From Alphaproteobacteria bacterium (lineage in GTDB: Bacteria; Pseudomonadota; Alphaproteobacteria; CALKHQ01), in contig CBDDFZ010000001.1 of the NCBI GenBank assembly GCA_965227515.1, positions 64,001 through 128,000 of the forward strand: a stretch of 64,000 nucleotides of DNA. The letters are read 5' to 3'. Positions within the stretch are counted from its first letter, which is position 1, and every line of letters starts with the position of its first letter. Positions 1 to 64,000 of this stretch are shown here, in pieces. The translations under genes and the position numbers were made by a program. Under the pieces are notes generated by a model that searched no databases, was not told where the DNA came from, and saw only the letters and a list, made by a program, of their open reading frames with translations.

Positions 1-562
1 CGTAGACGTTGGCCGGGCGGACGATGGAGATCTTGTCCCAGCCGTACTGGATCTCATAGGCCTGGGCCTGCAGCTCGCCCATCCGCTTGGCCCAGCCGGC
101 GAAGCGGTCGTTCGGCGACGGGAAGGTCTGCCAGACCGCGTCCTCGTGGAACACTTCGGCCGGCTCGTAGACGCCGATGGAACTGGTGAACAGATAGCGC
201 TCCACGCCCGCGCGGCGCGCCGCCTCCATCATGTTCACCGAGAAGGTGATGGTGGGCACGAAGAAGCTGGCCGGCTTGGTGGCGCACATTTTCGGCGAGC
301 CCTTCACGCCGACCAGGTTGAACACGATCTCCTGGCCCCGGCAGGCAGCCTCGCAGGCGGCGGGGTCGCGCAGGTCGGCGCGCACGAAGGCGACACCGGC
401 GGGTGCGGTCGCCGGGTCGTCCAGCGAGACCACGGTGACCAGCGCGCCGGAGGCGACCAGCAGGTCGACCAGCGGGCGGCCGATCAGCCCGGTGCCGCCG
501 GTGACCAGCACCTTGCGGCGGTTGAAGAAGGGTTCGATGGCGATGTTGTCGGACGCGGTCAT
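1..562 (-). CDS. NAD(P)-dependent sugar epimerase/reductase, GDP-fucose-synthase/ColC-like (runs off the window edge)
   Basis: Manual translation from ATG at 562: MTASDNIAIEPFFNRRKVLVTGGTGLIG...FTSSIGVY...AGWAKR...IVRPANVY; Rossmann GxxGxxG and SDR layout. Not in the ORF track because it is open at the edge. Confidence 0.8.
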   Translation of the reverse strand, partial: MTASDNIAIEPFFNRRKVLVTGGTGLIGRPLVDLLVASGALVTVVSLDDPATAPAGVAFVRADLRDPAACEAACRGQEIVFNLVGVKGSPKMCATKPASFFVPTITFSVNMMEAARRAGVERYLFTSSIGVYEPAEVFHEDAVWQTFPSPNDRFAGWAKRMGELQAQAYEIQYGWDKISIVRPANVY

Positions 563-590
563 GTTATCTCTCTGGGCTCATCTTTTGCTT

Positions 591-680
591 CGTCATGGTC
601 GGGCTTGTCCCGACTATCCACGTCTTGTTGGCTGCTCCGCAGCCATCTCGTGGATGCCCGCAACAAGTGCGGGCATGACG
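591..680. repeat. CGTC-tagged REP doublet (family B)
   Basis: cgtcatggtcgggcttgtcccgactatccacg ... cgtggatgcccgcaacaagtgcgggcatgacg; related copies at 15656, 18623, 50088, 59014. Confidence 0.9.
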
Positions 681-700
681 CGATTCGTAAGGTTGGGCCG

Positions 701-1999
701 TCACGCAGCCTTGCGTTGGGTCGCGGCGAAGGCGTGCATGGTGTCGGCGACGTGGTTCAGCGCCGCTTCGCTCAGCCCCTGGTGGACGCCGATGGAAAAG
801 CCCCGGTCCATGACATGGCTGGCGGTGTCGAGCGGCCCGCTGATGCGGTGCGGCACCAGGTTCATCGCCGGCTGCTTGGCCAGGTTGCCGGCGATGATCG
901 GCCGGGTCTCGATGCCATGGCGGTTCAGATACGACGTGATCTCGGCGCGGTCGAACGGTGCCGCCGGGTCGATCACCAGGGTGAAGCCGAACCAGGAATG
1001 GGTGCCCCCCTCCGGCGTGGTCTGCGGCGTGAACCAGTCGGCGTAACCGGCGAACAGCTTGCGGTAGAAGGCGGCGTTCTCGCGGCGGTTGGCGACGAAG
1101 CCGTCCAGCTTCGGCACCTGCACCAGGCCGATGGCCGCCTGCGGCTCGGTCAGGCGCAGATTGTAGCCTTCGTTGACGAACAGGAACTTGGGGTCGATCT
1201 CCGGGTGCGCGCTTGTCCAGCGCTCCGGGTTCTCCACCTGCCGCACCCAGCCATGCGCGCGCAGGATGCGCATCAGCTCCGCCAGCTCATGGTCGCCGGT
1301 GACGCAGATGCCGCCTTCCAGCGTCGTCATGTGATGCGAGTAGTAGAAGCTGAAGCTCGCCACCCGGCCGAAGCTGCCGACCGGCCGCCCCAGGTAGCTC
1401 GCGCCCATGGACTCGCACCCGTCCTCGATCAGGATCAGGCCGTGGCGGTCGCAGATATCCTGCAGTGCTGCGTAGTCGCACGGGTTGCCATAGACCGGCA
1501 CCGCCATGATGGCGCGGGTGCGCGGCCCGATGGCGCGCTCCACCGCCTCCGGGTCCAGGTTCAGTGTGTCGAGGCCGCTGTCGACCAGCACCGGGGTCAG
1601 GCCGCACTGGGTGATCGGCCACAACGAGGTCGACCACGTCAGCGCCGGCAGGATCACCTCGTCGCCGGGGCGCAGGCCGTCCGCGCACATCGGGTTGGCC
1701 AGCGCCGCCAACATCAGCAGGTTGGCTGACGAGCCGGAATTGTTGCTGACACCGTGGGCGTAGCCGAAATGGTCGCAATAGGCGCGCTCGAAGCGCAGCA
1801 CCTGGTCGCCCATGGTGACCCGCGTGGTCAGCATCTGGCGGGTGGCGGCCGCGATCTCCTCCGGGCCGAAGGTCGGCTCGTGCAGGCGCACCACCGGGTT
1901 GGCCGGGTCGAAGCCGGCATCGGCGTTGGCCGCCCACCAGTCGGCAATTGCGGCGTCGACGCCGGAGAATGAATCGGTCTGGTTCATCGAAGTGTCCAT
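701..1999 (-). CDS. PLP-dependent NDP-4-keto-6-deoxyhexose 3-dehydratase, ColD-like (DegT/DnrJ/EryC1/StrS fold)
   Basis: NSGSSANLL, EDGCES and SFSFYYSHHMTTLEGG with His at the usual Schiff-base Lys position; start could be 1999 or 1987. Confidence 0.8.
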   Translation of the reverse strand: MDTSMNQTDSFSGVDAAIADWWAANADAGFDPANPVVRLHEPTFGPEEIAAATRQMLTTRVTMGDQVLRFERAYCDHFGYAHGVSNNSGSSANLLMLAALANPMCADGLRPGDEVILPALTWSTSLWPITQCGLTPVLVDSGLDTLNLDPEAVERAIGPRTRAIMAVPVYGNPCDYAALQDICDRHGLILIEDGCESMGASYLGRPVGSFGRVASFSFYYSHHMTTLEGGICVTGDHELAELMRILRAHGWVRQVENPERWTSAHPEIDPKFLFVNEGYNLRLTEPQAAIGLVQVPKLDGFVANRRENAAFYRKLFAGYADWFTPQTTPEGGTHSWFGFTLVIDPAAPFDRAEITSYLNRHGIETRPIIAGNLAKQPAMNLVPHRISGPLDTASHVMDRGFSIGVHQGLSEAALNHVADTMHAFAATQRKAA

Positions 2000-2019
2000 G
2001 GAATGCTCGGATGGATCGG

Positions 2020-2982
2020 TCAGGCGGCGGCGCGGCCGACATTGGCGCGCCACCAGTCGATGGTGCGGCCGATGCCCTCGTCGAGCGCGATCCTCGGCTG
2101 CCAGCCGAGTTCGTCGCGCGCGCGGGTGCAGTCCAGCACCAGGTTGAAGGGGATGGTCGGCCGGCTGAGATTGTGCTCCAGGCTGAGGTCGCGGCCCGAC
2201 GCGGCAACGATGCGCTCGGCCAGTTCGCGTACCGACACGGCCTCACCGGCACCGACGTTGAACAGGTCGAACGGTGCGGTCTGGCGTTCCAGCGCCGCCT
2301 CCACGCAGTCCATCAGGTCGTCGGCGTGCAACAGGTCGCGCTTTTCCTCGCCGGTGCCCCAGATTTCCAGCCGGTCGTCGGCCTGCATGGTCTTGGTGAC
2401 GGTGGCGCCGAACACGTGGCTGCGCTCCAGGTCGTACTTGTCGTACGGCCCGTAGATGTTGGAATGGCGCAGCACGGTGTGACGCGTACGGCCCAGGCCG
2501 GCGAAAAACCGGCAGATATTCTCGACGTACACCTTGGTCCAGCCGACGCCGTAGTACTTGTCGGTGATCTCGCCGCTGAAGTCGGCTTCGGTCTGCGGCC
2601 GGTCCGACGACGGGTACATGACGGTGCAGGAGAAGAACAGGAACTGGCCGACCCCGTGATCGTAGGCGGCGCGCAGCAGTACGGAGTTCATCACCGCGTT
2701 GTCGGTGACGTGCAGGTAGGGCCGGGTGGTGATGTCCTTGGCGCCGCTGGTTGTCGCGGCGGCCTGGATGATGACATCGGCGCCTGCCACGATGCGGTCG
2801 ACATCGGCGGCATTGCGCAGGTCGGCCTGCACCCAACTGACGCCCCCATTGACCCCGAGATGATCGTAGGGCGGGCGCTGGTGATGGACCGCCACCACCT
2901 CGCAATCGCCGCGCGCGGCAATGCGTTCGACAAGGTTGCGGCCGATGAAGCCGGTCGCACCGCAGATCAGGACTCGTTTCAC
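2020..2982 (-). CDS. NAD-dependent epimerase/dehydratase (GDP-fucose-synthase-like SDR)
   Basis: GATGFIG, SNIYGPYD, IWGTGEEKRDLLH. Confidence 0.85.
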   Translation of the reverse strand: MKRVLICGATGFIGRNLVERIAARGDCEVVAVHHQRPPYDHLGVNGGVSWVQADLRNAADVDRIVAGADVIIQAAATTSGAKDITTRPYLHVTDNAVMNSVLLRAAYDHGVGQFLFFSCTVMYPSSDRPQTEADFSGEITDKYYGVGWTKVYVENICRFFAGLGRTRHTVLRHSNIYGPYDKYDLERSHVFGATVTKTMQADDRLEIWGTGEEKRDLLHADDLMDCVEAALERQTAPFDLFNVGAGEAVSVRELAERIVAASGRDLSLEHNLSRPTIPFNLVLDCTRARDELGWQPRIALDEGIGRTIDWWRANVGRAAA

Positions 2983-2983
2983 T

Positions 2984-3976
2984 CTAACCTACCAGACGTT
3001 CTTCTGAGATGGCGTCGCGCATGTGGGTGAGCAGGCCGGCAAGCCCCCGGTCCAGCGAGACTTCGGGCCGGAAACCAAGCTCGGCCTCCGCCCATTCGGT
3101 CGCCAGCCGCGGCGGCGGCGTGTCGGGAAACAGGCGGGCGACGGTCGCGTTCACCGGCGGATCGACCCAATGGTCCAGCGCGGCGAGCCGGTTCAGCACC
3201 TCGCGCATCGTCACCGTGCGGCCACTGGCAATGTTGTAGGCGGCGAATCCGCGCCCACCGCGCGTCATCGCCAGGCAGGCGGCGCGCGCCACGTCGTCGG
3301 CGTGGATCAAGTCGCACGCCTGGCCGCCGTCACCGCGCAGGTCGACCGGTGCGATGCGATGCGCCACCTGGTGGGCCAGCGCGAACACGGTGTGGGCGCG
3401 GTCCGGGTTGGCCACCGTACGCGGTCCGTAGATCAGCGACGGGCGCAACGCCACGATATCCATCCGCGGCTCCACGTGCTCGGCATAGGCGCGGGCCTGC
3501 GCCTCCAGCGCGCGATGGGCCCAGCCGATCGCAAACCGGCGTGGGGGCGGGTCGCCCTCCAGGAACACGGCTTCGTCCAGCACCTCGCGGTCGCCGGGAT
3601 ACCCCGTCGTGCTGGAGAACCAGACCAACCGCTTCACCCTGGCGCGCCATGCCGCCTCCAGCACGTTGCCGGTGACATTCAGGTTGCGCCGCATCGGGGC
3701 GATGGGGTTCTCCGCCATGGCGGCGGCCGGCGCGACGACGCCGGCGGCATGCACGACGTAGTCGTGGCCGGACATGGCGGCGGCACACTGGTCGAGTGCA
3801 GCCAGATTTGCGTGCTGCCATTGCCAGCGCGGATCGCTGTCGTGGGGCGGGGTCAGGTGGAACAGCGCGGTGATCGGCCCGACGCCCGCTTCGGCAAGCC
3901 GGGCCAGCACGTGGCGGCCCACCAGCCCGGTCGCGCCGGTGACCAGATAGCGGCCCTTCGGCAGGTCAGGTTGCAT
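2984..3976 (-). CDS. NAD-dependent epimerase/reductase (SDR)
   Basis: True start MQPDLPKGRYLVTGATGLVG at 3976, abutting the upstream stop; RPSLIYGP. The longer ORF call overlaps the E1-beta gene. Confidence 0.8.
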   Translation of the reverse strand: MQPDLPKGRYLVTGATGLVGRHVLARLAEAGVGPITALFHLTPPHDSDPRWQWQHANLAALDQCAAAMSGHDYVVHAAGVVAPAAAMAENPIAPMRRNLNVTGNVLEAAWRARVKRLVWFSSTTGYPGDREVLDEAVFLEGDPPPRRFAIGWAHRALEAQARAYAEHVEPRMDIVALRPSLIYGPRTVANPDRAHTVFALAHQVAHRIAPVDLRGDGGQACDLIHADDVARAACLAMTRGGRGFAAYNIASGRTVTMREVLNRLAALDHWVDPPVNATVARLFPDTPPPRLATEWAEAELGFRPEVSLDRGLAGLLTHMRDAISEERLVG

Positions 3977-5109
3977 CAGAACGGTCCCTTGAACGCGCGA
4001 TAGGCTTCGGTGCTGGATTGCGTGGAGGGCAATGGGATGCCGCGGCCCTGCGCGCCGACCAGATCGATGACCGCCGCGCACATATCCCTGAGATCGGGGT
4101 AGAAGGCGTCTTCCAGCGTCTTGGCGGTCGGGCACGGGCTGGGTGCCATGCCCATGCCGGCCACCGGCGCGCGCAGGGCCGCCGGATCGTTCTGGGCGAT
4201 CAGCCGGCAGATTTCGGCATTGACGCCATAGCCCTGCCAGCTGGTGTCGGCGACCAGCAGGCGGCCGGTCTTGCGCACGCTGGCCAGCACCGTGTCGGCA
4301 TCGATGTGGGAGACGCAGTTGAGGTCGATGACCTCGCAGTCGATGCCGTGGCCGGCCAGATGGGCGGCGGCGCGGCGCGCCTCCAGCACCATCAGCGAGG
4401 TGGCAACGATGGTGACGTCGCGGCCCGCGCGCTCGACATGGGCGCGCATCGGCAGGCGCGGGGTCTCGTCGGCGCCGTCCATCTCGAACGACAGGTCGTA
4501 GAGCAGCCGGTGCTCCAGCACCACCACCGGGCCACGGTTGTGCGCGATGGCGTGGGCGTAGTCGACGGCGATCGCCTGGGGGCTTGCCGGCATCAGGACC
4601 GTCAGGCCCGGAATGTGCGCGAACAGCGATTGCAGCGACTGGCTGTGCTGGGCGCCCTGCCCCCAACTGCGGCCGATGATCATCCTCACCATCATCGGCA
4701 CCTCGAACAGCCCACCGAACATGTAACGGTACTTGGCGGCGAGGTTGATGAGCTGGTTGGCGGCGAGCAGGCCGAAATCGGCCCGGATGTGGGTATTGAT
4801 CGGGTAGAGGCCGTTCAGCGCGGCCCCGATGCAGATGCCGGTGACCGCGTCCTCCGACAGCGGGGTCTCGATCACCCGATGGGCGCCATGGGCTTCCGCC
4901 AGCCCGGCCGTGGTGCCGAAGATGCCGTCGCTGACGCCCTGGCCCAGGATCAGCGTGTGATCATGGTCGGCCATCGCCGCGCGCATGGCATCGGCCAGTG
5001 CCTCGCGATAGGTGGCCTGCGGCGCCGGGATCGGAGCGGTAGCCGGCACCTCGAAATCGGCCTCAAGTCCCGGCTCAAGCCCGGGTTCAAGCAAAGCGGC
5101 GTTCGACAT
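3976..5109 (-). CDS. TPP-dependent 2-oxoacid dehydrogenase E1 beta-like / transketolase C-terminal subunit
   Basis: ETPLSEDA, QLINLAAKYRYMFGG, GAQHSQS, EVIDL. Confidence 0.9.
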   Translation of the reverse strand: MSNAALLEPGLEPGLEADFEVPATAPIPAPQATYREALADAMRAAMADHDHTLILGQGVSDGIFGTTAGLAEAHGAHRVIETPLSEDAVTGICIGAALNGLYPINTHIRADFGLLAANQLINLAAKYRYMFGGLFEVPMMVRMIIGRSWGQGAQHSQSLQSLFAHIPGLTVLMPASPQAIAVDYAHAIAHNRGPVVVLEHRLLYDLSFEMDGADETPRLPMRAHVERAGRDVTIVATSLMVLEARRAAAHLAGHGIDCEVIDLNCVSHIDADTVLASVRKTGRLLVADTSWQGYGVNAEICRLIAQNDPAALRAPVAGMGMAPSPCPTAKTLEDAFYPDLRDMCAAVIDLVGAQGRGIPLPSTQSSTEAYRAFKGPF

Positions 5110-6103
5110 CGCTCAGTACCTCTTCGGTCCCGGGGAACGCGCCTGTTTCGGCGAACGCCACCGCATCGTCGATCTCGCGGGCGATCTTGACGCGCGCGGC
5201 GTCGAGCCACGGCTCGTTGCAGGTGACCAGCGGATCGCGCGCCTGCCATTCGGCCAGTTCCCGCGCGTCGCGGTGGCCCCTGGCGAACTCATCGCCGGGG
5301 CCGACATGCTCGCGCACCCGCAGCATCGGGATCTCGACGAAACGCGGCAGCCGGTCGGCACGCATGGCGGCCACCACCGGCGCCAGCTCGGCATGAACCG
5401 CCGCCGGATCGTCGCCATTCGACAGCTTCAATGCCGGAATGCCGTAGACCGCGGCATGCGCCGTCGGCTCATAGGCCTGGCGGCCGGCGCGGCGGATGTT
5501 GATGGCAAGCTCGTTGTTCTCACAGACGAACAGCACCGGCAGCTTCTGGACGGCGGCGAAGTTCAGGCTCTCGTGATAGACGCCTTCCTCGGTCGCGCCG
5601 TCGCCGAACACGCAAACGGTGATAGCGTCACTGGCGCCGCCGGGCCAGGTGGCCCGCATCGCCGCACCCACCGCATGAGGGATGGTGCTGGCCACGATGG
5701 CCGACGAGCCCATCAGGCCGACATCGGGAGCGGCCAGGTGCATGGAGCCGGCCTTGCCCTTGGCAAAGCCGTTGGCGCGGCCGAACAGCTCGGCCATCAT
5801 GGCGCGCATGTCGCCGCCCTTGGCCAGATAGTGGGCGTGGCCGCGATAGGTGGAGAACAGCAGGTCGTCGGGCCGCAGGTGGGCGCACAGGCCCACAGCC
5901 GCCGCCTCCTGCCCGATCGACAGGTGCACCGGGCTCTGGATGCGGTCGCTGGGGTAGATCTCGGCGATCCGCTCCTCGACCATGCGGATGCGCAGCATGG
6001 ACGTCAGCAGCGCGCGCCGGTCGGGCGCGTCCGAAATCCGCTCGGGCTCGAGCTTGTTGTCTGGGGCGGCCAGATTGGCCAGGGCAGCCATTGCGGGCAC
6101 CAA
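5087..6103 (-). CDS. TPP-dependent 2-oxoacid dehydrogenase E1 alpha-like subunit
   Basis: HLSIGQEA, TYRGH, GSMH, TPP motif GDGATEEG...ENN; GGAGGAGG SD 5 nt before the TTG start. Confidence 0.9.
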   Translation of the reverse strand: MVPAMAALANLAAPDNKLEPERISDAPDRRALLTSMLRIRMVEERIAEIYPSDRIQSPVHLSIGQEAAAVGLCAHLRPDDLLFSTYRGHAHYLAKGGDMRAMMAELFGRANGFAKGKAGSMHLAAPDVGLMGSSAIVASTIPHAVGAAMRATWPGGASDAITVCVFGDGATEEGVYHESLNFAAVQKLPVLFVCENNELAINIRRAGRQAYEPTAHAAVYGIPALKLSNGDDPAAVHAELAPVVAAMRADRLPRFVEIPMLRVREHVGPGDEFARGHRDARELAEWQARDPLVTCNEPWLDAARVKIAREIDDAVAFAETGAFPGTEEVLSDVERRFA

Positions 6104-6162
6104 TCCGCCCTCCTCCGCGTTTGCCGTATGGGTTACGGGCGCGGACTATGGAGCGGTTATGC

Positions 6163-6177
6163 TTAAGCGCGAGTTAA
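6163..6177. promoter_or_regulatory. CtrA-type box TTAA-N7-TTAA upstream of the sugar operon
   Basis: ttaa gcgcgag ttaa in a high-GC context, 60 nt upstream of the E1-alpha start. Confidence 0.5.
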
Positions 6178-6245
6178 GCGCTAGCCGTTGAGCCCCGATC
6201 ATGAAATATGCTTGACGTACCGCGTACAGGCGACCACCTTCAGTC

Positions 6246-6530
6246 ATGATCCTGAGCTACCGAAGCAGGAAGACCGCCCGCTTTGCGAATGGGGAAAGGG
6301 TTCCGCAGTTCGAGCCCTTCCGGCGTCAGGCCGAAAAGCGTTTGCGCATACTGGATGCCGCAACCTCAATTCAGGATTTGATGCAATTGCGCGGCAACCG
6401 GCTGGAGAGATTGCGCGGCGACCGGGCGGGGCAATACTCGATCAGGATCAACGACCAGTGGCGCATTTGCTTTGAGTGGTCGGACGACTTGAGCGGCCCA
6501 CAGAATGTCGAGATCGTGGACTATCATTGA
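6246..6530 (+). CDS. higB: HigB/RelE-family toxin
   Basis: NRLERLRGDRAGQYSIRINDQWRICF...VEIVDYH; toxin precedes antitoxin. Confidence 0.92.
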   Translation: MILSYRSRKTARFANGERVPQFEPFRRQAEKRLRILDAATSIQDLMQLRGNRLERLRGDRAGQYSIRINDQWRICFEWSDDLSGPQNVEIVDYH

Positions 6531-6558
6531 AACGCAAGCATTGAGAGGCGAATCACCG

Positions 6559-6858
6559 ATGGCGCGCACACCGATACATCCCGGTGAAATACTGGGCGAC
6601 GAACTGGATGAGCTCGGCATGAGCGCGGCGGAGATGGCGCGCATGATCCAGGTGCCCGCCAATCGGATCAGCCAGATCATCTCAGGCAGGCGAAATATCT
6701 CCGCCGACACCGCGCTGCGGCTGGGGCGCTATTTCGGCATGTCGGCCGAGTTCTGGATGAACCTGCAGCAGGCATATGAGCTGGACCTCGCGCGCGCCAC
6801 ATTGGGTGCCGAATTGGACCGGCTGCCGCAGCGCGAACCCAGCACCGCCACGCTCTAG
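6559..6858 (+). CDS. higA: HigA antitoxin (HTH-XRE)
   Basis: PIHPGEIL...ISADTALRLGRYFGMSAEFWMNLQ. Confidence 0.92.
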   Translation: MARTPIHPGEILGDELDELGMSAAEMARMIQVPANRISQIISGRRNISADTALRLGRYFGMSAEFWMNLQQAYELDLARATLGAELDRLPQREPSTATL

Positions 6859-6876
6859 AAATAGGGTTCCAGGCCG

Positions 6877-7209
6877 CTACTCGAACATCGCCAGGTTCAG
6901 CGGCGGCATACCGCCCATCCAGATCGCATGATCGCGGTGGTCTTCCAGGTCGTGGCCGGTGTTGGGGTGGACGAACACGATCAGCCCGTCGCGGTTGATC
7001 GCCAGCCAAGAGATCACCGCCTCGAACTGGCCGGCCGGCACGGTGAGCTGGCAGCTCCACATCGGGTGCGGGCCGACCGGGCGCTCGTGCATATGGCCCA
7101 TCGGGATGCCGAAAGTGTCGCGCACGGCCTCGCACACCTTGCGGGCGCGGTCGTAGGTGCCGGCGTCGTAATAGACATGGGCGTGGTAGTCGGCGATGTG
7201 AGGCATCAT
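6877..7209 (-). CDS. DOPA 4,5-dioxygenase family protein
   Basis: YHAHVYY, PVGPHP, VHPNTG...DH..HAIWMG. Confidence 0.88.
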   Translation of the reverse strand: MMPHIADYHAHVYYDAGTYDRARKVCEAVRDTFGIPMGHMHERPVGPHPMWSCQLTVPAGQFEAVISWLAINRDGLIVFVHPNTGHDLEDHRDHAIWMGGMPPLNLAMFE

Positions 7210-7226
7210 CTCGTTCCGTCCTGAAA

Positions 7227-8351
7227 TCAGCCCGTATTGAATTCAGCGGGCAGTGCGACCTCCAGCAACTCGAAGTCCCCGGAGGCATCGGTCAGGGCAT
7301 GGCCTTCGCCCGCCGGCACCATGAAGGCGTCCGCCTTGCCTAGCGCGTGGTCGCCGTGGCCGTCTGTGCGCAGCGTCACCGAACCGCCGAGCACGAAGCC
7401 GAACAGCGCCGTCGCATCGTGTTGGCGGAAGTCGTGCGCGCCCTCCGCTCCGTCGGGCCGCGCCACCCAGGCGCCGGCGACACCGCCGGTTGCCACCCCG
7501 ATGCCGGTGTCGCGCACCTCGTAGCCCGGCAATCGCCATGGCTGCCACGACGCCTCCGCCGCCACGTGCCGCACGAAGCGCTGACCGCCAAACACCCGGT
7601 CGGGTGACACGCGCTCGGTTGGAAGCTGCATCTCATGGTCGACCGAGGTCATGTGCGCCGCCGGACACCCCACCTCCACCACTTCCAGGCCGGGGCTCGC
7701 CTCCAGCACCCGGTGGCGGATTTGCGGCGGCTGCAGCACGCAGTCGCCGGCCTCGAGCACGAAGGGCGATCCCTGGTCCTGGTAGACCAGCCGCACCCAG
7801 CCGGCGACGCAGAAGATCATCTGGAAGCGGATGGTGTGGAAATGGACGTAGTCGGGCACCGGACCGCCATCGGGAATGCGGATGTGCGACGCAATCAGGT
7901 AGCCGCCCTGCCGGTCCGGCACCAGGTCGCGGTACTGCATGCCGGCGCGCCCGGTGCCCCATTTGCTGCCACCGTCGAAGCGGGTGACGACGAAGGACGG
8001 CACCGCCGGCGGCACCACCAGCGGCGGGGTCGCGGGCGCGAACTCGATGCGGGTGCCGTTGGGCGCGGTCAGCGCCTCGGCGGTATCGCCATCCTGGCGG
8101 GCCAGCCGCAGCACGCCGGGCGCGCCGGCGCCATTCCGGATGAGGCAGAGGCGGAGGCCGTGGCCGGAGACCGTGGCCTCGGCCGGGTGGTCGGCGGGGA
8201 TGATGGTGTCGACCCGGAAGCCCAGCCGGTCGGTGAAGAACGCCAGCGTCTCGTCGAACGGCTCCGCCGGCAGCACCATCGCCGCTGCTTGGACACCGGC
8301 GTGTTTGGTTGCACCCGTTTCAACGTCCGATGATTGATGAGGTTGCGCCAT
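7227..8351 (-). CDS. VOC/glyoxalase-like N-terminus plus cupin domains
   Basis: FFTDRLGFR (VOC-like); HFH...FQMIFCVAGWV...GDCVLQPPQIRH (cupin); a second degenerate cupin at the C-terminus. Confidence 0.7.
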   Translation of the reverse strand: MAQPHQSSDVETGATKHAGVQAAAMVLPAEPFDETLAFFTDRLGFRVDTIIPADHPAEATVSGHGLRLCLIRNGAGAPGVLRLARQDGDTAEALTAPNGTRIEFAPATPPLVVPPAVPSFVVTRFDGGSKWGTGRAGMQYRDLVPDRQGGYLIASHIRIPDGGPVPDYVHFHTIRFQMIFCVAGWVRLVYQDQGSPFVLEAGDCVLQPPQIRHRVLEASPGLEVVEVGCPAAHMTSVDHEMQLPTERVSPDRVFGGQRFVRHVAAEASWQPWRLPGYEVRDTGIGVATGGVAGAWVARPDGAEGAHDFRQHDATALFGFVLGGSVTLRTDGHGDHALGKADAFMVPAGEGHALTDASGDFELLEVALPAEFNTG

Positions 8352-8366
8352 TTCCTAACTTTGTTC

Positions 8367-8744
8367 TCGTCGCCCTCGCCCTTGTGGCGAGGGCCCATTT
8401 TGCCTACCGCGTGATGCTTGGCCAGAGATCTTCCCAGTGCGGATTCTCGCGTTCGATCAAGTTGATCTTCCAGTCTCGCCGATACTGTTTGAGTCGCTTC
8501 TCGCGCCGGATTGCGTCAATCGCGGTGGCATGAGCTTCAAAGTAGACCAACTCTTTGACGTCGTTTTGCTTGGTGAAGCCCGCGGCGACACCAGTTCGGT
8601 GCTCCCAGACGCGCCGGACGATATCGTTGGTGACGCCTATGTAGAGGGTGCCGTAGGGTCTACTCGCAAGAACATAAACATAATAGCTCATCGAGTGCAG
8701 TGTGGCCCCGAAATGGGCCCTCGCCACAAGGGCGAGGGCGACGA
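8367..8744. mobile_element. Putative REP-bounded GIY-YIG cassette with perfect 34-bp terminal inverted repeats (family A)
   Basis: 8367-8400 tcgtcgccctcgcccttgtggcgagggcccattt is the exact reverse complement of 8711-8744; each arm has a 9-bp internal stem. Mobility is inferred. Confidence 0.7.
8404..8691 (-). CDS. Small GIY-YIG nuclease (95 aa)
   Basis: MSYYVYVLAS..GTLYIGVTNDIVRRVWEH...AIRREKRLK...NPHWEDL; the GIY-YIG Y/R/E/N residues are present. Confidence 0.92.
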   Translation of the reverse strand: MSYYVYVLASRPYGTLYIGVTNDIVRRVWEHRTGVAAGFTKQNDVKELVYFEAHATAIDAIRREKRLKQYRRDWKINLIERENPHWEDLWPSITR

Positions 8745-8803
8745 TGAGTTTGCGAGCCGGTCTGCAAGTATCAAACCATCGGGCAATAGGAACGTCAGGT
8801 GAC

Positions 8804-9853
8804 TTACCGCGACGGGCCGGCGCGTTCGGCCGACTTGGCCCACAGATTGACCCCGCCCTCCACGGCATGGGCGTCGATCTCGGCCAGCTCGGCATCGGTG
8901 AAGTCCTGGTTGGCAAGCGCGCCAACGCAGGCGTCGATCTGCTCGGTCCGGCTGGCGCCGATCAGCGCAGAGGTCACCCGTCCACCGCGCAGCACCCACG
9001 CCAGCGCCATCTGCGCCAGCGTCTGGCCCCGCCGCTCGGCAATGGCGTTCAGCGCGCGGGCATGCTCGATGTTCTCCTCGTTCAGGAACGCCGTGCGCAG
9101 CGACTTGCCCTGGGCTGCCCGGCTGTCGTCGGGAATGCCCTTCAGGTACTTGTCGGTCAGCATGCCCTGTGCCAGCGGCGAGAAGGCGATGCAGCCGATG
9201 CCCTCGTCCTCCAGCGTGTCGAGCAGGCCGTCGTCCTCGACCCAGCGGTTGATCATCGAATAGCTCGGCTGGTGGATCAGGCAGGGCACGTTGTTGGCCT
9301 TCAGAATCGCCGCGGCCTCGCGCGTGCGCTGGGAATTGTAGGACGAGATGCCGACATAGAGCGCCTTGCCCTGCTGCACCGCCGTGACCAGCGCGCCCAT
9401 GGTCTCCTCCAGCGGCGTGTCGGGGTCGAAGCGGTGGGAATAGAAGATGTCGACATAGTCCAGGCCCATCCGCTTCAGCGACTGGTCCAGGCTGGCCAGC
9501 ACGTACTTGCGGCTGCCCCATTCGCCATATGGCCCCGGCCACATGCCGTAGCCGGCCTTCGACGAGATGATCAACTCGTCACGCAGGTGCGCGAAGTCCG
9601 ATTTCAGGAACTTGCCGAACCGGGTCTCGGCCGAGCCCGGCGGCGGGCCGTAGTTGTTGGCAAGGTCGAAATGGGTGATGCCGAGGTCGAACGCGCGCCG
9701 GCACAGGGCGCGCGCGTTATCCTCGCGCGCGTCGTCACCGAAATTGTGCCACAGGCCGAGCGAGATCGCCGGCAGCTTCAGCCCGCTGTTGCCGCAGCGA
9801 TTGTAGGTCATCGAGTCGTAGCGGTCGGCGGCGGGCACATATTGAGAGGTCAT
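8804..9853 (-). CDS. Aldo/keto reductase, L-glyceraldehyde 3-phosphate reductase (YghZ/MgrA) type
   Basis: SLGLWHNFG, HFDLANNYGPPPGSAE, SSKAGY, DIFYSHRFD. Confidence 0.92.
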   Translation of the reverse strand: MTSQYVPAADRYDSMTYNRCGNSGLKLPAISLGLWHNFGDDAREDNARALCRRAFDLGITHFDLANNYGPPPGSAETRFGKFLKSDFAHLRDELIISSKAGYGMWPGPYGEWGSRKYVLASLDQSLKRMGLDYVDIFYSHRFDPDTPLEETMGALVTAVQQGKALYVGISSYNSQRTREAAAILKANNVPCLIHQPSYSMINRWVEDDGLLDTLEDEGIGCIAFSPLAQGMLTDKYLKGIPDDSRAAQGKSLRTAFLNEENIEHARALNAIAERRGQTLAQMALAWVLRGGRVTSALIGASRTEQIDACVGALANQDFTDAELAEIDAHAVEGGVNLWAKSAERAGPSR

Positions 9854-10089
9854 GCGGGCGGTCCTTGAGTGGGTCGTGTCGGCGGAGTGGGCTCATGGCG
9901 CGCATCAATGCCACAACGGGGAACGAAAATCTCGCGTTCACCGGAAAGTCCCTCTGGTCTGTTTGGCTTCAGCCATAAGGAAAATGAATTTTGCATCACA
10001 TTCTGACTTCCCAACCGCAGCTAAGCCAATTCGTCGACAGGTCATGCTAAGATTTAATTCTTACGATTGGGAGTTACGAGTCGCCCTAA

Positions 10090-10910
10090 ATGTCTCTCGA
10101 CATAATTATGATTCATCATTGGCTGGTGGCAAGGATCTCGGATGCCAACGCTTGGCTCGAAGTCCATGTGGTGGAGTGGTTCTTCGCGACACCCATTGGG
10201 TTGATGGGCACGGTTGCTGCTGTGCTGGCGACGCTTTCTCTATTGACAAACCGCCAACACATGCAAACGGCACAGGAAAATATTCGGCTACAGACGGTAA
10301 ATATTACTCGTGTAGAATGGGAAGAGCGGGCAATTTTTTTAATATGGTTCTGGATAAAATTGAAGTATATTTCTATCTTGCACGACAATGCGCAAGATCA
10401 ACTCCCCTAGTGTCTTTTGGCCACTACGAGGAGAGACAAGATTGGGAATCTCGAATTGAAAGCATATCGCCAAATGAGTTTATTGATCATTTACAAAAAA
10501 CTGTAGAATTTTTTACTATTCGAGATATGATCAATAATATTTATGACGATACACACCGCATCATTTTGGAAATCCTCGAGAATAACAATGAAATGTATCT
10601 TGCTGTGAGGAATTCACTCCATCATGAATATCAGGATGCTGAGAACTATGAGCATCTTGACAAACAAATACTTGATGAGCTGGTTGCAAGCAGGATGAAA
10701 ATATGGCAAGAAAAAATGAACTTATACAAACAAACTCTACAAACATACGAGAAACATATTGATGAATTGTTTTCAAACAGCATGGCTATAAATAGCGTTA
10801 GAATATTAAACCTCGCCTATGATCGATATAATAGCTTTCATAACATACTCAAGAGAGAGCTATCGCCAATCCAGACTGCTCCAAAGCGAACCAATACTCA
10901 ATTGGCATGA
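10090..10910 (+). pseudogene. AT-rich putative membrane-anchored protein split by a -1 frameshift at a T7 tract (10334-10340)
   Basis: Frame 1 gives a TM helix then ...VEWEERAIF; frame 3 continues FFNMVLDKIE... to 10910. One extra T fuses them. Confidence 0.55.
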
Positions 10911-11145
10911 TCCGAGAGCTTCTTGCTTACTAACCAACAGCCGGATGGGGCCAAACGGCACCGAGAGGCTGGTCGATGGCCCAAGAAGCAATCGCCCCCT
11001 TTCAGCGCGGCCAATTAATCGTTAAATCCCATGGCATACTGTGTGACGGCGCGCGTCGCCGGCAATGGACACCGTTCCAGGCCGCCGTGACCTTGCGCAC
11101 CCATCGGAATGATCGATGACCCGATAGGCGATGGCCCCTTAGCCG

Positions 11146-12711
11146 ATGACCACAGCGACGCCGACATACCCACCCAGCGGATACCCGCCGCAGGGCCATC
11201 AGCATCCGGGCGGTGCCGCCGCGCATCCGGGCCGGCGCCCGTTGCGTCCGCGCCAGCGGCCGGTGAAGGACCGGGCGCACGCCTATTACCGCAACAGCAT
11301 TCTGCTGGACGCGCTGGCGCTCATGATCCCGCTGGGCATGATCTACGAGGTCACGGTGGTCGGCCGCCTGTTCCTGGCCGAGGCAATCTGCCTGGGCGCT
11401 GTGCCGTTCCTGCTGATGGCGCGCGGGCGCATGCTGCTGCTCCCCTCGGCCCTGACCATCATCGCGCTCGGCGCCGGCTGGTTCGTCTGGCAGATCGTCA
11501 CCGACCTGATCCAGGGCACGCCCTACGAGGACTATGCGCGCGGCTGGGCGAAGATCATCTTCTTCATGGTGAACTTCGTGGTCATCTACATGGTGATCTA
11601 CGGCAACCGCAGGCGCACGGCGCTGTTCCTGGCCGGCGCCGCGGTGGCGCTGGCCGCATCGGTGATCGTGCGCCCGGGCTATTTCACCGAGGGCAACCCG
11701 TGGAAGTTCGGCTACGGCCTGCCGGTCTCGCTGGCCATCATCTGGATGTGCCAGGTCAACTTCGTCTATCGGCGCTGGGTGCTGGCGGTGGGCCTGTGCC
11801 TGCTGATGACGGCGGCCCACATGTACCTGGGCTGGCGCAGCATGGCCGGCATCTTCGGGCTGACCGGCTTCTACCTGATGGGCCAGGGCCTGCTCGGCCA
11901 GCGCGGCTCCAAGGTGCAGCCGCTGTCGAGCGCCCGTCTGTTGCTGCTGGCCGGCGCCGGCATCGCCGCGATCTTCGCCCTGTTGTCGGGCTACGAGTTC
12001 CTGGCCAGCGAGGGATACCTGGGCGAGGACGCCAAGGAACACTACGAGCAACAGGCGGCCGGCGACCTGGGCCTGCTGCTGGGCGGCCGGCAGGAAGTGG
12101 TGGTGTCGCTGGAGGCGATTTCCGACTCGCCCATATTCGGCCATGGCTCGTGGGCGAAGGACCGCAAGTACATCGACCTGCTGACCGAGCGCATGCGCAT
12201 GCTCGGCTACATGGACATCAACGACGAGGTCGGGCCGTCGTACTTCGGCGACCTGATCCCAACCCACTCCCACATCACCGGTGCATGGGTGGAAGCCGGC
12301 ATCCTTGGCGGCATCTTCTGGATCTGGATCCTGATCCTGATCGCCCGCAATCTGGGCTACCTGTACCAGATCCGCGACCCGATCTCGCCAATGGCGGTCT
12401 TCTTCTCCATCCTCTTGGCGTGGGACGTGCTGTTCTCGCCGTTCGGGGCCGAGCGGCGGATCATGAGCGCGTTCCAGATTGTGGTGCTGGTGTACAGCTG
12501 GGACCTGCTGCGCCAGGCCGCCGCCCAGGGCAAGATGCTGCGCCGCATGAAGCGGATGCAGCGCCGGCGCGCGAACGTGCTGCCGCGACGCCTGCCGCCG
12601 AACGTGCAGCCGCTGCCGCGCCCATCGGAGCGCGCCCGGCTGGAGAACGAGGCGGGCGACCCGCCCACCGACCAGGGCCATGGGCCGGCGCCCGGCCCCA
12701 AGCCGGCCTGA
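11146..12711 (+). CDS. O-antigen ligase/polymerase-like multi-pass membrane protein
   Basis: Many TM helices; periplasmic loop with SPIFGHG and PTHSHITGAWVEAGILG. Confidence 0.72.
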   Translation: MTTATPTYPPSGYPPQGHQHPGGAAAHPGRRPLRPRQRPVKDRAHAYYRNSILLDALALMIPLGMIYEVTVVGRLFLAEAICLGAVPFLLMARGRMLLLPSALTIIALGAGWFVWQIVTDLIQGTPYEDYARGWAKIIFFMVNFVVIYMVIYGNRRRTALFLAGAAVALAASVIVRPGYFTEGNPWKFGYGLPVSLAIIWMCQVNFVYRRWVLAVGLCLLMTAAHMYLGWRSMAGIFGLTGFYLMGQGLLGQRGSKVQPLSSARLLLLAGAGIAAIFALLSGYEFLASEGYLGEDAKEHYEQQAAGDLGLLLGGRQEVVVSLEAISDSPIFGHGSWAKDRKYIDLLTERMRMLGYMDINDEVGPSYFGDLIPTHSHITGAWVEAGILGGIFWIWILILIARNLGYLYQIRDPISPMAVFFSILLAWDVLFSPFGAERRIMSAFQIVVLVYSWDLLRQAAAQGKMLRRMKRMQRRRANVLPRRLPPNVQPLPRPSERARLENEAGDPPTDQGHGPAPGPKPA

Positions 12712-12756
12712 CCGCGCGGCTCACCCCAGCACATCCCCCGCAGCAAGCCGAAAACG

Positions 12757-13587
12757 ATGCGCATCTCCGTCGTCACCCTGTCGTTCAACCAGGCCGCGTT
12801 CCTGGACCGCGCCATCCAGTCGGTGCTGGCGCAGGACCACGACGACGTGGAGTACATCGTCGTCGACCCCGGCTCGACCGACGGCAGCCGCGACATCATC
12901 GAGCGGTATCGCGACCGTCTGGCGATGGTGCTGCTGGACCCCGACGACGGCCCGGCCGACGGCCTGAACAAAGGGTTCGCGAAGGCCACCGGCGACATCT
13001 TCTACTACCTGAACGCCGACGACGCGGTGCTGCAGGGCGCGTTCCGCGAGGCCGCCGCCATCTTCGCGAAACCGAAGGCGCCCGACGTGCTGTTCGGCCA
13101 CGGCTACATCATCGACGATGCCGGCCGCGTAACCCGCCACTTTCGTTCCGCGCCCTGGGGGCTGAAACGCTTCGCCCATGGCGCGTCGGTGCAGATGCAG
13201 CAGTCGACCTTCTTCACCGCCGACATCTTCCGCCGCATCGGCGGCTTCAACGTCGACAACCGCACCTGCTGGGACGCGGAAATCCTGCTCGATTTCGCGC
13301 TGGCCGGCGCGCGGTTCAAGGTGGTCGACCGCTACTGGTCGCTGTTCACGATCTACGCGGAGTCGATCACCGGGTCGGGCCGCTTCGCCGAGGCGCATGC
13401 CGCCGACCTGCACCGCATGTTCAAGCGCATCGTCGGCCGCGACCAGCGCGCCAGCGACGTGCTGATCGGGCGCACGCTCAGGCTCGCGCGCTGGTTCACC
13501 GACCCGATGGGCGCGGTCCACCGCCTCTCCGACAAGCTGGTCGGCCCGCCGCGACCTGATCTCAGCCGCCTGCTACCGGCGGAATAG
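12757..13587 (+). CDS. Glycosyltransferase family 2
   Basis: ISVVTLSFNQ, VVDPGSTDGS, GLNKG, YLNADD. Confidence 0.92.
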   Translation: MRISVVTLSFNQAAFLDRAIQSVLAQDHDDVEYIVVDPGSTDGSRDIIERYRDRLAMVLLDPDDGPADGLNKGFAKATGDIFYYLNADDAVLQGAFREAAAIFAKPKAPDVLFGHGYIIDDAGRVTRHFRSAPWGLKRFAHGASVQMQQSTFFTADIFRRIGGFNVDNRTCWDAEILLDFALAGARFKVVDRYWSLFTIYAESITGSGRFAEAHAADLHRMFKRIVGRDQRASDVLIGRTLRLARWFTDPMGAVHRLSDKLVGPPRPDLSRLLPAE

Positions 13588-13596
13588 TTGCATTTT

Positions 13597-13697
13597 CATT
13601 CAAGTCGGCACCGGCCCTCACCCCCACCCGGCCACCCAGCAATCATACTGTCGTTGGGCGGCCGGGTGGGGGTGAGGGCTGGAGCAGACTTCAGCGT
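13597..13697. repeat. About 100-bp palindromic repeat (family D), uninterrupted copy
   Basis: cattcaagtcggcaccggccctcacccccacccggccaccca...tgggcggccgggtgggggtgagggctggagcagacttcagcgt; a second copy at 21042-22265 is split by an IS110. Confidence 0.9.
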
Positions 13698-13710
13698 GAG
13701 CTGAGACTAC

Positions 13711-14727
13711 TCAACCCGGCACGCGGATCTCGAACAACAGGAACAGGGTGCGTTGCAGGCCGATGAAATTGTCGTCGGTTACCAGCAGCAGCAACGGCGC
13801 GCCGGACGGCCCAGCGAACACAGCAGCACCCTCGACATTGTCGACGGTCATTGGCGGCCGCAGCCGCGCCATCTCGATGCCTTCGATCCGCGCACCCGGC
13901 GCAATCGCGTCGGCATCGACCCTTGCAATGCGAATGTCGGCGCCGCTCAGCAGCGAGAACCCGCGCTCCACCACCAGCAGGTCGCCGTTCGGCAGCACCG
14001 TTGCGTCGGAGACCTCCAGGTCCGGGTCGCCGGCACAGCGGAACGGCTGCCAGGTCAGGTCCGGGCCGTCGGTGTCGCTGACCCAGGCATAGTTGCCCCG
14101 GTCGTCGGACAGGTCCTCCGCCATCGCCACCAGCCGGCCGTCCGGCAGCCGGGCCAGCGATTCCAGCGATCCGTTGCGGGGCGCCGCCTCGATGCCCGGC
14201 GGCGTCGGCAGCGCGACCGGCACCGACGCGAGGCCGCCGGCGGCGTCGACCGCATAGCGCCAGACCCGGTGATCGCGCTCGAACGACACCAGCGCAGCAC
14301 CATTGCCGTCGATGGCCAGCCCCTCCGCATCGCGCTGTCCCATGGAGACAGGTTCTCCGTCCAGGTCCAGCAGCCGCGCCGAGCGCACATCCGAGACACC
14401 AGTCAATATGCCGGCGTCATCGATCAACAGCCGCCCCGTCACCCAATAGCCGGTGTCCGACAATGCCAGGAATCCCGATCCGTCCGGCCAGACATGCAGC
14501 GCGGAGAGCCCACCGAAGCCGGCACCGCTGCCTTCAACGTGCAATCCGCCGCGCCACATCAGCACGCCCACCTGGTCCTGCCCCGGCGCCGATGGGTTCA
14601 TCGGCAAGGCCGTGCTGCTGACCGGCACCGCCCCGTCGTCCATCAACGGGCGTTGCAGCGGGTCAGCACAGGCCACCGCCGCGGCAAGCATGGTGGCCAG
14701 AACCGTAAGGCGTATGAGAGCAGTCAA
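13711..14727 (-). CDS. Esterase-like activity of phytase family exported protein
   Basis: FGGLSAL, LSDTG, DAEGL, DNVEG, TDDNF...QRT; signal/lipoprotein-like N-terminus; TTG start inferred from GGAG SD. Confidence 0.78.
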   Translation of the reverse strand: MTALIRLTVLATMLAAAVACADPLQRPLMDDGAVPVSSTALPMNPSAPGQDQVGVLMWRGGLHVEGSGAGFGGLSALHVWPDGSGFLALSDTGYWVTGRLLIDDAGILTGVSDVRSARLLDLDGEPVSMGQRDAEGLAIDGNGAALVSFERDHRVWRYAVDAAGGLASVPVALPTPPGIEAAPRNGSLESLARLPDGRLVAMAEDLSDDRGNYAWVSDTDGPDLTWQPFRCAGDPDLEVSDATVLPNGDLLVVERGFSLLSGADIRIARVDADAIAPGARIEGIEMARLRPPMTVDNVEGAAVFAGPSGAPLLLLVTDDNFIGLQRTLFLLFEIRVPG

Positions 14728-14850
14728 ACTCAATACTCCGTGATGGACGCGGCCGGACCCTTCAACCGTCCCCAAGCCCGGCTAGACTGGAAATCGCGCT
14801 GGCAGCGCTTGTGAGCCAGCACATCATGACAGTTTACGGCGGAGGCCCCC

Positions 14851-15630
14851 ATGACGATCGATCGACGAGACATCATTCGCGGTTTGGCGATGGCACCGGT
14901 GGCGGCGGCGCCGCTGGCGACCGTGCTGGCGAACCCGCGGCTGGCCCGCGCGGCGGCCGAGGGGCTGGAGACCGTGACCCTGTCGGTCGACGGTGTCGGC
15001 GACGTCAACGCCAGCCTGGCGATGCCGGCGACCGCGCCGGCGGCCTCGGTAGTCTTGATCCACGAATGGTGGGGCCTGAACGACCAGATCAAGGCGGTTG
15101 CCGCCGAGTTCGCCAATTTGGGCTATGCCGGGCTGGCGGTCGATCTCTACGGCGGCCAGGTCGCGACCAACCCCGATGAGGCCCGCGCCCACATGGGTGC
15201 CGTCAACGGCGACCATGCGTCCGCAACGCTCGGCGCCTGGATCGACTGGCTGAAGGCGCACGACGCCACCAACGACAAGGTTGGCACCGTCGGCTGGTGC
15301 TTCGGCGGCGGCTGGTCGCTGAACGCCTCGCTGGCGCGGCCGGTGGACGCCACCGTCGTCTACTATGGCGACGTGTCGAAGACGGCCGACCAGCTCGCCC
15401 CGCTGGCCGGCCCGGTGCTGGGCCACTTCGCCGAGCAGGACCAGTGGATCAACCACGACATGGTCGACGGGTTCGAGGCGGCGATGGACGCCGCCGGCAA
15501 GACCTACACCACCCACTGGTACGATGCGGCGCACGCGTTCGCCAATCCGACCGCCGGTGTCTATGACCAGGAGGACGCCGCCACCGCCTGGGACCGCACG
15601 ACCGCGTTCTTCTCCGCCAATCTGGGGTAG
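14851..15630 (+). CDS. Dienelactone hydrolase family protein with Tat signal
   Basis: DRRDII Tat motif; HEWWGLN, GWCFGG, HAFANP. Confidence 0.92.
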   Translation: MTIDRRDIIRGLAMAPVAAAPLATVLANPRLARAAAEGLETVTLSVDGVGDVNASLAMPATAPAASVVLIHEWWGLNDQIKAVAAEFANLGYAGLAVDLYGGQVATNPDEARAHMGAVNGDHASATLGAWIDWLKAHDATNDKVGTVGWCFGGGWSLNASLARPVDATVVYYGDVSKTADQLAPLAGPVLGHFAEQDQWINHDMVDGFEAAMDAAGKTYTTHWYDAAHAFANPTAGVYDQEDAATAWDRTTAFFSANLG

Positions 15631-15655
15631 GGCCGCGGCCCCACCAATACTCATT

Positions 15656-15746
15656 CGTCATGCCCGCACTTGTTGCGGGCATCCACGTCTTATTGGCCGC
15701 CTGAGCGGCCATCTCGTGGATGGTCGGGTCAAGCCCGACCATGACG
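15656..15746. repeat. CGTC-tagged REP doublet (family B)
   Basis: cgtcatgcccgcacttgttgcgggcatccacg...cgtggatggtcgggtcaagcccgaccatgacg. Confidence 0.9.
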
Positions 15747-15841
15747 GGTGTGGTGATTGGCTACGATGCAGCCCGTGTAGCGTCGAAAACGCGGTGGCAT
15801 GTCCCATGGCCGGCCGCAACGACCCGGTGCTATAAGGCGGC

Positions 15842-16621
15842 ATGAGCCAACCCGGCACCACTGCTGCGCCCGCGCTGTCGCCGCGCGCGGAGCTGTTCGA
15901 ACTCGCCGCGACCCTGGGCCAGATCTTCGGCACCGAGGACTTCGCGCTGTTCCTCTACAGCTTGGTCAAGATGCAGCGCCAGGACACCATGATCGAGCTG
16001 GGCACCGGCACCGGCATGTGCGCGCTGGCGATGGCGCAGGCGGCGAAGGAGAACGGCGCCGGCAAGGTGCTGACGGTGGACGACGGCTCGGCCTGGCCGG
16101 ATATCCAGGCCAGCATGGCGCGCGCCGGCCTGCCCCACGCCAAGGCGGCCTCGCTCGCCGCCTACATGAAAGGGCTGGTCGACCATTTCGGGCTTGCCGA
16201 CGTGCTGACCTGCGCCGCCGGCAAGCTGCCGCCGTTCCCGTTTCCGAAGGGCACGGTCGACCTGCTGTTCGTCGACTACGTCCACCGGCCGGAGAACGTG
16301 ATCGCCATCCTGTCGGCCTATCTGCCGCAGATGGCGCCGTCGTCGTCGATCTTCATCGATTCCGCGTCGACCTATTTCCCGACCCATCAGCTGCTGGAAA
16401 ACACCGTCCACATCTTGAATTCCGGGCGCATCCCGCAGACATTCACCAAAGGCCAGTCGCCGGAGCGGCTGGCCGACCTGCGCGCGCTTGTGGAGGCCAG
16501 CCGGTTCACGCTGGTGCATCTGGTCGAGCGCAAGGACCGCGATCAGAACAGCACGGCGTGGCTGCGCATCGACCCCGCCGACGTGGTGCCTGACCCGCAG
16601 GCCAAGATGCGCATGTATTGA
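15842..16621 (+). CDS. Class I SAM-dependent methyltransferase
   Basis: MIELGTGTG motif I, VLTVDDG, VDLLFVD. Confidence 0.75.
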   Translation: MSQPGTTAAPALSPRAELFELAATLGQIFGTEDFALFLYSLVKMQRQDTMIELGTGTGMCALAMAQAAKENGAGKVLTVDDGSAWPDIQASMARAGLPHAKAASLAAYMKGLVDHFGLADVLTCAAGKLPPFPFPKGTVDLLFVDYVHRPENVIAILSAYLPQMAPSSSIFIDSASTYFPTHQLLENTVHILNSGRIPQTFTKGQSPERLADLRALVEASRFTLVHLVERKDRDQNSTAWLRIDPADVVPDPQAKMRMY

Positions 16622-16655
16622 GTAGATGTGAGAACGGTCGGAACGGGGACTGAGC

Positions 16656-17390
16656 GTGGATATCGGCGCACCGTACAAGGTATTGGGCAAGGTCGACGTG
16701 GCGGAGGCCGCGAAGGCGATCGCCAAACTGCCGGCCGAGGCATGGGACCGCAACGTGTTCCGCCAGGACGTGCTGGCCGACCAGGTGCATTCCGCGACCA
16801 AGGCGATCCTGTTCCGCCACGAATGGGACCGGTGGGTCAACGTGTGGGGCATGGTCGACATGGCCCACCTGGTGCAGGAATGGGCGCGGCGGACCAAGCG
16901 CGACCCTGAGCCGTTCCTGCCGATCGGCCGCGACGAGACCGATATCGGCCCGATCTACACCTTCCCCGACTGGCGCGACTTCGAGGGCGTTCTGCAGCCC
17001 ATCGTCGACCAGGTGACCGGCATGTTTGAGGCCAAATCCGGGGCCAAGCCGGGAACCAAGTCCGGCATCGTCACCCGGCTGGCGCTGGTGATGATGCCGC
17101 CGGGCTACAAGATCGCGCCGCACATCGACGGCCAGCAGATGGCGCACAAGGCGCACCGCGTGCACGTGCCGCTGATCTGCCCGCCGGGCGTGGAATACAA
17201 GGTGGACGGCAAGAAGTTCACCATGAAGCTGGGCTACGCCTACGACTTCAACAATCGGGTCCGCCATTCGGTCCGCCACAACGGCAAGAAGCCGCGGGTG
17301 AATCTGTTCCTGGACTACTACGAGAACCCGGGCCGGGCGGTCGCGCCGCCGTATGGCTACTACGCCTCCCAGCCCTATGGCCACGGTTGA
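16656..17390 (+). CDS. Aspartyl/asparaginyl beta-hydroxylase-like 2OG-Fe(II) oxygenase
   Basis: IAPHIDG (HxD), HRVHVPL, NNRVRHSVRHNG..PRVNL. Confidence 0.78.
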   Translation: MDIGAPYKVLGKVDVAEAAKAIAKLPAEAWDRNVFRQDVLADQVHSATKAILFRHEWDRWVNVWGMVDMAHLVQEWARRTKRDPEPFLPIGRDETDIGPIYTFPDWRDFEGVLQPIVDQVTGMFEAKSGAKPGTKSGIVTRLALVMMPPGYKIAPHIDGQQMAHKAHRVHVPLICPPGVEYKVDGKKFTMKLGYAYDFNNRVRHSVRHNGKKPRVNLFLDYYENPGRAVAPPYGYYASQPYGHG

Positions 17391-18609
17391 CGCCGCCAAC
17401 CCGGCGCCGACGGATACGGACCGCAAACCCGAACGACTGGCCCTCGGCATCCTGCTCACCATGCTGGTGGCGCTGGGGCCGATCTCCACCGACCTCTACC
17501 TGCCGTCGCTGCCGCGCATCGGCCGCGACCTCGGGGCCAGCGAGCCCAGCGTGCAGCTCACGCTGTCGGTCTTCCTGGTCGTCTTCGCCGCCGCCCAACT
17601 GATCTATGGCCCGCTGTCGGACCGGTTCGGCCGCAAGCCGGTGCTGATCGGCGGACTGTGCATCTATCTGGTGGCGACGGCCGCCTGCGCCTTCGCCCCC
17701 ACCATTGACTGGCTGATCGCCGGCCGCGCGGTGCAGGCGTTCGGGGCCTGCGTCGGCCCGGTGATCGGGCGCGCCGTGGTCCGCGACGTCTACGGGCGGG
17801 AACGGGCCGCCCGCGTGCTGGCCTACATGGGTGCCGCGATGGCGGTGGCTCCGGCGGTCGGCCCGGTGATTGGCGGCATCGTCACCGCCGCTGTCGGCTG
17901 GCAGGCCAATTTCGGGCTGCTGGCGGTGTTCGGGATCATGGCGCTGGTCGGCATCCGGCTGATCCTGACCGAGACCAATTTCTACCTGAATGCCGAGGCG
18001 ACCCGCATCGGGCCGTTGCTGCGCAACTACCGCACCATCGCGCGCAACCGCGAATTCGCCGGCCACGCCCTGACCATGACGTTCGCGTTCAGCGGGCTGT
18101 TCACCTTCATCTCCGGCTCCTCGTTCGTGTTCATCGAGTATTTCGAGCTTTCGGAGATGGCATACGGCTTCTGCTTCGCCTCCGCCGTGGCGGGCTACGT
18201 CACCGGCTCGCTGATCACCGGGCGGATCACCATGCGGGTCGGCGTCGACCGGCTGGTGGCGGTGGGCGTCACATTCACCACCGTGTTCGGCGTCACGATG
18301 GCGGTGATCGGGCTTACCGGCATCTTCACCATCGCGACCATCCTGGTGCCGATGTTCGGCTACATGATCGGCATGGGCCTGTTGCTGCCGAACGCCATGT
18401 CGCGTGCCATCGGCCCGTTCCCGCAAATGGCGGGTGCCGCCTCCGCGCTGATGGGCTTCACCTCGTTCGGGGTCGCTTCGGTGTGGGGCGCGGTGTGCGC
18501 CAACCTGTCGACCGGCACGCCGCTGGTGATGACGGTGGCCATCGGCCTTGGCGGCACGTTGGCGATGGTCGTCTACCTGACCCTGGCGCGCGGCGCCGCG
18601 AACACCTGA
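17377..18609 (+). CDS. Bcr/CflA family MFS efflux transporter
   Basis: TDLYLPSLP, GPLSDRFGRKPV, AVVRDVY; alternative start 17353. Confidence 0.92.
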   Translation: MATVDAANPAPTDTDRKPERLALGILLTMLVALGPISTDLYLPSLPRIGRDLGASEPSVQLTLSVFLVVFAAAQLIYGPLSDRFGRKPVLIGGLCIYLVATAACAFAPTIDWLIAGRAVQAFGACVGPVIGRAVVRDVYGRERAARVLAYMGAAMAVAPAVGPVIGGIVTAAVGWQANFGLLAVFGIMALVGIRLILTETNFYLNAEATRIGPLLRNYRTIARNREFAGHALTMTFAFSGLFTFISGSSFVFIEYFELSEMAYGFCFASAVAGYVTGSLITGRITMRVGVDRLVAVGVTFTTVFGVTMAVIGLTGIFTIATILVPMFGYMIGMGLLLPNAMSRAIGPFPQMAGAASALMGFTSFGVASVWGAVCANLSTGTPLVMTVAIGLGGTLAMVVYLTLARGAANT

Positions 18610-18622
18610 CAACATCAAGCAT

Positions 18623-18709
18623 CGTCATGCCCGCACTTGTTGCGGGCATCCACGACTTTGGTCCCGGCGTCGGAAGACTTGGATGCTCGGGACAAGCCCG
18701 AGCATGACG
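18623..18709. repeat. CGTC-tagged REP doublet (family B)
   Basis: cgtcatgcccgcacttgttgcgggcatccacg...tggatgctcgggacaagcccgagcatgacg between convergent genes. Confidence 0.9.
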
Positions 18710-18741
18710 GCGGTTTGGTTTTCGAGGAGGCGCTGTGGCAC

Positions 18742-20955
18742 CTACGGCATGCCCATCATCACGTCGTGCCACAGCTCGGCTGGCAGCCCGCCGCCGGTGA
18801 CCCGGCGCATCGGCGCGTTGTCGTCATTGCCCATCCACACCCCGGCGACCCGGCCCGGCGTGTAGCCGACGAACCAGGCGTCGCGATAGTCCTGGCTGGT
18901 GCCGGTCTTGCCGGCGACCGGCACACCCGGCAGTGCTGCCGCCGCCCCGGTGCCCCAGGCCACCGCCGCCGACAACATCTCGTGCATCTGTGCGGCGACC
19001 CCCGACGAGAGCTGGCGCCCCAGCTCGCCTGGCGCCGCACGATAGAGCACCTGGCCGTCGCGTCCCCGTATCTCGGCGATGCCGTAGGGCGCCACCCCTG
19101 TACCGCCATTGGCCACGGTGGCGTAGGCGGCCGTCAGCTCGATCAGCCGCACCTCGCCCGCGCCCAGCGCCAGGCTGGGGGTCGCTGGCAGGTCGGTGGA
19201 AAGGCCCAGCCGGTGCGCCAGCGACCGCACCTCCGCCGGGCCGACCGCCTGGATCAGCCGCACCGCCGCCGCGTTCAATGAGCGCGCGAACGCCTCCCGC
19301 ACCGAGATCACGCCGCGATAGTTGCCGTCGTAATTCGCCGGCGACCAGCCGCCGATGCTGATCGGGCTGTCGTCGATGGAACTGTCCGGTGTCATGCCGC
19401 GCTCCAGGGCGGCCAGGTAGAGCATCAGCTTGAACGACGAGCCGGGCTGGCGCAGCGCATCGGTGGCGCGGTTGAACTGGCTGTTGCGGTAGTCGCGGCC
19501 GCCGACCATTGCCCTCACCGCACCGTCCAGGTCCATCACCACGACGGCCGCCTGGGCCACGTCCTGCTCCAGGCCGTGGTCGCGCAGGGTGGCGGCGACC
19601 GCCGCGGCGGCGGCGGCTTGGGCGCCGCGATCCAGCGTGGTGATCACCGTCAGGTCCTGTGCCGCGCCGACCAGCCCCACCGCCTGGTCCGCCGCCCAAT
19701 CGGCGAAATAGAGCGAGGGCCGGTTCGCCTGCGCGCCGCCGGCCGCCGCATAGCGCACCACCGCGCTGCGGGCCATGCCGGCCAGTTCCGGCGTGATGAA
19801 GTCGGCATCGACCATGCTTTCCAGCACCACGGCGGCGCGGTCCTGGGCGCGGTCGGGGTTGGCCGCCGGGTTGAACCGCGACGGCGCCTTCAACAGCCCG
19901 GCCAGGATCGCCGCCTCCGGCAGGCTGAGCGTGCGCGCGGTGTGGCCGAAGAAGCGCTGCGAGGCGGCCTCCACCCCATAGGTGCCGGCGCCGAAATAGA
20001 CCCGGTTCAGGTAGATGGTCAGGATCTGCTGCTTGGAGAAGCGCTGCTCGATCCACAGCGCCAGCAGCGCCTCCTGCACCTTGCGGCGCACCGTGCGCTC
20101 CGAGGTCAGGAACAGATTCTTCGCCAGTTGCTGCGAAATGGTGCTGCCGCCGGCCACGATGTCGCCGGCCATGATGTTGCTGGCCGCCGCCCGCATGATG
20201 CCCAGGATGTCGATGCCGGGATGGTCGAAGAAGCGGCGGTCCTCGGTCGCCAGCACCGCCTCGATCAGGCGCGGCGGCAGGTCCTCGTAGTCGAGCGCGC
20301 CGCCGTGATAGTCGCCGTAGGTGGCCAGGATCCCGCCGTCGGCCGCGCGCACCACCACGCTGGAGCGCCGGGTCTGGGCCAGCGCATCGTCCAGCGAGGG
20401 CAGGTCATAGGCGTAATAGGCGATGCCCGCGCCCATCACCACCACGCCCCAGATCAGCGCGATCGCCGACCAGCGCGCCACCCGCCAGATCAGCCCCGGC
20501 TGGCGTGTCGTGCGCCGGCGCCCGCCCGATTTGCAGCGTGCCGGCCGGCGTGTCGGGCGGCGCATCCAGCGCGCGAGCAGCGGCTGCTTGCTTGCCGTGC
20601 GTCGCCGGGTGGTACGGGCGCGCTTCGCCGGAGTGGCCCTGGCGGTGGTCTTCTTCGGCGCCGTGCGCTTGGCGGTCGTGCGCTTGGCGGTCGTGCGCTT
20701 GGCGGTCGTCCGCTTGGTGGTCGTGCGTTTCGCTGGCGCCCGTTTCGCGGTGGAGCGCTTTGTCGGCGTGCGTTTGGACGATGTGGAGCGCGCACTGGAC
20801 TTGCGCGTTGTGCGGCGCCGGGTCGCCTTCAAGCCGAGCAGGCGCCGCCACAGTGCGGGTTTGCGGCGGGCGGACTTGCGGCGCGTGCGCCGGCGGCTGC
20901 CCGTCCGCGAGGCCGGGCGCCGGCGCCGTGTGCGCGACTCGGACGTGCTTGCCAT
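18742..20955 (-). CDS. Class A penicillin-binding protein (PBP1A family) with a long basic N-terminal extension
   Basis: EDRRFFDH, GGSTISQQLAKNL, RKVQE; transpeptidase SSFK, SLN, KTG motifs. Confidence 0.92.
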   Translation of the reverse strand: MASTSESRTRRRRPASRTGSRRRTRRKSARRKPALWRRLLGLKATRRRTTRKSSARSTSSKRTPTKRSTAKRAPAKRTTTKRTTAKRTTAKRTTAKRTAPKKTTARATPAKRARTTRRRTASKQPLLARWMRRPTRRPARCKSGGRRRTTRQPGLIWRVARWSAIALIWGVVVMGAGIAYYAYDLPSLDDALAQTRRSSVVVRAADGGILATYGDYHGGALDYEDLPPRLIEAVLATEDRRFFDHPGIDILGIMRAAASNIMAGDIVAGGSTISQQLAKNLFLTSERTVRRKVQEALLALWIEQRFSKQQILTIYLNRVYFGAGTYGVEAASQRFFGHTARTLSLPEAAILAGLLKAPSRFNPAANPDRAQDRAAVVLESMVDADFITPELAGMARSAVVRYAAAGGAQANRPSLYFADWAADQAVGLVGAAQDLTVITTLDRGAQAAAAAAVAATLRDHGLEQDVAQAAVVVMDLDGAVRAMVGGRDYRNSQFNRATDALRQPGSSFKLMLYLAALERGMTPDSSIDDSPISIGGWSPANYDGNYRGVISVREAFARSLNAAAVRLIQAVGPAEVRSLAHRLGLSTDLPATPSLALGAGEVRLIELTAAYATVANGGTGVAPYGIAEIRGRDGQVLYRAAPGELGRQLSSGVAAQMHEMLSAAVAWGTGAAAALPGVPVAGKTGTSQDYRDAWFVGYTPGRVAGVWMGNDDNAPMRRVTGGGLPAELWHDVMMGMP
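20663..20737 (-). repeat. 15-bp coding tandem repeat (TAKRT pentapeptide), about 5 units
   Basis: gtgcgcttggcggtc x3 exact plus two degenerate units. Confidence 0.9.
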
Positions 20956-21033
20956 CGCGCTGTATAGCAAAACCGGCCCGAAGGCCGAATCGTCTTGTCA
21001 GAACAAGAGCTTGTGCGAGCTGAGTCGCGCTAA

Positions 21034-22170
<1,137 letters not shown>

Positions 22171-22279
22171 CACAAAAGACAGTCGCTCTCCCCCACCCGG
22201 CCACCCACGACAGTATCCTGAATGGGTGGCCGGGTGGGGGAGAGGGCTGGCGCAGACTTCAGCGTTCGCCGATGCAGCT

Positions 22280-22891
22280 CTACAGCAAGAACTTGATCGC
22301 CACGAACCCCAGGATGACGATGGCGATGACGCCATAGCCGAACAGCGTGCTGTTGCGGTCCATCAGCGCCTTCAGCTTCGGCCCGAAGGCATACAGCAGC
22401 ACGGCGAAGAACCCGAATTGCAGGGTGCGGCCGACGACCGACACCAGAATGAACGTGGCCAGGTCGAACGCCATGAACCCGGCTGCGATGCAGACCACCT
22501 TGTAGGGAATCGGCGTCAACGCGCCGATGAACACAAAGGTGGCGCCGGTCCACAGGTCGGTCGCGAACTCCGTACGGTATTCCTGGAACGTGTCGGTGAG
22601 GCCGTACAGGTCGAGCAGCCAAACGCCGATCGTTTCGTAGCCGAAATAGCCGATGAAATAACCGCCCACGCCCCCGATGACGGAGGCGACCGTGGCGACC
22701 AGCATGACCAGCCAGATGCGCCGCCGGCTGGCCAGCATCATCGGCACCAGCACCGCATGCACCGGGATCGGCAGGATGGCGCTTTCCAGCGCCGAGATGA
22801 CGGCAAGCAGGTAGAGCGCCTTGCGCGTCTCGGCTTGGTGCATGCAGAACTCGACCGCCGCGCCGATGCGCAGGAACCTGGGTAGCTGCAT
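22280..22891 (-). CDS. YqaA/DedA (VTT domain) membrane protein
   Basis: ESAILPIP, ASVIGGVGGYFIG, LTPIPYKV. Confidence 0.85.
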   Translation of the reverse strand: MQLPRFLRIGAAVEFCMHQAETRKALYLLAVISALESAILPIPVHAVLVPMMLASRRRIWLVMLVATVASVIGGVGGYFIGYFGYETIGVWLLDLYGLTDTFQEYRTEFATDLWTGATFVFIGALTPIPYKVVCIAAGFMAFDLATFILVSVVGRTLQFGFFAVLLYAFGPKLKALMDRNSTLFGYGVIAIVILGFVAIKFLL

Positions 22892-23050
22892 GCAGGCCTT
22901 CCGTTCCGGGAATGTCTGGTGATGGCGGGCGCGCCGAACCGGTCGCGCCGGGCGGTTATATCCCCACAGGCCGGCATGACAAGCGGCAAGAGCGGCAGCG
23001 GCCCGACATGGGCGAACCGGCACCCGGGCGACTCAACCGCCACGCGCCAC

Positions 23051-23066
23051 TTTACGCGACGTTAAC
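23051..23066 (+). promoter_or_regulatory. Near-consensus CtrA box (TTTA-N7-TTAAC)
   Basis: ttta cgcgacg ttaac, 76 nt upstream of the DUF2336 gene. Confidence 0.45.
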
Positions 23067-23142
23067 AGCAGGCGGGCATACTCAAGCCGGCACAAAGCGG
23101 CCACAGCCGCGTGCGTGAGGCAGACAACGGGACCTGCGGGCA

Positions 23143-24246
23143 ATGAGTCTTTCGGAAGCTGACGTCAAACGCTTGCTAGAGGAGCGCACGCCGGACGCGC
23201 GCGCCGCGACCGCCGAAAAGCTGGCAAGCCAATACTCGGCGAGCGAACTGAGCGACACCGAGCGCGCCATGGCGGAAGAGATCTTCCGGATGATGCTGAA
23301 CGACGCCGCGGTTCGCGTGCGCCAGGCGCTGTCGGAATCGCTGGCCGAGTCCGATGCCATTCCCGGCGACCTGGCCGTGGCGCTTGCCAAGGATATCGAC
23401 GACGTCGCCATCCCCATGCTTGAGAAGTCGACGGTGCTCTCCGACGACGACCTGGTGGAAATCATCAAGGCCAGCGGCGGCGCCAAGCAGGCCGCCATTG
23501 CCGGGCGCGAGACGGTATCGAGCGCCGTGTCCAGCGCGCTGGTCGCGACCGACAACATCGACGTTGTCGAGAAGTTGATCTCCAACGACGGCGCGGAAAT
23601 CTCAGAGCAGTCGCTCGGCCATGTGATGGACAAGTTCGGCGACGATGCCCGCATCCAGGGCCCGATGGTCGACCGCGCGGCCCTGCCGCCGTCGATTTCC
23701 GAGCGGCTGGTATCGGTGGTGTCGGAGACCCTGCGCGACAAGCTGATGACCCATCACGAGCTGTCGCCGGAAATGGCGACCGATCTGGTGATGCAGTCGC
23801 GCGAGCGCGCCATCCTGGGTATCGCCAAGCAGTCGAATGTCGCCGACCTGCAGGCGATGATCGATCAGCTCCACCGCAATGGCCGGCTGACCCATTCGCT
23901 GATCCTGCGCGCGCTGTGCATGGGCGACATCGCCTTCTTCGAGGCGTCGCTGGCCCAGCTCAGCAAGGTGCCGCTGACCAACGTGCAGCGCCTTATCCAC
24001 GACAAGGGCGACCTGGGCCTGAAGTCGCTCTACCAGCACGCCGCGATGCCGCTGGAGATGTTCCCGGCCGTGCGCGTCGCCGTCGACGTGATCAACGAGA
24101 CCGAATACGACGGCAACGACGATGACCTGCCGCGCTACCGCCGGCGGGTCGTCGAGCGCATTCTGACCCAGTACCAGGACCTGGACGAGGACAGTCTGAG
24201 CTATCTGCTGGACCGGTTGGATTCGGTCGGCGCGATGGCGGCCTAG
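23143..24246 (+). CDS. DUF2336 domain protein
   Basis: D..VRVRQALSE, VAIPML..STVLSDDDL, QAAIAGR, RLTHSLILRALCMGD pattern of alphaproteobacterial DUF2336. Confidence 0.82.
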   Translation: MSLSEADVKRLLEERTPDARAATAEKLASQYSASELSDTERAMAEEIFRMMLNDAAVRVRQALSESLAESDAIPGDLAVALAKDIDDVAIPMLEKSTVLSDDDLVEIIKASGGAKQAAIAGRETVSSAVSSALVATDNIDVVEKLISNDGAEISEQSLGHVMDKFGDDARIQGPMVDRAALPPSISERLVSVVSETLRDKLMTHHELSPEMATDLVMQSRERAILGIAKQSNVADLQAMIDQLHRNGRLTHSLILRALCMGDIAFFEASLAQLSKVPLTNVQRLIHDKGDLGLKSLYQHAAMPLEMFPAVRVAVDVINETEYDGNDDDLPRYRRRVVERILTQYQDLDEDSLSYLLDRLDSVGAMAA

Positions 24247-24422
24247 CTCCCATCGGTTAACGGGCGCCACGGCGCCCGTACCATTTCCGGCGAGCCCCCG
24301 CCTATCTCTTAGCGATCCCGCACGAAACGGCTATGCTCCGTCGTTCGACAACGACGAGGCACCGCCCGCAATGGCTCAACCAGCTGATGCGCGATCAGCA
24401 TCGTGCGCGTGATCGCGGACGC

Positions 24423-25601
24423 ATGAGCGCGCGCGCGGACAGCGGCCCCAAAGGCAGCCCAGAAGGCAACCCAGCAGCCGAGATCGCGCTGCACCAGGAC
24501 GGCGACGTGACCGTGCTGGCGGCCAGTGGCGCGTGGGACCGGCACCAGGCGGCCGCACTCGACCGCAAGCTTGGCGAGCTGGCACTGCCTGACGGCGGGC
24601 GGGCGATTATCGACGCCTCGGACGTGTCGGTGATGGACAGCTCCGGCGCCTGGCTGCTGCACCGCACCCGCTACCAGTTGAAAAACCGTGGCATCGAAAC
24701 CGAAATCCGCGCGGTGCCGGACGCGTATGCCGATCTGTTCCACCGTGTCGGCGAAGCGGCGCTGGCCGATGCGCGCGATCGCGGTATCGTGCCGTACACA
24801 CCGCACCGCGACCTGGTCGAGGACCTGGGCGAGGCCACCATCGGCGGATTGCGCGCCGGCCGCGCGCTGCTCGGCTTCATCGGTGCCGCCACGGTGACGC
24901 TGGCCAGAACCGCGCGCAACCCGCGCCGGCTGCGCGTCACCGCGCTGGTCTACCACATCCAGCGCACCGGCCTTTACGCCATGCCCATCGTCGGGCTGAT
25001 CAACTTCCTGATCGGCATCGTGCTCGCCTACATGGGCGCCACCCAGCTCCAGGCGTTCGGCGCGCAGATCTTCGCGGTCGACCTGGTCGGCATCGCCGTG
25101 CTGCGCGAGATGGGCATCCTGCTGACCGCCATCGTGGTCGCCGGCCGGTCGGGCAGCGCGTTCACCGCCCAGATCGGCACCATGCAGGTGAACCAGGAGA
25201 TCGACGCCATGCGCACCATCGGGCTCGACCCGATGGACGTGCTGGTGATGCCGCGCATGATCGCGCTGGCGATCACGTTGCCGGCGCTGACCTTCTTCGC
25301 CGACCTGATGGGCCTGCTGGGCGGCGGCATCATGAGCATCCTGGTGCTGGATATCTCGCTGGTGCAGTTCCTCGATCGGCTGCGGGACTCCGTCTCGGTG
25401 CCGATCTTCCTGGTCGGCATCAGCAAGGCCCCGGTGTTCGCGGTGATCATTGCCGTCGTCGGCTGTTATGAGGGCATGAAGGTCGGCGGCAGCGCGGAGT
25501 CGGTGGGGCGACAGACCACCAAGTCGGTGGTCGAGTCGATCTTCCTGGTCATCGTGTTCGACGCGCTGTTCGCCATTATGTATTCATATTTGGGCATTTA
25601 A
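24423..25601 (+). CDS. mlaE: MlaE-family ABC permease with N-terminal STAS-like domain
   Basis: MDSSGAW; LREMG.LLTAIVVAGRSGSAFTAQIG.M...QEIDA. Confidence 0.92.
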   Translation: MSARADSGPKGSPEGNPAAEIALHQDGDVTVLAASGAWDRHQAAALDRKLGELALPDGGRAIIDASDVSVMDSSGAWLLHRTRYQLKNRGIETEIRAVPDAYADLFHRVGEAALADARDRGIVPYTPHRDLVEDLGEATIGGLRAGRALLGFIGAATVTLARTARNPRRLRVTALVYHIQRTGLYAMPIVGLINFLIGIVLAYMGATQLQAFGAQIFAVDLVGIAVLREMGILLTAIVVAGRSGSAFTAQIGTMQVNQEIDAMRTIGLDPMDVLVMPRMIALAITLPALTFFADLMGLLGGGIMSILVLDISLVQFLDRLRDSVSVPIFLVGISKAPVFAVIIAVVGCYEGMKVGGSAESVGRQTTKSVVESIFLVIVFDALFAIMYSYLGI

Positions 25602-25607
25602 GGCATC

Positions 25608-26603
25608 GTGCTAGAGCATGGGCCGCGTGCCGATGCACCCGGTGCGCCGAATCCGTCAGGATATGACGGATCGATATTCTTTGCGGGGGATGGGCCGAGA
25701 TTGGCAAGAGCAGCCGCAGCTACCACGGGCAACGACGTGCCGCCGAACGGATCGGCAGGGCAGCCGCAGGCGCGCGATCGCGAGGTCGTCGTCTCCATCC
25801 GTGGGCTGGAGAACCGCTTCGGCGAGCAAGTCGTTCATGACGGCCTGGACCTGGATGTCTTGCGCGGCGAGGTGCTGGGCATCGTCGGCGGATCGGGCAC
25901 CGGCAAGTCGGTGCTGCTGCGCACCATCATCGGCCTGAACCGCCCGGCCGGCGGCACCATCGACGTCCTGGGCGAAGAGATCGTCGGCCGCGACCTGACC
26001 CGCGCGCCGGAGCTGACCGGGCTGTGGGGCGTGCTGTTCCAGGACGGCGCGCTGTTCAGCTCGCTGACCGTGGTCGAGAACGTGATGGCGCCGATGCGCG
26101 AGCACACCGACTGGCCACTGGAACTGGCGCGCGAACTGGCGGCGGTGAAGATCGAGATGGTGGGCCTGCCGGCGGACGCCTGCCAGAAGTACCCGTCGCA
26201 ATTGTCCGGCGGCATGCGCAAGCGCGCCGGCCTGGCCCGCGCGCTCGCCCTGGACCCGCCGCTGCTGCTGCTGGACGAGCCCACCGCCGGCCTGGACCCC
26301 ATCGGCGCCGCCGACTTCGACCAGTTGATCCGCAGCCTGCAACAGAGCCTGGGCCTGACCGTGGTGATGGTCACCCACGACCTGGACAGCCTGCAGGCGA
26401 TCTGCGACCGGATCGCGGTGCTGGTGGACAAGCGCGTGGTGGTCGACACCATGGCGAACCTGATGCAACTCGACCATCCGTGGGTGCAGGAGTACTTCCA
26501 CGGTCCGCGCGCCCGCAACGCCCAGGCCGCATCCGGCCATGCCGCCGGCACCAAGGCCGGGGCTGGAGCCGGCGCCGGGGCCGGGGCCAACCGGGCCGCC
26601 TGA
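25608..26603 (+). CDS. mlaF: MlaF-family ABC ATPase (start uncertain)
   Basis: GGSGTGKS, FQDGALF, LSGGMRKR, DEPTAGLDP. Confidence 0.92.
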   Translation: MLEHGPRADAPGAPNPSGYDGSIFFAGDGPRLARAAAATTGNDVPPNGSAGQPQARDREVVVSIRGLENRFGEQVVHDGLDLDVLRGEVLGIVGGSGTGKSVLLRTIIGLNRPAGGTIDVLGEEIVGRDLTRAPELTGLWGVLFQDGALFSSLTVVENVMAPMREHTDWPLELARELAAVKIEMVGLPADACQKYPSQLSGGMRKRAGLARALALDPPLLLLDEPTAGLDPIGAADFDQLIRSLQQSLGLTVVMVTHDLDSLQAICDRIAVLVDKRVVVDTMANLMQLDHPWVQEYFHGPRARNAQAASGHAAGTKAGAGAGAGAGANRAA

Positions 26604-26605
26604 CC

Positions 26606-27565
26606 ATGGAAACCCGCGCAAGTTATGTCCTTGTCGGCGCCTTCGTGCTGTCGCTGATCGCGCTGTTGTTCGGCTTCATCATCTGGCTGGCCAATTTCGA
26701 GTTCGGCAATACGCAGAAGTCGTACTACCTGCTGTTCAACGAGTCCGTCTCCGGGCTGAACATCGGCGCGGTCGTCAGCTATCGCGGCATCCGGGTCGGC
26801 AATGTCACCAACATCCGCATCAATCCGGACAATGTGGAGGAGGTGCGCGTCGACCTGTCGATCGACGGCGACGTGCCGATCAAGACCGATGCGGTGGCCA
26901 GCCTGCAATTCCAGGGCATCACCGGGCTCAGCTTCATCGAGATCGCGGGCGGCACGGCGGAAGCGCCGGAGCTGCTGTCCGGCAGCGAGGTCGAGACCAC
27001 GGCCAGCGGGTTGCAGGAGGTGATCGCCCGCGCCCCGCAACTGATCAACGAGCTGATCGTGGCCATCGACCAGTTCAACTCGATCCTGAGCAACCAAAAT
27101 CGTGCCGCATTTGCGGAGACACTGGAGAACATGGCAACGGTGACGGCAGCGCTGGCTGACGAGGAGTCTGGCGTTCCGCGCCTGATGGGCGAACTGACCG
27201 AGGCTGCCATCGCCGTGCGCGGCGCCACCCAGGACATCCCTGCCCTTGTGGAGCATATCGACACCGCCGTGCTGGATGCGTCGACCATCTTTGCCGGCGT
27301 CGAGGCCGAGATCACGCCGGCGGTCGCCGCTTTTCAGCAGGCCACCGGCAGCGTCACCGACGCGGCCGACCTGTTCGAGGCCTTCCTGGCCGAAAACCGC
27401 GACAATGTGCGAGAATTCACCGGCACCGGCCTGGTGGAGCTGAACGTGCTGATCGGCGACCTGCGCGCCGTTATCGGCCAGTTTGCCCGCATCGTCACCG
27501 AGCTGGAGCGCGCACCGTCGCGCTTCCTGTTCGGCGACGGCAACGAAGGGATTGCATTGGACTGA
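26606..27565 (+). CDS. mlaD: MlaD/MCE family protein
   Basis: METRASYVLVGAFV, VSGL..GAVVSYRGIRVG.V, QGITG. Confidence 0.9.
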   Translation: METRASYVLVGAFVLSLIALLFGFIIWLANFEFGNTQKSYYLLFNESVSGLNIGAVVSYRGIRVGNVTNIRINPDNVEEVRVDLSIDGDVPIKTDAVASLQFQGITGLSFIEIAGGTAEAPELLSGSEVETTASGLQEVIARAPQLINELIVAIDQFNSILSNQNRAAFAETLENMATVTAALADEESGVPRLMGELTEAAIAVRGATQDIPALVEHIDTAVLDASTIFAGVEAEITPAVAAFQQATGSVTDAADLFEAFLAENRDNVREFTGTGLVELNVLIGDLRAVIGQFARIVTELERAPSRFLFGDGNEGIALD

Positions 27566-28203
27566 TGATGCCGCGCCGCAAAATCCTGGCAGGCCTTGGC
27601 GCCCTGACGGGCATCGCCGCGACCGGGGGCTGCAGTGTGCTCAGCGAGCCGGCGCCGGCGCTCTACGTGCTGACGCCGAAGAGCACGTTCGACGACCTGC
27701 TGCCGCACGTATCGTGGCAGCTCATCGTGGAGCAGCCGTTCGCCGCCGCGGGCCTGGATACGGCCCGCATCGCCGTGGCGCCGGATCCCACGCGACTGGA
27801 CTATTTCGCCGATGTCTCCTGGTCGGACTACGCGCCGGCGATGGTGCAGACGCTGATCGTGGAATCGTTCGAGAACTCGGAGCGCATCATCGCGGTCGGC
27901 CGCGACACCATCGACCTGCGCTCCGACTTCGTGCTGAAGACCGAGCTGCGCGAGTTCCAGGCCGAACTGAGCGGAGAGGGCCAGCCGCCGAACGTGGTGA
28001 TTCAGATCAATGCCAAGCTGGTGCGCATGCCCCAGCGCATCATCATCGCGAACCAGAACTTCCGTGCCCAGGCGCGGGCGTCCAGCAACGACATCCCGGC
28101 GGTGGTCGCCGCGTTTGACGATGCCCTGGGCAGTGTGCTGAAAGACCTCATATCCTGGACGCTGAATGCGCCGCCCGATGTCGGCGTGCGCGATCCGTCG
28201 TGA
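27565..28203 (+). CDS. ABC transport auxiliary lipoprotein (PqiC-like)
   Basis: Lipobox TGGC; YFADVSWSD; last gene of the MCE operon. Confidence 0.85.
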   Translation: MMPRRKILAGLGALTGIAATGGCSVLSEPAPALYVLTPKSTFDDLLPHVSWQLIVEQPFAAAGLDTARIAVAPDPTRLDYFADVSWSDYAPAMVQTLIVESFENSERIIAVGRDTIDLRSDFVLKTELREFQAELSGEGQPPNVVIQINAKLVRMPQRIIIANQNFRAQARASSNDIPAVVAAFDDALGSVLKDLISWTLNAPPDVGVRDPS

Positions 28204-28296
28204 ACGGGCGGTAACGCAACCGCGGGGATGCGGGGACCCGGCCCGGAGCAGGCAACAATGCTCCAGCGGGGTGGATCGAAAAGGAGCGGATGACCC

Positions 28297-29178
28297 ATGC
28301 AGGCGAAACGACCCTCATACGCAGCCGTTGTTCTGGCCGCCGCGATCGTCGCGGTGATGGCGCTGTCGCCGCTGGTCGGCCAGGCGCAGTCGCCGGACGA
28401 CGGATGGTCGGCGCTGGAAGGCGGCGACATCGACATGGCGCGCCAGATCTTCGGCCCGCTGGCCGAGGCGGGCGATCCCGAAGCGCAGTTCGCCATGGGT
28501 TGGCTGTATGGCGGCGGCGGGGGCGGCGCGCCCGACTATGCGACCGCGCTCGGCTGGTATGAACGCGCGGCGGAGCAGGGCCATTCGGAGGCGCAGAACG
28601 CCGCCGGCTATATCCACGACCTCGGGCTCGGCGTGCCCTACGACCCGGACATGGCGGAGTACTGGTTCTCCCAGTCGGCCGCCGCCGGCAACCACTCGGC
28701 CATGAACAATCTGGCCTACCGCTGGTCGCGCAATGGCGAGAATCTGCCCGAGGCGCTGGATATGATCCGCTCCGTCGTCGCGCAGGACCGCAGCAACTCC
28801 GCGTTCCTGGATACGCTGGGCTGGGTGCTCTACCAGATGGGCCGGTTCGACGATGCGATCCCGCCCCTGTGCCAGGCGGTGATGCTGGAACCCGGCCACC
28901 CGGAAATCCGCGTCCACCTGGGCGATGCCTACTGGCAGGCCGGGCGCCACCTGGACGCGCAGCACCAGTGGCAGCGCGCACTCAGGCTCTATTCGGAGCC
29001 GGAAGCGCTGAGCCAGGACGGGCACACCTTCCTGACCTCGCGCCCGGCGCTGTGGCGCCAGCAGTTGCAGGACCGGCTCGCCAACGGGCTGCCCCAGGCT
29101 CCCGCGGCCCAGACCGACGACGTGAAGCCCTCGGTCGAGCACAGCTTCACCGACGAGTGCCAGGTGCCGATTACGTAG
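28297..29178 (+). CDS. Exported Sel1/TPR repeat protein
   Basis: Signal peptide; AEAGDPEAQFAMG, WYERAAEQG, DTLGWV, HLGDAYW. Confidence 0.85.
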   Translation: MQAKRPSYAAVVLAAAIVAVMALSPLVGQAQSPDDGWSALEGGDIDMARQIFGPLAEAGDPEAQFAMGWLYGGGGGGAPDYATALGWYERAAEQGHSEAQNAAGYIHDLGLGVPYDPDMAEYWFSQSAAAGNHSAMNNLAYRWSRNGENLPEALDMIRSVVAQDRSNSAFLDTLGWVLYQMGRFDDAIPPLCQAVMLEPGHPEIRVHLGDAYWQAGRHLDAQHQWQRALRLYSEPEALSQDGHTFLTSRPALWRQQLQDRLANGLPQAPAAQTDDVKPSVEHSFTDECQVPIT

Positions 29179-29220
29179 GTGTTTCGGACAATTGCGACAG
29201 GCACTCAGCCAATAACAACT

Positions 29221-29399
29221 TGTCGTCCTCGCCCGTGTGGCGAGGACCCATTGCCGTCCAGTGCGTCAAACGGCGACACAGTGTTTTGATCCCTTTGTGG
29301 CAGCTAACTGACAAACGCTAACGCATCGGGATCGAACATATCCCCAGGTTATTGAGACCTGCATCAGGATGGGCCCTCGCCACAAGGGCGAGGGCGACA
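29221..29399. repeat. Inverted pair of family A REP hairpins with a non-coding spacer of about 117 bp
   Basis: tgtcgtcctcgcccgtgtggcgaggacccat (29221-51) and atgggccctcgccacaagggcgagggcgaca (29369-99). Confidence 0.85.
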
Positions 29400-29464
29400 T
29401 GGTTTTTTGGTCGATGCATTCGCCCCTTCAACTGAAAATTGCGGACCCTGCACCGGTCAAATGC

Positions 29465-30499
29465 CTACGGCCGATAGAACTGCAGCCCGGCCCAGCGGTA
29501 GCGGCCGCTCGATGTCGGCATTGTGCAGTTCAGCCGGGTGCGGCCCGAGCCAAACGCGCCCGATATCGCCGGCACCACCGTGTCGCCGTCGACCGACAGG
29601 CTGACCACCCCGCCCTGCAGGAAGCAGGTCATCGCGCCGACATCGTAGGAGTGGCCGTCGTTCGGCGGCACCATGCGGAACGACACGTATGGCGGATTGT
29701 TCGCGCCGATCACCCGATCCACGGGCTGGATATCGGCCAGCGGCAGCGGCAACGAGCGCAGCCGCACCCGGAACTCGGTCAGGTCGGTGGAGGCATTCAC
29801 CGGATAGCGTGGGAGCTGGAACAGGTCCTCGTTACGGTGGGCAACGCCCGAGTGCTGGCCGAACGCGGCGGCAAAACCCAGCCCCTCGATATGGTCGCGC
29901 AACATCAGCCCGTATTCGCCATAGGGATAGGCGAACAGCTCGGGCACCGCGCCCAGTTCCTCCCGGAAGCGCTGGCTCGCCCGCGCCATGTCGGCGGCGG
30001 CGGCATCGACGGAGAGGTCGGCCATGTGGGCGTGGGCCGCCGCATGGTGGCCGATTGTCACCCCGGCATCGCGCATCTCGCGGATCTGGTCCCAGGTCAT
30101 CAGGTCGGGAATGCCCTGGTCGGTGCCGTCGGTGGAGATGAACACCGTGAACGGCATGCCGGCGGCACGCAGGCGCGGCCACGCCTGGGCGTAGACCGAG
30201 CGGTAGCCGTCGTCGATGGTGATGGCGACGGCGTTCTCCGGCAATGGCGTGCCGTTGCGCCAGGCGGCGACGATCTCCGGCAGCGGCAGCACCACGGCGC
30301 CGCTCTCCTGGATGGCGGCGATCTGCGCGTCGAACTGCGCCAGCGTGACGTTGGTGCTGGGATACTGGTCCTGGCCGAAGCGGTGGTAGATGAAGATGAC
30401 CGCACCGTCGGCAGCCATTGCGTGCGTGGTACCCGCGCCGCATGCGCCGACGGAGAGAACCAGCGCGACCAGCGCGCGCCATGTCCGTTTCAGTTTCAT
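29465..30499 (-). CDS. Polysaccharide deacetylase family exported protein
   Basis: IYHRFG, ITIDDGY, IGHHAAAH, FAYPYGE. Confidence 0.9.
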   Translation of the reverse strand: MKLKRTWRALVALVLSVGACGAGTTHAMAADGAVIFIYHRFGQDQYPSTNVTLAQFDAQIAAIQESGAVVLPLPEIVAAWRNGTPLPENAVAITIDDGYRSVYAQAWPRLRAAGMPFTVFISTDGTDQGIPDLMTWDQIREMRDAGVTIGHHAAAHAHMADLSVDAAAADMARASQRFREELGAVPELFAYPYGEYGLMLRDHIEGLGFAAAFGQHSGVAHRNEDLFQLPRYPVNASTDLTEFRVRLRSLPLPLADIQPVDRVIGANNPPYVSFRMVPPNDGHSYDVGAMTCFLQGGVVSLSVDGDTVVPAISGAFGSGRTRLNCTMPTSSGRYRWAGLQFYRP

Positions 30500-30503
30500 A
30501 AGC

Positions 30504-31076
30504 TCAAGTATCCGTCGTCAGGTTGGCCATCATCGGGCGCGGCAACACACTGTCGCTGAGCAAAGGATGGCGTCGCGGTTCGAACAGTTGGTAGTGCCAC
30601 CACTCGCGGCGATAAAAATCCCAGCCCGCCGCCGTCATGATACCAAGCAGCAGGTGGCGATTACGCTCAGCTGCGGCGGAAATATCGGTCGCGCCGTGAT
30701 GGGATGCCGCGGAGAAGTCGTCGAATCCGGTACCGAAGTCGAGCGGTTCGCCGTCGCCGTTCGTCAGCGCCAGGTCGACTGCCGCACCACGGCAATGCGG
30801 CGCGCTGCCGGTGACGGGATCCGACACATAGGGTGAGTCCGGAAACCGGCGCCTGAGCGCAATCTGCGCCTCGATCGGGCGGAATGCGTCGTATATGACG
30901 ACACCCAGCCCCTGCCGTGCCGCGAGATCGACCGCGCGCCGCAGATGGTCCGCCGCGGTGGCATTGAGGTAGCAGCCGGGACGGCTGTAGAGCGCGAAAC
31001 CGGCCACGTTGTCGTCTCGGGCATAGCGGATATCGTGGGTCACGCCATAAAGCGCGGGCTGGATTTCTGTCAGCAT
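30504..31076 (-). CDS. ddpX: D-alanyl-D-alanine dipeptidase (VanX/DdpX, M15)
   Basis: YDAFRP, PHCRGAAVD, GTGFDDF, EWWHY. Confidence 0.9.
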   Translation of the reverse strand: MLTEIQPALYGVTHDIRYARDDNVAGFALYSRPGCYLNATAADHLRRAVDLAARQGLGVVIYDAFRPIEAQIALRRRFPDSPYVSDPVTGSAPHCRGAAVDLALTNGDGEPLDFGTGFDDFSAASHHGATDISAAAERNRHLLLGIMTAAGWDFYRREWWHYQLFEPRRHPLLSDSVLPRPMMANLTTDT

Positions 31077-31133
31077 GGCGGCTACCCGGTAGCGCACAGC
31101 CCGCCGCAAGCGCAAGCGAGTTCACCTGCCGCC

Positions 31134-31838
31134 ATGCTTCTGATCGCCATCGACTGCTCGGCCGCCGCCTGCTCCGTCGCGGTGCTGCGTGACGGCGATA
31201 TCGTCGCCGGCCGCGACGTGGAGGGTGCGCACGGCCATGCGGCGCGCATTATCGGCATGATCGACGACACGCTCACCGAAGCCGGTGTCGCGGCCGATGC
31301 GCTGCCCGACGCCCTCGACGAGGTGTTGGTGACGGCGGGGCCCGGATCGTTCACCGGCATCCGCGTCGGACTCGCCGCGGCGAAGGGCCTGGTGGTGGCG
31401 ACCGGCGCGACGGGCGCGGCCGTCGCCGTGCCGGAGGTGCTGCGGGCATCCATAGATCCTGAAGATATCGAAGCCGGCACCGCCGTCCTCGCCGTTATCG
31501 ACAGCCGTCGCGGCGACGTGTTCGCGCAGGCGTTCGCGCCCGATGGAAAGGCCGCCGGAGACATCGTCGTCGCGGACCATCCGGCCCTTGCCGCGATGGT
31601 CGCTGCCCTCGATGCGCCGGTACACATCGTCGGCGACGCCGCCGAGGCCGTCGCATCCGGATTGCGCGAGGCCGGGCATGCCCACAGCATTGCCGCCACC
31701 ACCCCTCGTGGCCCCACCGCCATGGCGCTGGGCCGCCTGCGCCAGTCGCCCGGCTGGCCGGCCATCCGCCAGCCCCTGCGCCCGATCTACGCCCGCGCAC
31801 CGGAGATCGGGCGGCCCGGCGGCCAGCCAAGGCAATGA
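31134..31838 (+). CDS. tsaB: tRNA threonylcarbamoyladenosine biosynthesis protein TsaB
   Basis: LIAIDCS...CSVA, GPGSFTGIRVGLA, IDSRRG. Confidence 0.92.
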   Translation: MLLIAIDCSAAACSVAVLRDGDIVAGRDVEGAHGHAARIIGMIDDTLTEAGVAADALPDALDEVLVTAGPGSFTGIRVGLAAAKGLVVATGATGAAVAVPEVLRASIDPEDIEAGTAVLAVIDSRRGDVFAQAFAPDGKAAGDIVVADHPALAAMVAALDAPVHIVGDAAEAVASGLREAGHAHSIAATTPRGPTAMALGRLRQSPGWPAIRQPLRPIYARAPEIGRPGGQPRQ

Positions 31839-32326
31839 CAGGCCAGGGCGCCGGCGCCGATATTACCGCCCGACCGGCCACGGTGCGGGACGCCGACGAC
31901 CTCGCGCGCCTTCACGCCGCATCGGTCGCGGCGAACGAGGCGCCCTGGTCCTCGCTCGACTTTCACCAGCTCCTCATGGAGCCCCACAATCGCGGCCTGA
32001 TCGCTTTCGACCGGGATGGCCGGGCATGCGGGATGCTGATCTGGCGTCAGGTGTTGGAGACCGCCGATATCCTGGCTCTGGCGGTCGACCCGGCGGCGCG
32101 TCGCCGCGGCATCGCCCGCGCATTGCTGACGCTGATGATCAATGGCATCCGTTTGGCCGGTGGCCAAACCGTGATGCTGGAAGTCGCGACATCGAACGCG
32201 GCTGCTATACAATTGTATGCATCTTTGGACTTTCAGCCGGTCGGCCAGCGCCGTGGCTATTATCGCCGGCAGGACGGCGATCGGGAGGACGCACGGGTAA
32301 TGTCGCTTAAGTTGTGTAACAAATGA
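31835..32326 (+). CDS. rimI: RimI-like GNAT acetyltransferase
   Basis: LAVDPAARRRGIA, LEVATSN.AA..LY, RRGYY; follows tsaB. Confidence 0.8.
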   Translation: MTGQGAGADITARPATVRDADDLARLHAASVAANEAPWSSLDFHQLLMEPHNRGLIAFDRDGRACGMLIWRQVLETADILALAVDPAARRRGIARALLTLMINGIRLAGGQTVMLEVATSNAAAIQLYASLDFQPVGQRRGYYRRQDGDREDARVMSLKLCNK

Positions 32327-32591
32327 TGCATTGCACGTTTGCGTTGCTATGTGACACTTGGCCGCCGCCGTCATTTTGGAATGCAATAGCACTATCTTGA
32401 GCGCCAATTGGTCGTTGCCTGCATGTTCATCCTGGCCAGCATAAATATTACACAACATTTCAAGAAAAACAGTTGCATTGGAAAAATCGGTCGATGTATG
32501 TCTGGCTGATCTTTGCAGACTCAGAGGTCATGTGAAGACTGCCGCGCGCCAGCGGGGCAATCTGACTATCATTACAGAAGAAGGGACAAGA

Positions 32592-33002
32592 ATGGCTGAA
32601 ACCGACGCGAGGGGCGAACTGTTGGCTTTGGCATCATCCATCGTTGCAGCGCACGTATCCCACAACAATCTGCCATCTTCAGAATTACCGCAGTTGTTGA
32701 AGGACGTGTATACGACGCTGGATGAGCTCGGCAATGAACAGCAGGAACCGCAACCAAAACTTGAACCCGCGGTTCCGATCCGGAAGTCGATAACTCCGGA
32801 CTTCATCGTGTGTCTGGAGGATGGCAAGAAGCTCAAGATGCTCAAGCGCCATCTGAAGACTGCATATGACCTCTCGCCAGAAGAATACCGCGAGCGTTGG
32901 GGACTGCCGTCGGATTATCCGATGGTTGCACCGAACTACGCGAAGCAGCGCAGTCAACTCGCCAAGGAAATCGGCCTCGGCAGTCGCAAGCGCAAGCGCT
33001 AG
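32592..33002 (+). CDS. mucR: Ros/MucR transcriptional regulator
   Basis: PAVPIRKSI, CLEDGKKLKMLKRHL, YPMVAPNY; AT-rich upstream region. Confidence 0.95.
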   Translation: MAETDARGELLALASSIVAAHVSHNNLPSSELPQLLKDVYTTLDELGNEQQEPQPKLEPAVPIRKSITPDFIVCLEDGKKLKMLKRHLKTAYDLSPEEYRERWGLPSDYPMVAPNYAKQRSQLAKEIGLGSRKRKR

Positions 33003-33313
33003 AGCTCCGCAGCCGAACGACGGCCCAGGCACGTATCGTCGCGCGCGGTCACGCTCAGCGGGGTAGCAGACGCCCCGTCAGCAGCCGATCCGTCCGCAGA
33101 TGCGCCGCCCGGCCAGACCGGCATCGGACCTCACACCAAGACACCCCCGCTTTCATGCAAGGCGGGGGTGATTTGATTCCGGCCGGGCGCGTCGGCGCAC
33201 GGAACCCGCGCCGAACCCGAGCAAGACCCGATCCGTATATTTGGCGCGTTTGGTTGGCCAATTTCGGCGATCAGCGCTATATTCCCCGCAGGCAAAATTA
33301 CCTGGGCTTGTGC

Positions 33314-33742
33314 ATGCTGGATCGTATCGAACGATTGGCATCGGAGAAGGGACTTAAGATGACCGACCAGCGGCGCGTCATTGCGCGCGTGCTGTCGTCG
33401 TCTGAGGACCATCCGGACGTCGCGCTGGTGCATCAGCGCGCGCAGGAAATCGACCCCAAGATCAGCATGGCGACGGTGTACCGCACCCTGCGCCTGTTCG
33501 AGGACGCCAAGTTGCTGGATCGCCACGACTTCGGCGATGGGCGCGCGCGCTACGAGGAGACCTCGAACGAGCACCACGATCATCTGATCGACGTGAATAC
33601 CGGCGAGGTCATCGAATTCCAGAACGAGGCGATCGAGAAGCTGCAGCGTTTGGTGGCGGAGGAACTGGGCTACGACCTGGTCGACCACCGGTTGGAGCTC
33701 TACGGCACCCGCCGCAGCGCCAAGGGCGGTCGCTCCCGATGA
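33314..33742 (+). CDS. fur: Fur/Mur family regulator
   Basis: MTDQRRVI, ATVYRTL, HHDHLID. Confidence 0.92.
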   Translation: MLDRIERLASEKGLKMTDQRRVIARVLSSSEDHPDVALVHQRAQEIDPKISMATVYRTLRLFEDAKLLDRHDFGDGRARYEETSNEHHDHLIDVNTGEVIEFQNEAIEKLQRLVAEELGYDLVDHRLELYGTRRSAKGGRSR

Positions 33743-34632
33743 CGAGCAAGCCCGCCGTGCGCCTGTTCGGCAACCGCCGCATGCGCGACGACCGCGAGGC
33801 GATGCAGGACGCCGACGCCCTGCCGCGCCAGTTGGTCGACGGCCTCAGGTTCAGCAACCTGTCGGTCCGCCTGGCCCGGTCCGAGGACGAGATCGTCGCC
33901 TCGCAGCACCTGCGCTACCGCGTGTTCTATGAGGAAATGACAGCGACACCGACGCCGGAGATGAAGGAAAACCGGCGCGACTTCGACACCTACGACAATA
34001 TGTGCGACCACCTGCTGGTGCTCGACATGGACCGCGGCGACAACGCCAGCGGTGTCGTCGGCTCCTATCGCTTGCTGCGGCGCGGGCCGGCGATTGCGCA
34101 CGACGGCTTCTATACCGCCAAGGAATTCGACATCACGCCGCTGGAGAACTATGCCGGCGAGATCCTGGAGGTCGGCCGCAGCTGCGTCGACGTGGCGTAT
34201 CGGTCCGGCCCCACCATGCAACTGCTGTGGCGCGGCATCGCCGGCTACATCGCGCACCACGAGATCGCGATCCTGTTCGGCTGTGCCAGTTTCCCCGGCA
34301 CCAATCCGGAAGAGCACGCCGAGGTGATGTCGTATTTGCACCATTATCATCTGGCACCACCGGCCCTGCGTCCGAAGGCCCTGCCGGAGCGATATGTGAG
34401 CACGAACTTCATGCCCGCCAGCCAGGTCGACCGGCACCGCGCGCGGTCCGGCGTGCCGCCGCTGATCAAGGGCTACATACGGCTCGGCGGCGTGATCGGC
34501 GATGGCGCGGTCATCGACGAGCAGTTCGACACCACGGATGTGTGCATCGTCGTGAATACCGACCTCATTACCGACCGGTACTTCCGGCATTACCAGCGCG
34601 CCGTGGTCGATCGCATCACCTATGAAGAATAG
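33739..34632 (+). CDS. olsB: Ornithine N-acyltransferase OlsB (GNAT-like)
   Basis: LRYRVFYEEM, EVGRSCV, FGCASF, PPLIKGY.R, DEQF.TTD. Confidence 0.85.
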   Translation: MTSKPAVRLFGNRRMRDDREAMQDADALPRQLVDGLRFSNLSVRLARSEDEIVASQHLRYRVFYEEMTATPTPEMKENRRDFDTYDNMCDHLLVLDMDRGDNASGVVGSYRLLRRGPAIAHDGFYTAKEFDITPLENYAGEILEVGRSCVDVAYRSGPTMQLLWRGIAGYIAHHEIAILFGCASFPGTNPEEHAEVMSYLHHYHLAPPALRPKALPERYVSTNFMPASQVDRHRARSGVPPLIKGYIRLGGVIGDGAVIDEQFDTTDVCIVVNTDLITDRYFRHYQRAVVDRITYEE

Positions 34633-35569
34633 TCTGACGGCCTATGATCCGGTGCCCGATGTGGCGCCGTCGTCGCCGTTTCGCTCGTTCTGGCGGCTGA
34701 TCGTCTACCTGTTGTGGAACCTGCTGATGGTGCCCACCCAGGCACTGGCGGTGCTGGTGTCGAAGCGGCTGTCGAAGCGAGTGCCGATCGTCTACCACCG
34801 CAACTGCCTGCGCGCGCTGGGTTGCCGGGTGCGGCGCCATGGCCGGCCCGCGCGCGGCAAGTCGGTGCTCTACGTCGCCAACCACACCTCCTACATCGAC
34901 ATCACGGTGCTCGGCTCCATCCTGCAGGCGTCCTTCATCGCCAAGTCGGAGATCAAGGACTGGCCGATCTTCGGCACCCTGGCCAAGCTGCAACAGTCGA
35001 TCTTCGTCGACCGCAAGCCGCAGAACGCGCGGGCGCACGCCGAGGAAATGACCAAGCGCATGATGGAGGGCGACAGCCTGATCCTGTTCCCGGAGGGCAC
35101 CACCAGCGACGGCAACATGGTGATGCGCTTCAAGAGCGCGCTGTTCAAGGTGGCGGACACCCGGATCGACGACAAGGCGGTCACCGTGCAGCCCATCTCC
35201 ATCGCCTATGCGCGTGTCGATGGCTTGCCCATGGGCCGCCATTTGCGCCCGTTCTTCGCCTGGTATGGCGACATGGACATGGTGACCCACCTCTGGCAGC
35301 TGCTGGGCATGAGCCGGGTCGGCATCGACGTGATCTTCCACCGCCCGGTCACGCTGGACGAGTTCGAGTCCCGCAAGGCCCTGTCGGACCACTGCCAGAA
35401 CGTCATCGCGCGCGGCGTTTCCGATTCGCTCGCCGGCCACTACGCCAAGCGGCGCCAGCGGCGGCGCCTGCTGTCGCGGCGCCAGAAGGACCGGCCCGGA
35501 ACCGGGGCAGCGGGCGGGGCCACGGCGCCGGCCGCCGCGTCGTCGGCGATGGCCCAACAGGCGGAGTGA
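34622..35569 (+). CDS. olsA: Lyso-ornithine lipid / 1-acyl-G3P acyltransferase (OlsA/PlsC)
   Basis: NHTSYID, FPEGTT; adjacent to olsB. Confidence 0.78.
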
Positions 35570-35645
35570 GGACCATCGCAACCGCCTTCAATACCGCCAT
35601 CTGTTCCGCCACGGCGCGCTTGGCCCTGCAGGGAGCACGACCGGC

Positions 35646-37069
35646 GTGACGAAGCGGGTCTACGTCAAGACCTATGGCTGCCAGATGAACGTGTACGATT
35701 CGGAGCGGATCGTTGAGGCACTGGCGGCCGGCGGATATCGGCCCACCGAAACGCCCGAGGACGCCTCGCTGGTGGTGCTGAACACGTGCCATATTCGCGA
35801 GAAGGCGGCGGAGAAGGTCTATTCCGACCTCGGCCGGCTGCGCAAGCTGCCGCGCGCGGACGCCAGCCAACCGGTGCACACGGTGGTCGCCGGGTGCGTC
35901 GCGCAGGCCGAGGGCGACGAGATCGTGCGGCGCGCGCCCAACGTCGACATCGTGATCGGGCCGCAAGCCTATCACCGCCTGCCCGAGCTGCTGGACAAGG
36001 TGGCCGGCGGTGAGCGCGGCATCGTCGCGACCGATTTTCCGGCCGAGAGCAAGTTCGACCACCTGCCCGAGGAGCGGGCGACCAGCGGGGCCAGTGCGTT
36101 CCTGACCATTCAGGAAGGCTGCGACAAGTTCTGCACCTTCTGCGTCGTGCCCTATACCCGTGGCGCCGAGCAGTCCCGACCGGCGGCCGACGTGGTTGCC
36201 GAGGCACGCCGGCTGGTGGCAGGCGGAGCAGTGGAACTGACCCTGCTCGGCCAGAACGTGAATGCCTACCACGGGCTTGCTCATGACGATGCGGCAAGTT
36301 CTGGCGCAACCTGGGGCCTGGGCCGGCTGATCCGCGCGCTGGCGGAGATCGAGGGCCTGGCGCGCCTGCGCTACACCACCTCGCACCCCCGCGACGTCGA
36401 CGACGAGCTTGTGGAAGCCCACCGCGACGTGCCGGCGTTGATGCCGTTCCTGCACCTGCCCGTGCAATCGGGCTCGGACCCGGTGCTGGCGGCGATGAAT
36501 CGGCGCCATAGCGCCGACGACTATCGCCGCATCGTCGCGCGGCTGCGCAACGCGCGGCCCGACCTTGCGTTGTCGTCGGACTTCATCGTCGGCTTCCCGG
36601 GCGAGACCGATGCCGACTTCGCCGCCACCATGGCGCTGGTGCGCGAGATCGGTTTCGTGCAGGCCTATTCCTTCAAGTACAGCCCGCGCCCGGGCACCCC
36701 GGCGGCGGACCGCGAGGACGCCGGCGAAGGCGCGGTGCCGGAGGCGGTCAAGGACGCGCGACTGGCCGAGCTGCAAGCGGAACTGCGCCAGCAGCAGACT
36801 GCGTTCAACCGCGCCCAGGTTGGCCGCACCCTGCCGGTGCTGATGGAACGCGCCGGGCGCTATGACGGCCAGATGGTCGGCCGCAGCCCGTTCATGCAGC
36901 CGGTGCATGCCACCGCGGCAGCCGCCACCGCCGGCACCGTGGTCGACGTGCACATCACGGCAGCGATGCCGAACAGCTTGGCCGGCGAACTTGCCGGCGT
37001 TCCACCAGCTTCCGAACCACCGGCGTCCGAACCGATACCGGCGGCGGACCTTGCCACCGCGGTCGGCGC

Positions 37070-37073
<4 letters not shown>
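35646..37073 (+). CDS. miaB: tRNA methylthiotransferase MiaB
   Basis: [28 protein letters not shown] domain. Confidence 0.96.
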
Positions 37074-38086
<1,013 letters not shown>

Positions 38087-38157
38087 AACATGCCAGAATG
38101 CAGCGGGGTCGACGTGCGCGGGCAACCGCGTCACCCACCCGTGACGGTGTAGCGAAG

Positions 38158-38793
38158 ATGGAAAGCGAGCACCCTCCCAGTCCTGTGCCGGCCGTAGAGC
38201 GGTCGGCTGACCTTGATGACCAATCCAACGACGTGCAAGCGGTCGCGATCTGCGTGACGGTGGACGACGATGGCTGGCGCGCGGCGCTCGCCACGGCGGA
38301 CGGCCAACCGCGCGATGACGTGGAAGCGGTGGCCGAGCAGGCCGCGCGCGCCGCGCTCGCCGCGCGGGGCCCGGTGCGGGCAGCGGCCGAACTCGGCATC
38401 ACCCTGACCGGCGACGCCGCCGTGCGCGACCTCAACCGCGACTGGCGCGGGCGCGACGCGACCACCAATGTGCTGGCGTTTCCGATGGATGCGCCCGACG
38501 ACGTCGCACTTGGCGGGTCCGACGGCGACGCATCGCCCGTGCTGTTGGGCGACGTTGTGCTGGCCTGGCCAAGGGTGGCCGAGGAGGCCGCCGCCGCCGG
38601 CCGGCCGGTCGCCAACCACCTGCGCCACCTGGTCGTCCACGGCGTGCTGCACCTTCTGGGCTACGACCACATCGACGAGGCCGACGCCGAGGAGATGGAA
38701 TCGATGGAGCGCACCGTGCTGGCCGCGCTCGGCGTGCCGGACCCGTATGCGGACCCCGAAGCGCCCGGAAACGAGCCGGGAGACGCGCCATGA
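38158..38793 (+). CDS. ybeY: rRNA maturation RNase YbeY (start uncertain)
   Basis: TNVLAFP, LGDVV, HGVLHLLGYDH. Confidence 0.93.
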   Translation: MESEHPPSPVPAVERSADLDDQSNDVQAVAICVTVDDDGWRAALATADGQPRDDVEAVAEQAARAALAARGPVRAAAELGITLTGDAAVRDLNRDWRGRDATTNVLAFPMDAPDDVALGGSDGDASPVLLGDVVLAWPRVAEEAAAAGRPVANHLRHLVVHGVLHLLGYDHIDEADAEEMESMERTVLAALGVPDPYADPEAPGNEPGDAP

Positions 38794-39704
38794 GCGCCAG
38801 CGGTAACGGCCACGCTTCCGGCGGCGGCAACGGCCCGGGCAACGGGCGGCGGTTCGGCTGGCTGAAGGCGCTGTTCCGGCGCCGCAACGGCGACACGTTG
38901 CGCGACGTGATCGAGGAACTCGCGGTCTCCGACCACGCCGACATCGATCCCGACGAAGGCAGCGAACAGGCCCTGCTCGCCAACGTGCTGCGCATGAGCA
39001 GCCGCACGGTGGAGGACGTCATGGTGCCGCGGCCCGACGTGGTCGCGGTGGAGATCACAACGCCGCTATCCGAATTGATCAGCGTGATCAGCGTCGAGGC
39101 CCATTCGCGCATGCCGGTCTACAAGGAGAACCTCGACAACGTCGCCGGCTTCATGCACATCAAGGACTTGATCGGCTGGTGGGACCGCGCCGAAAGCTTC
39201 CGCCTCGAGGACATCATGCGGGAGGTGCTGTTCGTGCCGCCGTCGATGCCGGTCCTGGACCTGCTGCTGGAAATGCGCCAGTCGCGGGTGCACATGGCCA
39301 TGGTGGTCGACGAGTTCGGCGGCGTCGACGGGCTGGTCAGCATCGAGGATGTGGTCGAAGAGATCGTCGGCGACATCCGCGATGAGCACGAGGACGAGGA
39401 AGACCTGGAAATCGTGCGCCGCGCCGACGGCACAGTGATCGCGGACGCGCGCATGTCGCTGGACGCGTTCGAGGAGGCGGTCGGGCAGTTCGCGACACCC
39501 GAGGAGCGGGACGAGGTGGAGACATTGGGGGGCATGGTGTTCACGATCGCCGACAGGGTGCCGGGCCGTGGCGAGGTGCTGACCCACGACTCCGGCGTCG
39601 AGTTCGAGGTGCTGGACGCCGACCCGCGCCGCATCAACAAGCTGCGCATCCGCCGGCTGCCGCCGGGGGGTAGCGACGCCTCCCACGCGGCGTCCGGCAA
39701 ATGA
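38790..39704 (+). CDS. corC: CBS/CorC-HlyC protein (CorC/YbeX)
   Basis: DVMVPR, HSRMPVY, VDEFGG..GLVSIED..EEIVGDI.DEH. Confidence 0.9.
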   Translation: MSASGNGHASGGGNGPGNGRRFGWLKALFRRRNGDTLRDVIEELAVSDHADIDPDEGSEQALLANVLRMSSRTVEDVMVPRPDVVAVEITTPLSELISVISVEAHSRMPVYKENLDNVAGFMHIKDLIGWWDRAESFRLEDIMREVLFVPPSMPVLDLLLEMRQSRVHMAMVVDEFGGVDGLVSIEDVVEEIVGDIRDEHEDEEDLEIVRRADGTVIADARMSLDAFEEAVGQFATPEERDEVETLGGMVFTIADRVPGRGEVLTHDSGVEFEVLDADPRRINKLRIRRLPPGGSDASHAASGK

Positions 39705-41407
39705 CGGCCACGCCGCCGCCTGCAGGCCAGCACGCGGTGGCGCCCGCCTGGACCCACAGAACAGCGGACTGGTTTGCCGGCCTGACCGGCCTGCGCCGCC
39801 TGGGCATGGCGTTCCTGGCCGGCGCGCTGTCGGCGGTCGCGATGCCGCCGCTATATGCATTTCCGGCGCTGTTCGTCGGGCTGATCGTGTTCGTGTGGAT
39901 CGCCGACGGCACGCTTGCCGCGCGCAAGCCGCGGCGCAGCGCGTTCTGGACCGGCTGGTTCTTCGGCTGGGGCTATTTCATCGTCGGCCTGTGGTGGGTC
40001 GCCAACGCCATGCTGGTCAACGCCGACCGCTGGTGGTGGATGATCCCGTTCGCGATCGCCGGCCTGCCGGCGCTGCTGGCCGTGTTCTGGGGCATCGCGC
40101 TGACCTTCTGGCGCTTCTGGGCCCGGCGCGGCCGCGCGCGGATTCCGGCGCTGGCGGTGGCGCTGGCCCTGGCCGAGTGGCTGCGCGGCCACGTGCTGAC
40201 CGGCTTTCCGTGGAACCTGCCCGGCCAGACCTGGGGACCGTTCGACAGCCTGCTGCAGTCGAATGCCTGGATCGGCGCCTATGGGCTGACCGCGCTGACC
40301 CTGCTGGCCGCCGTATCGCTGGCGGTATTTGTGCCGTCGCGGGCCGAACGCATGGCTGGCGCGGCGGCGACCGGGCGCTGGTGGCTCTTTCCCGCCGCGA
40401 TGGTCGTGGTCTTCGCACTGATGGCCGTCGGCGGGCACATCAGGCTGGGCGGCGCGCCGGCGATCGACCCAGATGCGGACGGGCTCCGGGTGCGCCTGGT
40501 GCAGCCCAACATCGGCCAGGCCGAGAAGTGGGAAGACGTCCGCCGCATCCCCAATGTTTACGACCAGATTGCCCAGTCACAGGGCGACGGCCTGGACGAC
40601 ATCGACCTGGTGATCTGGTCGGAGACGGCGGTCACCTTCCCGGTCGACCTGGACCCGGACTGGCTGGCCCAGCTCGCGGCGGCGGCCCCGCCCGGCGGCC
40701 ACCTGCTGACCGGCGTGCTGCGCGCCGAGCCGGCGACAGCCCCCGCCGACCAGGACGACGCGGCACAGTCGGTCCCCAACGCCAATGCCACGCCGCCCCC
40801 GCCGCGCCTCTATAACTCGATGCTGGTGGTCGACGACCAGGGCCAGGCCGTGGCGCACTACGACAAGAGCCATCTGGTCCCGTTCGGCGAATACATGCCC
40901 GGCGGCGAGCTGCTGTCGTTCATGCTGGTCACCGGTGGCGGCTTCACCCCGGGGCCCGGCATCCAGACTTTGGCGCTGGACGGCGTGCCGGCGTTCAGCC
41001 CGCTGATCTGCTACGAGGTCATCTTCCCCGGCGCGGTGACGTCGGGCGACGGCCCGCGCCCGGAATGGCTGCTGAACATCACCAACGACGCCTGGTACGG
41101 CGACAGTCCCGGCCCGCGCCAGCACTTCCAGATCGCGCGCCTGCGCACGATCGAGGAAGGCATGCCGCTGGTCCGTGTGGCCAACACCGGCATTTCCGGC
41201 GCGGTCGACGCCTATGGCCGCGTCATCGACACCGTGCCCCTGGTGACATCGGGCGTGCTGGACGTGACTGTGCCGCCGCCATTGCCGGACGGCACCCTCT
41301 ACACCCTATGGGGCGATCTGCCGTTCTTGCTGCTCTGCGTTGCGGTGCTGGCCGCGGGCTTGTTCGTGCGCCCCGTATTGACCGCGGCCACCGGCAGCGT
41401 AAGTTGA
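39701..41407 (+). CDS. lnt: Apolipoprotein N-acyltransferase
   Basis: GFPWN, WSET, YDKSHLVPFGEY, ICYE, TNDAWY. Confidence 0.95.
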   Translation: MTATPPPAGQHAVAPAWTHRTADWFAGLTGLRRLGMAFLAGALSAVAMPPLYAFPALFVGLIVFVWIADGTLAARKPRRSAFWTGWFFGWGYFIVGLWWVANAMLVNADRWWWMIPFAIAGLPALLAVFWGIALTFWRFWARRGRARIPALAVALALAEWLRGHVLTGFPWNLPGQTWGPFDSLLQSNAWIGAYGLTALTLLAAVSLAVFVPSRAERMAGAAATGRWWLFPAAMVVVFALMAVGGHIRLGGAPAIDPDADGLRVRLVQPNIGQAEKWEDVRRIPNVYDQIAQSQGDGLDDIDLVIWSETAVTFPVDLDPDWLAQLAAAAPPGGHLLTGVLRAEPATAPADQDDAAQSVPNANATPPPPRLYNSMLVVDDQGQAVAHYDKSHLVPFGEYMPGGELLSFMLVTGGGFTPGPGIQTLALDGVPAFSPLICYEVIFPGAVTSGDGPRPEWLLNITNDAWYGDSPGPRQHFQIARLRTIEEGMPLVRVANTGISGAVDAYGRVIDTVPLVTSGVLDVTVPPPLPDGTLYTLWGDLPFLLLCVAVLAAGLFVRPVLTAATGSVS

Positions 41408-41432
41408 CTGACGTATGTAACCACCTTTCCCT

Positions 41433-41471
41433 GGTTGACTGAATACATAAGTATGACGTATTCAGCCAACC
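41433..41471. promoter_or_regulatory. Inverted repeat overlapping a TTGACT -35 upstream of the XRE gene
   Basis: ggttgactgaatac-N11-gtattcagccaacc (13 of 14 positions paired). Confidence 0.5.
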
Positions 41472-41646
41472 GGTTGCTCGCAGACTCGGGCCATTGGCCG
41501 CTCGAGGCGCGTCCTGTCCATTTGCCCGCACAGGTATGGCGGCACATGGCCAGTGTGGCCCGTCGGGCGGCATGATGCAGGACGGTTGGGGGGATGGGAA
41601 TTTTCCCATCGCCGGATTGCTGTGCTTGACGGAGGTTCCAGTCACG

Positions 41647-42114
41647 ATGCCCGCACCGAAGAAGAAGCGAATCGACACGACACGGCGCGGACGCGGTGGC
41701 AAGCCGCACCCGGTGGACATGCATGTCGGATCGCGGGTGCGCCTGCGCCGGACCCTGCTCGGCATGAGCCAGGAGAAGCTGGGCGAGGCCATCGGGCTGA
41801 CGTTCCAGCAGGTCCAGAAATACGAGCGCGGCGCGAACCGCATCGGATCGTCGCGGTTGTACGAGTTGAGCCGGGTTCTGGACGTGCCGGTGTCGTTCTT
41901 CTTCGACGACATGCCGGACGATGTGGCGGCGGGCGACTACAGCGGCGGGCTGATGGAAGGCACGGACGAGTATGATGCCGGCGATCCGCTGACCAAGCGC
42001 GAGACCCTGGAGCTGGTCCGCGCCTACTACAAGATCACCGATGCGCCGGTCCGCAAGCGCCTGTTCGAATTGACGAAGTCGCTGGCCAAGGCGAACGAGG
42101 ACCCGGCGGGCTGA
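41647..42114 (+). CDS. XRE-family HTH regulator
   Basis: VDMHVGSRVRLRR...GLTFQQVQKYERGANRI. Confidence 0.92.
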   Translation: MPAPKKKRIDTTRRGRGGKPHPVDMHVGSRVRLRRTLLGMSQEKLGEAIGLTFQQVQKYERGANRIGSSRLYELSRVLDVPVSFFFDDMPDDVAAGDYSGGLMEGTDEYDAGDPLTKRETLELVRAYYKITDAPVRKRLFELTKSLAKANEDPAG

Positions 42115-42291
42115 ACGCCGCGTCCGGCCGGTCGTTCCGTGTCGATTGATCCAAGGCGCTTGACGACGCACCTGACGGTTGCGTAAGTAGCCCGCCGATT
42201 TGGGCAGCGCCGTGTGGCGCACGAATGTCCGTAGTGCGGCATTCCACACTGCAGTTTTCCAGACACAGCAACGATACATTCTCCGGGGGTC

Positions 42292-43467
<1,176 letters not shown>

Positions 43468-43489
43468 GCGACGCCGCCCGGCTGCGCCA

Positions 43490-44221
43490 ATGCCGGAAGC
43501 ACCCCCGCCCGACAAGACGCCGATCCGACGGGTCTATGGTCGTCGCGCCACCCGCAAGCTCCGGCCCGGACTGCAACGCCGGCTGACCGAGGATTTGCCG
43601 CGGCTCGCCGTGCCCATGCGGCGCGCGGCAGATGGCGGCTGGCAACAGATCGACCCCGCCACGCTGTTCGCACCGGCGGTGCGCGAGATCTGGCTGGAAA
43701 TCGGCTTCGGGGCCGGCGAGCACCTGGCATGGCAGGCCGCACACAACGCCCAGGCCGGTGTCATCGGCTGCGAGCCCTACAGCAACGGTGTGGCGAGCCT
43801 TCTGCGCTATGTCGCCGAGCAGGGCCTGGCCAACGTGGCCGTCCACCATGGCGATGTGCGCGACGTGATCGACGCGCTGCCCGATGCGTCGTTGTCGCGC
43901 GCGTTCATCCTGTTTCCGGACCCCTGGCCGAAGCGCCGCCATCGCGACCGCCGCATCGTGTCGCCCGAAACGCTGGACACCCTGGGCCGCGCGATGGCCG
44001 ACGGCGGCGAATTGCGGCTGGCCAGCGACGACCCGACCCAGATCGCCTGGATGCTGCAGACCGCGCCGGCGCACCCGCTGTTTCAGTGGCACGTGAGCGG
44101 ACCGGCGGACTGGCAGACCCGCCCCGACGACTGGCCGGAGACCCGTTACGAGGCGAAAGCGCGCGCCGCGGGGCGTGCGCCGGTGTTCCTGCGGCTGCGC
44201 CGCCGGCGAAGAAAAGCTTGA
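43490..44221 (+). CDS. trmB: tRNA (guanine-N7)-methyltransferase
   Basis: LEIGFGAGEH, FPDPWPKRRH, TRYEAKA. Confidence 0.95.
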   Translation: MPEAPPPDKTPIRRVYGRRATRKLRPGLQRRLTEDLPRLAVPMRRAADGGWQQIDPATLFAPAVREIWLEIGFGAGEHLAWQAAHNAQAGVIGCEPYSNGVASLLRYVAEQGLANVAVHHGDVRDVIDALPDASLSRAFILFPDPWPKRRHRDRRIVSPETLDTLGRAMADGGELRLASDDPTQIAWMLQTAPAHPLFQWHVSGPADWQTRPDDWPETRYEAKARAAGRAPVFLRLRRRRRKA

Positions 44222-44301
44222 AGTTTTCCGCCAAACGACCATAAATAGCCGTGGATGCACAAACGCTGAGCATCTGCTCCGACAAACCGTGATCTAACGC
44301 G

Positions 44302-44325
44302 GGTGGGCGAAAGCCCGCCTTTTTT
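44302..44325 (+). terminator. Intrinsic terminator hairpin in the rimP leader position
   Basis: ggtgggc-gaaa-gcccgcc followed by T6, upstream of rimP-nusA. Confidence 0.75.
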
Positions 44326-44397
44326 GTTTTGCAAGCGCGGTGTCCCGGGGCCGCCCGGATACCGGGCACGAACGATTTGAGACTTGAGCCGATTTTT

Positions 44398-44997
44398 ATG
44401 GTGGCTGTCGCGGAAGGAATTGGCGCGCGGGTCGCGCGGGAGATCGAGCCGTCGCTCGAGGCGATGGGCTTCATGCTGGTGCGGGTTCAGTTGTCCGGCA
44501 CCGGCACCCGCACGCTGCAGATCATGGCCGAGCCGCTGGATGGGCGGACGATGACCGTGGACGATTGCGCGGAAATCAGCACCAACGTGTCGGCGCTGCT
44601 GGACGTGTCCGATCCGATCAGCGGGCGCTACCAGTTGGAGGTGAGTTCGCCCGGCATCGACCGGCCGCTCACCCGGCCCGTCGACTTCGCCCGATTCGCC
44701 GGGTTCGTCGCCCGCATCGAGCTCGGCACGCCGCTGGATGGGCGCAAGCGCCTGAAAGGGCGGTTGATCGGCGCCGACGACGCCACCGCGCCGGCGCGGG
44801 TGACCGTCGACGTTGACGGCGCGCGACTGGAGCTGGAGATCGGCCATATCGCGCGCGCCAAGCTGGTGATGACCGACGACCTCGTGGACGCGGCCACCAA
44901 GGGATTGCTGCCGGCACCGGGCGATGCGCCGCCCGCCGGCACCGCCGAGGCCCAGAACGAGGCCGAGGGCGGTATCGATACACATGCGCGGAACTGA
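44398..44997 (+). CDS. rimP: Ribosome maturation factor RimP
   Basis: TLQIMAE, DDCA.IS, YQLEVSSPGIDRPL. Confidence 0.95.
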   Translation: MVAVAEGIGARVAREIEPSLEAMGFMLVRVQLSGTGTRTLQIMAEPLDGRTMTVDDCAEISTNVSALLDVSDPISGRYQLEVSSPGIDRPLTRPVDFARFAGFVARIELGTPLDGRKRLKGRLIGADDATAPARVTVDVDGARLELEIGHIARAKLVMTDDLVDAATKGLLPAPGDAPPAGTAEAQNEAEGGIDTHARN

Positions 44998-45053
44998 GGC
45001 CGAAACAGGACCGGACGATAAGGTCCGAGGCCCGAACCAGGGGTAACAAGCTC

Positions 45054-46697
45054 ATGGACGATTTTGCGATCAAGCGGACCGACCTTCTGCAAGTGGCGGA
45101 TACGGTCGCGCGGGAAAAGGCGATCGACCGGGAGGAAGTGGTCGTGGCGCTGGAGCAGGCCATCCAGAAGGCCGGCCGGTCCAAGTACGGCCAGGAGCAC
45201 GACATCCGCGCCACCATCGACCGGCGCTCCGGAGAGATCACGCTGGCCCGCTATCGCGAGGTCACCGACGAGATCGAGAACGAGATGACCCAGATCACCC
45301 CGGCCGAGGCCCAGGCGATCCAGCCCGGCATCGAGGCCGGCGAGTTCATCATCGAGCCGCTGCCGCCGATCGACTTCGGCCGCGTTGCCGCCCAGACCGC
45401 CAAGCAGGTGATCTTCCAGAAGGTCCGCGAGGCCGAGCGCGCGCGCCAGTACGAGGAATTCAAGGACCGCGTCGGCGAGATCGTCAACGGGCTGGTCAAG
45501 CGGGTCGAGTTCGGCAATGTCGCCGTCGACCTGGGCCGGGCCGAGGCCGTGCTGCGCCGCGATGAGTTGCTGCCGCGCGAGAACTTCCGCAACGGCGACC
45601 GCGTGCGCGCCTATATCTATGACGTGCGCCAGGAAGTGCGCGGCCCGCAAATCTTCCTGTCGCGCACCCACCCTGAGTTCATGAAGCGCCTGTTCAGCCA
45701 GGAGGTGCCGGAGATCTACGACGGCATCATCGAGATCCGCGCGGTGGCGCGCGACCCCGGCAGCCGGGCGAAGATCGCGGTGCTCTCCAACGACAGCTCC
45801 ATCGACCCGGTGGGTGCGTGCGTCGGCATGCGCGGCAGCCGCGTGCAGGCGGTGGTCGCCGAACTGCAGGGCGAGAAGATCGACATCATCCCGTGGTCGC
45901 AGGACCCGGCGACGTTCCTGGTCAATGCGCTGGCGCCGGCCGAGGTGACCAAGGTGGTGCTGGACGAGGAAACCCAGCGCATCGAGGTGGTGGTGCCCGA
46001 CAGCCAGCTCAGCCTGGCCATCGGCCGCCGCGGCCAGAACGTGCGCCTCGCCTCCCAGCTCACCGGCTGGGACATCGACATCATGACCGAGGACGAGGAA
46101 AGCGAGCGCCGGCAGCAGGAGTTCCGCGCGCGCAGCCAGCTGTTCATGGAGGCGCTGGACGTCGACGACGTGATCGCGCACCTGCTGGTGACCGAGGGCT
46201 TCTCCACCATGGAGGAGCTGGTCCTGGCCCCGACCCACGAGCTGGCCGAGATCGAAGGCTTCGACGAGGATGTTGCCAGCGAACTGCAGCGGCGCGCCAT
46301 CGGCTTCCTGGAGGAGCGCGAGCGCCAGCAGACCGAGCGCAGCCGCGAACTGGGCGTTACCGACGAGCTGGCCGCCATCGAGGGCCTGACGCCGGCAATG
46401 CTGGTCAAGCTGGGCGAGAACGAGATCCGCACCCGCGACGACCTGGCCGATCTGGCCGGCGACGAGCTGGTCGAGATTCTGGGCGACGGCTCGCTGACCC
46501 TGGACAGCGCCAACGAAATCATCATGACGGCGCGGGCGCACTGGTTCGACGACGAGCCGGCAGCGGCCCCAACCGGCGAAGCCGCGGCCGAGGAAACCCC
46601 AGCCGAGGAAACCCCAGACGAGAAAACGGCGACGGACGAGGCGGTGGCTGCCGCCGAAAGTGCGGGCGACGCCGCCGGCGAGGAAGTACAGGCCTGA
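45054..46697 (+). CDS. nusA: Transcription factor NusA
   Basis: [36 protein letters not shown]. Confidence 0.98.
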
Positions 46698-46743
46698 GGC
46701 GCACGACGACGTGGCATTGAGCGCAAGCACAGCACTGGCCGAC

Positions 46744-47511
46744 ATGGGCGCGCCTGACGAACGCCGCGAGGACGGCATCGTGCCCGAGGACGGCATTTTG
46801 AACGGCGGCCCAGACCAAAAGCACGCGGCCGACCACGGGCCCGAGGACGAGCAGGGCCCGGAGCGGCGCTGCATCGTGACCGGCGCGCGTGCCCCGCGCG
46901 ATGCGCTGTTGCGCTTCGTCGCGTCGCCGGACGGCGACGTGGTGGTGGACCTGGATGCCAAGCTTCCCGGTCGCGGCCTGTGGGTCACGCCGTCGCGAGA
47001 GGTCGTCGAGACCGCGGTGCGCAAGGGTGCGTTTGCCCGTGCCGCCCGCCGCGCGGTGCGGGTGGACAGCAGCCTGCCGGCGCGTGTCGAGGCGATTCTG
47101 GTCGACCGTCTCGTCGACCTGATCGGGTTCGCGCGCCGGGCCGGAATGGCCGTCTGCGGGTACGAAACCGTGAAGGCCCGCTTGCACTCCGGCACCGCTT
47201 CGGTCTTATTGTCTGCGTCCGACCGTGATGGCGATGGGCCATCTCGGTTGCGTCGGGCGTCCGCCGCGGCAGGAGTGCGGGTCGTTGCCGCGTTGACGTC
47301 CGAGGAATTGGGCCGCCCATTCGGACGGTCTGACGTCGTCCATGCCTTGCTGTCGCAGGGCCGTCTCGCCGATCACGTGGTGGCCGGCGCTGACAGGCTG
47401 TTGCAGTATCGCCCGAAGGGGTTGGCCGGTGGCGGGCCGACCGACGACGGGCCGACCGAAATTGATGCCGGCGCAGGTGTGCCGGCTGGAGTATCGAACG
47501 TAGATGAGTGA
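46744..47511 (+). CDS. YlxR (DUF448) RNA-binding protein fused to an L7Ae-like domain (start uncertain)
   Basis: [20 protein letters not shown]; ARRAG.AV.G...EELG..FGR; located between nusA and infB. Confidence 0.85.
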
Positions 47512-50062
47512 CGACCAGAAAGAAAAGACGAATAAGCCCCTGAGTTTGTCGGGTCGCGGTCGCCTGCAGCTCAACCGGCCTGTCGAGACCGGTCAGGTGC
47601 GACAGAGCTTTTCGCATGGGCGCAGCAAGACCGTGGCCGTCGAGGTGAAGCGCAAGCGCACGGTCGACCGCCCCGTCGTGGAGACGGCGAAGGGATCGGG
47701 CCGTTCCGGCAAGGGATCGACCGCGCCCTCCGGCCTGACCGACGCCGAGCGGGAGACCCGCGTCCGCGTCGTGCAGCAGGCGCAGGAACAGGCGAAGCTG
47801 CGCCAGGCCGAAGAGGAAGAGGCCGCGCGCCGCGCGGAAGAGGAAGCCAAGCGCGAGGCCGAGCGCAAGGCGCGCGAGGCCGAGGAGCGTGCGAAGGCAC
47901 CGCCGCCGCCCGAGGAGCCGGCGCCCGCGCCCGAAGCAACGCCCGAGGCCGAGGCGGACACGCCGCAGCCCACGGCCGCGCCCGCTCCGCCGGCCGGCGA
48001 CGACCAGGGACGCGCCGTCAAGCGCGGCCCGGCCCGTGCGCCCGCGCAGACCTCGGCGCCCGCCCAGACGCCCGAAGATGCCGACCGGCGCGACGACCGT
48101 CGCCGCACCGACCAGCGCCGCGTTGCCGGCGGCCGGCGCGGCGAGCAGCGCCGTCGTTCCGGCAAGCTGACCATCGCCCAGGCCCTGGACGACAATGCGG
48201 AGGAGAGGCAGCGGTCTCTGGCCGCCGTCCGCCGCGCGCGCGAGCGCGAGAAGCAGCGGCAGATGGACGATCAGAACCGTGGCCAGCAGGAGCGCAGCAA
48301 AGTGATCCGTGACGTGGTGATCCCGGAATCGATCACGGTCCAGGACTTGGCCAACCGCATGGCGGAACGGGCCGCCGACGTGATCAAGGCCCTGATGAAA
48401 AGCGGCATGATGGTGAACATCAACCACGTGCTGGACGCCGATACGGCCGAGCTGATCGTCGAGGAATTCGGCCACCGCTTCCGCCGGATCAGCGAATCCG
48501 ACGTGGAGATGGGCCTGGAGGGTGGCCCCGACGAGGACGAGACCCTGCTGTCGCGGCCGCCGGTGGTGACCGTGATGGGTCACGTCGACCACGGCAAGAC
48601 CTCGCTGTTGGATGCGTTTCGCAAGTCGAACGTCGCCGCGCGCGAGGCCGGCGGCATCACCCAGCATATCGGCGCCTATCAGGTGAAGACCGAGAGCGGC
48701 CACCTGATCACCTTTATCGATACGCCGGGCCACGAGGCGTTTACCGAGATGCGCTCGCGCGGCGCCAAGGTGACCGACATCGTGATCCTGGTGGTCGCGG
48801 CCGACGACAGCATCCAGCCGCAGACGGTGGAGGCGATCCGCCACGCCAAGGCGGCCGAGGTGCCGATTGTGGTGGCGATCAACAAGATCGACCGCCCCGA
48901 CGCCAACATCGACAAGGTGCGCACCGACCTGCTGACCTACGAGATCCAGGTCGAAGAGATGGGCGGCGACGTGCTCGACGTACCGGTATCGGCGTTGAAG
49001 GGCACCAATCTCGACAAGCTGGAAGAGGCATTGGTTCTGCAGTCGGAACTGATGGACCTGAAGGCCAACCCCGACCGCGAGGCCCAGGGCGCGGTGGTCG
49101 AGGCCCAGGTCGAGCGCGGCCGCGGCACCGTCGCGACCGTGCTGGTCCAGCGCGGCACGCTGCGGCAGGGCGACATCGTGATCGCCGGCACCGAATGGGG
49201 CCGAGTGCGCGCGCTGCTGAACGACGAGGGCGAGCAGATCGAGGAGGCCGGACCATCGCAACCGGTGTCGGTGCTCGGCCTGCAGGGCACGCCGGCGGCC
49301 GGTGACGATTTCCAGGTCATCGACAGCGAGGCCCGTGCCCGCGAGATCACCGAGTTCCGGGCGCGCAAGCTGCGCGAGGCCGACAGTGGCGGCGCCCCGC
49401 GCGGCACGCTGGAGCAGATGTTCAGCGCCATCAAGGCGGGCGAGGCCAAGGACCTGCCGGTGGTGATCAAGGCCGACACCCACGGTTCGCTGGAAGCCAT
49501 CAGCGCCTCGCTGGAGAAGCTGTCGAACGACGAGGTCACGGTGCGCGTGCTGCACGCTGCGGCCGGCGGCATCAACGAGTCCGATGTCGGCCTGGCCAAG
49601 GCAAGCCAGGGCCTGATCGTCGGCTTCAACGTCCGCGCCAATCCGCAGGCCCGCGAGATGGCCAGCCGCGACGGCATCGACATCCGCTACTACTCGGTGA
49701 TCTACGACATCATCAACGACGCCAAGGCCCTGGTGCAGGGCATGATGGCGCCGACCGAGCAGGAGAATTTCCTGGGCTACGCGGAGATACGCGAGGTGTT
49801 CTCGATCTCCAAGACCGGCAAGGTCGCCGGTTGCCGCGTGACCGAGGGCATGGTGCGCCGTGGCGCGCGCGTGCGCCTGCTGCGCGACAATGTCGTGGTG
49901 CACCAGGGCGCGCTGTCGTCGCTGCGCAGGTTCAAGGACGAGGTCCGCGAGGTCCAGAACGGCTACGAGTGCGGCATGGCGTTCGAGAACTACCAGGACA
50001 TCCAGGTCGGCGACGTCATCGAGTGCTACGAAGTGCAGCACGTGGCGGCGGAGATCGACTAG
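47504..50062 (+). CDS. infB: Translation initiation factor IF-2
   Basis: [20 protein letters not shown]. Confidence 0.98.
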
Positions 50063-50087
50063 CAGTCAACGCGCCTATCCCCAATTC

Positions 50088-50203
50088 CGTCATGCCCGCA
50101 CTTGTTGCGGGCATCCACGTCTTGCATCATTTGCACTGGTAAAGACGTGGATACCCGGGTCTCGGTCCGCCGGAAATTCGGCCGGACCGGCCCGGGCATG
50201 ACG
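50088..50203. repeat. CGTC-tagged REP doublet (family B) with an expanded right arm
   Basis: cgtcatgcccgcacttgttgcgggcatccacg...cgtggatacccggg[extra hairpin]cccgggcatgacg. Confidence 0.85.
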
Positions 50204-50345
50204 AGAGAATGTTGTTTCGACGACCATGCCTGAGAATACGCGCTCGGCATTCCTTTGGCCGAACAGCAGCGCAATCGCCTCCCTCGCGACATCGCAAATC
50301 GAGCGGTCATCGATAGGCCAATTTATCCGGAAGCAACGTATTGTC

Positions 50346-50765
50346 ATGAGCACCCCCCACGACACCGGGCCATCGCAGCGCCAATTGCGGGTGGCCGAAG
50401 CCATTCGCCACGCCCTGGCCGACATCCTGCTGCGCGGCGACTTTCGCGATCCGGCGCTGGCCAACACATCGATCACCGTGACCGAGGTGCGGATCAGCCC
50501 CGACCTGAAGCATGCACGCGTGCTGGTGTTGCCGCTGGGCGGTGTCGCCGCCGACGAGGCGGTGGCGGCCCTAAGCCGGGCGGCGCCCTATCTGCGCGGC
50601 CAGCTCAACCGCCACACCCGGCTGCGCAGCCTGCCCCGCCTGCAGTTCATTGCCGACGACCGGTTCGCGGAGGCGGAGGCGGTGAACGCCAAGCTGCGCA
50701 CGCTCGACCTGCCACCGGAAATCGACCAGGACGAGGACGACGAAACCCCTGCGAGGGAGGCCTGA
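50346..50765 (+). CDS. rbfA: Ribosome-binding factor A
   Basis: SQRQLRVAE.IRHAL, VTEVRISPDLKHA, P.LQF..D. Confidence 0.95.
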   Translation: MSTPHDTGPSQRQLRVAEAIRHALADILLRGDFRDPALANTSITVTEVRISPDLKHARVLVLPLGGVAADEAVAALSRAAPYLRGQLNRHTRLRSLPRLQFIADDRFAEAEAVNAKLRTLDLPPEIDQDEDDETPAREA

Positions 50766-50767
50766 TC

Positions 50768-51781
50768 ATGCGGCAGCGACGCGCGAAGGGCCGCCCGATC
50801 GACGGCTGGCTGGTGCTCGACAAGGATGGCGGCATGACGTCGACCGACGCCGTCAACGCGCTGAAGCGCATCACAAATGCGCGCAAGATAGGCCATGGCG
50901 GCACCCTGGACCCGCTGGCCACCGGCGTGCTGCCCATCGCCTTCGGCCAAGCCACCAAGACCGTCCAGTACATCATGGACGCGGGCAAGTCCTACAACTT
51001 CACCGTGCGCTGGGGCGAAGCGCGCGACACCGACGACGCCGAGGGCAAGGTGATCGCGACCAGCGATGTGCGCCCCGATGCGGACGCGATCCGGGCGGCG
51101 CTGCCGTCGTTCGTCGGCGAGATCGCGCAGGTGCCGCCGATCTTTTCCGCGATCAAGGTCGACGGACGCCGCGCCTATGACCTGGCCCGCGCCAACGAGG
51201 AGTTCACCCTGGAGGCGCGGCCGGTGCGCATCGACCGCTTCGAGCTGGATGAGATCGTCGATGCCGACACCGCGATCTTCTCCGTCGACTGCGGCAAGGG
51301 CGCCTACATCCGCGCGCTGGTCCGCGACCTGGCCGAGGCGCTGGGCACGTGCGGCCACGTTGCGGCATTACGCCGCACTCGCGTGGGCTCGATGACCCTC
51401 GATTCGGCGATTTCGCTGGAGACTTTTGCCGGCTTGGGGCATATATCCGAGCAATTGAAGCACCTGCAACCGGTGGCGATGGCGCTGGACGACATCCCGG
51501 CGGTTTCGCTGACCGATGAGGAAGCGGCTTGGTTGCGTAGCGGCCGGGCCGTGCAAGTGCTTCGCACCACGGATCTGCAACACGTTGCAAATCTCAGCGA
51601 TGGGGAACATGTGCGCGCCCTGATAGGCGATGCACTGGTTGCCATTGCGCGGATCGAACGTGAGGCCGAGGACACCGACACGTCCGACCCATCGCCAAGC
51701 AAGGCGGGGCCGGGCATGGTGGCATCGGTAACGCAGCTCCGGCCGGTACGTGTGATGCAACAGGACCAACGGAGTCACTGA
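50768..51781 (+). CDS. truB: tRNA pseudouridine(55) synthase
   Basis: [36 protein letters not shown]. Confidence 0.96.
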
Positions 51782-52050
51782 TGTCGATTACGGCTGAACG
51801 TAAGCAAGAACTGATCGAAACCTATGGCCGCGTCAGCGGCGATACCGGGTCGCCGGAAGTGCAGGTGGCCATTCTGAGCGAACGCATTCGCAACCTGACC
51901 GACCATCTCGGCACCCACAAGAAGGACCACCACTCGCGCCGCGGCCTGCTGATCATGGTCGGCCAGCGTCGTCGCCTGCTCGACTATCTGAAGCGCAAGA
52001 ATGCGGAGCGCTATCAGTCGCTGATCGAGCAACTGGGCCTTCGCCGCTAA
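51781..52050 (+). CDS. rpsO: 30S ribosomal protein S15
   Basis: [21 protein letters not shown]. Confidence 0.98.
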
Positions 52051-52112
52051 CTCTCTTGCCCCGGCGCGCAATCGACAGCATGGCCAGGGCAGTCTAAGAA
52101 CATCCGTCGGGG

Positions 52113-52137
52113 GCCACGCGAGTTTCGCGTGGCTTTT
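52113..52137 (+). terminator. Terminator-like hairpin after rpsO
   Basis: gccacgcga-gtt-tcgcgtggc-tttt. Confidence 0.6.
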
Positions 52138-52387
52138 GGCATATGCCGGTCATGGAGACCGGTTCCCGCTGCGGCCCCCGCGCCAGACCGCCCGCAGCGC
52201 CAATTCCAAAACAAAGGTCCGGCAATTCGCAGGCAGCGTGTAACGCGCTGCACGAGCGTTCCACCGATGGAACGCCAAACCGATCGGCCCCGAGAAAGAC
52301 GAACCGGCCGATCCATCGTTGCCCGACCATTGGTATCCGACCGATGGCAGCGGGCACCGATCGTAGGAAGAAGGTGAGATAGACTAG

Positions 52388-54616
<2,229 letters not shown>

Positions 54617-54631
54617 TCCGGCAATAGCTTT

Positions 54632-54662
54632 GACGCCCTCGCCCTCGCGGCGAGGGCCCATT
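54632..54662. repeat. Solo degenerate family A REP hairpin
   Basis: gacgccctcgccctcgcggcgagggcccatt, with the same gccctcgcc/ggcgagggc stem and ccat tail as 8367. Confidence 0.75.
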
Positions 54663-54791
54663 GCTATCCAGGACTGTACTGAACCAGGGAGCCTGCCACT
54701 GACCGTGGCGGGCTCCAAGTGTTGGAACTCCAGGCGTTTGAAGCTGTCCTATTGACCCTGCGCGGCGGCTGCGGGAATAGTCGTCGCCGCC

Positions 54792-55445
54792 ATGTCCGAC
54801 TCAAACAATCTCAGCCGCACCGCCGCCGACGCCCTGATCGACGCCGAATGCCTGTTGCTGCGGACAGACCCGCCGTTCCGCATGACGTCCGGCATGATGA
54901 CCCCCTACTACGTCAATTGCCGCCAGGTGCTCGGCGCGCCCGGCCCGCGCAGCGCCATTGCCGACGCCATGGCCGCCGCCGCACGCAACCTTCCCCCGGC
55001 CGATGTGATCGCCGGCGGGGTGACCGCCGGTGTGCCGTTCGCCACCATGCTGGCCGACCGGCTGGCGCTGCCGCTGGCCTACGTGCGCGGGGCACCCAAG
55101 GCACACGGCACCGGCGACCGGATCGAGGGTGCGGCCGTTGCGGGGCGCCGCGTGCTGCTGGTCGAGGACCTGGTCACCACCGGCGGCAGCAGCCTGGATT
55201 TCGCCGCCGCCCTGCGCGACGCCGGCGCGGAGGTCAGCCACGTGATGGTGGTGCTGTTGCGCAGCGCCACCGACGTTGCCGCCGCGTTCGACGGCGCCGC
55301 ACTGACCATGACCCCGCTGACCGATATCGACATGCTGATCGCCCGCGCCGCGGCGCGCAACGCGGCCAGCGCCGAGGTCATTGCCGCGGTCCATGCCTAC
55401 CAGGCCGATCCCAAGGCGTGGTCGGACGCCCACGGCGGCACCTGA
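54792..55445 (+). CDS. pyrE: Orotate phosphoribosyltransferase
   Basis: F.MTSG..TPYYVNCR, KAHG, LVEDLVTTGGS. Confidence 0.88.
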   Translation: MSDSNNLSRTAADALIDAECLLLRTDPPFRMTSGMMTPYYVNCRQVLGAPGPRSAIADAMAAAARNLPPADVIAGGVTAGVPFATMLADRLALPLAYVRGAPKAHGTGDRIEGAAVAGRRVLLVEDLVTTGGSSLDFAAALRDAGAEVSHVMVVLLRSATDVAAAFDGAALTMTPLTDIDMLIARAAARNAASAEVIAAVHAYQADPKAWSDAHGGT

Positions 55446-55449
55446 CTCT

Positions 55450-55566
55450 CGTCATTGCGAGGAGCGGCGACTTTGGTCGGCGCGACGCGGCAATCCACAG
55501 CAACGTCGCGGCCGCCACGGCAATCGCCTGGATCGCCGCGCCGACATGTGTCGGCTCGCGATGACG
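55450..55566. repeat. CGTC-tagged REP doublet (family C)
   Basis: cgtcattgcgaggagcg...gcgacgcggcaatcca...ctggatcgc...ctcgcgatgacg; second copy at 60731. Confidence 0.88.
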
Positions 55567-55704
55567 CCAATTTCTTGGTTTGCAACCAGCCCTATCGCTG
55601 ACCCGCCACACGCGCCTGATGGCGCCAAAATGAACATTTTCCGCTTCCCGCACGACTGACAGACAAGGAGCCAAGTCGGCACCCACAGGAACGGGGGCGC
55701 TGTC

Positions 55705-56040
55705 ATGCGTGCGAAGCGATTTTTCGGAAGCATAGCCATTGCGTGCGTTGCAGCACTGCTGAGCAGCGCGCAGGCCTGGGCCGACCGCGATCCGCCGCCG
55801 AGCGCCGATGACATGCGCCGCTTCGCCTACGACGCCATCGCGCCGCAGCCGGACGTCAACCTGCCAAATGGCAACGACGCCCCTGCTCTCGCCGTCGTCC
55901 CGGACACGGACCTGCCGCGCCGTCCCGAGAACATGCTGGACGCGGAAATCGACAAGCTGATGGGGCTGGCCCCCGGCCTGCCCGGCACGGATGGCATCGT
56001 GCTGATCGGCGAGCGACGCGTCGAACCCGGCAGCGAATAG
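55705..56040 (+). CDS. Small exported hypothetical protein
   Basis: Signal peptide ending AQAWA; host-like codon usage in the mature part. Confidence 0.6.
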   Translation: MRAKRFFGSIAIACVAALLSSAQAWADRDPPPSADDMRRFAYDAIAPQPDVNLPNGNDAPALAVVPDTDLPRRPENMLDAEIDKLMGLAPGLPGTDGIVLIGERRVEPGSE

Positions 56041-56148
56041 GACCTTGGCGCGCTCTGCCCCATATCCGGTCAAGGGTGACAAGGGTTGTTGCGGAGCGAT
56101 ATAAGGTCCGCCACCTTGTCGGCACGACATCGATCTCGGGAGCAGACC

Positions 56149-57444
56149 ATGAGCGCCGTCGTAGCGCTGGACACCATTGGGGATAGCGGCGACATCGAAG
56201 CCGCGATGCTCGCGCTGGGGCGCGACGCAAAGGCGGCCGCCCACACACTGGCCATCGCCACCCCGGAGACCAAGGCCGCCGCCCTGCGGGCGATGGCCGC
56301 CGCGATCCGCGATGCCGTCCCGCAGATCCTCGATGCCAACGCCAAGGACATGGCCGCCGCGACCGAGCGGGGCCTGCGCCCCTCCATGCTCGACCGCCTG
56401 AAGCTGGACGATCAGCGCATCGAGGCGATGGCGAAGGGCCTGGAGGACATCGCCGCCTTCACCGACCCGGTGGGCGAGGTCACCGCCGCCTGGACCCGGC
56501 CCAATGGGCTCAGGATCGAGCGGGTGCGCGTGCCCATCGGCGTGATCGGCGTGATCTACGAATCCCGCCCCAACGTCACCGCCGATGCCGGCGGCCTGTG
56601 CCTGAAGGCGGGCAACGCCGCCATCCTGCGCGGCGGGTCGGAGAGCTACCACTCCACCCGCGCCATCCACGCCTGCCTGCAGCAGGGCCTGGACGCCGTT
56701 GGGCTGCCGGCTGCGGCGATCCAGCTCGTGCCGACCACCGACCGCGCCGCCGTTGGCGTACTGTTGAAGATGGCCGAGTTCGTCGACGTGATCGTGCCGC
56801 GTGGCGGCAAGTCGCTGATCGAGCGGGTGCAGAACGAGAGCCGGGTGCCGGTGTTCGCCCACCTGGAAGGGCTCTGCCACACCTATGTCGATGCCGCCGC
56901 CGACCTGGAGAAGGCGCGCGCCATTATCGTCAACGCCAAGATGCGGCGTACCGGCATCTGCGGCGCCACCGAGACCGTGCTGGTCGACCGCGCCATCGCC
57001 GGTACCGCCCTGAAGCCCATCGTCGCCTCCTTGATCGACGCCGGCTGCGCGGTCCGCGGCGACGCCGACACCCAGGCCGCCGACGACCGGGTGGAGCCGG
57101 CCGAGGACGCGGACTGGACCACGGAATACCTGGAGGCCATCGTCTCGATGAAGGTGGTGGACGGCGTGGCCGGGGCCATCGCGCACATCAACGCCAACGG
57201 CTCGAACCACACCGACGCCATCGTCACCGAGGACAATGCCACGGCCGACCGGTTCCTGCGCGAGGTCGACAGCGCCATCGTCATGCACAACACCTCGACC
57301 CAGTTCGCCGACGGCGGCGAGTTCGGCATGGGGGCCGAGATCGGCATCGCCACCGGCAAGCTGCACGCGCGCGGGCCGGTGGGGGCCGAGCAGCTCACCA
57401 GCTTCAAGTACCTGGTGCGCGGCACCGGGCAGGTCCGGCCCTGA
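56149..57444 (+). CDS. proA: Gamma-glutamyl phosphate reductase
   Basis: [34 protein letters not shown]. Confidence 0.97.
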
Positions 57445-58109
57445 CGTCCGACACGTCTTCCCAACTGCTGCCGGTGCCGCCATCGCGCTGGACCCGGAAA
57501 CGCATCGGGCTGCTCGGCGGATCGTTCAATCCTGCCCATGACGGCCATGTGCACATCAGCCAGGTCGCGTTGCGCCGGTTGCGGCTGGACGAGGTGTGGT
57601 GGCTGGTGGCGCCGCAGAACCCGCTGAAGTCGACCGATGGCATGGCGCCGTTCGAAGAGCGGGTCGCCGGGGCGAAGGCACAAGTGGCCGCGGCTGGCGC
57701 CGCGCGGCGCATCCGCGTCAGCCGGTTCGAGCACGACATCGGCGTGTTCCACACCGTCGACACCTTGCGCGCGCTTTGCCGCCGCTATCGCCGCGCACAC
57801 TTCGTCTGGCTGATGGGGGCGGACAATCTGGCCGACATCCATCGCTGGCGGGCGTGGTCATCGATATTTCACATCACGCCGATTGCGATCCTGGATCGGC
57901 CTTCATATTCTCTCAGGGCCTTGATCAGCGTTGCATCGCGTCGGTTCGCAAGGGCTCGACAGCGGCCGCGGCTGGCCGTAGGCTTGGCCGGAATGACGCC
58001 ACCGGCATGGATGTTTCTCCCCATCCGGCGGCATGCGGCATCGGCCACCGCGATCCGAGCGCAAGGCGCAGCGGACGCGCCGCGCTCGGTTGGCAATGGG
58101 TCCGCATAA
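57441..58109 (+). CDS. nadD: Nicotinate-nucleotide adenylyltransferase (start CTG 57441 or GTG 57474)
   Basis: [34 protein letters not shown]. Confidence 0.92.
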
Positions 58110-58119
58110 GGAGGGCGCA

Positions 58120-58500
58120 ATTTCCGCCACAGTGTTGCCGTTCGGCAAAAGGCCGCTTGCGGCCGACGCAGTGCTGCAGATTGTTCAGCACTCTTTGGAC
58201 GACGACAAAGCAGAAGATGTCGTCGTGATCGATCTCAAGGGAAAAACCAGCATCGGCGACTTCATGGTCGTGGCCAGCGGGCGATCGCACCGGCATGTGA
58301 ATGCGATCACCCAGCACCTGGCAGCGGCCCTGAAGGACAACGGCGTGCGCGGTGCGCGCGTCGAGGGCGCCGAAAAGGGAGACTGGGTACTGATCGACGC
58401 CGGTGACGTCATCGTGCACATCTTCCGCCCCGAGATCAGGACGTTCTACAACCTGGAAAAGATGTGGCAGATGCCCGGACCGCAGGAAGCTGCGGTTTGA
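58120..58500 (+). CDS. rsfS: Ribosome silencing factor RsfS (probable ATT start)
   Basis: LDDDKAED, MVVASGRS.RHV, DWVLIDAGDVIVHIF, FYNLEKMW. Confidence 0.92.
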   Translation: MSATVLPFGKRPLAADAVLQIVQHSLDDDKAEDVVVIDLKGKTSIGDFMVVASGRSHRHVNAITQHLAAALKDNGVRGARVEGAEKGDWVLIDAGDVIVHIFRPEIRTFYNLEKMWQMPGPQEAAV

Positions 58501-58544
58501 GGGCCCGTCGTGCCGCCCAGGGGCCAACGTTGAGCTAGGCCGCC

Positions 58545-59000
58545 ATCCGTATCGTCATCGCCGCGGCGGGGCGCCTGAAGGGCCACCCGCTGCAACCGGC
58601 GTTCGATGCCTATGCCACCCGGCTGACCTGGACGCTCGCTGTGCAGGAAGTGGATGTGCGCGGCAATCTGTCGGCGGGCGAGCGCGCCGCCAAGGAAGCG
58701 GCCGGCCTGCAGAAGGCAGTCGCACCGTGCCAGACCGTGGTGGCGCTGGACAGCCGGGGTGAGCGCGCCACCAGCACCGCGATCGCCAAGCGCCTCGCGG
58801 GCTGGGCCGAGGAGGCCCGCCTGCCGGTGGGCTTCCTGATCGGCGGCGCCGACGGACTGGCGCCCGGCCTTCTCGACACCGCGCATTGGCGGCTCAGCTT
58901 CGGCCGCCAGACCTGGCCGCACCTGCTGGCCCGGGTGATGCTGATCGAACAGCTCTACCGCGCCCAGCAGATCCTCGCCGGCCACCCGTATCATCATTGA
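58545..59000 (+). CDS. rlmH: 23S rRNA pseudouridine(1915) N3-methyltransferase RlmH (apparent ATC start)
   Basis: (I)RIVIAAAGRLK...FLIGGADG...TWPHLLARVMLIEQLYRA..ILAGHPYH. Confidence 0.9.
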   Translation: MRIVIAAAGRLKGHPLQPAFDAYATRLTWTLAVQEVDVRGNLSAGERAAKEAAGLQKAVAPCQTVVALDSRGERATSTAIAKRLAGWAEEARLPVGFLIGGADGLAPGLLDTAHWRLSFGRQTWPHLLARVMLIEQLYRAQQILAGHPYHH

Positions 59001-59013
59001 TGCCAATACAGTG

Positions 59014-59128
59014 CGTCATGGTCGGGCTTATCCCGACCATCCACGTCTTATTGGCCGCTTCGCGGCCAGCTCGTGGATGCCTCCTCGGATCAAGTCCGAG
59101 GACAGGCTTCACACGTGCGGGCATGACG
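59014..59128. repeat. CGTC-tagged REP doublet (family B) with a nested hairpin
   Basis: cgtcatggtcgggcttatcccgaccatccacg...cgtggatgcc[tcctcggatcaagtccgagga]...gcgggcatgacg. Confidence 0.85.
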
Positions 59129-59295
59129 ACGGAGATTGGGCAGCAGCCAGAAACGCTAACAACGACAACCTCATCAGGTACGTAGATGGGCTAACGGCCC
59201 TTGTTTGGTGGCGTGCATGAGTGGTCGTCCCTCAAGATGTCGGTGTCATACACGGAGTCGGGTTTGCCGCTCCAAGACATCGAGGAGAGACGACC

Positions 59296-60339
59296 ATGAA
59301 CTACTATGCCGGGATTGACGTTTCTTTGGAATGGTCATCGGTATGCGTTGTTGACGGCGCGGGCGGGATTGTCTGCGAGGCTCGTATTGCGAGCACGCCG
59401 GCGGGTTTGTTGTTGTGGTTTGGGTCTTTGGGGATTTCGGTTGAGCGGATTGGTCTTGAGGCGGGGCCGTTGTCGCAATGGCTTGTGCGGGAGTGCGCGC
59501 AGGGCGGTCTTTCGGTTGAGTTGCTGGAGACGCGTCATGTTGCGCGGGCCCTTTCGACGATGCCGGTGAAGTCGGACCGCTCGGACGCACGCGGGATTGC
59601 TCAGCTGATGCGTGTGGGCTGGTTTCGGCCGGTTCACTGCAAGTCTTTGGCGGCCCAGGAGATGCGGGCCCTTTTGAAGGGTCGCGACCAGCTCCGCGCG
59701 AAGCTGCACGATCTTGAGATGCACCTTCGTGGTCAGCTGCGGAACTTCGGGCTGAAGGTAGGGCACACCACCAGGCGCAGCTTTTCGACACGTATTTCGG
59801 AGCTTGTGGCGGGGCATCCGGTACTGGAGGCGGTGGCGGGGGCGCTGCTGTCGGCACGCGATGGCCTGTTGCTATCGTTCACGGCGCTGGACCGGCAGGT
59901 CCGGGCGGCGGCGCAGGCCGACGATCGCGCTCGCCTGCTGATGACGGTGCCGGGCGTGGGGAGCATTGTCGGACTGACCTACTTGTCGGGAGTGGACGAC
60001 CCCGGGCGGTTTGCCTCGTCGCGCCTGGTGGGTGCGCACTTCGGCCTGACGCCGACCAAGCGCCAGTCGGGCGAGAGCGAGGTGATGGGGCGGATATCGA
60101 AGGTAGGGGACGCCGATGTGCGCTCGGCCCTCTATGAGGCGGCACACGTGGTTCTGACCCGGCCGATCGAGGGCGGCTGGCTGAAGAGCTGGGCGATGAA
60201 GCTGGCCAGGCGTGCGGGCATGAGGAAGGCGAAGGTCGCGCTGGCGCGCCGGCTCGCCGTCATCATGCACCGGATGTGGGTTGACGGCACACCGTTCAAC
60301 CATGCCGGACCGGTGCGCCCGGCGATGGCGACAGCATGA
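59296..60339 (+). CDS. IS110 family DEDD recombinase/transposase (347 aa)
   Basis: AGIDVS, GLEAGP, KSDRSDA, TVPGVG, RQSG; GAGGAG SD. Confidence 0.95.
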   Translation: MNYYAGIDVSLEWSSVCVVDGAGGIVCEARIASTPAGLLLWFGSLGISVERIGLEAGPLSQWLVRECAQGGLSVELLETRHVARALSTMPVKSDRSDARGIAQLMRVGWFRPVHCKSLAAQEMRALLKGRDQLRAKLHDLEMHLRGQLRNFGLKVGHTTRRSFSTRISELVAGHPVLEAVAGALLSARDGLLLSFTALDRQVRAAAQADDRARLLMTVPGVGSIVGLTYLSGVDDPGRFASSRLVGAHFGLTPTKRQSGESEVMGRISKVGDADVRSALYEAAHVVLTRPIEGGWLKSWAMKLARRAGMRKAKVALARRLAVIMHRMWVDGTPFNHAGPVRPAMATA

Positions 60340-60404
60340 TGGCCGCGGCATAAGGAGAACCGACACACGAGCTTCGACGGGCACCGACACCGGCCCGTCG
60401 AGCG

Positions 60405-60567
60405 CCGTCCCGCGCCGGGACGATGGATCAGGTCAGGCCGCCATCCGGGATGTCGCCTCGCATGAGAGCACGCTTCCGTAGATTGGACCGACCGATCCTC
60501 GCATATCCATCTTGGCGGCGGCCCTGCGCCGACCCCGTACAGAAGCATGACCCAGGCGCCGGGACGA
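60405..60567 (+). ncRNA. Putative seek/bridge RNA of the second IS110 (ends approximate)
   Basis: Target guides CCATCCGGG (60441-49) and CGTAG (60477-81); donor guides CCATCTT (60507-13) and TACAGAAG (60538-45). Confidence 0.72.
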
Positions 60568-60603
60568 CGAAAAAGGGATTGACCAACAATGGCCCGTTAC
60601 AGA

Positions 60604-60694
60604 AGCCCGGATGGAGCGCAACGTAATCCGGGGACGACAAGACTGCGTCGTTACGAATTGCCCCGGATTTCACGTCGTATCATCCGGGCTACGT
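60604..60694. repeat. GTAG-tagged REP doublet (family E), left arm split by the IS
   Basis: [cgt]agcccggatggagcgcaacgtaatccgggg...ccccggattt...catccgggctacgt. Confidence 0.85.
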
Positions 60695-60730
60695 GACCGA
60701 GCCCAGCGGCAGAAGTCATCGACCCGTTGC

Positions 60731-60854
60731 CGTCATTGCGAGGAGCGCCGCCCATCTCTTGGAATGGGGGGCGCGACGCGGCAATCCAGAGCAACCTATG
60801 CGACGTCACGTCAATCGCCTGGATCGCGTCGTCGTTTCACTCCTCGCGATGACG
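60731..60854. repeat. CGTC-tagged REP doublet (family C)
   Basis: cgtcattgcgaggagcg...gcgacgcggcaatcca...ctggatcgcgtc...ctcgcgatgacg. Confidence 0.88.
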
Positions 60855-60905
60855 CCACACGTAGTGGGTGTGTCAGAGAATAGTGCCGGTGGTATGAGCC
60901 GGCGC

Positions 60906-61349
60906 CTACTCCGGGGCCAGGCGGCGCAGTATCTCGTAGAGACGGTCGAAGTCGGCATCGCCGATCTGCGCGCGGATGTCGGCCTCCACCTGGCGCTTGA
61001 CCCGTTCCGCATCCTGCTGCGCCTTCAGGCCCTTGTCGGTGTAGACGATGATCTTGGCGCGGCCGTCGTCAGGGTCGGGCCGGCGCGCCACAACGCCCTC
61101 GCGCTCCAGGTCGTCTACCATCTGCTGCACCGCCTGTTTGGTGAGCCCGATCCGCTGCACCAGCACCGACTGCTTGGTGCCGCGCGGGTCGATATACGGC
61201 AGGATCGAGCCACGCGCCTCCGCGTACCAGCCATGCCCCGCCGCGACCATGCCCTGCGCGAACGCCTGCTTCCAGCGCGCGGTCGCGTTCCACAGCCGCC
61301 AGCCGATGTGGTCGATGCGGGTACTGTTGAGGGTGTTTTCATGGTCCAT
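60906..61349 (-). CDS. MarR family regulator
   Basis: LTKQAVQQMVDDLE..G.V.RRPDPDDGRAK...TDKG. Confidence 0.92.
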   Translation of the reverse strand: MDHENTLNSTRIDHIGWRLWNATARWKQAFAQGMVAAGHGWYAEARGSILPYIDPRGTKQSVLVQRIGLTKQAVQQMVDDLEREGVVARRPDPDDGRAKIIVYTDKGLKAQQDAERVKRQVEADIRAQIGDADFDRLYEILRRLAPE

Positions 61350-61351
61350 TA

Positions 61352-61403
61352 GTCAAGTCACTTGACGAAGTGCGTTCATGGTCATATGGTCAAGTTACTT
61401 GAC
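61352..61403. promoter_or_regulatory. Two palindromic operators GTCAAGT-N-ACTTGAC
   Basis: gtcaagtcacttgac (61352-66) and gtcaagttacttgac (61389-403) between marR and the divergent gene. Confidence 0.8.
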
Positions 61404-61471
61404 GAGTTAATCCACGTCCAGCGCAGCCACCACCGCGAACGCTCGACGCCATGCCAACGAAGGAAAGAGCC

Positions 61472-61795
61472 ATGCAATTCCTGATCAAGGACATCCTGCT
61501 CACCGTCATGCTGGGCAGCACCCATTATGTCGATATCGGCCAGCCGCAGCAGGCCGTGATCTACTACCAGACCGAGGAAACCGCCTACATCCGCTTTCCC
61601 GACGGCAACGTCCTGCAGGGCGACTGGAACCTGACCGAGACCGGCTATCACGTCGCCTGGCAGGGCGGGCCGAGCGCGGAATGGCGCATCGCCCATCAGC
61701 CGGGCCGGTTCTGGTATGTCGACGACACGGGCGCAGAGCGCGGCGACATCACCATGATCGTGCCTGGCGACCCGGAGGGATTGGCAGCCAACTAA
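61472..61795 (+). CDS. Small beta-rich hypothetical protein
   Basis: AAGGAAAG SD, host codon usage, G.W...G..V.W pattern; divergent from marR. Confidence 0.7.
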   Translation: MQFLIKDILLTVMLGSTHYVDIGQPQQAVIYYQTEETAYIRFPDGNVLQGDWNLTETGYHVAWQGGPSAEWRIAHQPGRFWYVDDTGAERGDITMIVPGDPEGLAAN

Positions 61796-62883
61796 CGGTC
61801 CGGGTTGAAGGGGCCGAGGTCGATTGTCGTGCGGCCGTCCGCGATCAGTTCGGCGATCGCCTCCCCCGTCGCCGGGGCATCGAGGATGCCCCACACGCTG
61901 TGGCCGGTGGCGACATACGCGCCGGCCACCCCGCCGACACCGCCAACCGGGCCGATCAGCGGCAGCCCGTCGCGGGTCACCGGCCGGTAGCAGGCCTGCT
62001 CGGCGAGGATCTCCGACGACTTCAACAAAGGCGCCACCGCCGCCGCCGCATCGCGCAGTCTCTCCGCCGCGCCATCGTCGGGCGTCACCGCCGCCGCATC
62101 GGCGGTCAGCGGCTGCTCGCTGGACAGGCCGCAGACATAGACCGTGCCGTCGGGCCGCGGGTAGATCTCCGGCGACAAAGTCCCGCCCCCGCCCAGCTCC
62201 ACGTCCGCAAAGACGGCATGCGCCGGCACCTCGCGATCGGGCCGAAACACCACGCTGTTGCCCTTCAGGCCGTAGACCATCGGCAGCGGCAACCACTGGG
62301 TCGCCAGCACCGACCAGGGGCCGAGCGCGATCACCGCCGCATCGCACCCGTGCGGCTCGCCATCGACCACCACCGCTTCCACGGCGTCGCCGGCGTCGTT
62401 GAGATCGACCCCATCCACACTGCCGGACAGCAGCTGCGCGCTGGCCTCCTGGGCCATTTCCATCATCGCCTTTGTGAATTCGCCGGGATGCACCTGGGCG
62501 GTGGTCTGGGTGCCGCCGAGCCGGCCCTGCAGCGCGGCACCGGCCGAAACCCAGGCCGGCAGCTCGCCGCGCCCATGGGCGGAGATGTCGCGCTGGCCGC
62601 TGGCGGCGATGCTCAGGGTCTCCATCCGCCGGTAGCCCCAGTCACGGCCCGACGTTTCGGCCGCCGTCTCGGCCAGCTCGGCATGCAGCGCGAAGCTGCG
62701 CCGGGCGAGCGCGCTGAGCGGCGAATGGTCGTTCCAGTCCAGCGCCAGGAAGCCGCCCGACTTGCCGGAGGCGGCACAGGCCACGCCGGTGCGCTCGACC
62801 ACCGTGACCTCGATTCCGCGCAGCGTGAGGAAATACGCGCAGCACGCGCCGATCACCCCGCCGCCGCAGACGATGACATGCAT
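61792..62883 (-). CDS. FAD-dependent oxidoreductase (DAO/glycine oxidase-like)
   Basis: MHVIVCGGGVIG, ASGKSGG, CYRP...DGLPLIG, ATGHSVWG. Confidence 0.9.
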   Translation of the reverse strand: MHVIVCGGGVIGACCAYFLTLRGIEVTVVERTGVACAASGKSGGFLALDWNDHSPLSALARRSFALHAELAETAAETSGRDWGYRRMETLSIAASGQRDISAHGRGELPAWVSAGAALQGRLGGTQTTAQVHPGEFTKAMMEMAQEASAQLLSGSVDGVDLNDAGDAVEAVVVDGEPHGCDAAVIALGPWSVLATQWLPLPMVYGLKGNSVVFRPDREVPAHAVFADVELGGGGTLSPEIYPRPDGTVYVCGLSSEQPLTADAAAVTPDDGAAERLRDAAAAVAPLLKSSEILAEQACYRPVTRDGLPLIGPVGGVGGVAGAYVATGHSVWGILDAPATGEAIAELIADGRTTIDLGPFNPDR

Positions 62884-62914
62884 CAGCGCGCGCTGCCCGG
62901 GATGGCCAGAGACC

Positions 62915-63421
62915 CTAGTGCCACAGTTTCGGCAGGCCCTCGCCCGCGCCCCACATCGGGTCGGAGGCCGGCACCGGCACGGCCGCCGTCTCGCGCACCG
63001 CGCGTTCCAGGTCGACATCGCCGGCATTGGTCACCGCGCCGTTTTGGCCCGGCGGGTAGCCGCCGACCACCTTGAACCCCGGCGCTTGCGACATCCGCTT
63101 GTGGCCGACGCCGGCCGGGATGATCACCACGTCACCCTCGTTGAAATCGGCAACGATGCCGTGGTCGCCGCCGAAGCCGACCCTGGCACTGCCGGAGATG
63201 CAGCCCAGCACCTCGTGCGCGTGCAGGTGATAGTGCCAATAGGCGAACACGCCGTTCAGCCAGGTGCCCTGCCAGCCATTGCCGTGGAACACGCCCGCGC
63301 AGCCATCGGCGCTGACCGCGTCGCTCGACAGCGCACCGCGATAGACGACCAGCGGAAACCGGTTGTTGGGAATGCCGTCGCCGGCCTCCAGCACGTAGGT
63401 CTCGACGTTCATCTCAGCCAT
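62915..63421 (-). CDS. Cupin protein (YjlB-like)
   Basis: IPNN..PL.VY, WHYHLHAHEVLG, GDVVIIPAGVGH, VGGYP.GQ. Confidence 0.85.
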   Translation of the reverse strand: MAEMNVETYVLEAGDGIPNNRFPLVVYRGALSSDAVSADGCAGVFHGNGWQGTWLNGVFAYWHYHLHAHEVLGCISGSARVGFGGDHGIVADFNEGDVVIIPAGVGHKRMSQAPGFKVVGGYPPGQNGAVTNAGDVDLERAVRETAAVPVPASDPMWGAGEGLPKLWH

Positions 63422-63621
63422 CGGCCCGCCCCCGCATGTTTAAGGATGCCGCCGCAGTATAGCCGCCGAACGCTCGGACGGCGACGTGCCCATGACTCGT
63501 GCACATGACTCGGGCACTTCGGCCACGAAATGATCAAGACTCGGGCAGACGCAATGCAACAGCCGGTTGATTCGGCGGCCATCCAGCCTTGGCACGAGTC
63601 TTGCCCCGTCGAACGCCATAA

Positions 63622-63763
63622 TGCGCCTAGGGTTCCGGTCGCCACCGGTCCGACGCACGGCTGGCGGCGATGCCTGGTCCGAGAGGTGCACTCCCGGTAC
63701 GCCCCCATGTGAGAAATCATGGCTGGGCTTGCCGGAGCCACGGCGGGACAAAAGCCCGGGAGG
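63622..63763 (+). ncRNA. Guanidine-I (ykkC-yxkD) riboswitch
   Basis: ctagggttccg...ctggtccgagag...cacggcgggacaaaagcccgggagg. Confidence 0.9.
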
Positions 63764-63859
63764 CTCGACCGGCGACGCTCGAAAGGCGGTCGACCGGCGA
63801 CGCTCTCCCATGGCGTTGCTTCCGGAAGGGCCTCCCCCGACACGAGAAGGGGGTCTGAC

Positions 63860-64000
63860 ATGCGCATTTTCCGAACACTGGCAGGCGGCGCGCTGGTCGC
63901 GGCGGCACTCGGCATCGCGATGGCCGCGCCATCGGGCGCCATGGCGCAGGAGAAAACGTCGTTCCGCATCGCCTGGTCGATCTATGTCGGCTGGATGCCG
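63860..64000 (+). CDS. ABC substrate-binding protein, urea-carboxylase/guanidine-associated type (partial)
   Basis: Signal peptide then FRIAWSIYVGWMP; downstream of the guanidine riboswitch. Confidence 0.82.
   Translation, partial: MRIFRTLAGGALVAAALGIAMAAPSGAMAQEKTSFRIAWSIYVGWMP

What the first reader, a model, noticed from the sequence alone, without database searches (positions are those of the whole stretch)
8367..8744. GIY-YIG nuclease bracketed by a perfect inverted pair of CGTC REP hairpins: candidate mobiliser of CGTC REPs
Seen: a 378-bp unit with exact 34-bp inverted ends (tCGTC-gccctcgcc-cttgt-ggcgagggc-CCAttt), tags pointing outward. A 95-aa GIY-YIG gene fills the interior: its stop is 3 nt from one arm, its start 19 nt from the other, and it is less GC-biased than its neighbours. 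No target duplication is visible. The same repeat family occurs without the gene at 29221-29399 (pair) and 54632 (solo). Known, from memory of the REP literature: GTAG-tagged REPs flank and are processed by HUH RAYT transposases, whereas the CGTC-tagged superfamily of Alphaproteobacteria was reported without a dedicated transposase. Inference: this is a RAYT-analogous autonomous unit in which a GIY-YIG hairpin nuclease nicks at the CGTC tag and drives spread of the repeats. Best candidate here for an undescribed system.
Basis: partly seen in the sequence, partly recalled or inferred. Interest (0 to 1): 0.88.

Follow-up and report, generated by a model that had tools for sequence, protein, structure and literature searches.

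The report
Known Ssn nuclease flanked by hairpin repeats
A tiny nuclease gene sits between two mirror-image copies of a DNA hairpin that is scattered hundreds of times through this genome; this pairing is real, but it was published in 2025 as the Ssn nuclease system, so it is a new example of a known thing.

Summary
Arms 8367-8400 and 8711-8744 are a perfect 34-nt inverted repeat around a 95-aa GIY-YIG gene (8404-8691, minus strand).

It is not undescribed. Chenal et al. 2025 (PMC11893778) described single-domain GIY-YIG "Ssn" nucleases. Their genes are flanked by CGTC-tagged hairpins, and the enzymes cut single-stranded DNA just 5' of the hairpin. That paper raises the transposon analogy only as a hypothesis. 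This scan has noted the same arrangement on other DNA before.

What I add for this genome:
- A second copy (79% identical) is bracketed the same way, with its own compensatory stem variant.
- There are 224 hairpins of this family, and all 82 adjacent pairs point tags outward, mostly as about 177-bp units.
- A second family of about 246 hairpins has no nuclease gene of its own.
- Of 80 homologue loci, 65 carry a tagged hairpin within 150 bp and 42 carry outward-pointing ones on both sides, a 14-fold local enrichment.
- A relative carries a cassette between two genes that are adjacent in three other genomes, which points to an insertion.

Whether the nuclease itself spreads the repeats is still untested.

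Verdict: a new member of a known kind, of modest interest.

The parts
8367..8400 (+). Left arm. It has a 5' tag (T-CGTC), a 9-bp stem (8372-8380 pairing with 8386-8394), a CTTGT loop and a CCATTT tail. The tag faces away from the gene.
   Evidence: a 34-nt perfect inverted repeat, with a single-stranded DNA hairpin at -12.3 kcal/mol and z -4.98.
8404..8691 (-). ssn-type gene encoding a 95-aa single-domain GIY-YIG nuclease (P0001). Y6, Y17, R27, H31, E64 and N83 are all present.
   Evidence: Homologues are about 95 aa long and start at the same M-x-Y-Y-V-Y motif. The best match among solved structures is the UPF0213 protein 1zg2, at E 4e-6.
8711..8744 (-). Right arm. It is the exact reverse complement of the left arm, with its tag facing away from the gene.
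   Evidence: -12.3 kcal/mol, z -3.79.
8352..8366 (.). The 15-nt spacer between the left arm's tag and the start codon of the next minus-strand gene (a cupin-domain protein, 7227-8351). By homology, the expected cut falls within this spacer, a few nucleotides 5' of the tag.
   Evidence: The cut position is inferred from PMC11893778 and was not tested.
8745..8803 (.). The 59-nt spacer between the right arm and the stop codon of the upstream minus-strand aldo/keto reductase gene (8804-9853). All three genes are co-directional, so read-through transcription of the nuclease gene is possible.
   Evidence: No promoter-like or terminator-like site was found in 8200-8950.
29221..29399 (.). A gene-less 179-bp pair of the same hairpin family, with tags outward. 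One arm is of the GTCCTCGCC type and the other of the GCCCTCGCC type.
54631..54661 (+). A solo copy of the same hairpin family, with the tag variant TGAC.

Best explanation
This is an Ssn/SRM cassette. It consists of a gene for a 95-aa single-domain GIY-YIG endonuclease of the Ssn type, flanked by two inverted copies of the CGTC-tagged hairpin that enzymes of this family recognise.

Shown by the sequence:
- Each arm folds into a 9-bp-stem hairpin with an unpaired 5' tag and a C directly after the palindrome.
- The arms are inverted with tags outward.
- The same geometry holds for nearly all of the roughly 450 related hairpins in the genome.

Inferred from the characterised homologues:
- The enzyme binds the folded hairpin only when the DNA is single-stranded, for example during replication, DNA uptake or repair.
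- It reads the stem sequence and the flanking bases.
- It hydrolyses the strand a few nucleotides 5' of the tag, using the Tyr6/Tyr17/Arg27/His31/Glu64/Asn83 site with Mg2+.

Consequence of the tags-outward geometry: the cuttable form of the left arm is on the top strand and that of the right arm is on the bottom strand. Each cut would therefore fall just outside the unit, at its 5' boundary on that strand.

The hairpin-gene-hairpin cassette behaves as a unit that can be gained at new sites over evolutionary time. Whether the nuclease causes that movement, or the spread of the gene-less pairs, is open.
For: Protein:
- Pfam GIY-YIG matches at E 3.3e-12, covering residues 3-77 of 95, with no room for a second domain.
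- Y6, Y17 and E64 are invariant across 32 homologues. These are the same residue numbers whose mutation abolished cleavage in the 94-aa N. meningitidis SsnA.

Association with hairpins:
- Both copies in this genome (2 of 2) are bracketed by inverted arms.
- Copy 2 carries the GCA/TGC stem variant on both arms. That variant makes up only 7 of 224 copies.
- Of 80 homologue loci from many phyla, 65 have at least one tagged hairpin within 150 bp and 42 have outward-tagged hairpins on both sides. That is 151 hairpins in 23,853 bp near the gene against 85 in 184,998 bp further away.
- Some of these homologues are flanked by the exact published NTS consensus, for example L077, which is 58% identical to P0001 (the NTS consensus as quoted).

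Repeat census in this genome:
- There are 224 oriented copies and 82 adjacent pairs, all 82 with tags outward.
- Across both hairpin families, 174 of 181 adjacent pairs point tags outward.
- The only two tags-outward pairs with 300-700 bp between the arms are the two nuclease cassettes.

Mobility as a unit:
- Relative G001 has a 375-bp cassette between two genes. The same two genes are 42, 35 and 31 bp apart between aligned blocks in G000, G002 and G003.
- The gene's GC content is 12-16 points below that of its neighbours.

Nuclease clades and hairpin classes:
- Separate Bradyrhizobium nuclease clades go with different hairpin classes.
- The two copies here plus G001's form one clade (SH-aLRT 94), all three with G[CT]CCTCGCC-type arms.
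Against: - I could not align P0001 directly to N. meningitidis SsnA, nor score it against CDD cd10448, because neither is available in the tools. Family membership therefore rests on proxies.
- The hairpin has G where the published degenerate SRM pattern requires A or T at position 5, so that pattern, as I transcribed it, does not match these arms.
- No enzymatic activity was measured for this protein.
- The equally abundant second hairpin family has no nuclease gene of its own.
- The tree has only 99 columns and few supported branches.
- The insertion inference rests on four genomes.
Confidence: 0.85

Rival explanations
1. Mobiliser. The nuclease is the engine that spreads the hairpin units, in analogy with RAYT and REP. 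Nicks at the outer boundary of each arm start copying or excision of the cassette and of the gene-less pairs.
For: - All 82 adjacent pairs of the family share the cassette's tags-outward geometry.
- A cassette was gained at a new site in G001.
- The hairpin family has 222 copies in G000, which has two nuclease genes with all catalytic residues. It has 0 copies in G001-G003 at up to 2 mismatches.
- G001, whose single gene carries Y17H, W74R, N83I and P84R, has only the two arms of its own cassette.
- No HUH transposase was reported next to CGTC repeats (PMC3733652).
Against: - GIY-YIG enzymes hydrolyse DNA and form no covalent intermediate, so they cannot rejoin strands on their own (established knowledge).
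- The two arms are cuttable on opposite strands, unlike IS200/IS605 ends.
- The interiors of the about 177-bp units are only 35% identical to each other (random expectation 26%), and 0 of 59 units has a partner at 80% or more, so whole units have not been copied recently.
- Those interiors show no similarity to the gene.
- No target duplication is seen.
- The 222-versus-0 contrast rests on four related genomes, three of them drafts of 40-350 contigs.
Confidence: 0.3
2. Domesticated host function with no role in spread. The nuclease restricts or trims single-stranded DNA that carries the hairpins, for example incoming or recombining DNA. The hairpins are kept by selection as its recognition sites.
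For: - This is the only biological effect demonstrated for the family: SsnA lowers transformation by NTS-bearing DNA in N. meningitidis (PMC11893778, abstract and Discussion).
- The arms are 89-91% identical among copies whose interiors have drifted to 35%. This fits selection, or conversion, acting on the hairpins.
Against: - It does not explain why the gene itself sits between two hairpins, why it has low GC, or why a cassette appears at a new site in G001.
- Natural competence is unknown for this organism.
- There are no hits in the PADLOC defence models.
Confidence: 0.35
3. Homing-type selfish gene. The nuclease gene is a passenger that invades pre-existing hairpin pairs. Cutting at a pair would be followed by repair templated on a gene-bearing pair. 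On this reading the gene parasitises the repeats rather than spreading them.
For: - The cassette's arms are of the common family type.
- The gene fills the space between the arms almost exactly, with 3 and 19 nt to spare.
- Both gene copies have low GC.
- Many GIY-YIG enzymes are homing endonucleases (established knowledge).
Against: - In G001 the arms arrived together with the gene at a site that has no hairpin in three other genomes, and G001 has no other copy of the hairpin.
- The cassette arms are both of the GCCCTCGC type, whereas typical pairs combine two different arm types. For example, 32 and 13 of the 82 pairs combine a GCCC arm with a GTCC arm.
- Characterised family members did not cut double-stranded DNA.
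Confidence: 0.12
4. Coincidence. An ordinary small gene happens to lie between two intergenic repeats that serve some other role, such as terminators.
For: The repeats are abundant, at roughly one per 12 kb across both families.
Against: - The arms are identical over 34 nt.
- Both gene copies are bracketed, each by its own arm variant.
- The same bracketing is seen in 42 of 80 loci across phyla, with 14-fold local enrichment.
- No terminator-like T-run is present.
Confidence: 0.01

Closest known systems
Ssn nucleases with NTS/SRM hairpins (SsnA of Neisseria meningitidis; CDD cd10448 GIY-YIG_unchar_3). Source: Chenal et al., Nat Commun 2025, PMC11893778. I read the abstract, the outline and sections 7, 8, 10, 12 and 17. 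I did not open the supplements.
   Same: - The protein is a single-domain GIY-YIG of about 94-95 aa.
- Tyr6, Tyr17 and Glu64 are present.
- The gene is flanked on both sides by inverted hairpins.
- The hairpins have a 5' CGTC/TGTC tag and a C directly after the palindrome.
- The hairpin is also dispersed in hundreds of copies.
- Different nuclease lineages go with different hairpin variants.
   Different: - The stem sequence differs: GCCCTCGCC here against ATTCCCGCG in NTS.
- The loop is 5 nt (CTTGT).
- Position 5 is G, which the published degenerate search pattern (W at that position) does not allow.
- The dispersed copies are almost all organised as tags-outward pairs at fixed spacing of about 177 bp.
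- Activity is untested here.
CGTC-tagged REP superfamily. Source: Di Nocera, De Gregorio and Rocco, BMC Genomics 2013, PMC3733652. I read passages from the abstract, Results and Discussion.
   Same: - It is a short tagged palindrome.
- It is abundant and often occurs in inverted dimers.
- It is typical of Alphaproteobacteria.
- Several families can coexist in one genome.
   Different: That paper reported no partner enzyme. Here, and in the 2025 paper, a GIY-YIG gene is the flanked partner. I did not assign these repeats to one of that paper's four CGTC families.
REPtrons: RAYT (HUH/Y1) transposase genes flanked by GTAG-tagged REPs (mentioned in PMC3733652 and PMC11893778; details otherwise recalled).
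   Same: A single gene is bracketed by inverted copies of a genome-wide hairpin repeat, and the enzyme acts on single-stranded hairpins.
   Different: The enzyme fold and chemistry are unrelated: hydrolytic GIY-YIG here against HUH with a covalent tyrosine intermediate. The tag is also different. Strand transfer is known for HUH enzymes and unknown for GIY-YIG.
UPF0213 / YhbQ-type small GIY-YIG proteins (PDB 1zg2 and 1ywl).
   Same: They are small stand-alone GIY-YIG domains and the only solved structures matched by sequence (E 4.1e-6 and 5.5e-4).
   Different: They are only distantly related: about 30 bits, against 127 bits or more for the 119 hits listed below the window's own protein. No link to hairpin repeats is known to me.

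Membership tests
Ssn nuclease family (cd10448; PMC11893778) | Single-domain GIY-YIG protein under 150 aa (SsnA is 94 aa). | tested here: met
   P0001 is 95 aa and the Pfam GIY-YIG domain covers residues 3-77.
Ssn nuclease family (cd10448; PMC11893778) | Catalytic residues whose mutation abolishes cleavage in SsnA (Y6, Y17, E64). | tested here: met
   Y6, Y17 and E64 are invariant in 32 aligned homologues, including P0001. There was no direct alignment to SsnA itself.
Ssn nuclease family (cd10448; PMC11893778) | Gene flanked 5' and 3' by SRM hairpins (HGTC tag, hairpin, C after the palindrome). | tested here: met
   Both arms have this design. However, the strict published pattern requires A or T at position 5 and these arms have G.
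Ssn nuclease family (cd10448; PMC11893778) | Sequence homology to N. meningitidis SsnA (E below 1e-10), or cd10448 as the top CDD hit. | not testable with these tools
   Neither the SsnA sequence nor CDD was available. As a proxy, P0001 is 51-66% identical to the 80 homologues found, some of which are flanked by the exact NTS consensus, for example L077.
Ssn nuclease family (cd10448; PMC11893778) | Site-specific cleavage of single-stranded DNA near the hairpin, with no activity on double-stranded DNA or RNA. | not testable with these tools
   This needs a biochemical assay.
CGTC-tagged REP superfamily (PMC3733652) | A 20-40 bp palindromic repeat with an unpaired CGTC-type tag at one end, in high copy number and frequently in inverted dimers. 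| tested here: met
   There are 224 copies, with tag CGTC in 101, TGTC in 94 and other tags in 29. There are 82 inverted pairs. Extragenic location was not tested systematically.
REPtron / RAYT | An HUH/Y1 tyrosine transposase gene flanked by GTAG-tagged REPs. | tested here: not met
   The protein is GIY-YIG, not HUH, and the tag is CGTC.
IS200/IS605-type single-strand transposon | Subterminal hairpins at both ends, recognised on the same strand. | tested here: not met
   The arms are inverted, so the tagged form lies on opposite strands at the two ends.
GIY-YIG homing endonucleases (I-TevI / Seg type) | A nuclease domain joined to a separate DNA-binding domain, with the gene inside an intron or a phage genome. 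| tested here: not met
   At 95 aa there is no room for a second domain. There is no PHROGs hit, and the gene lies in a chromosomal intergenic site.

The most novel reading that the evidence does not exclude
The hairpin-gene-hairpin cassette is an autonomous mobile element of a kind not yet demonstrated. On this reading it is driven by a hydrolytic GIY-YIG nickase rather than by a transposase with strand-transfer chemistry. Nicks just outside each arm, on opposite strands, would prime copying or repair that moves the cassette. The same nicks would create or maintain the hundreds of gene-less, tags-outward pairs at fixed spacing.

- A cassette was gained at a repeat-free operon junction in a relative.
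- The hairpin has 222 copies in the genome with two intact genes, against 0 in three relatives.
- The lone cassette in G001, whose gene has lost Tyr17 and Asn83, has no dispersed copies.
Probability: 0.25. Interest if true: 0.75.

Novelty: new member of a known kind. Interest (0 to 1): 0.3.

Why it matters
As it stands, this is one more Ssn/SRM locus, which is useful for annotation. The gene should be named an Ssn-type single-strand-specific GIY-YIG endonuclease. The repeats should be annotated as its SRM / CGTC-REP hairpins.

Three points go a little beyond the published description and could be followed up:
- The published search pattern misses hairpins with G at position 5. In 80 homologue loci, 23 of 151 gene-proximal hairpins have G there, so repeat counts based on that pattern are underestimates.
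- This genome offers two paralogous enzymes with arms that differ by one compensatory base pair, plus a second abundant hairpin family with no gene. That is a compact system for testing specificity.
- The insertion polymorphism and the 222-versus-0 contrast give the open question a concrete comparative starting point: does the nuclease spread the repeats, or only use them?

Tried and rejected
- **Empty-site test for the window's cassette.** In the three genomes of the same family, the two flanking genes are not adjacent, so nothing could be concluded.
- **Empty-site test for copy 2.** The flanking genes are adjacent in all three relatives. However, the 1.25-1.75 kb gap holds unrelated content: a roughly 330-aa ORF on the other strand, with no ssn and no ORF194. 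This shows only that the spot is variable.
- **The gene-less pair at 29221-29399.** Its flanks are not syntenic in the relatives.
- **Are the about 177-bp units deletion derivatives of the cassette?** No. Only 8-14-nt chance matches link their interiors to the gene.
- **Do their interiors fold?** No. The mean z-score is -0.10, and 1 of 40 units tested (of 59) falls below -2, using mononucleotide shuffles. An earlier, larger version of this script timed out.
- **Target-site duplication.** None was found.
- **Other databases.** Rfam gave nothing above chance in 8000-9100. No promoter-like or terminator-like sites were found in 8200-8950. NCBIfam, PADLOC and PHROGs gave no hits.
- **First scan of homologue flanks.** An exact-match inverted-repeat scan found only 20 of 80 loci with a repeat of 16 nt or more and was too strict. 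I replaced it with the tagged-hairpin scan.
- **Odd-sized pairs.** The 281-bp and 436-bp units hold no nuclease remnant. A pair 2 kb apart (C1:221258-223301) encloses ORFs that look like IS transposases, named by eye. Another pair 2.5 kb apart encloses ordinary-looking long ORFs and is probably two solo hairpins.
- **Not done.** I did not predict a structure or a complex, because the Pfam and PDB sequence matches made the fold uncontroversial.

Full report
**1. The observation**

The window holds a 378-bp unit at 8367-8744. Its ends are a 34-nt perfect inverted repeat.
- Each arm reads T-CGTC, then a 9-bp stem GCCCTCGCC, a CTTGT loop, the complementary stem, and CCATTT. The CGTC tag is on the outer side.
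- As single-stranded DNA each arm folds at -12.3 kcal/mol. No shuffle out of 200 folds as well.
- Between the arms, on the minus strand, lies a 95-aa ORF (8404-8691). Pfam GIY-YIG covers residues 3-77 at E 3.3e-12.
- The stop codon is 3 nt from one arm and the start codon 19 nt from the other.
- The gene is 54.5% GC, against 70.5% and 66.6% for its neighbours.
- The hairpin recurs in the window at 29225-29247/29373-29395 and at 54635-54657. That is 5 matches where shuffles give none.

**2. The wider genome**

The assembly is 5.52 Mb in 2 contigs, at about 66.6% GC.
- **Second nuclease gene.** A copy 79% identical lies at C1:3903471-3903755. It too is bracketed by inverted arms with tags outward. 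Both of its arms carry the same compensatory stem variant, GCCCTCGCA...TGCGAGGGC. Only 7 of 224 copies have that variant.
- **Other GIY-YIG domains.** The only two others in the genome lie in long frames of 671 and 677 aa.
- **First hairpin family.** I counted 224 oriented copies: tag CGTC in 101, TGTC in 94 and other tags in 29. They form 82 adjacent pairs less than 700 bp apart. All 82 point tags outward, and 46 of them measure 175-179 bp from tag to tag. The two nuclease cassettes are the 376-bp and 377-bp members.
- **Second hairpin family.** A general scan for perfect hairpins (stem of at least 8, loop of 3-8) found 1771, of which 680 carry a GTC tag on one side. This revealed stems beginning AT, for example CGTC-ATGCCCGCA-CTTGT-TGCGGGCAT-CCACGT. 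There are 246 such copies, mostly in tags-outward pairs of about 80 bp.
- **Geometry overall.** Across both families, 174 of 181 adjacent pairs are tags-outward. The only two tags-outward pairs with 300-700 bp between the arms are the two nuclease cassettes.
- **Flanks.** There is no target duplication. Outside each tag lie about 12 A/C-rich, G-poor nucleotides, with T at position -1 in 75% of copies.

**3. What it is**

A full-text search for GIY-YIG together with repetitive extragenic palindromes returned Chenal et al., Nat Commun 2025 (PMC11893778). I read its abstract and sections 7, 8, 10, 12 and 17. The paper reports the following:
- It defines the Ssn family (CDD cd10448). These are single-domain GIY-YIG proteins of about 94 aa.
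- Their genes are flanked by CGTC-tagged hairpins, called NTS in Neisseria and SRM in general. In that paper, 71% of homologues have an SRM nearby and 42% have one on both sides.
- SsnA binds the hairpin only in single-stranded DNA and cuts a few nucleotides upstream of it.
- It does not act on double-stranded DNA, RNA or the reverse strand.
- The Y6A, Y17A and E64A mutants bind but do not cut.
- Homologues from three other species cut their own hairpins.

The protein here has Y6, Y17 and E64, all invariant in an alignment of 32 homologues.

My own survey of 80 homologue loci reproduced the association. I had asked for 1.5 kb of flank on each side, and some loci are cut short by contig ends.
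- 65 of the 80 have a tagged hairpin within 150 bp.
- 42 of the 80 have outward-tagged hairpins on both sides.
- The density is 6.3 per kb near the gene against 0.46 per kb further away.

Several of these homologues are flanked by the exact NTS consensus. One is L077, which is 58% identical to P0001. This ties P0001 to the published family, although I could not align it to SsnA itself or score it against cd10448.

The arms here differ from the published degenerate SRM pattern at one position: G where the pattern has W. The same is true of 23 of 151 gene-proximal hairpins in the 80 loci. The second, AT-type family in this genome fits it.

**4. How it probably works**

- **Shown by the sequence:** foldable hairpins with a 5' tag, inverted arms, and the same geometry genome-wide.
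- **Inferred from the characterised homologues:** the enzyme recognises the folded hairpin in single-stranded DNA and hydrolyses the strand a few nucleotides 5' of the tag.
- **Consequence of the geometry:** because the arms are inverted, the cuttable form is on the top strand at the left end and on the bottom strand at the right end. Both cuts would fall just outside the unit.
- **Contrast with IS200/IS605:** in those elements both ends are processed on one strand. GIY-YIG chemistry also offers no covalent intermediate for rejoining. Any movement would therefore need host replication or repair.

**5. Evidence on mobility**

For the two cassettes of this genome, the three available relatives were uninformative. 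They belong to the same family but another genus, and conserved genes are about 80% identical at the DNA level.

The reverse comparison worked.
- Relative G001 carries a homologous 375-bp cassette (L103 1501-1875) between two genes.
- The orthologues of those two genes are separated by 42 bp between aligned blocks in G000, which is in fact TAG-GACC-ATG. The separations are 35 bp in G002 and 31 bp in G003.
- One gain in the G001 lineage is the simplest reading.
- That gene is an intact 95-aa frame, but it has Y17H, W74R, N83I and P84R at positions that are invariant or nearly so elsewhere.
- G001 has no copy of the hairpin other than its own two arms.
- At up to 2 mismatches, the hairpin has 222 copies in G000 and none in G001-G003.
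- A protein search finds 2, 1, 1 and 0 homologues in G000, G001, G002 and G003. G002's homologue is flanked by a different hairpin.

These contrasts fit the idea that an active enzyme goes with repeat expansion. However, they rest on four related genomes, three of them drafts.

Against recent copying of whole units:
- Among 59 units of 170-181 bp, the arms are 89-91% identical but the interiors only 35% (random expectation 26%).
- No unit has a partner at 80% or more.
- The interiors are neither structured nor related to the gene.

Fixed spacing with near-random interiors is unexplained.

**6. Nuclease clades and hairpin classes**

A quick tree of 78 proteins is poorly resolved (99 columns). 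Five of the 80 locus-derived proteins were dropped by a length filter, and the two window copies and G001's were added.
- The two window copies and G001's copy form one group (SH-aLRT 94). All three have G[CT]CCTCGCC-type arms.
- Separate Bradyrhizobium groups go with separate hairpin classes: ATTGCCGGG/ATGGCCGGG in one and [AG]TCGCCCGG in another.
- This agrees with the paper's statement that enzyme-hairpin pairs co-evolve, but it is not a formal test.

**7. Verdict**

That partnership was published in 2025, and this scan has met it on other DNA many times. One search shows 124 notes holding the search words, several of which reach the same verdict.

The specific claim that the nuclease mobilises the repeats remains a hypothesis. 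I put it at about 0.25-0.3. I file the locus as a new member of a known kind, with modest interest.

Noticed in passing
window 654-676 (-), 15660-15742 (pair), 18627-18705 (pair), 50092-50114 (+), 59018-59040 (+): A second CGTC-tagged hairpin family, with stems beginning AT (for example ATGCCCGCA-CTTGT-TGCGGGCAT followed by CCACGT). It has 246 copies genome-wide, mostly in tags-outward pairs of about 80 bp. It fits the published SRM pattern, but no nuclease gene lies next to any copy.
   Followed up: partly
G000 genome-wide; window example 29221-29399: The gene-less pairs keep their spacing (46 of 82 are 175-179 bp) and their arms (89-91% identical), but their interiors are only 35% identical, unstructured and unrelated to the nuclease gene. 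I have no explanation for fixed spacing with near-random interiors.
   Followed up: partly
L103 1501-1875 (handle G001, C21:16825-17199): A relative's cassette sits in what is a 4-nt stop-to-start junction in G000 and a similarly short spacer in G002 and G003. Its 95-aa frame is intact but carries Y17H, W74R, N83I and P84R. Its arms are the only copies of the hairpin in that genome.
   Followed up: yes
L112 (G000 C1:221000-223600): Two outward-tagged hairpins 2 kb apart enclose ORFs that look like IS5-type and IS630-type transposases. This may be a hairpin pair split by insertion sequences. The ORFs were named by eye and not searched.
   Followed up: no
L124 about 1320-2010 (handle G002, C266): A homologue 54% identical is flanked by a different hairpin (CGTC-GTGGTCCGG-CTYGA-CCGGACCAC-CCAC), which lies in the same orientation on both sides. 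Palindromes tagged on both ends are also present nearby.
   Followed up: no
window 8352-8366 and 8745-8803: The cassette lies between two co-directional minus-strand genes (an aldo/keto reductase upstream and a cupin-domain protein downstream). The left arm ends only 15 nt before the downstream gene's start codon, so the cassette sits in that gene's leader.
   Followed up: no

Follow-up and report, generated by a model that had tools for sequence, protein, structure and literature searches.

The window, a 64,000-nucleotide stretch of an alphaproteobacterial genome (GenBank contig CBDDFZ010000001.1, positions 64,001 to 128,000), contains an IS110-family insertion sequence that interrupts a GTAG-tagged REP, and the locus raises the question of how the element selects this target and which part of its sequence holds the choice. 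Very probably, it belongs to the IS1111 group of that family, is active or was so until recently, and has a DEDD/serine transposase guided by a bridge (seek) RNA of ∼155 nt made from the 266-nt right non-coding end. Overall, this is an ordinary, cleanly resolved IS1111-group member; the observation made in a first-pass annotation of the DNA is confirmed, and its interpretation is supported in part.

The element, its ends and its transposase

The features outside the predicted RNA are the following.

59182..59185, + strand: GTAG tag of the interrupted REP, in which GT is the left target
59184..59185, + strand: left AG core dinucleotide, repeated at the right junction
59186..59295, + strand: short left non-coding end of 110 nt, starting ATGGGC; 60507-60513 matches its first bases as donor sequence
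59192..59209, + strand: left sub-terminal inverted repeat, 18 nt, 78% complementary to 60582-60599
59296..60339, + strand: transposase gene, 347 aa, with DEDD RuvC-like and Transposase_20 domains and a GLTPTKRQSG motif containing Ser258
60579..60584, + strand: TTGACC, a possible -35 box for a promoter formed at the predicted circle junction, with the junction hexamer 17 nt downstream
60582..60599, + strand: right sub-terminal inverted repeat, pairing with 59192-59209
60604..60605, + strand: right AG core copy
60606..60633, + strand: rest of the target REP hairpin, CCCGGAT .. ATCCGGG stem

The element measures 1,422 bp (59184-60605). When this interval was compared with its own genome by blastn, 20 matches spanned query positions 1 to 1422 exactly, at 89.8 to 100% identity, and one further copy was internally deleted; the boundaries proposed earlier are thereby borne out. 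All 20 full-length copies have AG at both junctions, with ..GT on the left flank and CCyGGrTG on the right, and this arrangement (nGT-AG before the element, AG-CCyGGrTG after it) is in 20/20 copies the head of a GTAG-tagged REP hairpin. Such REPs are short palindromes in many copies with the tag at one end (the class is defined in PMC3733652), here with the stem CCCGGAT/ATCCGGG. The genome holds 114 uninterrupted heads, as GTAGCCYGGRTG, in addition to the 20 occupied ones, and the target rebuilt in the first-pass annotation, tacgt-AG-cccggatgg, is right, being equal to this head. Insertion is site specific, without terminal inverted repeats and without duplication past the short core (20/20 copies; 114 uninterrupted sites). 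An enrichment of C before GTAG was considered as a sign of the left guide and was rejected, the base being present at 15/20 occupied and 81/114 free sites. Contigs of four sequencing runs, aligned to 58700-61100, present the element as a collapsed repeat, one contig of 1,438 nt covering 59182-60607; neither an empty site nor a circle junction was found among them.

The sub-terminal repeats and long downstream non-coding region known for the IS1111 group were also found: 110 nt lie upstream of the transposase gene versus 266 nt downstream, and the TAACGG/CCGTTA of the repeats is conserved among homologues. The left end, AGATGGsnTAA, is kept in 11 of the 21 loci scanned, the window copy included. 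The assignment as an IS110-family, IS1111-type element inside a GTAG REP is supported. The transposase scored over the Pfam cut-offs for PF01548 (47.9 bits) and PF02371 (73.2 bits), and at 239.4 bits, versus a cut-off of 140, for the NCBIfam equivalog NF033542, "IS110 family RNA-guided transposase." The family's conserved serine in a G--P----SG motif is present, and both the length and the motif (GLTPTKRQSG) agree with the 330 to 350 aa and GL-P----S(t)G that PMC11187229 gives for IS1111 transposases. A search of PDB sequences returned IS621 and ISCro4 only, each matched in the C-terminal domain only (IS621, E = 2.6e-11). In that significant match Ser258 is aligned with the serine of IS621 chain 8wt6_A that is catalytic (S241) in the numbering of PMC11208158. 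The nearest protein beyond the genome itself is a metagenome protein with 72% identity, and 8000 metagenomic relatives were matched at E <= 1e-30. Among 100 related genomes, matches at E <= 1e-40 came from only 4, and with 49% identity for the best of these, no close relative is present in that set.

Guide words and helices in the right non-coding end

The right non-coding end is a candidate for a structured RNA with target and donor guides, as suggested by covariation of guides with flanks and by covariation within helices. Its predicted parts are the following.

60409..60562, + strand: predicted bridge/seek RNA body (predicted extent only), closed by helix P1 (60409-60419 with 60552-60562)
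60422..60500, + strand: target-binding stem-loop, with base helix P2, the two target guides in an internal loop, and a distal hairpin spanning 60451-60472 (helix covariation and constrained fold)
60441..60449, + strand: right-target guide CCATCCGGG, complementing the top strand cccggatgg right of the core; 7 copies have A in place of G60447
60477..60483, + strand: left-target guide CGTAG (60477-60481, left target plus core), then AT (60482-60483); guide/flank covariation
60507..60513, + strand: right-donor guide CCATCTT, complementing a-AG-atgg across the predicted circle junction
60515..60536, + strand: distal hairpin P3 of the donor-binding part (60515-60522 with 60528-60536)
60538..60546, + strand: left-donor guide TACAGAAG (right end plus core, 60538-60545), then C60546, the first base of the right target

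The target words were found at the two places where they had been reported, and the donor words, reported for the 3' non-coding end, could be placed at 60507-60513 and 60538-60545. Each of the four words occurs once in 60340-60575. In 20,000 dinucleotide-preserving shuffles of this 236-nt stretch, CCATCCGGG appeared in 112, CCATCTT in 118, TACAGAAG in 16, and CGTAG in 1,931, so CGTAG by itself is not significant; all four occurred jointly in 0/20,000 shuffles, and the set is significant. The AT after the left-target guide repeats the dinucleotide with which the left end begins and may be a handshake-like extension, following the logic of PMC11208158. The top-strand-complementary match (60441-60449) precedes the bottom-strand-complementary match (60477-60481). 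The first-pass annotation had called this order reversed; the order stands, and its special status does not, being the published rule for IS1111 seekRNAs (PMC11187229).

Three helices show compensatory changes across homologues, mostly between two clades. P1 has 10 pairs, 6 of them changed on both sides, and 95.4% of its cells are paired; P2 (60422-60434 with 60489-60500) has 12 pairs, 6 changed on both sides (11 sequences); and P3 has 7 pairs, 5 changed on both sides. Together, 91.6% of cells are paired versus 37.7 to 47.7% with slid partners, and 17 pairs carry double changes versus 1 to 4. The ggatc-aggtc/gacc-gatcc stem noted at first sight is real and corresponds to P2. An unconstrained fold of 60400-60605, which is G+C rich, was no better than its shuffles (z = -1.24), and an Rfam 15 search (58800-61000, E <= 1) gave no bridge-RNA family, the one lncRNA match (E = 0.58) being at chance level. 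No RNA sequencing run is listed as containing the element.

By analogy with the family, the region would act as an RNA bound to the transposase, with the family's chemistry. In the target loop, 60441-60449 inside P2 would pair with the top-strand sequence CCCGGATGG on the right side of the core. In the donor part, 60507-60513 would pair with the start of the left end and 60538-60545 with the bases that close the right end; each pairing would extend to the AG core. Recombination at this two-base core would then seat a circular copy between GT-AG and CCCGGATG, the head of the GTAG-tagged REP hairpin, leaving no duplication past the core. In the predicted circle, TTGACC would meet a hexamer spanning the junction (the last four element bases plus the first two of the left end), giving a promoter for the transposase gene, and the RNA would be made by read-through. 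The TTGACC is present as first described, and its role as a junction -35 stays that of a candidate. It has no mirror in the left repeat. The spacing of TTGAC to the element end is 27 nt in 11 of 13 loci, with 26 and 28 nt in the remaining two loci, and a scan of 59100-60700, in the integrated state, gave 0 sigma-70-like promoters.

Covariation of guides with targets and ends

If homologues with other targets had kept the sequence at 60441-60449/60477-60481, the guide claim would have been undermined. Twenty-nine homologous loci were fetched, 9 of which were left out (incomplete or short matches), and 20 plus the window copy entered a search for ends. A generic inverted-repeat search for these ends was noisy and end motifs were used instead, so the set is biased toward elements with ends like those of the window copy. 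A recognizable right end was present in 12/20 homologues (10 of these also with a left end; transposases 43 to 68% identical), and the other 8 loci were dropped. The homologous loci represent six further target classes, and the guide columns change in step with flanks and ends, so the claim survives. On the right flank this holds for 10 of 12 homologues: the anchored exact match to the element's own flank is 9 nt for the window copy and 8, 8, 8, 9, 10, 7, 9, 9, 6, and 5 nt for these ten, versus 2 to 6 nt between guide and flanks of other target classes. The two exceptions, L050 and L057, match over 3 and 4 nt; pairing of the L057 right guide includes one wobble and one internal mismatch, and neither target guide of L050 fits its flanks. 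The left guide fits its own flank in L057 (CCCGAT+AG), in L055 and L065 (CACTT+AG), and in L051 (CCGT+AG), and only 2 and 1 bases match left of the core in L056 and L063.

The donor guides match in 13/13 loci, and a C-to-G change at the fifth base from the end is shared by the left-donor guide and the element end. The ends vary little, and this covariation rests on ∼1 to 2 independent changes. The near-invariant donor ends leave room for an unlikely alternative in which only the target-binding stem-loop (∼80 nt, 60422-60500) works as a guide, like a short seekRNA, while the donor words at 60507-60513 and 60538-60545 are idle and the ends are recognized through the sub-terminal repeats and the target halves flanking the donor. 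The abundant transposase-bound IS1111 RNA described in PMC11187229 is indeed the short form of 82 to 96 nt, with only target matches described there, and circle formation by ISEc21 needed target sequence around the donor. Yet words of 7 to 8 nt that repeat each element's right end and core exactly stand in the same alignment column in 13/13 loci, the right-end word changes from C to G with the end, and TACAGAAG and CCATCTT are both scarce in the shuffles. P1 and P3, which frame the donor part, show double changes, and Durrant et al. (PMC11208160) predicted two-loop bridge RNAs in 93% of IS1111 elements. A two-part RNA is the preferred reading.

Guide and target also vary together within the genome. 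Seven copies have a G-to-A change at 60447, and all seven lie in CCT targets; of the 13 G-allele copies, 11 lie in CCC and 2 in CCT targets (Fisher p = 4.6e-4 versus the A copies). Perfectly matching sites, 20% of the total, hold nine of the 13 G copies (binomial p = 1.8e-4), and wherever target position 3 or 6 deviates from perfect pairing, the result is a G.T or U.G wobble. One copy, C1_927756, is a recombinant of a reference-type body and an A-type 3' end; it lies in a CCT target and so follows its 3' end.

It is very unlikely that the guide matches are captured REP leftovers or chance, with the target chosen by protein-DNA recognition of the REP hairpin. Since REPs are palindromic, a word complementing the REP head will also resemble the REP 3' arm, and CGTAG alone is frequent in shuffles. 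However, homologues with REP-unlike flanks (ggcggatt, cggacat, and cactac) have the matching complement in the same column, the one-base guide allele tracks the REP subtype in this genome, and CCATCCGGG is followed by ATG rather than by the CTAC of a REP arm. Contradicted by both homologue covariation and allele tracking, the REP-remnant reading was rejected. Covariation of sequences alone cannot separate DNA from RNA guides, and the segments could in principle work as single strands of the element-end DNA, in the manner of IS200/IS605 elements. We regard this as extremely improbable, as the guides of the family are RNAs that copurify with the transposase and work in trans (PMC11187229; PMC11208160), the enzyme is of the DEDD/serine and not the HUH type, and the tolerance of G.T and U.G suits RNA-type pairing.

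With guidance by RNA as the preferred reading, we lean slightly toward a joint interpretation, in which this IS1111-type guide RNA has the layout of an IS110-type RNA and the two guide alleles form a natural retargeting series. As to layout, the 5' guide of each loop would copy one strand up to CU, and the 3' guide would end in AG and be followed by handshake bases; if so, the mechanics of IS621 would carry over directly. As to the alleles, the G and A forms at 60447 would each serve a share of the REP population, wobble pairs being tolerated and A.C pairs avoided, and the natural recombinant would put the choice of target in the last 345 bp. The two natural alleles are of use in that their insertion sites reveal which mismatches are tolerated, and since the search returned no PDB sequence closer than IS621 or ISCro4, such natural data can help in the design of experiments. 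The locus adds a well-defined IS1111-group element, with ends, core, four guides, and three helices mapped and 20 readable insertion sites, and in genome annotation it accounts for the interruption of these REPs. The finding opens no new question. The protein is already named an RNA-guided transposase in NCBIfam, and the guide order is already published (Siddiquee 2024, PMC11187229).

Strand convention and comparison with known systems

A second element, of the IS110 type, lies at window positions 21062-22187. It belongs to the same family (PF01548) and likewise has a palindromic host repeat as its site, a two-base core, and guide words in a non-coding end. It differs in that this end is upstream, the core is CT relative to the transposase gene, 4 copies were seen, and the bottom-strand match (21128) precedes the top-strand match (21150) and the donor match (21191). 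The first-pass annotation took the AG core to be orthogonal to that CT core. The CT core is real, but judging from the guide layouts and PMC11208158, the AG core here would be the CT core read on the opposite strand, and the core then offers no ground for orthogonality. Orthogonality of the two elements may still hold, as no tblastn match between the transposases was better than E = 0.88. In the RNA frame, the 5' guide of both elements appears to end in CU (in AU for the window copy), and their 3' guide in AG. The "reversed order" and the "AG core" would then both stem from a coding module inverted relative to the recombination sites, an idea that may already appear in published supplements, and the labels of order and core for the two groups depend on the strand convention.

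ISPpu10 and ISPpu9, IS110-family elements of Pseudomonas putida (PMC12288879; PMC11208160), share multiple copies, REP-specific insertion, and a circular intermediate, which is predicted here; host and REP family differ. ISPpu10 is described with a hybrid junction promoter, the counterpart of which is a candidate here, and with a bridge RNA predicted by Durrant et al. (PMC11208160). ISPpu9 has a separable small-RNA module, ssr9, with solo copies, whereas blastn (E <= 1e-10) found no solo copy of the non-coding end in the genome studied here.

The likeness to ISPa11, ISEc11, ISKpn4, and ISPst6, and with it the placement in the IS1111 group, is judged by published features. As described by Siddiquee et al. 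(2024, PMC11187229), these elements with seekRNA have in common with ours a transposase of 330 to 350 aa with GL-P----S(t)G, sub-terminal inverted repeats, a long non-coding region downstream of the transposase gene, and a top-strand-complementary match 5' of the bottom-strand-complementary one. Their long (148 to 172 nt) and short (82 to 96 nt) seekRNA forms resemble the P1-closed ∼155 nt and P2-closed ∼80 nt predicted here. IS1111 sub-terminal repeats are given as 7 to 17 bp in PMC11208160, next to 18 nt at 78% complementarity here. A GTAG-headed repeat is likewise the target given for ISPa11 in table 1 of the review PMC13604230; the insertion point listed there is GG*CG within GTAGGGCG, versus between GT-AG and CC here.

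With IS621 of the IS110 group (Durrant et al. 2024, PMC11208160; Hiraizumi et al. 2024, PMC11208158), the element shares a predicted two-part RNA, whose target and donor guides all run up to a two-base core, and predicted handshake-type bases after the 3' guide of each loop, and the catalytic serine aligns. On its complementary strand, the reported IS621 target ATCAGGC-CT-AC becomes GT-AG-GCCTGAT, and the same tag dinucleotide is thus cut in a GTAG/CTAC REP. In contrast to IS621, the putative RNA gene lies downstream rather than upstream of the transposase gene, the sub-terminal repeats are long, and the element sits in its REP the opposite way relative to the transposase gene; here the "right" guide is the long one, and AG is the core.

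Element, copies and the GTAG-tagged REP target

The IS1111-type insertion sequence at 59184-60605 is a repeat unit of 1422 bp, and blastn against its own genome (5.52 Mb, two contigs, C1 and C2) found 20 full-length copies, each covering query positions 1-1422 exactly at 89.8 to 100% identity. One extra copy (C1:998355-999181) is internally deleted. It keeps element coordinates 1-711 and 1301-1422, and thereby the donor part and both ends, but is without the 3' half of the transposase gene (tnp) and both target guides.

Parts of the element outside the guides
59296-60339: tnp, the only long open reading frame, ATG at 59296 and stop codon ending at 60339, 347 aa
Left non-coding end: 110 nt
Right non-coding end: 266 nt
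59192-59209 and 60582-60599: sub-terminal inverted repeats

The 347-aa protein matches Pfam DEDD_Tnp_IS110 and Transposase_20, and scores 239 bits against the NCBIfam equivalog NF033542, "IS110 family RNA-guided transposase" (cut-off, 140). Its closest relative outside its own genome is 72% identical, and relatives in metagenomes number in the thousands. In the PDB, sequence matches were limited to IS621 and ISCro4, and they covered the C-terminal domain alone.

All 20 copies share the same junctions: GT-AG closes the left flank, AG closes the element, and CCyGGrTG opens the right flank. The rejoined flanks give GTAG-CCCGGATGG..ATCCGGGG, a GTAG-tagged REP hairpin, and the genome holds 114 uninterrupted heads fitting GTAGCCYGGRTG. 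The flanks of the copies and these free heads agree, so the first-pass annotation was exact in its boundaries, in its rebuilt target and in its two-base core, AG. REPs have long been known as targets for IS110-family elements (PMC3733652, PMC11208160). The C preceding GTAG was not enriched at occupied sites (15/20, versus 81/114 free sites). Possible REP-associated tyrosine transposases serving the GTAG REPs lie at C1:2017088-2017375 (35.7 bits) and C1:1603908-1604246 (23.9 bits), both of which match the Y1 transposase family PF01797.

Right-target 8-mers at free and occupied sites
CCCGGGTG: 60 free, 2 occupied
CCTGGGTG: 33 free, 8 occupied
CCCGGATG: 18 free, 9 occupied
CCTGGATG: 3 free, 1 occupied

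Guide words and predicted RNA fold

Target and donor guide words had been proposed in the 3' non-coding end, and all four are present, each in a single copy within 60340-60575. This stretch was searched in 20000 dinucleotide-preserving shuffles, none of which held the four words jointly. Taken singly, CGTAG is no proof.

Guide words and shuffles containing each
60441-49: CCATCCGGG, 112/20000
60477-81: CGTAG, 1931/20000
60507-13: CCATCTT, 118/20000
60538-45: TACAGAAG, 16/20000

RNAalifold, applied to 11 sequences, predicted three helices.

Predicted helices
P1: 60409-19 with 60552-62
P2: 60422-34 with 60489-500
P3: 60515-22 with 60528-36

In the 11-sequence alignment, 91.6% of cells are paired, versus 37.7 to 47.7% when partners are slid by 1 to 3 columns, and 17 pairs have changed on both sides, versus 1 to 4 in the slid controls; since the contrast lies mostly between two clades, the independent events behind this covariation are few. 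The predicted fold places the guides in unpaired parts, with the target guides flanking a distal hairpin within P2 and the donor guides flanking P3. A small hairpin, GTCCC..GGGAC at 60406-60420, competes with the 5' strand of P1. It is kept in 13/13 loci with no covariation and may represent an alternative fold or act as a signal for processing.

Guides and flanks across and within genomes

When one genome per species was scanned, 29 homologous loci were found, mostly from alphaproteobacterial MAGs and Hyphomicrobiales, with transposases 43 to 68% identical. Of the 20 examined, 12 had a recognisable right end (..TTAsrGAAG), 10 of these also the left end AGATGGsnTAA, and 8 were dropped, a selection biased to homologues whose ends resemble those of the window element. 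When the last 215 nt were aligned, the column beneath 60441-49 was complementary to the right flank of the locus concerned, except in L050 and L057.

Guide column and own right flank in homologous loci
L049: AATCCGCC, ggcggatt
L051, L052: CATGCGGG, cccgcatg
L055, L056, L058, L063, L065: ATGTCCGCT, AG-cggacat
L066: GTAGTGCT, AG-cactac
L061: ATGTCTGCT, AG-cagacgt

The anchored exact match of the right guide to its own flank is 5 to 10 nt in 10/12 homologues and 9 nt in the window copy, versus 2 to 6 nt to flanks from other target classes. The L057 right guide has one internal mismatch and one wobble (exact match, 4 nt), and in L050 neither target guide fits the flanks (right match, 3 nt). L050 (CAWBBW010000032.1, 1380-2801), in which the donor guide and the following base do fit, may represent mis-targeting, decay or a rearrangement of the flanking DNA. 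The column beneath 60477-81 tracks the left flank too: the left guide matches 8/8 in L057 (CCCGAT-AG) and 6/7 in L058, and it fits the left flanks of L055 and L065 (CACTT-AG) and of L051 (CCGT-AG). The tracking is weak in L056 and L063, with just 2 bases and 1 base matched beyond the core, respectively. The guide reading had been staked on homologues with other targets not keeping the sequence of 60441-49 and 60477-81, and both columns do change with the flanks. The donor word likewise tracks the element end (ACAGAAG with TTACAGAAG, AGAGAAG with TTAGAGAAG), matching over 7 to 8 nt in 13/13 loci, with few independent changes behind this.

Within the genome, seven copies carry A, not G, at 60447, making the guide CCATCCAGG. 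All seven lie in CCT targets (six CCTGGGTG, one perfect CCTGGATGG; chance of 7/7, 4.8e-4). The 13 G copies lie in CCCGGATG (9), CCCGGGTG (2) and CCTGGGTG (2), so that 9/13 are in their perfect-match class, which makes up 27/134 sites (binomial p = 1.8e-4). Allele and C/T at target position 3 are associated (Fisher's exact test, p = 4.6e-4). At target positions 3 and 6, non-perfect matches are without exception G.T or U.G wobbles, and the A.C combination is absent from the 20 occupied sites.

The recombinant copy C1_927756 carries reference-type bases at the 31 diagnostic sites through element coordinate 1072 (1072 itself is A-type in most copies) and A-type bases at the 29 sites from 1078 onward. 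Its target is CCT, and this one recombinant therefore suggests that target choice maps to the last ~345 bp, where the guide resides. C1_927756, which switches subfamily between 1072 and 1078, C1_1656595 and C2_1239887 are mosaics of two subfamilies' diagnostic sites, which indicates recombination or gene conversion between copies. The right flank of the most diverged copy (89.8%; C1:694774-696204) is a partial REP head, CCTGGATGGAAC, that matches the A-allele guide 9/9; a second, complete GTAG REP follows after 3 nt.

Core, orientation and comparison with known systems

An unrelated IS110-type element at 21062-22187, of which 4 copies were seen in the genome, interrupts an 80-bp palindromic repeat, with the junctions ggcaccggcc-CT|..|CT-ctccccc; this host palindrome, CTCTCCCCCACCCGGCCACCC..GGGTGGCCGGGTGGGGGAGAG, has >30 copies. 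Exact-word searches, run without controls, found GGCCCT (21128), GGGAGAG (21150) and ACAGTCGCT (21191) in its upstream end. In IS110 order, these words correspond to the left target, the right target and the left donor, each together with the core, and a TTGACA is found close to the right end of the element. Read as RNA, the 5' guide ends in CU in this element and in 8/13 loci of the 59184-60605 family (AU in the window copy), and the 3' guide ends in AG in both elements. Orthogonality of the two elements is plausible, because their transposases have diverged beyond the reach of tblastn (best E value, 0.88); the core dinucleotide is no ground for it.

In the 59184-60605 element, AU, identical to the left end's first two bases, comes directly after the 3' target guide, and C, identical to the right target's first base, directly after the 3' donor guide; IS621 has a handshake arrangement of this kind (PMC11208158). 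The IS621 target ATCAGGC-CT-AC reads GT-AG-GCCTGAT on the other strand, with the same REP-tag dinucleotide cut. We infer that "AG core" and "reversed order" would reflect the orientation of the tnp and RNA genes relative to the recombination sites, not different chemistry.

A junction promoter, a known family trait (PMC11187229, PMC12288879), is predicted here from motif spacing. The distance between TTGAC and the right end is 27 nt in 11/13 loci and 26 and 28 nt in the remaining two, leaving a 16- to 18-nt spacer to a hexamer formed by the element's last four bases and the left end's first two. The left repeat has no mirrored TTGAC, and a promoter scan found no sigma-70-like site in the integrated element.

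On every IS1111 criterion examined, the element agrees with the group. IS1111 members have a downstream non-coding region, and in their seekRNAs the match complementary to the top strand lies on the 5' side of the one complementary to the bottom strand, an order opposite to that in IS110 members (Siddiquee et al., PMC11187229); the reversed guide order first noted here follows that published rule. The predicted P2 and P1 units, ~80 and ~155 nt, agree with the sizes of short and long IS1111 seekRNAs (PMC13604230, table 1). Durrant et al. (PMC11208160) predicted right-end bridge RNAs for 93% of IS1111 elements and showed REP-targeting examples. The element is thus of a known kind, and only the within-genome guide alleles, to which the "natural redirection" reported for an ISEc21 relative (PMC11187229) is comparable, and the strand-flip reading add interest.
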